IMG/VR virus record: IMGVR_UViG_3300029812_000136
Strand: one strand, 5' to 3'
Source: an uncultured virus (IMG/VR IMGVR_UViG_3300029812_000136)
Lineage: Duplodnaviria > Heunggongvirae > Uroviricota > Caudoviricetes
DNA: 20,000 nt
Shown: positions 1 through 20,000 of the stretch, piece by piece
How positions within the stretch are numbered: the stretch's first letter is position 1
How the letters are laid out: each line of letters opens with the position of its first letter
The notes under the pieces: generated by a model
The model's database searches: none
Told to the model about the DNA's origin: nothing
The model's input: the letters and a program-made list of their open reading frames with translations, nothing else
Translations under genes and position numbers: made by a program

Positions 1-570
1 GGAAGGATATATCATAAAAAACATCCAAAAAATGAAAATAGTATTATTTCTTGTTTATTTAGAGATGGTAAAAGAGATGAATTAACAGAAATTTGTAGGA
101 AAGGAACTATTGGGTTTATAAAGAAATATGGAAATAAAAAATATATAGAGATGTCAAGGGCTGTAAAAAGAGAGTCTAGAAAAAAAGCAGGTCATAATTC
201 ATTTTTGTTAAGGAATAAAAAGTATTCTTTTGAGGGAGAAAGTTTTCTTTCGAAGGAAGAGATTAAATGTTTTAGTTTTTTGAGAGGTCTTGGTTTAACA
301 AAAGAAGAAATAAATCATGAATATCAAGTTGATTCGTATTTTATTGATTTCTTTCCTTTAAGAAAATTCTTTTGGGAATATCATCCTTTAGGAGTTTTTG
401 GTAGTAATGAAACTCTCGACCAATACTACTCCCGTCGTCGTAAAGTCCTCGATGACAATGGATATAAGGACTACAAATTAATTGTAACAACTTCTCTAAA
501 GGAGTTACCAATAATAGAAGAAGAAATAAGGAGCATAAAGCAAAATGGAAATAATAGCAAAAGAATTTGA
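1..570 (+). CDS. Putative PD-(D/E)XK / DUF559 (Vsr-like) endonuclease-domain protein, 5' truncated by the window edge
   Basis: Frame is open from base 1 (GRIYHKKHPK...) through the ORF-track ATG at 151. The C-terminal part has the EYQVDSYFIDFF...FFWEYH pattern typical of DUF559/Vsr-like nucleases. Confidence 0.5.
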   Translation, partial: GRIYHKKHPKNENSIISCLFRDGKRDELTEICRKGTIGFIKKYGNKKYIEMSRAVKRESRKKAGHNSFLLRNKKYSFEGESFLSKEEIKCFSFLRGLGLTKEEINHEYQVDSYFIDFFPLRKFFWEYHPLGVFGSNETLDQYYSRRRKVLDDNGYKDYKLIVTTSLKELPIIEEEIRSIKQNGNNSKRI

Positions 571-820
571 TTTAGATAAAGCACAAAAACTAGGCATCTC
601 AATAGGTGAAGAGTTAGCCAAAAAAGTACCAGAGGAACAACGACCAGACATCGTGAATGCATTGCTTACGCACATAGTATGTTATTCAGAAATTGGTGTA
701 GAATCTATCGAAGAAATAGGAAATCAATTCAAAAGGATTTCAAGAGATATGTTTTTTTCGTTCATGAACGATCGAATTGAATATCTCGAAGATCAATTAC
801 GGAAGCTGTTAGAAAAATGA
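545..820 (+). CDS. Hypothetical helical protein, paralog of the next ORF
   Basis: 91-aa ORF overlapping both neighbours; aligns without gaps to 817-1155. Confidence 0.75.
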   Translation: MEIIAKEFDLDKAQKLGISIGEELAKKVPEEQRPDIVNALLTHIVCYSEIGVESIEEIGNQFKRISRDMFFSFMNDRIEYLEDQLRKLLEK

Positions 821-1155
821 CTAAAATAATACCAAATGATTATAATAGAGACAATATAGTGGAACTTGGTGAGAGCATAGCAAGGGAGATAAACAGAAAA
901 GTGTCAGATGAAGACAGAGTTACAGTCATAAATCTTCTCACATTCAATCTTGTCCTCTTCTCAGACATAAGCATAAGAGACATGGAGTATATTGGTGAAG
1001 ATATCAAACAGATGGCAAGATATTCACATATCGAAATGTTAGAGGAAGAAATAGAAAAACTCAGAAAGGAACTCAAACATCCAATGACAGAGGAAGAGTA
1101 CGAAAAGGCTCAAAAAAGTATCATACAAACGCAAGAAGGAAATAAAGCAGCATGA
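817..1155 (+). CDS. Hypothetical helical protein, paralog of the previous ORF
   Basis: 112-aa ORF, ATGA-coupled at both ends; shares the LG.SI..E...KV....R....N.L, E.IG...K...R and IE.L...L pattern with 545-820. Confidence 0.75.
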   Translation: MTKIIPNDYNRDNIVELGESIAREINRKVSDEDRVTVINLLTFNLVLFSDISIRDMEYIGEDIKQMARYSHIEMLEEEIEKLRKELKHPMTEEEYEKAQKSIIQTQEGNKAA

Positions 1156-1766
1156 TTTCAAATTTTTATCGAGTATGTGGTGAAACAATACAAGAAGTTT
1201 TCCACGCATCTCTCTTTCTCCTTCTTCATAATGGTAAACAAGTCAACATTTCCAAAGATAAAGAAGGAAAACGCAGTGGTGGTCAAACACTCGAACTCCA
1301 AAATCTCTTCATAGAAATACCAGAACCAGATCCTCTCGAAGAAATAAATCTCAAATCATCAAAAGTAACAGAAAAATTCCATGATGGAATGTTACTTTGT
1401 AGTACAAAGGATGTACAATCAAGACGAATAATACAAGAAAAATCAAGAATAATTGAAAAACTAAGCGAGAAAAAAGACACAAGAAGAGCAGTCATAACAG
1501 TCTGGGAAAATACGGATCTTTTTGCGTCTTATGCACCATGTATAACATCAATGCAATTCTTAGTTAGAGACAATTCATTACACCAAACAGCCTTCTTTAG
1601 AAGTCATGACATATGGAATGCTTTCCCTTGGAACACGAAGGGAAATATAACATTTCAAGCAGATATTGCAGAAAAGTTAGATCTTGGTGTTGGTTCTTAT
1701 ATTGAATTAGCAACTTCTGCACATATTTATGAAGTAGACAAAAACAAGGTGAATAAGTTTATATAG
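1152..1766 (+). CDS. thyA: Thymidylate synthase-family protein (archaeal/viral ThyA-like)
   Basis: Motifs DTRRAV, catalytic PC (APCIT), FRSHD, PWN (Asn of dUMP-specific enzymes) and SAHIYE. Confidence 0.8.
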   Translation: MISNFYRVCGETIQEVFHASLFLLLHNGKQVNISKDKEGKRSGGQTLELQNLFIEIPEPDPLEEINLKSSKVTEKFHDGMLLCSTKDVQSRRIIQEKSRIIEKLSEKKDTRRAVITVWENTDLFASYAPCITSMQFLVRDNSLHQTAFFRSHDIWNAFPWNTKGNITFQADIAEKLDLGVGSYIELATSAHIYEVDKNKVNKFI

Positions 1767-1776
1767 ATGAATAATA

Positions 1777-2271
1777 ATGAATGAATTAGAGGATAAGAAA
1801 ATGGCAAAAGAAAAAATAGATTTAGGTAATGTGCCGAGGAAATTAGGTGTCTTGAAGAGTGGGAGAACAGATGAAGTTGAAATATGTGTAAAAGAAATTT
1901 CATATATCCTTGAAAGTAAGAAACGATCAGATTTATTGAAGTCAAGATATCCTCAGTTCTTTAATAGACTAGACAGTGGTTATAAAGTTGCAAAAGCTTT
2001 TAATGATAATATTGTAATTATATCAAAACGTAAAGATTTATCTCATCTTATACTACCTATAACAAAAATAAAGAGTTTCATAGAAAATAAATATCCAGGA
2101 TGGGATTCTTATCCATATACTTCAGGACTTCATAGAGAAGTTGCATATGAGAAAGATGTTGAAAAAGAATTTTTGAGATTAGCACGAAAGAAAGGACTTA
2201 AAAAAGTATATAAAGTTAGTAGGATTCTTAGTCATAGTGGTGGTTTAGTTAGAATATATTTTAGAGATTAA
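1777..2271 (+). CDS. Hypothetical basic protein
   Basis: 164-aa ORF in the co-directional run (start could be ATG 1801); no recognised motif. Confidence 0.6.
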   Translation: MNELEDKKMAKEKIDLGNVPRKLGVLKSGRTDEVEICVKEISYILESKKRSDLLKSRYPQFFNRLDSGYKVAKAFNDNIVIISKRKDLSHLILPITKIKSFIENKYPGWDSYPYTSGLHREVAYEKDVEKEFLRLARKKGLKKVYKVSRILSHSGGLVRIYFRD

Positions 2272-2326
2272 AATAGTCTTTTGTGGGTGATTTTTGGTAA
2301 TGAATCTATAATTAACATATGTTAGT

Positions 2327-2593
2327 GTGTGTCATCACATCAAAAAGATGAACAAAATTAGACAAAAAGTGAGAAATAGTTCTTACAAAAGAATAAAGAA
2401 AGACACTGAAAAAGAAACATTTGATGCAATAAAATGTTTAGGTACACCAACAACTATTCCGAATATTTCAAAATTCCTTCTAAAGAGTGTTGAAGCAACA
2501 AGGAAAAGGGTGAACAGATTAGTAGAGTTAGGAATAGTGTATAAGGTAGACATAAATGGAAATAGAAGAAACTTTTTAATATATATCAAATGA
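2327..2593 (+). CDS. Winged helix-turn-helix DNA-binding protein
   Basis: TTIPNISKFLLKSVEATRKRVNRLVELGIV followed by a wing-like segment; true start may be ATG 2348. Confidence 0.65.
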   Translation: MCHHIKKMNKIRQKVRNSSYKRIKKDTEKETFDAIKCLGTPTTIPNISKFLLKSVEATRKRVNRLVELGIVYKVDINGNRRNFLIYIK

Positions 2594-2604
2594 AGTGATC
2601 AAAA

Positions 2605-2904
2605 ATGTGGATAGAGAAATATAAAGAAAGAATTCTTAGTGGCGAATTAACACTCGAAGATGTCAGAAAGATACGAGAAAAAGAAGTTGGTAAGAAGATC
2701 AAGGTAAAGACGGTGAATAGATTGTGGAATAAGTTGGGATATACATTATCTTTAGAAAAGATACAAAAAGAAGAACCTAAAGATGTTGTTACTGTCTGTA
2801 GTGATTGTTTAGATTACATGGGATATTGTAACACACAAAAACAAACTTTCAAGGGATGGTTAAATAATCTTGATAGAGGGTTTTGTCCTTTTAAGAGGAT
2901 GTGA
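2605..2904 (+). CDS. Hypothetical protein with C-terminal Cys cluster
   Basis: 99-aa ORF; CSDC...C...CP residues. Confidence 0.6.
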   Translation: MWIEKYKERILSGELTLEDVRKIREKEVGKKIKVKTVNRLWNKLGYTLSLEKIQKEEPKDVVTVCSDCLDYMGYCNTQKQTFKGWLNNLDRGFCPFKRM

Positions 2905-2909
2905 AAGAG

Positions 2910-2917
2910 TTTATATA
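2910..2917 (+). promoter_or_regulatory. Archaeal TATA box
   Basis: TTTATATA preceded by purine-rich BRE-like GAAAGAG, about 40 nt upstream of ATG 2950. Confidence 0.5.
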
Positions 2918-2949
2918 GTATAAATTCTTACTTATATGTGGTAATAAAA

Positions 2950-3327
2950 ATGACAAATAAGACATATGTTGTATATAAAGAAGTTCATGAAAGTGGTGGA
3001 GGTCATGGTAAGAGAAAAATTGGAAAAGTTTCAGCAAAAAGTCCAAGTAGTGCATTAATGAAAGTTATTGATGAATATTATACGTTTCCATATAGTGCAA
3101 TTGGTGTGGTCTTTTTTGTTGATAAAAAGAGCTATACAGTTGTTTTGTTAAATGATAAACTAAAAGTAGAATTAAATTGGGCTTTTGTCATGCGTGGAAC
3201 AAAACAAGAAGTTGATAAGAGAGCAAGAGAGTTGACAAGACTTGGATATAAAGTGAGAAAAACAAAAGATGGATTTGGTTGGAATTTGAAAGCGAAGGGA
3301 TATATGAATGAGAGTATGAGAAGTTAA
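2950..3327 (+). CDS. Hypothetical protein
   Basis: ORF track 2938-3327; ATG 2950 (MTNKTY) is the likelier start given the upstream TATA box. Confidence 0.6.
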   Translation: MTNKTYVVYKEVHESGGGHGKRKIGKVSAKSPSSALMKVIDEYYTFPYSAIGVVFFVDKKSYTVVLLNDKLKVELNWAFVMRGTKQEVDKRARELTRLGYKVRKTKDGFGWNLKAKGYMNESMRS

Positions 3328-3383
3328 GATTATAAAAATAGTACGTGTGTGTTTGAAAGTTAATATAAGGAATACAAGATAAT

Positions 3384-3716
3384 TTGACCAGAAAAGGTTA
3401 TTTTGCTGAATACTTAGCCAAACAAAAACTCATTGAAGAATATGGTGACTCAAACATAATCAAAATTGCTATATCGCAACAAGGAGCAGATCTTCTTTGT
3501 TTGAGAGGTAGGGAGATAGTCAAACTCGTTGAAGTCAAATCCACTAAAGGAAAGAAGTGGTATCCTGTTAGACCAAAAGATATTATTCAATTTAATAAAA
3601 TAATTGATTTTGCATCAGAAAAGGAAATTGTTGTTGAATTCTGGATAAAAACAGGTGGTTCAACAGAGTTTGAAATTTTGAGTGAAACAGAGTTTAAGGA
3701 GAGGTATAGTTTATGA
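3384..3716 (+). CDS. Hjc-like Holliday junction resolvase / PD-(D/E)XK nuclease
   Basis: KGYFAE...GADLLCLRG...LVEVKST matches the archaeal Hjc G..E / D / EVK active-site layout. Confidence 0.7.
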   Translation: MTRKGYFAEYLAKQKLIEEYGDSNIIKIAISQQGADLLCLRGREIVKLVEVKSTKGKKWYPVRPKDIIQFNKIIDFASEKEIVVEFWIKTGGSTEFEILSETEFKERYSL

Positions 3717-3865
3717 TAATAAAATCATGGAAATGGAGATATAGATTATTTAATGAATTACCAAAAGTATGTCCATATTGTAATGGTGAAGTTATAGAGA
3801 GAGGTTTTGAAGGTGTTAATTGGAGAGTTGAATGTAGAAGTTGTGAAAGAGTGTTAATAGAGTGA
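3713..3865 (+). CDS. Small zinc-ribbon protein (50 aa; not in ORF track)
   Basis: Manual translation MIIKSWKWRYRLFNELPKVCPYCNGEVIERGFEGVNWRVECRSCERVLIE; two CxxC pairs; ATGA overlap with the upstream gene. Confidence 0.65.
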   Translation: MIIKSWKWRYRLFNELPKVCPYCNGEVIERGFEGVNWRVECRSCERVLIE

Positions 3866-3945
3866 TAAAAAAGTATATGAATATTAGTTGAAAAATAGAA
3901 ATTTTCACCAAATATAGTAGTTTTTGATGCAAATATTGTGTTTTC

Positions 3946-4001
3946 ACCGCAAACCTATTTATATACATATATAAATATATATAAATTGTAAGAGGAGGTG
4001 A
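3946..4001 (+). promoter_or_regulatory. Strong archaeal promoter (BRE-like + TATA) and Shine-Dalgarno of the split capsid-like gene
   Basis: ACCGCAAACC then TTTATATA (3958-3965); GGAGGTGA (3994-4001) 5 nt before ATG 4007. Confidence 0.75.
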
Positions 4002-4006
4002 AAACA

Positions 4007-4455
4007 ATGGACATAAGAAAATTTCTCAAAGACACCAAAGCTCAGATGGGAATGAGTCTGACTGATGTAGGTTTGGCTATAGGTATACTTGCCGTGATAG
4101 GTTTCGTCATACTCTACAGCACCAAGAGGAGTTAGTCCAAGTAAATGTATAATGATAAAAAACAACTTACTCAGGTGTGGAGCAATATGTAACGAAGTCT
4201 ATAGCATCGCAGCCATCTCGTCAGGTAGCATCTTCTATACAGGTGTTCAAAAGGTCACCAAATGGAGAAGAGGTTTAGAAAGTTTATTTTTTAAAATAAA
4301 GAATATAGCATCTCTTAAATTGGTTTTAAACGCTCCTCCAGGTGCAAATCGTGAATACCGGTTACGGGATGTTGCTGATCGCTGTCCTCGCCATGCTGAC
4401 AGGTTTTATAATTTATTACCTCAGAGGTGCAACGGGTGGAGGCGGAACCATATAG
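4007..4455 (+). CDS. Intron-split putative major capsid protein of spindle-shaped-virus type, join(4007..4117,4185..4261,4347..4455), 98 aa
   Basis: Spliced product MDIRKFLKDTKAQMGMSLTDVGLAIGILAVIGFVILYICNEVYSIAAISSGSIFYTGVQKVTKIVNTGYGMLLIAVLAMLTGFIIYYLRGATGGGGTI has a basic leader ending KAQ and two hydrophobic helices joined by a polar linker, as in His1/SSV1-type capsid proteins. The gene has its own promoter, SD and terminator, and both junctions are canonical BHB motifs that restore the frame. Confidence 0.8.
4118..4184 (+). other. BHB intron 1 (67 nt) in the capsid-like mRNA
   Basis: 5' arm CAUA|CUCU|ACA bulge|GCACC; 3' arm GGUGU|GGAG|CAA bulge|UAUG. 4-bp central helix CUCU/GGAG with 3-nt bulges on opposite strands; contains the in-frame stop TAG at 4133. 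Confidence 0.85.
4262..4346 (+). other. BHB intron 2 (85 nt) in the capsid-like mRNA
   Basis: 5' arm GGU|CACC|AAA bulge|UGGAG; 3' arm CUCCA|GGUG|CAA bulge|AUC. 4-bp central helix CACC/GGUG, AU-rich interior; removal fixes a frameshift. Confidence 0.85.
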
Positions 4456-4476
4456 GGAACGAAGACCTGAGAGGGA

Positions 4477-4506
4477 AGGGACGAAGTGTCCCTCTTTTTT
4501 CTTTTC
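4477..4506 (+). terminator. Hairpin plus U-tract terminator after the capsid-like gene
   Basis: AGGGAC-GAAGT-GTCCCT followed by CTTTTTTCTTTT, 21 nt after the spliced stop codon. Confidence 0.7.
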
Positions 4507-4516
4507 CTATAGAGAC

Positions 4517-4984
4517 ATGAGTAAAACGACCATATCCGTTGTGGTTTTGATCACACTTTTGGTGCTTTCGTTATCAGTCATTTCGGTGAATGCATTATTT
4601 CCAAATCCAATCAATGCTACTGGAAATCTAAGCTATGTAAAAGCTGTTAATTTTACATACGTCGCAAATCAGTCTGTAGGAGGGAATGCAGTTAAGACAG
4701 TCGCTTTCAATGTATCAATCAAAACTTTAGGCATTTGGCAGAATCGAACATTGGCAGACAATTATACATACATTCATACAAGTAATCCAAACCCATCAAC
4801 TTTCAATATTGAAGTCTGGGCATGGAATGCAACAGGGAGTGGTAATTTGTCTAATAGCTCAGTAAATATGTCAGCTACAACTTTACAAGCAAAACGATCA
4901 GCACCATCAATGACACCAATATCAATAGTCGTAGCACTGGCTTTGTGGTCAATAATCCTTGCAAAAGTGAAGAGGAGAAAATAA
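4517..4984 (+). CDS. Secreted, C-terminally anchored glycoprotein (candidate virion/surface protein), 155 aa
   Basis: Start at ATG 4517; signal peptide ending VNA; 11 N-X-S/T sequons; C-terminal APSMTP + TM helix + KVKRRK. Confidence 0.75.
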   Translation: MSKTTISVVVLITLLVLSLSVISVNALFPNPINATGNLSYVKAVNFTYVANQSVGGNAVKTVAFNVSIKTLGIWQNRTLADNYTYIHTSNPNPSTFNIEVWAWNATGSGNLSNSSVNMSATTLQAKRSAPSMTPISIVVALALWSIILAKVKRRK

Positions 4985-5021
4985 TTTTTTACTTTTTCTC
5001 CTTTTTTTATTTTTCTATTTT
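4985..5021 (+). terminator. Archaeal oligo-T terminator
   Basis: Multiple T-runs (TTTTTACTTTTTCTCCTTTTTTTATTTTCTATTTT) directly after the stop codon. Confidence 0.6.
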
Positions 5022-5102
5022 AAATATTTTAATCAATAATAGTGAAACTTTCACATAAAAAGTCATCAAAAACTCAAAAGTTTCTGACAAATAGTATCAT
5101 AA

Positions 5103-5702
5103 ATGAAAAAACTCCTCCTCTCCATCTTCTTCATAATAACATTCATCAAACTCTCTCTCTCAATTACTCTCCTCTCACCCACAATCGTATTCGACGAGTC
5201 TATCTACTCAATCGCTATCCGATCAATCTGGGAAAATCACACTTATTTCACAGGACGATTTCTCAACTATCCTCAGTACCCACCTCTCTATCCTCTTCTC
5301 CTCAGTCCAGTCGCAACATATATCTATTCAGAGTCTTTTTTCCGTTACGCCATAGCAATTAATTGTATAATCACTTCATCAACAATCTTCCCATCATATT
5401 ACCTCACAAAAGAATATCTCTCAGACCGTGAAAGTCATCTCGTAGCATTCCTCGTCGGAATAATGCCATCAACATTTATTTATTCTTTTATCATGATGGC
5501 AGATTGTCTCTTTTTACCTCTCTTCCTCACATCTGTCTATTTCATGAAAAAGACGCTCGATGAGGACAATTTCAAAAATAATTTCCTCTCAGGTGTGTTC
5601 ATCTCTCTCACATTCCTCACAAAAGTAATTGCAGTAATTCTTGTGTTAGTATATATTATAATAAAGCTGTGGCATTTTGTAGATAAGAAAATTGAGGATT
5701 AG
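5103..5702 (+). CDS. GT-C (PMT/ArnT-like) glycosyltransferase, N-terminal half
   Basis: FDESIY loop, YPPLYPLLL, multiple TM helices, ending shortly after the FLTK motif. Confidence 0.7.
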   Translation: MKKLLLSIFFIITFIKLSLSITLLSPTIVFDESIYSIAIRSIWENHTYFTGRFLNYPQYPPLYPLLLSPVATYIYSESFFRYAIAINCIITSSTIFPSYYLTKEYLSDRESHLVAFLVGIMPSTFIYSFIMMADCLFLPLFLTSVYFMKKTLDEDNFKNNFLSGVFISLTFLTKVIAVILVLVYIIIKLWHFVDKKIED

Positions 5703-5907
5703 GATGAGAATGGTAGAAAATATTTATATTGGAAAAATCTTTTTTATTAATACAATAGTAAATCCATTGATGGTTGTATATCTTTTATTTATGTTGCAAT
5801 ATGCTAAAGTGCCTGGGTTATATGTGTGTCTTGGATACTTTATAGGTTGTTCAGTATTCCAGTTAATTGATTATTTTACTAAGTTGTCGAAGATAAAGGT
5901 GAAATAA
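5692..5907 (+). CDS. Small two-TM membrane protein
   Basis: Two hydrophobic segments; start may be ATG 5704 or 5710. Confidence 0.5.
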   Translation: MRIRMRMVENIYIGKIFFINTIVNPLMVVYLLFMLQYAKVPGLYVCLGYFIGCSVFQLIDYFTKLSKIKVK

Positions 5908-5909
5908 AA

Positions 5910-6068
5910 ATGAGTCGGTGGTTTAAACTATTGAAAGGTGAACATTTACACTGTTCTGATTGTGGTGACCATCTCAAAAAAGATGATGATGTTTTTGTAG
6001 AGATAGATCCACACATTGTCATTTTCAGGTGTACAAAGTGTGAGGAAAACAAAGAAGGAGAAAGATAA
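5910..6068 (+). CDS. Small zinc-finger protein (52 aa; not in ORF track)
   Basis: Manual translation MSRWFKLLKGEHLHCSDCGDHLKKDDDVFVEIDPHIVIFRCTKCEENKEGER; AGGTGA SD upstream. Confidence 0.65.
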   Translation: MSRWFKLLKGEHLHCSDCGDHLKKDDDVFVEIDPHIVIFRCTKCEENKEGER

Positions 6069-6419
6069 ATGAAAAGTTATATAGAATTAAAGAAAGATTT
6101 TATAAAGAAAGTAGAAAAGTTACAAGCAAATTGTAAGCATGAAGATGTCAGTGATTGGGTTGAGGAGTGGTGGGCTATTAATCACCCTACTGGTTGGAAA
6201 TTAAGAGTATGTATGTTTTGTAATAAGAAAATATCACGAAAAACATTATGTGTAACATGTAGTAAGGAACTCGTAGAAGGTGTAGATGTCATCAAAGAAG
6301 TTGGAAGCTCTTGGTATTGTAAGGAATGTGCACCTGTAGCAGAAGCTGAATTAAAAAGAAAAATGGAGAAGTTCGATAAAATAAGAGATATATTACCTGA
6401 AATTTGGACACGTAAGTAA
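6069..6419 (+). CDS. Multi-CxxC zinc-binding protein
   Basis: CKH, CMFC, CVTC and CKEC motifs. Confidence 0.7.
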   Translation: MKSYIELKKDFIKKVEKLQANCKHEDVSDWVEEWWAINHPTGWKLRVCMFCNKKISRKTLCVTCSKELVEGVDVIKEVGSSWYCKECAPVAEAELKRKMEKFDKIRDILPEIWTRK

Positions 6420-6467
6420 GGATGATAATAAGGATGAATTATAACAAAACAATAGGAGGTGATTCTA

Positions 6468-6644
6468 ATGAAAAATAAGCAAAATTCATTGTTCCCAATA
6501 ATTGTCTTTCTTTCAGGAATGACAATAGCAGGCATTGCAGTAATGATTCCTGTTAATTCACCAGCTTTGTCGGCAATTATTGGATTGGGTATTGCTCAGG
6601 CTCTTTTGTCTGCTTTTACAATTTCAAAAATAAAAAGAGAATGA
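6468..6644 (+). CDS. Small two-TM membrane protein
   Basis: GGAGGTGA SD before ATG 6468; two hydrophobic helices; ATGA overlap with the next gene. Confidence 0.6.
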   Translation: MKNKQNSLFPIIVFLSGMTIAGIAVMIPVNSPALSAIIGLGIAQALLSAFTISKIKRE

Positions 6645-7600
6645 ACAAAATACTAAGACAATATTCAGGTTTGTTAGTTATCTTTCTTGTGGTCGGTCTT
6701 TATTTCTTAGCCAATGCATTCCACTATTCAGCAACAGAATCATCAATAACAGGATATGGTGAAATCATAACAAGGGAATACAATCAATTGATCTTTCTCA
6801 AAATATCTCTCGTTCAATTCATGGCTCAATTGCTCTATCTAGTCCTTGCATGTGCGGGAATTGCGTTTATAGCAGCTATGGGAGCAGGGCACAGATTTCG
6901 TCTATTCGGTCTCATAATCTTCACAACAATCATCTGCTTTGCATATCTTCAAATTACAGCATGGTTCATTCATGGTCGTTATCTCGATCCATTAATTCCG
7001 TTGATTTTGATAGCAGCGTTCTCATTCAATCCCAAAGACAAGAAGGAAGGACTACTTCTAGGTTTAGGTATTGCATTAATATCTCAGGTAGCGTTCTTCT
7101 CTTTCTGGATAGACACAATAAATTGCTTCTCAAACATATATCTAATGATACCAATTGATGTTCTGTTCCCAATACTTGTGATCTGTTTTTTCGCATCATT
7201 TCTGTTCCTTCTTCAAGTGAAGGACAAAAGAAAGATAACTACGGTTTTATTTATAGTTTTGTGTCTCACATTCACAGCAAGTAATATAGCAAATTTCCAA
7301 TACACCAAAACAACATCGGATAATGCATACGAATATTGTACTATAGGTCAGTACATAAATCACAATCAACTGACAAATGTAGTCTTTGATGAGGATATAT
7401 ATCAAAACAGATCATTTTGGGGATCTCATTGCTTGATCAACTATTACTACGGAAAATACGTTCCGATGGGAAATATCACTGAAGGAAAATATTTCATAAC
7501 CTCAAAAGATCTCTCATACCAAATCTTAGCATCAGATGCTCAATTCTGTGATCTCGAAGTCAACAGGACAGAATCATTGAAGTTGTATAAAACTATTTAA
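6641..7600 (+). CDS. Polytopic membrane protein, probable C-terminal half of a GT-C glycosyltransferase
   Basis: Multiple TMs, the HGRYLDPLIPL motif typical of the distal half of ArnT/PMT-like enzymes, and a C-terminal soluble domain. Confidence 0.6.
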   Translation: MNKILRQYSGLLVIFLVVGLYFLANAFHYSATESSITGYGEIITREYNQLIFLKISLVQFMAQLLYLVLACAGIAFIAAMGAGHRFRLFGLIIFTTIICFAYLQITAWFIHGRYLDPLIPLILIAAFSFNPKDKKEGLLLGLGIALISQVAFFSFWIDTINCFSNIYLMIPIDVLFPILVICFFASFLFLLQVKDKRKITTVLFIVLCLTFTASNIANFQYTKTTSDNAYEYCTIGQYINHNQLTNVVFDEDIYQNRSFWGSHCLINYYYGKYVPMGNITEGKYFITSKDLSYQILASDAQFCDLEVNRTESLKLYKTI

Positions 7601-7662
7601 TATAATAAAATATATTTTATTTAAAATGGTGCATAAAAAGAATAATAATGGAGGCATAAAAC

Positions 7663-7896
7663 ACGACAAAAGAATCTAAAAAGTGTTCTGTTGAGTGGCA
7701 GGAGTTCAGAAAAGGAATTTTGAAGATGCACCCATCACCAAACAAACTGCTTTATAAGGATATTGCTACAGGAAAAGTAGTTAAATACATATATCATCAT
7801 TCCTGGGCAAGGGAAGGATGGGAACGGAGTAAACTCGTAAAATCTGATCATGATATTATAAAAAAGGCGGACAAGATGTATTTGGGTAGTAAGTGA
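7663..7896 (+). CDS. Hypothetical 77-codon frame with ACG in place of a start codon (possible pseudogene)
   Basis: GGAGG (7650-7654) followed by ACG 7663 and an open frame (T)TKESKKCSVEWQEFRKG...YLGSK. Confidence 0.4.
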   Translation, partial: TTKESKKCSVEWQEFRKGILKMHPSPNKLLYKDIATGKVVKYIYHHSWAREGWERSKLVKSDHDIIKKADKMYLGSK

Positions 7897-7990
7897 AAAT
7901 ATGTTGAGAAAAAAGCGATTGTTGAATAATTACAAAAGAGCAGCAGAGAAAATCTAATAGTAATATTGTGAATTAAAAGGTGTATGAATA

Positions 7991-8305
7991 ATGAAATTCT
8001 TCAAAATACGAATAGGAAATAGACAAAATCTCCTCGAATACTTATCCTTAGCCAAAAAGCGAGGTATCAAATTCAGATGGAATCAAATCCATCAAAGATA
8101 CGAAGCACGAAAACGTATCTATGGCAACAAAAGTATTGATATCCGTATCAAAAATTATTCAGGGTATTGGCGATTACATATGCATGTGGATATAATAGTC
8201 TGTGATGTAGTCCAGCAAGTGCACAAAATCTGGAAGAACAAAACTGAGACCAACAAAATTGGTCAAAAATACCTTGAATTCAAAAATTTTAAGCATTATG
8301 AATAA
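7991..8305 (+). CDS. Hypothetical basic protein
   Basis: 104-aa ORF with upstream AGGTG SD; contains an LHMHVD motif. Confidence 0.55.
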   Translation: MKFFKIRIGNRQNLLEYLSLAKKRGIKFRWNQIHQRYEARKRIYGNKSIDIRIKNYSGYWRLHMHVDIIVCDVVQQVHKIWKNKTETNKIGQKYLEFKNFKHYE

Positions 8306-8407
8306 ATGTTGTGCATCCTGCAAATTGGTCTTGTCTATCACCTCTTTCTCGATAATAGACATCTATTCACCCAAGCAGAAAGATGTATAACTAAAGGACT
8401 TAAAAAG

Positions 8408-8602
8408 ATGAAGAAAATATATATTGATGAAGGAATCGCTAAGGAAGAGGCTAAAAGTAGAATCTCGGAATGCCTATCTAAAATTGACGAGAAGATATAT
8501 CCTAGTGAAATAGCCGAAAAGCTTCATATTGATTATGATCTATGCGTAGAGATCACAGAAGAACTTTTGGCTGAAGGTAAAATAGAGATTGTAGAGGAGT
8601 GA
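8408..8602 (+). CDS. Small winged-HTH protein
   Basis: IYPSEIAEKLHIDYDLCVEITEELLAEGKI; likely start ATG 8408 within ORF 8306-8602. Confidence 0.65.
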   Translation: MKKIYIDEGIAKEEAKSRISECLSKIDEKIYPSEIAEKLHIDYDLCVEITEELLAEGKIEIVEE

Positions 8603-8615
8603 AAAGAAAACAAAA

Positions 8616-8774
8616 ATGAAATTTGTATGTCATAAATGTGATGAATTAGTAGATAGTGATGATGCAATTGTAATGTTTGCTCATGCAATCGGGGGATTTG
8701 TTGGAACAAGTATTTATGTATATTGTTCAAAGTGTTATGAAGAGATGAAAAGTAAAGGATTGAGCAAAAAATGA
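8616..8774 (+). CDS. Small zinc-finger protein (52 aa; not in ORF track)
   Basis: Manual translation MKFVCHKCDELV...YCSKCYEEMKSKGLSKK; ATGA overlap with the next gene. Confidence 0.6.
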   Translation: MKFVCHKCDELVDSDDAIVMFAHAIGGFVGTSIYVYCSKCYEEMKSKGLSKK

Positions 8775-9043
8775 AATTCAAATACCCAAATGGAAAAGTA
8801 GTAGAAGCAACAAGTATAGATTTTAGTACGAATAAAGAAGAATGGAATGAGTATAGTCTTGAAGATGGGTCTGTCCTAAAATTTAAGTCAATTATATCCA
8901 GCATAATCAGGACTGACGAATTTGATCCAACAACAGGCGATCCTATCTATCATGTAAGATCAACAAATATAGTATCCATAATCGTCCCAGAAGAAATCAA
9001 AAAACAAGCTGAGAAGAGGGTAGAGGGTATGGAAGTTGGGTGA
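8771..9043 (+). CDS. Conserved hypothetical beta-rich protein
   Basis: EEWNEYSLEDGS...DPTTGDPIY pattern resembles a small family of unknown function seen in archaea. Confidence 0.65.
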   Translation: MKFKYPNGKVVEATSIDFSTNKEEWNEYSLEDGSVLKFKSIISSIIRTDEFDPTTGDPIYHVRSTNIVSIIVPEEIKKQAEKRVEGMEVG

Positions 9044-9079
9044 ATGATTTTTTATAAATATAAATATTAAGGAATTTCT

Positions 9080-9235
9080 ATGGTTGATTTGAGAGATGTA
9101 TCCTTTATAGTCCCAACCAATCGTGAAAGTATTCACACAGTTAAATCAATTCCACCAGAATGTGAAATTATCATCCCAAAGTCTTCACCACTCGGTAGAG
9201 CCAGAAATGATGGGATCAAACAAGTCATAAAATAA
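9080..9235 (+). pseudogene. Truncated GT2 glycosyltransferase N-terminus
   Basis: MVDLRDVSFIVPTN...LGRARNDGIKQ then stop just before the expected DxD motif. Confidence 0.65.
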
Positions 9236-9268
9236 TTCGTAGTGTGATGTGAAGAGATAGTTTAAACA

Positions 9269-9276
9269 TTTATATA
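9269..9276 (+). promoter_or_regulatory. Archaeal TATA box
   Basis: AAACA-TTTATATA-CT, same context as the box at 19191. Confidence 0.45.
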
Positions 9277-9443
9277 CTGTAAATATATATATTACATAAG
9301 GGGAATGAGAGGAAAAGTGACAAAACAAAACAATATAAAGTAGTTTTGAGTATCTTACGATAGAATTTTGTTTGATGGAATATCTCAAAATATTTCCTCT
9401 CGTTCTTCCAGTATGTTTTTATGGTGTAAAAATAATTCTTATT

Positions 9444-10316
9444 ATGACAAACAATAATGACGTGAATGTAGATGTAGTAGTTTGCACGTACAAAATGAGG
9501 AAAGATGATGCTGTAAGTTGTGTTATCTCTTTAAAGGAACAGAGATTTCAACCAAAAAAAATTGTTTTGGTTGTTGATAGTGAAACTGAAAAAAATTTCT
9601 ATTCTTCTATTCCTGAATTAAGGAATTCATTAATCAATGTTATAGCATCGAAAAGAAGTGGATTATCTGCTGCAAGGAATTGTGGAATTAGAAATTGTAA
9701 TTGTGATATAGTAACATTTATAGATGATGATGCTGTTGCAGACAAAAACTGGTTATATGAGATAGTAGAGACATTCAAAGATAAAAATATAGTTGTTGTT
9801 GGGGGTCAAGTAAAACCAATTTTTAGTGGAAAAAGAATTAAAGAGTCATTCAATTGGTTAGTAGGTTGTACGGATAAGATGAATACAAGACCTATTGGAT
9901 GCAATATGGCAATAAGAAAAGAGATTCTTGAAGAAGTTGGAGTATTTAATGAAAACTTAGGAAGAGTAAAAAATAGGTTACTTATAGGGGAAGAAACTGA
10001 TTTGTTTTTAAGAATAAAAAAATACAAACCTAAAGCAAAGGTGATTTTTAATCCCAGAGCAGTTGTGTATCACAATATATCAAAAGATAGAACAAAAATA
10101 AAATTCATATTGAAAAGGTCTTTTTATGAGGGATTTGGAAAATTTATGATTGGAAAAAAGTATGGCTTGGATACTGAAAAGTCATATTTAAAATCATATT
10201 TGAAGAAATTAGATTTGTTTACTTTAATAGTATTGTTAGCAGTTGCATGTGGATATATGAAAGGATTTATTACAACTAAGATGAAGTATAGCAGTGATTT
10301 GGAGGAGTACTTATAG
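9444..10316 (+). CDS. GT2 (GT-A) glycosyltransferase, AglG-like
   Basis: VVVCTY, GLSAARN, FIDDDA, GCNMAIRK and GEETDL motifs plus a C-terminal TM; start probably ATG 9444 rather than 9372. Confidence 0.9.
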   Translation: MTNNNDVNVDVVVCTYKMRKDDAVSCVISLKEQRFQPKKIVLVVDSETEKNFYSSIPELRNSLINVIASKRSGLSAARNCGIRNCNCDIVTFIDDDAVADKNWLYEIVETFKDKNIVVVGGQVKPIFSGKRIKESFNWLVGCTDKMNTRPIGCNMAIRKEILEEVGVFNENLGRVKNRLLIGEETDLFLRIKKYKPKAKVIFNPRAVVYHNISKDRTKIKFILKRSFYEGFGKFMIGKKYGLDTEKSYLKSYLKKLDLFTLIVLLAVACGYMKGFITTKMKYSSDLEEYL

Positions 10317-10446
10317 ATATATTATATACAGTTGTACTGAACCATACAATTTAAATATTTATATAATATACTTTGTGTTTAATATTTATAGAAAGTGTCT
10401 TTTTCAGATATTCACATATTTAAATGAACATTCACAAAAACAAAAA

Positions 10447-10761
10447 ATGACAAAATCAAACATAAAGAACGTCTGTATCTCTCTAATTTCACTCATCTCT
10501 TTAGTAACATTCTCAATCCTATTCTGTCCAATCTGTCTAGTCAGTATGTTTCTATTAGGTACTGTGTACTTTGTACCAGTATCTATCATTGTGTCTTTCA
10601 TCAACATAGACATAATAATAGGTATCCTAATCCTCTCAAGTACAATTACAATAAATCGAGTTATAAAGGATAAATATGGTGAATTTAGAGGACAACTTAC
10701 AATTATTACATTTTTAGTGTATTTAGTTGTAATATTAATGTACAAAATATTGTTAGTATAG
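10447..10761 (+). CDS. Small polytopic membrane protein
   Basis: Three to four hydrophobic segments with CPIC; likely start ATG 10447 (upstream part of ORF 10294 is AT-rich intergenic). Confidence 0.55.
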   Translation: MTKSNIKNVCISLISLISLVTFSILFCPICLVSMFLLGTVYFVPVSIIVSFINIDIIIGILILSSTITINRVIKDKYGEFRGQLTIITFLVYLVVILMYKILLV

Positions 10762-10775
10762 GAGATGAAATAAAA

Positions 10776-11222
10776 ATGGAATTAGATAAAGAATATTTGG
10801 AAATAGTAAAACAAATAGAAGATTTAGATAAGGAAAGATCAGAGAGTGAAATAATTGAATTAGATAAACAAATCAGGATATTACAAGAGAAGAGAATAGT
10901 AATATCAGATAAATATGTCAGGAGACTAAATCCTTTAGTACAAAGAAGAGAAGAAATCTTAAATGATTTCAGAAAGATGTATGATGGAAACAAGAAGAGA
11001 CAATATGGTGTATTAAATCTTTCATACAGAATAACAAAGAGTCTAAAGATACTTGATCCAACTAAAGTAGTAGAAGCTCTCCAAAAAATAGACAAAGTAT
11101 CCAATGGGATAAATTCATTCAATCTAACATTCCTAAGAAAGTTACGAGACACAGAAATATTGAAGGATGATTCAGTACAGTATGAAGAGAAGGTGAACAT
11201 CAGAGTTGAGGAAAATAGATAA
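10776..11222 (+). CDS. Coiled-coil protein, possibly Mu Gam-like DNA end-binding protein
   Basis: Long N-terminal coiled coil followed by KKRQYGVLNLSYR..KSLKILDP.KVVEAL, the layout of Gam/Gp157-like phage proteins. Confidence 0.5.
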   Translation: MELDKEYLEIVKQIEDLDKERSESEIIELDKQIRILQEKRIVISDKYVRRLNPLVQRREEILNDFRKMYDGNKKRQYGVLNLSYRITKSLKILDPTKVVEALQKIDKVSNGINSFNLTFLRKLRDTEILKDDSVQYEEKVNIRVEENR

Positions 11223-12810
11223 TTTAAATGATTATATATTATTAACAGCAATCTTTCTTTTCCATTCAGTCCTGAATATATGGTATATTCACAAAGATAC
11301 TCTCCCACCAAGTTGGGATCCTGCTACTCACGCTCTCTACTCATCTGCGTATTTCCATGGGTTCTTTCCTCAATCACAATTTTATCCACCATTTGTTCAT
11401 TATGTACCAATTCCATTCTACATTCTATTCGGTGAGTCGTTTGATATTGCATGCATTTCAAATATAGTATTTCTTGCCATTCTTCTCTTCTCTGTCTATG
11501 GAATTGGCAAATATCTTTTCAATCGTGAGGTGGGTTTATTTTCATCTCTGATAATTTCTTTCATTCCAATTCTTATCGTCTATCAACGTGATTTCCTCTT
11601 AGACTTTCCTCTAACAGCAATGATTGCTCTATCAATCTACGTCCTTCTCAAATCTGAAAATCTAACAAATATAAAATATTCAATCTTATTCGGGATTTGT
11701 TTCGGTCTTGCAATGTTGACTAAGTGGGCAGCGATTTTCTTCGTAATATCTCCTCTCCTTTGGGTATTCTATCAATCAATAAAGGAAGATAGAATAAAGA
11801 AGTGTGCTTTCTGTGGTAGAATACTAAAAAACAAAACTAAAATAATTCTCAAGGGATTCAGTACTTTCTGTTCTGAAAGACACAAGAAAAGTTTTATAGA
11901 AGAAAATAGAAGAGTATTGACAAGACAACACAATCTTCTTTTCTCCTTAATTTCTTTCATTATAGTAGCAGGATCATGGTATATTCCCAACTATAAAGTC
12001 TTTTTCACTCTTCTGTCTGGTCAGAAGTACTGGGGTTCTGTTGAAGGAGATCCAGTTGGTTTGTCTCTAAGTTCTTTATGGTATTATATTGAAGCTGTTA
12101 ATAAACAAGCATTCCTCTTTCTATCTATTCTCTTTCTCGTCGGATTAATATATCTAATCATAAAGGTAGGTTTGAACAAGAAGATACTATTCACAATATC
12201 AATTCTATTTCCATACATCTCTTTTGTTCTAATTTCAAACAAAGATGTTAGATACACACTTCCATTATTGATCTTTCTTTCAATTGCTTTAGCGTATTCA
12301 TTAATAAACATTGAAAACAAAAAGATAAAATCAATAGCAATATCTATATTGATTGTATTCTGTCTACTCCAAACATCAACAATTACATTTGGGTATCCTT
12401 CATTCGATGTTCCTAATTCCATCTATCCAACACCAAAATCACCTATACAAGAGGATTGGAAGATTGATGAAGTACTGTCTACAATTCAATCACAAGGTAT
12501 AAGACAACCAAATGTTTTAATATTGTATGATTCTTCATATATGAATTGGCGAACGCTACAATATTATGTATTCATAAATCAATATCCAATCAACATCCAA
12601 AACTATGAATTCATAAATGCATATCCACAACAACTAGAGAATTTTGATTTTGTCCTTTATGTTGATGAAGAAAGGAGTACAGCAACACAACAAAAAATAA
12701 TGATTGATAATGCAAATATGTTATTTGAAGCAAATATAAATAATTACATAATGATCAATTCAATAAATTTATCAAACAAAAAGCAAATGGAGGTATATCA
12801 AAGGAAATGA
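11206..12810 (+). CDS. GT-C (ArnT/PMT family) glycosyltransferase with an inserted Zn-finger
   Basis: PPSWDPATH, FYPPF, LAMLTKW, WY.PN and NKDVRYTLP motifs; many TM helices; CAFC...FCSERH insert. Confidence 0.85.
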   Translation: MRKIDNLNDYILLTAIFLFHSVLNIWYIHKDTLPPSWDPATHALYSSAYFHGFFPQSQFYPPFVHYVPIPFYILFGESFDIACISNIVFLAILLFSVYGIGKYLFNREVGLFSSLIISFIPILIVYQRDFLLDFPLTAMIALSIYVLLKSENLTNIKYSILFGICFGLAMLTKWAAIFFVISPLLWVFYQSIKEDRIKKCAFCGRILKNKTKIILKGFSTFCSERHKKSFIEENRRVLTRQHNLLFSLISFIIVAGSWYIPNYKVFFTLLSGQKYWGSVEGDPVGLSLSSLWYYIEAVNKQAFLFLSILFLVGLIYLIIKVGLNKKILFTISILFPYISFVLISNKDVRYTLPLLIFLSIALAYSLINIENKKIKSIAISILIVFCLLQTSTITFGYPSFDVPNSIYPTPKSPIQEDWKIDEVLSTIQSQGIRQPNVLILYDSSYMNWRTLQYYVFINQYPINIQNYEFINAYPQQLENFDFVLYVDEERSTATQQKIMIDNANMLFEANINNYIMINSINLSNKKQMEVYQRK

Positions 12811-12949
12811 TTAATAAAGAAAAAATACTAAGTGATATGTATGTATCAGTATGTGAAATGAATATAGCATATTTAGATGGAGATATGAGTAGAGTAGAGT
12901 TTGAAAGGAATAGACAAAAGGAACTAAGGAAATTATTTGAAATGGTATA

Positions 12950-13183
12950 ATGGTAGTCATAAAAAAAGTAAATGAATTAGTTATATATTTGTGGAACGGA
13001 AATACATTTAAATTCAATAATGTATTTATCAAGAGAGCGAACAATTCAATCGAGATATCCTACAAAAAGGATTTTTGTTTCTTTCATTACTTCAATAAAA
13101 ATGAAGTAAAGGAAACAGCAGTAAAGGATATTTTGGAAATAATACACAAAGACTGTAGTTTTTGTGAGGTGAAAGAAATATGA
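12950..13183 (+). CDS. Hypothetical protein
   Basis: 77-aa ORF, ATGA-coupled to the next gene. Confidence 0.45.
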   Translation: MVVIKKVNELVIYLWNGNTFKFNNVFIKRANNSIEISYKKDFCFFHYFNKNEVKETAVKDILEIIHKDCSFCEVKEI

Positions 13184-13428
13184 TTTGTGTTAATTGTGGA
13201 AAAGACGCAACAAAAGGTAGTATGAAACATCCATATTGTGAGAAGTGTTGGGATATGTTGTGGAAAGGAAAAGAAGATCAATACTATGATTGGCTTCCTT
13301 ATCACAATACAATAGTTGGTGGATTGTGGTATAAGAGAGATATTTTAAGAGAAAAGTTGTCTTTCATAGAAAGACTTTATATGAGATTTGAGTCCTTATC
13401 AGAAAGGAGGTCACAAAATAATGGATAA
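13180..13428 (+). CDS. Small zinc-finger protein
   Basis: CVNC and CEKC motifs; GAGGTGA SD upstream. Confidence 0.65.
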   Translation: MICVNCGKDATKGSMKHPYCEKCWDMLWKGKEDQYYDWLPYHNTIVGGLWYKRDILREKLSFIERLYMRFESLSERRSQNNG

Positions 13429-13750
13429 TGAGAAGATTTTTAAGGAATATTGGAGAAATCAAATATTGTTAGAAAGAATACTAAATAAGTATTGTATAGG
13501 GAAATGTTGGCTTTGTTCTTCTTGTTTCCGTGTTGAAGATGGTGTATATAATGCACAATATATATTATCAGTTTGCAAGAGAGAGTATATAAGGAATGTT
13601 GTTGGTAAATTGGAAGATATAACTAAAAATTATGGAATTCAATCACATTGTCTTGGTGATGATTTGCAAAACAAATGGTATAGTGAAGTAGTAGAGGAAA
13701 CAAGAGAGAAATCATTTTTTCATGTGATAAAAGATAGGTTTTTCAAATGA
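13421..13750 (+). CDS. Hypothetical Cys-rich protein
   Basis: AGGAGGT SD before ATG 13421; CIGKCWLCSSC cluster. Confidence 0.6.
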   Translation: MDNEKIFKEYWRNQILLERILNKYCIGKCWLCSSCFRVEDGVYNAQYILSVCKREYIRNVVGKLEDITKNYGIQSHCLGDDLQNKWYSEVVEETREKSFFHVIKDRFFK

Positions 13751-14862
13751 AAGTTGGCATATTTCATTGGAGTTTTGATGAACTTGGTGGAGGAGAGGTT
13801 TTATCTTCGTATCTTGCAAAGGCGTTAGATACAAGTGTTTTTTCTATTATCAAGGATCCAGAAAAAAATAAGTTAGGTTTCATAGATGTGTCACCAAAAC
13901 TTCCTTTGATAACAAGATATATAAGAAAAATCAGGAGTCTTGATTATTTGTGTTGGAGTAATGTAGATATAAACGATTTTGGTGATTTTGATGTTGTCAT
14001 AACAAGTGGTCTGACAGCGAGAGCAATAATTACACCAGATTCTGTACCACATATACATTATAATCATTCACCAGCGAGATGGTTATATGATTTGTGGCAT
14101 TATAGAAGAAAAAGTAAAGGATGGCTAAAACAGAACTTTATTCTTCCTTTAGCTGGTGATTTTTTCAGAATGTATGATCAATCTGTTGATAATAGAGTGG
14201 ATTATTACTTCAGTAATTCTGAAATAACACAAAGAAGATTATGGAAATATCTGAAACGAGAATCTATAATTCTCTATCCGCCAGTAGAGACAAAGAAATA
14301 TAAAAATTCTGAGTCTGAAGATTATTATCTTTTTATTGGAAGATTGTGGGAAGAAAAAAGACCAGAAGTTGCAATTGCAGCTTGTTTACAATTAAATAAA
14401 AAGTTAGTCATAATTGGTGATGAAAATAAAAAATTGATACACAAATACAAAGATAATTCTCTAATAGATTTCAGAGGTAATGTAACAGAACAAGAAAAGA
14501 TAGATCTATTGTCTTCATGTAAGTGTGTTTTATATCCAGCAAAAGCAGAGGATTACGGAATCGTTCCTTTTGAATCTTTCGCATCAGGAAAGCCAGTGAT
14601 ATGTTCAAATGATGGATTTCCACCTCTTGTTGTAGGACAAAATAATGGGATTGTTTCTGATGGAAGTATTTCAGGTATAAAGAAAGCCATACAAGAGATC
14701 GAAGTGTTGAATTATGATCCAGACAAACTAAGAAAATTTGCGAGTAAATATGACTTTTCTATATTTAAGAAAAAACTAATGTACTATATGAATATATTTC
14801 AAGAAGATTTTGAGCAAAGGAAGGAGTTTGTAAAAAGTGTTAAGTCAACCACTCCTCCCTAA
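13747..14862 (+). CDS. GT4 (GT-B) glycosyltransferase; last residues supplied by the IS end
   Basis: GGGE, IGRL..EK and EDYGIVPFESFASGKPVI motifs. Confidence 0.9.
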   Translation: MKVGIFHWSFDELGGGEVLSSYLAKALDTSVFSIIKDPEKNKLGFIDVSPKLPLITRYIRKIRSLDYLCWSNVDINDFGDFDVVITSGLTARAIITPDSVPHIHYNHSPARWLYDLWHYRRKSKGWLKQNFILPLAGDFFRMYDQSVDNRVDYYFSNSEITQRRLWKYLKRESIILYPPVETKKYKNSESEDYYLFIGRLWEEKRPEVAIAACLQLNKKLVIIGDENKKLIHKYKDNSLIDFRGNVTEQEKIDLLSSCKCVLYPAKAEDYGIVPFESFASGKPVICSNDGFPPLVVGQNNGIVSDGSISGIKKAIQEIEVLNYDPDKLRKFASKYDFSIFKKKLMYYMNIFQEDFEQRKEFVKSVKSTTPP

Positions 14863-15110
14863 ATCCTAACAGGTTTGAGGAAGGGACTTGTAGATACAAG
14901 CTCTGGGTTGATTAGGAGGCATATATGCAAAACATAGAAGCAGAAGTTAGGAACGTGAAATACATACACACCTTGGAGTGCTCCACAAGCTCCAAGCTCT
15001 GTGACTCTGCGATTAAACATGACTGTGGGGTAGGTCAAGTGTTACAGAGTCCAAAAACCATTCCTAACAACTCCGATGTGGACCAACACTCTGGCAAGAG
15101 TGAACAGGAC
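14844..15110 (+). ncRNA. omega-RNA (HEARO-like) scaffold; predicted 5' guide in the flank at about 14824-14843
   Basis: GTCAACC pairs with GGTTGAT (14906-14912); CTTGGAG/CTCCAAG stem; conserved-looking ACACACC, GCTCTG, ATTAAACA and TAACA elements directly upstream of iscB. Confidence 0.8.
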
Positions 15111-16301
15111 TTGCGAGTCCCTGTTTTAAACATGCGTAATAAACCACTAATGCCAACAACACCACAAAAAGCAAGACATCTATTAGAAACAAGTAAAGCA
15201 AAGGTAGTAACCAGAAATCCATTTGTCATCCAACTTCTGTATCCAACAGGTGAATCAAAACAGGACATAACTTTGGGTATAGATGCAGGCTACTCAAAAA
15301 TAGGGTACAGTGCAGTAACAGAAACACAAGAACTTATGACAGGTGAATTAAAACTAAGAACAAATATCAAGCAATTATTAGATAAGAAGCGAGGAGCACG
15401 TAGATTAAAACGCAATAAATTGTGGTACAGACAACCAAGGTTTCTCAATCGATCCAAACCAAAAGGATGGATACCACCATCTTTAGATCACAAATTACAA
15501 ACTCACATCAGACTGATCGAATGTCTAAAACAAATCTTACCAATCACAAAAGTAATAGTAGAAGTATCATCTTTCGATACACAGAAAATGCAAAATCCTG
15601 AAATCTCTGGTATCGAATACCAGCAAGGGGAACTGCAAGGTTATGAAGTCCGTGAATACTTATTAGAAAAGTGGCATCGAGAGTGCGCATATTGCGGTGC
15701 TAAAAACATACCTTTGGAAGTAGAACACATTATACCAAAAATACGAGGAGGTTCTAACAGAGTATCCAATCTCACCATGAGTTGTCATGACTGCAATGAG
15801 AAAAAAGGCAGTCAAACTGCAGCAGAATTTGGTTACCCAAACATCCAAAAACAAGCAAAACAATCTCTCAAAGCACCTGCATTCATGAATACCATCCGTT
15901 GGAAATTAGTAAATACATTCAATTGCAACTGGACTTACGGTAGCATAACGAAACACAACAGAGTAAAGCTTGGCTTAGAGAAATCACATGTAAATGATGC
16001 GTTTGTTATTGCAAATGGTGCAGGGCAGGAGAGAAGTAAATCTCATAGAGGAACGCAAACAAGACGGAACAACAGGAGCATGCAAATGAATAGAAAAGGG
16101 TTCAAAGTATCTATAAGAAGGCAGCGATACAAACTACAACCAAACGACTTGGTGAAGTTTAGAGGTATGTTCTGCCGGGTCAAAGGAGTATTCAATTATG
16201 GCAAATGGGTAAGAATAGTAACAAAAGCGGGAGAAGTAATCAATACTAACATTAAGAATGTAGGAGTGTTGAAATATGGGAAAGGAATACAATGGGAGTG
16301 A
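15111..16301 (+). CDS. iscB: IscB RNA-guided endonuclease (PLMP, split RuvC, HNH)
   Basis: KPLMP, RuvC-I LGIDAG, Arg-rich bridge helix, RuvC-II VIVEV, HNH CAYC...EHIIP..RGGSN..SNL...CHDCN and RuvC-III SHVNDA all intact. Core starts at TTG 15111; an alternative in-frame ATG lies at 14925. Confidence 0.95.
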   Translation: MRVPVLNMRNKPLMPTTPQKARHLLETSKAKVVTRNPFVIQLLYPTGESKQDITLGIDAGYSKIGYSAVTETQELMTGELKLRTNIKQLLDKKRGARRLKRNKLWYRQPRFLNRSKPKGWIPPSLDHKLQTHIRLIECLKQILPITKVIVEVSSFDTQKMQNPEISGIEYQQGELQGYEVREYLLEKWHRECAYCGAKNIPLEVEHIIPKIRGGSNRVSNLTMSCHDCNEKKGSQTAAEFGYPNIQKQAKQSLKAPAFMNTIRWKLVNTFNCNWTYGSITKHNRVKLGLEKSHVNDAFVIANGAGQERSKSHRGTQTRRNNRSMQMNRKGFKVSIRRQRYKLQPNDLVKFRGMFCRVKGVFNYGKWVRIVTKAGEVINTNIKNVGVLKYGKGIQWE

Positions 16302-16704
16302 AGCCGATTCATCCCCTCCCTTTCGGAAGGGGTCTTCTCGGCTAAGTGATAAAAAGACAATCATTTTCATATCAATTATCATAATAGGATCAATAGCACT
16401 ACTAATAGTAGTACCAAAAATGTGTCAAGATTCATATCCAACACCAGAAGTTGTAGATTATCCAGAATGTGACAAACTCATTCATAAAGGTGTCAAGTGG
16501 GGTGTGTGTTACAAAAAAGGAGAAGTAGTAGCGACCATTTCAAGTGGTAATATCTACGATGCAACAGTCACAAAAAAGTATGATTATGATAAAATAGAGG
16601 TCTATGATAAAGTAGGTGGAGATATAATATTTGCTACGTACGAAGGTAGGTTGTATTTTGATATTAAACCAAGATGTAATGAAGAAGGAGGATTTTTAAA
16701 ATGA
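16276..16704 (+). CDS. Signal-anchored hypothetical protein whose N-terminus was replaced by the IS end
   Basis: KKTIIFISIIIIGSIALLIVVP anchor; the first ~24 codons lie within the element's terminal region. Confidence 0.6.
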   Translation: MGKEYNGSEADSSPPFRKGSSRLSDKKTIIFISIIIIGSIALLIVVPKMCQDSYPTPEVVDYPECDKLIHKGVKWGVCYKKGEVVATISSGNIYDATVTKKYDYDKIEVYDKVGGDIIFATYEGRLYFDIKPRCNEEGGFLK

Positions 16705-17099
16705 AAAAACCAAATATTGGATTTACTGGAACTAGGAGTGGGATGACAGAAAGACAAAAGAAAGAACTAAGAAAATATTTAGAAATGCAAGATTGTGGTG
16801 GTATTTTTCATCATGGAGACTGTGTTGGTGCAGATGCTGAAGCTCATCAAATAGCAAGTAGATTAGGGTATGAGATAGTAATTCATCCACCTAAAAATCC
16901 AAAGGAAAGAGCATATTGTTGGAGTGTTTTCGTAAAACCAGAAAAGGAATATCTCAAAAGGAATCATGATATTGTTGATGATTCAAATATTCTTTTAGCT
17001 GCGCCAAAATCTAAAAAAGAAGTTGTTAGAAGTGGGACATGGGCAACTATAAGATATGCTCATAAAATTGGAAAGAAAGTAATTGTTTTAGATCCATAA
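16701..17099 (+). CDS. SLOG-superfamily (DprA/YspA-like Rossmann) nucleotide-binding protein
   Basis: IGFTGTR, HHGDCVGAD, RNHDIVD and RSGTWATIRYA motifs. Confidence 0.8.
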   Translation: MKKPNIGFTGTRSGMTERQKKELRKYLEMQDCGGIFHHGDCVGADAEAHQIASRLGYEIVIHPPKNPKERAYCWSVFVKPEKEYLKRNHDIVDDSNILLAAPKSKKEVVRSGTWATIRYAHKIGKKVIVLDP

Positions 17100-17104
17100 A
17101 ATAA

Positions 17105-17623
17105 ATGCCAGAACCGCTTTTGCATTTTTTAGCTCCTTTTGTTGCTTGCATTATCTATGGTCTCTCTATCAAAAAGTCACTTTTTATATCATCATTCGCA
17201 ATACTTCCTGATTTAGATGTCTTATTTCATGTCCATCGGTCAATATCACACTCAGCTGTCTTCATAATAGCAGTCTCAATTCCTATAATACTGTCCATAA
17301 AATATAAATATCCACAATATTTCAACACATCAATCATAACGTCTCTTGTCACAATATCCCATCCAATAATGGACACTTTCTGTGGCCATACACCTGTCTT
17401 ATATCCACTTTATAAAGGTGTCATCAGAATCCAATGTGATCTATTAACAAATATCAATAATATTTGGGATCTAAAGTATATATTCAACATTGATATGGTT
17501 CCAATCTCATCAGTATTCGTCAGATCTGTTGATTATGATGCGGCAATCTTTTCAAGTCTTGGAGTGATAATATCTATAATTGTCTTTTGCGGGATAATAA
17601 TGAAATGGAGAAATAATAAATAG
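17105..17623 (+). CDS. Membrane-bound metal-dependent hydrolase (YdjM/LexA-binding family)
   Basis: N-terminal His, LPDLD, HRSISHS and SHPIMD motifs with TM helices. Confidence 0.85.
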   Translation: MPEPLLHFLAPFVACIIYGLSIKKSLFISSFAILPDLDVLFHVHRSISHSAVFIIAVSIPIILSIKYKYPQYFNTSIITSLVTISHPIMDTFCGHTPVLYPLYKGVIRIQCDLLTNINNIWDLKYIFNIDMVPISSVFVRSVDYDAAIFSSLGVIISIIVFCGIIMKWRNNK

Positions 17624-17731
17624 GAGTCAAATAAAATGGAATTTAAAGAAGAATATGGTAGTTTAGAAGAATTAGTCAAGGAATAGGTAAACAAAACAAG
17701 CAGATAACTAATCAAATTGGAGAGTAAATAG

Positions 17732-17992
17732 ATGAGTAAAGAACTGATTGTACATATAGTAGTGCCATTGACTATGATAGTGATCATATTATGTGTTGTT
17801 AATACTATAAATACTATAATGATTAACACAAGTTTTGTAGAAACTATCTATGTTCCCCTGTCTATATGGAAGCATCTATTGTTTTTTGGAGCACTTGGAT
17901 TGTTCATCTTTCTTTTTGTGCCTTTTTCATGTAATGGTATTCCATATATCTATTGGGTTATTCGTTTTTTTGAAAAGGAGGAGAAGAAGTGA
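17732..17992 (+). CDS. Small membrane protein
   Basis: Two hydrophobic helices; GGAG SD; GTGA overlap with the next gene. Confidence 0.6.
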   Translation: MSKELIVHIVVPLTMIVIILCVVNTINTIMINTSFVETIYVPLSIWKHLLFFGALGLFIFLFVPFSCNGIPYIYWVIRFFEKEEKK

Positions 17993-19176
17993 ATGAAACA
18001 TTTACAAGCATTACTCAATTCCTTCTTTCTCCACTCAAAATTTCAAAGATAATTTGGGATTACAAACATTCACTTTTTTACGTGACAAAAAAGCGGGGAT
18101 TATGTTCAGCTTGCAAATTCCTCTTCGCAAAGATAACTGTTGCTGATGAAGGTGGAGAAATATCCTTCCTCGATCCTTTATATCGGGAATTTCCTTCTCT
18201 ATGCAAATATCCATATAAAATAGAAGTGGAAATGTCTTCGATTTGTCTTCGCATGTGTCTTCTTTGTGAGCACACGTATTGGGACGAGAAGGATTGGCAG
18301 ATCAGCTTTAAAGAATTTGTCAATCTCATAGATCAATTCCCAAATCTTCGATGGATAAATACAACAGGCGAGGGATCAGCATTTCTAAACAAGGATTTCT
18401 ACAAAATTCTTCAATATCTTCGCAATCGTGACATCTCAGTCAACTTTGTAGATGAATTCGAATACATAAATGAACGATGGGCAAGAAGAATAATTGATTT
18501 AGGTATAACGTGCATATGGATCTCAATGGACGGTGCAACCAAAGAAACTTATGAATCAATAAAGGTCGGTTGTAACTACGATAAAATTGTCAATAATATC
18601 ATCAAATTTGGTGAATTAAAGAGGGAGATGAAAACACTCTTGCCAACGCTCTGCTTCAGGTACATTGTCAACAAGCTCAATGTCCATGAAGTCCCAGATT
18701 TTGTAGATAAAGTGGCATCTTTTAATGTCTTGGGTGAGGGGAGTCGTGTTGAATTTGCTGGTCTTTTAACATTCCCAGAAATTGAACACTTATATATGTG
18801 GATTCCTCCCAGCATAAAGGAAGAGGCTATAAGAAGAGGCAAAAAGTATGATGTTCACATAACATTTGCTCATACCTCGGAACTTCCGTCTCCACAGATG
18901 TGTGCAGCCTGGTGTGAACCGTATGTAATGATGGAAGGGTTTGTTGTCTCGTGTTGTGCGGTCATGATGTCCAATCGTCGAGAATTTTTACGTAAGTATG
19001 CATTCGGAAACATAAATGAACAATCTTTTGAGGAGATCTGGAGCTCAGAAAGATATAAAAAATTCAGACAGATGGTCACAAACAAGTCCGAAAAAGTCCC
19101 AATACTTTGTGCAGGCTGTCGAGCGTATGATATGTCTGAACGTGAGAAAAAGTATGGAGTGAGTGAAGAGGTGTAA
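17989..19176 (+). CDS. Radical SAM protein with SPASM/twitch domain
   Basis: CLRMCLLC (CxxxCxxC), ISMDGA, and C-terminal C...SCC...FGNINEQSFEEIWSS...CAGC. Confidence 0.9.
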   Translation: MNETFTSITQFLLSPLKISKIIWDYKHSLFYVTKKRGLCSACKFLFAKITVADEGGEISFLDPLYREFPSLCKYPYKIEVEMSSICLRMCLLCEHTYWDEKDWQISFKEFVNLIDQFPNLRWINTTGEGSAFLNKDFYKILQYLRNRDISVNFVDEFEYINERWARRIIDLGITCIWISMDGATKETYESIKVGCNYDKIVNNIIKFGELKREMKTLLPTLCFRYIVNKLNVHEVPDFVDKVASFNVLGEGSRVEFAGLLTFPEIEHLYMWIPPSIKEEAIRRGKKYDVHITFAHTSELPSPQMCAAWCEPYVMMEGFVVSCCAVMMSNRREFLRKYAFGNINEQSFEEIWSSERYKKFRQMVTNKSEKVPILCAGCRAYDMSEREKKYGVSEEV

Positions 19177-19190
19177 TATTCTTAAAAGTA

Positions 19191-19198
19191 TTTATATA
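19191..19198 (+). promoter_or_regulatory. Archaeal TATA box for the RAMP-containing unit
   Basis: AAAAGTA-TTTATATA-CT; GAGGT SD before ATG 19229. Confidence 0.6.
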
Positions 19199-19228
19199 CT
19201 AAACTTCTATTATAATATAGAGGTAAAC

Positions 19229-19402
19229 ATGATAGATAAAAAAGTCTATAAGATAAGAAGAGTAACAATCTCAGAGAAAGTAGGAAGAACATACATCGCT
19301 CTCGAAGATGAAAATGGTAAAACAGCTGGTACACTAAGTTTGAGAGGTAAACAGACAAGTTTGATTGGAACAAAAGAAGTTCGAGTTTTAGGAGACAAAT
19401 AA
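19229..19402 (+). CDS. Small hypothetical beta-strand protein (57 aa)
   Basis: ATG 19229 with SD, within ORF 19163-19402. Confidence 0.6.
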   Translation: MIDKKVYKIRRVTISEKVGRTYIALEDENGKTAGTLSLRGKQTSLIGTKEVRVLGDK

Positions 19403-19404
19403 AA

Positions 19405-19947
19405 ATGGAAGAAAAGTGTAATGTAATATTGAAAGGTACACGAGCACTTTTAATGAACTCATGTCAATTTATGTTAGAAGAACAAGAAACAAAACGAGCA
19501 AGAGAAAACATGAGTAAGAAGCAAGAAGCTGAAAGACTATTATACAAAGACAAAGAAGGAAATGTTGTCGTTCCTTCACTGAACATCTTAGCATGTATAA
19601 AGGATTCTGCAGTAAACTTCAAAGTCCCAGGTCGAGGCAAGAAAACATTCAAAAGTTTTGTATATGCTGGTCTACGAATTGAACCAGATAATATACCAGT
19701 CATTTCATCTAACGGTTGGGAAGTAGACTTGAAGTCTGTAGTAATAGGTTCAGCAAGAATAATAAAAGCTCGTCCAAAATTCATTGAGTGGAAACTCGAA
19801 TTTCAAATAGAAATACTTGATCCAATCATAACACCATCCGTACTCAAAGATATTCTCTCAGACGCAGGCAAATACAACGGTCTCTTAGATTTCAGACCAT
19901 TGTTTGGACTTTTTTCAGTCGAAACTTTTGAGAAGATCAAAAAATGA
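19405..19947 (+). CDS. Stand-alone RAMP/Cas7-like protein
   Basis: LKGTRALLMN, VVVPSLNILACIKDSA, RPKFIEWKLEFQI and C-terminal AGKYNGLLDFRPLFGLFSV, the layout of viral Cas7-related RAMPs. Confidence 0.65.
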   Translation: MEEKCNVILKGTRALLMNSCQFMLEEQETKRARENMSKKQEAERLLYKDKEGNVVVPSLNILACIKDSAVNFKVPGRGKKTFKSFVYAGLRIEPDNIPVISSNGWEVDLKSVVIGSARIIKARPKFIEWKLEFQIEILDPIITPSVLKDILSDAGKYNGLLDFRPLFGLFSVETFEKIKK

Positions 19948-20000
19948 GTAGAGAAGATATGCACATAACAAATCTAGAAGAAAAAGTAAGAAACTTCCTC
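19944..20000 (+). CDS. Partial ORF running off the window
   Basis: ATGA overlap; MSREDMHITNLEEKVRNFL... Confidence 0.45.
   Translation, partial: MSREDMHITNLEEKVRNFL

Follow-up and report, generated by a model that had tools for sequence, protein, structure and literature searches.

Candidate bulge-helix-bulge introns in a small open reading frame of a virus-like contig: a case for pre-mRNA splicing of a putative two-helix membrane protein gene

The confirmed bulge-helix-bulge (BHB) introns of archaeal mRNAs that are described in the consulted parts of PMC2738675 and PMC7714728 are those of cbf5 and of one Haloferax 5' UTR. The first interrupts the cbf5 pre-mRNA of Crenarchaeota (Watanabe 2002; Yokobori 2009, PMC2738675, in the sections at hand), and the second, located in the 5' UTR of Haloferax volcanii HVO_1309, has been confirmed in vivo and in vitro (Schwarz 2020, PMC7714728, excerpts), an instance of the tRNA splicing endonuclease acting on an mRNA rather than on tRNA or rRNA. 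With regard to viruses, putative 12-bp 'introns' were proposed in archaeal rudivirus genes (Peng et al., cited in the available part of PMC2738675), these insertions being in-frame and without demonstrated BHB splicing. In the portions of the literature that were searched, no virus-borne gene spliced through a BHB is described. In its strict form, as defined in the passages of PMC5829648 at hand, the motif consists of two 3-nt bulges on opposite strands, with a 4-bp helix between them and further helices on either side, and catalysis involves the 2'-OH of the second bulge nucleotide, whence the rule that the cut falls after this second nucleotide.

Here, we focus on a locus in a window of 20,000 nt, namely the whole stretch of DNA that was analysed, which has a G+C content of about 32%, carries nearly all of its ORFs on the + strand, and contains no tRNA gene. 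A Shine-Dalgarno (SD) sequence leads to ATG 4007, whose frame closes after 42 codons at the stop TAG 4133-4135, as the initial annotation had described with the same coordinates and sequences, and beyond it lie two more protein-like segments, the first starting at 4185 in frame 0 and the second at 4348 in frame 1. The features of the locus, with exons and introns as predicted, are the following.

3993-4001, + strand: Shine-Dalgarno sequence AGGAGGTGA, 5 nt upstream of ATG 4007
4007-4117, + strand: putative exon 1, frame 2, 37 codons, with a basic N-terminus ahead of hydrophobic helix 1
4118-4184, + strand: candidate intron 1, 67 nt, with BHB1 at both borders and the in-frame stop TAG 4133 inside
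4185-4261, + strand: putative exon 2, 25 codons and 2 nt, frame 0
4262-4346, + strand: candidate intron 2, 85 nt, with BHB2 at both borders
4347-4455, + strand: putative exon 3, 1 nt, 35 codons and a stop, frame 1, hydrophobic helix 2 and a Gly-rich tail
4477-4503, + strand: terminator-like hairpin (4477-4493) and T run, one found versus 0.4 expected in shuffles

None of the other ORF starts among the 33 examined in the window matches the anti-SD consensus over as great a length as the AGGAGGTGA element does; 13 of the 33 carry an SD core of at least 5 nt, versus 10.5% of 5000 random positions. An AT-rich, TATA-like stretch, noticed by eye at the locus, had been called a strong promoter in the initial annotation. 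Neither a start codon nor an SD of its own was found for exon 2, and the order of the reading frames across the three exons is 2, 0 and 1.

Both frame breaks coincide with BHB motifs, the strands of which are made up as follows, in agreement with the sequences and coordinates reported earlier.

BHB1, 5' strand, + strand: outer CAUA 4108-4111, central CUCU 4112-4115, bulge ACA 4116-4118, inner GCACC 4119-4123
BHB1, 3' strand, + strand: inner GGUGU 4174-4178, central GGAG 4179-4182, bulge CAA 4183-4185, outer UAUG 4186-4189
BHB1, whole structure, 4099-4200, + strand: outer exon-exon helix extending to 13 bp in the fold
BHB2, 5' strand, + strand: GGU 4253-4255, CACC 4256-4259, AAA 4260-4262, UGGAG 4263-4267
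BHB2, 3' strand, + strand: CUCCA 4336-4340, GGUG 4341-4344, CAA 4345-4347, AUC 4348-4350
BHB2, whole structure, 4242-4359, + strand: 3-bp outer helix and a distal 8-bp exon-exon helix

The sequences of both motifs correspond to the strict hBHBh' form. When the cutting rule is applied to them, 4118-4184 and 4262-4346 are excised, and these lengths of 67 and 85 nt, neither of which is a multiple of 3, leave an uninterrupted ORF of 297 nt or 98 codons; the arithmetic given previously was thus reproduced. The stop of the spliced ORF lies at 4453-4455 and the terminator-like hairpin begins 21 nt further downstream, so that the proposed gene does end ahead of a terminator-like element, in keeping with the earlier claim. 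If intron 2 is retained, reading in frame 0 continues through this hairpin.

We consider EndA/RtcB-type splicing of a pre-mRNA coding for a two-helix membrane protein to be the probable explanation of this arrangement. A single gene for a protein of about 98 residues would be interrupted by two archaeal tRNA-type (BHB) introns of 67 and 85 nt. In the primary transcript, running from about 3990 to about 4505, each pair of exon-intron boundaries would fold into a strict hBHBh' motif, the motifs being held together by exon-exon pairings of 11-13 bp. The splicing endonuclease EndA of the host would then cleave 3' to the second nucleotide in every 3-nt bulge, and RtcB would ligate the exons and circularise the introns. 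The full protein would arise only from the doubly spliced mRNA, the unspliced one yielding a stump of 42 residues. Such cleavage and ligation presuppose a carrier that would replicate in an archaeon possessing EndA and RtcB.

The mode of working proposed here is that of the crenarchaeal cbf5 intron, with differences in the carrier, the number of introns and the strict form of the motif. In both cases, a protein-coding gene harbours a short BHB-bordered intron that gene callers overlook or read as a frameshift. Unlike cbf5, which is a cellular housekeeping gene, the present locus lies on a virus-like or mobile contig, and it combines two introns within one very small ORF of 98 codons with an additional motif in a leader. 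The introns, known here from sequence and predicted folds, are longer than in cbf5, and their strict hBHBh' form is one accepted even by the strict alpha4 or alpha'2 endonucleases. As for the rudivirus 'introns', the likeness resides in short insertions in protein-coding genes of a (candidate) archaeal virus; unlike those, the inserts described here shift the frame, carry strict BHBs and have to be removed for the ORF to be read.

Folding predictions bear on the two motifs to different degrees. BHB1 is complete in the local MFE fold as well as in the MFE and centroid structures of the 516-nt transcript 3990-4505. With regard to BHB2, the central and inner helices and the 5' bulge are present in the local MFE fold and in the MFE and centroid structures of the same transcript, the 3-bp outer helix and the exact 3' bulge not appearing as such in the MFE. 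The predicted fold energy of BHB1 is unremarkable (z = -1.30, with 21 of 200 shuffles folding equally well), and that of BHB2 has a z of -3.68, a value equalled by none of 200 shuffles. A sub-threshold Rfam scan added nothing at the locus.

The frequency at which such motifs arise by chance was estimated with a scanner demanding a central helix of 4 bp, at least 3 bp on either side and an insert of 12-200 nt, and scoring G-C pairs 3, A-U pairs 2 and G-U pairs 1. It returned 714 BHB-like hits on both strands of the window, among which BHB1 and BHB2, each scoring 30, rank fourth and fifth. Five hits reach a score of at least 30, versus a mean of 1.04 (maximum 4) in 25 Markov-1 simulations, none of which attained five. 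Given this simulated mean, a single BHB motif is not significant, and one motif alone is not beyond chance; the pair located at two consecutive frame breaks is beyond it. From the simulated rate, p is about 7e-5 for two motifs of this score or better to fall on one strand in a span of 450 nt, before frame restoration is considered. The criterion that the frame stays open is weak alone, being satisfied by 111 of the 714 hits, and BHB1 and BHB2 are the only ones to combine a score of at least 30 and a length not divisible by 3 with 25 or more open codons on each side. Of the five best-scoring hits, at least two look like chance occurrences, one lying within a region that aligns contiguously to the IscB model and the other being antisense to a small ORF and devoid of folding support. 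Another, weaker BHB (p 4440, q 4564, score 27), by which exon 3 would be joined to the frame of the downstream ORF, was treated as chance because its outer helix contains three G-U pairs and it spans the terminator. Codon log-odds average 0.34 in stop-free intergenic windows and 0.33 in coding sequence; since intergenic windows score like coding ones, this measure is unable to separate exons from introns or to decide between rival readings.

These frequencies bear on an alternative that we regard as unlikely, in which the locus comprises two or three independent small ORFs, namely the 42-residue ORF1, a frame-0 ORF from ATG 4152, and an ORF3 of 34-37 residues starting at GTG 4351 or 4342, the BHB-like folds being fortuitous or serving another purpose. 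Motifs of equal score do occur by chance in the window, and frame 0 is open over about 141 codons across both introns, from about 4098 to 4520. Further, an SD-like AGGTG is found 6 nt upstream of GTG 4351, so that exon 3 could possibly be a separate ORF with its own initiation there. However, the frame-0 ORF has no SD and would cross the terminator hairpin, the p value given above for the pair of motifs is low even before the frame is considered, and the exon-exon helices of 13 bp and 11 bp are left unexplained.

Comparison with a homologue supplied evidence of another kind. When 1.84 billion representative proteins were searched exhaustively by HMMER with the 42-residue exon 1 ORF as query, one protein was returned, P0004, of 88 aa (E 7.6e-4). 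Exon 1, in frame 2, aligns with residues 1-35 of P0004 (24 identities out of 35, E 3e-13), and exon 2, in frame 0 of the window, with its residues 47-69 (14 out of 23, E 2e-7). The counterparts of exons 1 and 2 are thus carried by one ORF in P0004 and by different frames in the window, and since P0004 had been picked by exon 1 alone, the match of exon 2 constitutes independent evidence; at the level of sequence comparison, this shows that the two exons belong to one polypeptide. The Smith-Waterman score of P0004 is 156 against the spliced product and 105, 68 and 32 against the single frames, with a mean of 30.6 and a maximum of 63 in 2000 shuffles.

The alignment of P0004 with the spliced product contains a single gap, of 14 residues, situated at junction 1, and once this insert is removed from P0004, the conserved blocks are five residues apart in both proteins. 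P0004 is therefore not intron-less itself, as it bears a 14-residue in-frame insert at that junction. The conserved tripeptide I-[LI]-Y (ILY in the window, IIY in P0004) precedes the intron in the window and follows the insert in P0004, from which it follows that the intron positions would differ by about 8-9 nt. The R-C-G closing the P0004 insert corresponds to the 3' half of the window BHB read in frame 0. In a back-translation analysis, 4 of 855 in-frame BHB placements fit the amino-acid sequence of P0004, and one of these four, of 42 nt, removes exactly the insert and gives a gapless alignment; both results are weak evidence, and the 42-nt placement is G-U-rich and differs in register from the window motif. 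We read P0004 as the probable outcome of a gene caller reading through an in-frame intron and then into a second one; the portion of PMC2738675 consulted describes cbf5 introns of 33-39 bp that keep the frame. Downstream, the remaining 18 residues of P0004 show no match to exon 3, the counterpart of which is absent from this protein, and the alignment across junction 2 is insignificant (3 identities out of 13). The initial annotation had looked to intron-less homologues colinear across both junctions, an expectation borne out at junction 1, where exons 1 and 2 share one ORF, but neither at junction 2 nor with respect to the absence of an intron. The structure model of P0004 itself has a pLDDT of 0.56, and the ESM Atlas provided no usable feature hit for it.

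For the reading as independent ORFs, P0004 would be a fusion of the first two, and the fact that it reads straight across its own insert is in keeping with this. Nevertheless, the conserved tripeptide and the equal spacing of the conserved blocks are explained by excision only.

P0004 also weighs on the possibility, which we consider very improbable, that the window holds a decayed or mis-assembled version of a P0004-like gene, broken either by assembly errors or by two insertions that shift the frame. The sequence does come from an uncultured contig, 75,591 bp long, and P0004 keeps exons 1 and 2 in one frame. However, the interruptions are not single-base indels but 67 and 85 nt of unrelated AT-rich sequence, each is bordered by a strict BHB, and both SD and terminator are intact. 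Further, P0004 is also 'broken' near the same sites, and in a different manner.

It is slightly less probable still that the frames are joined in translation, through ribosomal bypassing or a pair of programmed +1 frameshifts. Both frame changes are indeed +1, an SD-like AAGAGGAG lies ahead of the stop TAG 4133, and frames 2 and 0 are both open over 4098-4132. Inspection by eye, however, disclosed neither a shift-prone re-pairing codon nor matched take-off and landing codons, and for the AGU preceding TAG 4133 no re-pairing is available in the +1 frame. Near the second shift, frame 0 offers no stop or pause site and no candidate site was found, and the product would hold about 50 extra residues that are missing from the P0004 alignment.

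Splicing, the reading that we prefer, has a possible parallel elsewhere in the window, where a further motif was detected in an mRNA leader.

8308-8391, + strand: third strict BHB, score 32, the top scanner hit in the window

It is composed of a 10-bp outer helix, a central CUGC/GCAG helix, AAA bulges and an inner UUGG/CCAA helix, and it coincides with the MFE fold (z = -2.65, a value matched by 1 of 200 shuffles). The site is an intergenic leader between the stop of ORF 7991-8305 and ATG 8408, from which the cutting rule would remove 8324-8380 (57 nt). This ATG 8408 is likely the true start of an acidic helical protein, whose annotated N-terminal 34 residues are not protein-like in appearance. 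The BHB intron in the 5' UTR of HVO_1309 is a precedent for such a motif in an mRNA leader and resembles it (PMC7714728, in the part consulted); unlike in HVO_1309, two of the three motifs described here, which are known from sequence and predicted folds, fall within coding sequence. Comparison of the three inserts, i.e. the two introns and that of the leader motif, revealed no clear common sequence family.

A motif in a non-coding leader, where no ORF needs repair, together with the HVO_1309 case, could suggest that EndA cuts these BHBs without productive joining of the exons, be it to regulate by cleavage, to separate cistrons or to yield small circular RNAs, with the ORF of 98 codons arising incidentally. 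We hold this to be improbable, as both excisions restore the frame exactly and agree with P0004 at junction 1. Moreover, in known cases, the exon ends left by EndA are joined by RtcB.

Regarding the product, our best reading of the spliced sequence is a small membrane protein of about 98 residues with two hydrophobic helices, hydropathy placing the centres of the two hydrophobic segments near residues 30 and 77; it would be a membrane or virion protein. Its N-terminus may resemble a class III (pilin-type) signal peptide, an idea for which no family model matched. The gene had been termed capsid-like, a designation that the searches did not sustain, as the exon pieces have no match in Pfam, PHROG or NCBIfam, and tblastn with P0004 and the exon 3 ORF returned nothing from 50,697 phage and archaeal-virus records; 'capsid' is a guess from size and hydrophobicity. 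Spindle-shaped archaeal viruses do possess small two-helix major capsid proteins of the fusellovirus VP1-like type, which resemble the present product in their size of about 100 residues, their pair of hydrophobic helices and their strong expression signals. No similarity to them was found by sequence or profile, and the likeness is generic for small membrane proteins.

Other searches for relatives were uniformly negative. No homologue was obtained by a word-based protein search with exon 1 or by tblastn against phages and plasmids, and blastn of 3300-5300 against phages yielded nothing. Scans of IMG/VR also returned nothing, whether the queries were two neighbouring proteins, exon 1, P0004, an alignment of exon 1 with P0004, a 319-residue ORF, or two degenerate DNA patterns designed on the conserved blocks. 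Two matches from a metagenome scan (L001 and L002) were discarded as spurious, the match falling inside a long multi-pass membrane ORF that may be ATPase subunit I, and two from genome scans (L003 and L004) proved to be unrelated bacterial ORFs.

The neighbouring genes inform on the carrier. Among the 35 ORFs of the window, 12 have a Pfam match at E <=0.01 and 9 an NCBIfam match. The best NCBIfam matches are of archaeal types, namely thy_syn_methano (2.3e-26, versus 3.2e-14 for the best of the other thymidylate synthase models listed), AglG_Halo (1.1e-45), Agl16 and Agl23, and a weak Hjc match was also found. Just downstream of the locus, the ORF 4517-4984 encodes a protein with 11 N-X-S/T sequons, a signal-like sequence at the N-terminus and an anchor at the C-terminus, and several glycosyltransferases come after it. 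Such a context fits an archaeal virus or another mobile element with what may be an envelope or surface-glycoprotein module. Speaking against an archaeal host, the IscB protein and the PHROG-4652 protein match only bacterial phages in the phage collection, and the ESM Atlas neighbours of the PMT_2 protein are bacterial. PDB sequence searches with the Hjc-like and ThyA-like proteins were of no help in assigning a host domain. Because the best family matches are of archaeal types, the carrier is probably of archaeal origin. The earlier description as an archaeal virus goes further than these data, since no virion hallmark gene lies within the window and 'virus' is unproven.

If splicing is real, this locus would represent a virus-borne gene that cannot be expressed without the EndA and RtcB of its host, hence a new way of depending on the host, which might act as a switch in regulation or host range, as well as a source of viral circular RNAs. 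It would also warn, by a concrete case, that gene callers overlook small structural genes of archaeal viromes. A role as a late-expression gate or as a host-range determinant is speculation. The distance of about 8-9 nt between the P0004 insert and intron 1 of the window suggests that introns may have been gained or moved independently in viral genes. Tentatively, and with more doubt than confidence, we can propose that an archaeal virus or mobile element relies on the tRNA-splicing enzymes of its host as a general layer of gene expression, with BHB introns gained or moved in this independent manner. Within 20 kb, it would combine the BHB of the leader with the two candidate introns that shift the frame of a small gene for a membrane or virion protein, presumed to be highly expressed. 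Small circular RNAs would arise from such a system, one of them containing the anti-Shine-Dalgarno-like sequence AUCACCUCU.

The strict scan for bulge-helix-bulge (BHB) motifs, run on both strands of the window (G-C pairs scored 3, A-U pairs 2 and G-U pairs 1; 714 hits), gave its best score in the leader of an ORF remote from the split gene at 4007-4455.

8308-8391 (+): third strict BHB, scanner score 32, the highest in the window
8306-8602 (+): ORF as listed, 98 residues

This third BHB constitutes the MFE fold (z -2.65) and lies between an upstream ORF (7991-8305) and a probable downstream start, ATG 8408, from which the product begins MKKIYIDEG... Codons 1-34 of the listed ORF are not protein-like and overlap the BHB, and ATG 8408 is probably the true start. 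The 57 nt predicted for excision (8324-8380) contain AUCACCUCU, which is similar to the 16S rRNA 3' terminus (anti-SD).

Three other hits were considered with regard to their coding context.

4440-4570 (+): weaker BHB-like match, 124 nt, scanner score 27
15878-16019 (+): BHB-like match scoring at least 30, inside the conserved IscB coding region
9035-9195 (-): BHB-like match scoring at least 30, antisense to the small ORF 9081-9236

Excision at the first would join the frame of exon 3 of the split gene, at position 4570, to that of the glycoprotein ORF lying downstream, a fusion bypassing both the signal peptide of the latter and the terminator. This match is probably due to chance, since its outer helix includes three G-U pairs. 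The two others also appear to be chance matches, folding of 9035-9195 (-) having given no support to the motif, and they are helpful for calibrating BHB scans.

The surroundings of the split gene and the glycosyltransferase genes display further features.

3903-4004 (+): two copies of TTTTCACC, at about 3905 and 3943, upstream of the split gene
4517-4984 (+): protein of 155 residues; N-terminus signal-like, hydrophobic anchor at the C-terminus with basic residues after it
5103-5907 (+): PMT_2-type glycosyltransferase ORF, 199 residues
9081-9236 (+): unlisted ORF, 51 codons

Part of the split gene's SD region is GGTGAAAA, the reverse complement of TTTTCACC; the two could represent an operator or an SD-masking pairing. 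The 155-residue protein harbours 11 N-X-S/T sequons and adjoins a glycosyltransferase cluster (two PMT_2, GT2 and GT1); it is likely to be glycosylated and to belong to the surface or envelope. The PMT_2-type gene at 5103-5907, whose paralogue (11206-12810) has 534 residues, may be split or truncated; its end is overlapped by an ORF of 71 residues in the +1 frame, and no BHB was seen at the break. The unlisted ORF, located in the 'intergenic' gap 5' of the GT2 gene at 9372, resembles by eye a GT2 glycosyltransferase N-terminus.

14844-16301 (+): complete IscB-type RNA-guided nuclease unit, RNA then ORF

In this unit, a HEARO/omega RNA (14844-15087; Rfam RF02033, 109.5 bits) precedes the IscB ORF (NF040563, E 6.7e-114), which carries RRXRR and HNH domains. 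As the annotated start (14925) overlaps the RNA, the ORF probably begins near 15100 instead.

Follow-up and report, generated by a model that had tools for sequence, protein, structure and literature searches.

The question raised by positions 4007 to 4455 of this DNA is whether three short reading frames make up one intron-containing gene and, if so, whether its product is the coat protein of a virus. The window is the whole stretch of DNA analyzed here, 20 kb of a contig of 75,591 nt. ORF calling breaks the locus into fragments of 45, 122, and 37 aa, the 122-aa fragment being listed as P0002 in the protein collection, and the earlier note had read them as parts of a single 98-aa product joined by splicing. 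Judged from the letters, the best explanation appears to be one gene and not three fragments, with the following putative layout.

3956..3987, + strand: promoter-like stretch, rich in A+T, that holds TTTATATA (3958-3965) and boxes of the TATATAAA type, read from the letters; putative archaeal TATA box
3994..4000, + strand: Shine-Dalgarno sequence GGAGGTG, 6 nt ahead of the ATG at 4007
4007..4117, + strand: exon 1, 37 codons, encoding a basic leader with K-A-Q at its end, then a short run of polar residues, then hydrophobic helix 1
4118..4184, + strand: intron 1, 67 nt; the exon-1 frame meets a stop at 4133
4185..4261, + strand: exon 2, 77 nt, encoding the inter-helix linker
4262..4346, + strand: intron 2, 85 nt
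4347..4455, + strand: exon 3, 109 nt including the stop, encoding hydrophobic helix 2 and a Gly-rich tail
4477..4503, + strand: terminator-like hairpin of 7 bp with a T run behind it, located after the gene's stop

The sequence GGAGGTG occurs twice in the 20-kb window, at 3994, ahead of the spliced gene, and at 6455, and a terminator follows the gene, in agreement with the strong expression signals that had been claimed for it. With this Shine-Dalgarno sequence and terminator, the locus looks like a strongly expressed single-gene unit. Without splicing, reading from the ATG at 4007 ends at the stop codon at 4133-4135, after 42 codons. Exon 2 lacks a ribosome site or start signals of its own, as does exon 3, the frame of which is shut upstream by a stop at 4327. 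The peptide pieces named in the earlier note all lie where it had placed them, and its length of 98 aa was correct; its list had skipped MGMSLTD (after the leader), the Cys before NEVYS, and YG before helix 2. Of the stretch that it gave as ending "...VILYI," the first three residues (ILY) lie in exon 1 (4007-4117), and the linker begins at 4185.

Archaeal bulge-helix-bulge (BHB) motifs are cleaved between bulge bases 2 and 3, according to the available excerpt of a study of such introns (PMC2738675). A strict geometry scan for hBHBh' motifs, comprising an outer helix, a 4-bp central helix, two 3-nt bulges on opposite strands, and an inner helix, found one motif per junction, and both have the canonical archaeal form.

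4108..4123, + strand: BHB 1, 5' half, with outer CATA, central CTCT, bulge ACA (cut after 4117), and inner GCACC
4174..4189, + strand: BHB 1, 3' half, with GGTGT, GGAG, bulge CAA (cut after 4184), and TATG
4253..4267, + strand: BHB 2, 5' half, with GGT, CACC, bulge AAA (cut after 4261), and TGGAG
4336..4350, + strand: BHB 2, 3' half, with CTCCA, GGTG, bulge CAA (cut after 4346), and ATC

Cuts placed by this rule give exons totaling 297 nt, which equals 98 codons and a stop, with no internal stops. At intron 1, no fold has a lower energy than the BHB, and at intron 2 the BHB comes within 0.6 kcal/mol of the minimum. At both introns the outer helix is lengthened by further exon-exon pairing; the fold-stability z-scores of -1.2 and -1.9 are not unusually low. 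Positions 3850-4650 have no match in Rfam at E values up to 1. A BHB-like motif by itself is no more than chance would provide. The window contains 121 loosely defined BHB-like motifs, compared with 62 to 100 in ten shuffles, and 34 motifs of a stricter class on the + strand, compared with 21 +/- 5.5 in 30 shuffles, and a window-wide scan showed that chance motifs are able to join many adjacent ORFs. When the whole window was searched for other genes split by introns, the output was too noisy to be usable. A 46-nt intron candidate at 5701-5746, after a PMT_2 ORF, gained no support from the paralogue at 11206-12810. The idea that introns 1 and 2 are paralogues was also rejected; their alignment shows only an A+T-rich likeness, and the CACCAA that they share sits in different parts of the two motifs.

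The support exceeding chance comes from the sole relative found, P0001, the predicted intron-1 cut sites reproducing its residue spacing exactly. This 88-aa protein, encoded on one 2,827-nt contig, was the only match to exon 1 in an exhaustive HMMER search of 1.84 billion representatives (E value, 7.6e-4). Exon 1 shares 71% identity with its residues 1-35, and exon 2 shares 56% identity with it. P0001 is contiguous over the intron-1 site, reading IIY and then IVNEIYG where ILY at the end of exon 1 is joined to ICNEVYS at the start of exon 2, and the residue count from GFV to NE[VI]Y is the same in the spliced product and P0001 (alignment A1). By our own estimate, from about 34 motifs per 20 kb and about 80 allowed lengths, a chance motif would give exactly the 67-nt deletion with a probability of ~1e-4. 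P0001 has an insert of its own, 14 aa in the middle of helix 1 (residues 36-49), three codons upstream of the intron-1 site, and an unrelated tail (residues 71-88) that diverges before the intron-2 site, so P0001 also seems to be interrupted, at other sites, which suggests that introns lie at different positions in the two genes. The basic leader and K-A-Q are kept in P0001; the next 6 to 7 residues, including the Asp, are not kept, and in both proteins a run of 7 to 9 polar residues with an Asp among them follows K-A/Q.

Further searches found the hairpin-protein family to be very small, with two members among about 15 billion proteins. With alignment A1 as the query, only P0001 and the window's own ORF were matched in the protein collection, and a word-indexed protein search with exon 1, covering proteins of similar and of greater length, gave no relatives. 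In tblastn searches of 50,697 phage and virus records, exon 1 matched nothing and exon 3 gave only chance matches, to coliphages, with E values of at least 2. No relatives of P0001 or of four neighbor proteins were found in IMG/VR, where two degenerate motif scans returned 0 matches and 2 chance matches, respectively. A scan for the motif AIGILAVIGF returned 7 loci in JGI metagenomes and 26 loci in GTDB genomes, none of them related on inspection.

The spliced 98-aa product is borne out in silico by the strict motifs, the open frame, two hydrophobic segments, and the homologue spacing; that splicing takes place in vivo is our inference. The hydropathy profile has two strongly hydrophobic segments, at about residues 20-40 and 70-87, and the predicted order of parts is a basic leader ending K-A-Q, helix 1, a moderately hydrophobic linker of about 25 to 30 aa, helix 2, and a Gly-rich tail. 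This profile is best explained by a two-helix (helical-hairpin) membrane protein, and it is highly probable, on the sequence evidence, that the locus is a spliced gene encoding such a protein. The spliced product has no match in Pfam, PHROG, or NCBIfam or in a PDB sequence search, and every score in the ESM Atlas is below 0.9.

The earlier note had likened this product to the major capsid protein of spindle-shaped viruses, and the likeness holds in size, in helix-loop-helix hydropathy, and in the K-A/Q site; in sequence and profile similarity it does not. The available excerpt of PMC9351363 describes SSV19 VP1 as a curved hydrophobic hairpin of 84 modeled residues, with the basic N terminus and the C terminus facing inward and the loop facing outward, and the major capsid protein (MCP) of NSV1 has 81 aa and two hydrophobic helices (PMC8491892). 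For new spindle viruses of methanogens, the capsid protein was recognized with HHpred probabilities of 95 to 99% (PMC9796341). The precursor of 98 aa lies inside the VP1-type range of ~70 to 145 aa (the SSV1 VP1 ORF has 144 aa, and His1 VP21 has 73 aa), and with the VP1 proteins of SSV1 and SSV19, His1 VP21, and the NSV1 MCP it shares this size class and, going by hydropathy, a predicted pair of long hydrophobic helices with a loop. In a fusellovirus alignment of eight VP1 and seven VP3 sequences (15 rows), K-[GA]/E stands a few residues ahead of helix 1 in seven of the eight VP1 rows, the SMF1 row being cut before this region. Proteolytic processing is given as probable in the SSV-K1 record, and we take the cut in SSV1 VP1 to fall between G and E. 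The product described here resembles the SSV1/SSV19 VP1 type in its basic N-terminal part, in a K-[GA]/[EQ] site shortly before helix 1, and in its stand-alone, strongly signaled gene. In contrast to the VP1 type, its linker is longer, partly hydrophobic, and without an N-x-S/T sequon, its C terminus is Gly rich rather than Lys/Tyr rich, and its gene is split by two introns. The loop of SSV19 VP1, at 9 residues in the available excerpt of PMC9351363, is also shorter than the linker found here.

Comparison with known coat proteins, proposed in the earlier note, gave no significant similarity in sequence or profile tests to SSV1 VP1 or VP3, His1 VP21, PAV1 ORF121, or the STSV1 proteins. Against global shuffles, the pairwise scores reached z values of 4.8 for PAV1 ORF121 and 3.5 for SSV1 VP1. 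Hydropathy-preserving block shuffles reached the observed score in 7 of 500 cases for PAV1 ORF121 (before correction for six comparisons), 22 of 500 for STSV1 ORF39, 35 of 500 for VP1, 109 of 500 for VP21, and all 500 for VP3. In raw Smith-Waterman comparisons with 30 natural two-helix ORFs, PAV1 ORF121, SSV1 VP1, and STSV1 ORF39 took the top three places; when scores were z-normalized over 41 decoys, a set to which PAV1 ORF121 did not belong, known virion proteins did not stand out. In hhalign, the spliced protein matched the 15-row VP1/VP3 profile, which is shallow, with a probability of <1%, a test that is insensitive because His1 VP21 reached only 17% and PAV1 ORF121 reached only 0.3%. PAV1 ORF121, which we take to be the coat protein of Pyrococcus abyssi virus 1 (its record says only "membrane protein"), gave the best pairwise score among the proteins compared (56), with a full-length and colinear alignment. 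STSV1 ORF39, annotated as a virion structural protein and encoded beside the major head protein ORF40, has two helices and a Gly run, as found here, and scored weakly against the spliced protein (z, 2.2). The Bicaudaviridae-type head protein STSV1 ORF40 itself (~140 aa, soluble, and helical) scored below the shuffle mean (z, -1.4). The STSV1 genome, at 75,294 bp, is near the contig in length. The further claim that the element is a large spindle-shaped virus gained no support; nothing in the 20 kb analyzed of the 75.6-kb contig shows a spindle-shaped virus. We infer the processing of the protein, its presence in virions, and virion shape, and a spindle shape would be a guess. The coat-protein identity is proposed as a working hypothesis drawn from architecture and context, not from homology, and it is tentative, its chances being somewhat short of even.

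All of the sizeable ORFs of the window share a strand, and the majority match no family. The ORF that follows the spliced gene is as follows.

4517..4984, + strand: neighbor of 155 aa, with an N-terminal hydrophobic segment, 11 N-x-S/T sequons (counted by eye), and a C-terminal membrane anchor

This 155-aa protein has no family match and is possibly a glycosylated surface protein belonging to the same module as the spliced gene. Genes of the archaeal N-glycosylation type lie near the spliced gene, and the best NCBIfam matches of its neighbors are methanogen-type ThyA, AglG (GT2), Agl16 (GT4), and Agl23 (PMT_2 protein). A dense glycosylation set occupies positions 5103-5702, 9372-10316, 11206-12810, and 13747-14862, beside the 155-aa protein, and includes two membrane glycosyltransferases of the PMT_2 type (Agl23 is the best match of one of them), an AglG-like GT2, and an Agl16-like GT4. 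Immediately upstream of the complete GT2 gene, a 51-aa ORF at 9080-9235 (+) resembles, by eye, the N-terminal beginning of a family-2 glycosyltransferase and is possibly the remnant of a gene. The short thymidylate synthase at 1152-1766 (+), of 204 aa, has TIGR03283 as its best model (positions 7-200/201; E value, 2e-26; below the curated cutoff), and this methanogen-type match is a weak hint at the host group. At 6468-6644 (+), behind the window's other GGAGGTG, lies a 58-aa ORF for a two-helix hydrophobic protein that belongs to no family and does not resemble the spliced product (z, 0.26). This small protein may be another structural protein or the actual coat protein. At 14844-16301 (+), a HEARO RNA, matched over its full length (Rfam RF02033; 109.5 bits), lies directly ahead of a gene for a 458-aa RRXRR and HNH protein and extends into the start of that gene; the protein shares about 40% identity with annotated IscB RNA-guided endonucleases of bacterial plasmids, and the two make up a predicted IscB/omega-RNA unit within an archaeal-looking element. 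The same one-strand array holds, at 17989-19176 (+), a gene for a 395-aa radical SAM/SPASM maturase-like protein, with a tungsten-cofactor oxidoreductase maturase as its best model, well below the cutoff.

No HK97, jelly-roll, capsid, portal, or terminase family was found in the 20-kb window, a tRNA scan of the window found none, and none of the ORFs of SSV1, His1, PAV1, and the first 50 kb of STSV1 matched in it by tblastn. Neither the window nor the locus had a match among phages (INPHARED) or plasmids (PLSDB) by megablast and blastn, and at the sensitivities used IMG/VR, INPHARED, and PLSDB contained no relatives. Companion genes of the fusellovirus kind were not found in the window. The gene context appears to point to archaea. 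A viral nature of the element is likely.

A spliced gene need not encode a coat protein. The hairpin protein may instead be a minor virion or envelope protein or a membrane protein related to egress, superinfection exclusion, or transport, and this is a distinct possibility, though on balance a doubtful one. No homology to any coat protein was detectable, and archaeal viruses have several small proteins with two helices, a single one of these proteins being the coat protein; in the record of His1, for example, two transmembrane regions are predicted for each of five ORFs. The 58-aa ORF at 6468-6644 is a second candidate with an equally strong Shine-Dalgarno sequence, and a family of two members would be odd for the coat of a widespread virus group and fits an accessory gene. 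However, the single-gene layout, the strongest translation signal, and the gene's own terminator suggest high expression, the kept K-A/Q site parallels the corresponding region of VP1, and a sequon-rich anchored protein and glycosylation genes come after the gene.

It is improbable that the inserts stay in the RNA. The locus would then represent either a gene in decay or frames connected by ribosomal frameshifting, and the 98-aa protein would never be made. P0001 is interrupted too, BHB motifs are frequent by chance, and a connection of the frames by frameshifting is formally conceivable, with reading open from 4101 for exon 2 and from 4330 for exon 3. Nevertheless, strict motifs are present at both junctions, the intron-1 cut sites fit the spacing of P0001 to the residue, with the small chance probability estimated above, the promoter, Shine-Dalgarno sequence, and terminator are intact, and the coding sequence is kept in two relatives with inserts at different sites. 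Archaeal prepilin sites resemble a [KR]-[GA]/Q pattern, and such a site is kept in the spliced product and P0001, but the class III reading of K-A/Q in the earlier note fits poorly. It is very improbable that a prepilin peptidase cuts after K-A and that the product is a type IV pilin-like protein of a filament and not of a capsid, given that the class III signal and archaeal pilin and archaellin N-terminal models of Pfam and NCBIfam were unmatched at E values up to 10, that the polar residues, including the Asp, keep the hydrophobic domain from following the site immediately, and that a second hydrophobic C-terminal helix and a length of 98 aa leave no room for a globular pilin domain.

On the reading preferred here, a spliced gene for a coat or structural protein, a single-gene transcript would arise from the A+T-rich archaeal-type promoter and would bear two canonical BHB introns of 67 and 85 nt. 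The tRNA-splicing endonuclease of the host (EndA) would cut between bulge bases 2 and 3, and the exons would be joined by a host RNA ligase, so that the full 98-aa protein would be encoded by the spliced mRNA only, the unspliced RNA stopping after 42 codons. The product, possibly trimmed after K-A, would be an abundant coat or structural protein in the virion of a virus-like element of archaea, 75.6 kb or more in length, and it would work like SSV1/SSV19 VP1, with both termini toward the DNA and the loop outward. Taken as a whole, this proposal, which combines splicing of the gene with a coat or structural role for its abundant hairpin product in an archaeal virus-like element, is plausible, if a little less than probable. 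Its narrower form, in which the main coat-protein gene of an archaeal virus needs host EndA to remove two strict BHB introns, is unlikely on present evidence.

If that narrower form is true, coat-protein production would be tied to host RNA processing, viral late-gene expression could depend on host EndA, and among the coat-protein genes of prokaryotic viruses, no earlier one would be known to require tRNA-type splicing. No publication pairing BHB introns with a major capsid protein was found in the literature searched, and in the excerpts available of the archaeal-virus and viral-genome literature, no BHB intron in a viral protein gene was found. The sole relative known has its inserts at other sites, so the introns would be mobile elements of the tRNA type that colonize a viral structural gene, and strict introns at differing sites would show that tRNA-type introns move into viral mRNAs. 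Such an element would be scored as lacking any structural gene, because gene callers fragment the spliced gene, and the candidate coat proteins of archaeal virions would gain a very rare hairpin-protein family.

A few cellular protein-coding genes are known to contain tRNA-type introns. The available excerpt of PMC2738675 describes BHB introns in the pre-mRNA of crenarchaeal cbf5, with sizes of 16 to 44 bp in cbf5 and 11 to 175 nt in tRNA genes, and refers to an archaeal virus with putative introns of 12 bp, the splicing of which was not demonstrated there. As far as that excerpt goes, the introns described here share the motif and the cut rule of the BHB introns of cbf5, tRNA, and rRNA genes, and their sizes lie inside the known range. 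Most of the cbf5 motifs are relaxed, whereas those found here are strict (PMC2738675, available excerpt) and could, on the same source, be cleavable by any EndA type. In addition, cbf5 is a cellular housekeeping gene, whereas here a mobile element carries two introns within a single small gene, and the insert sites differ between the two known relatives.
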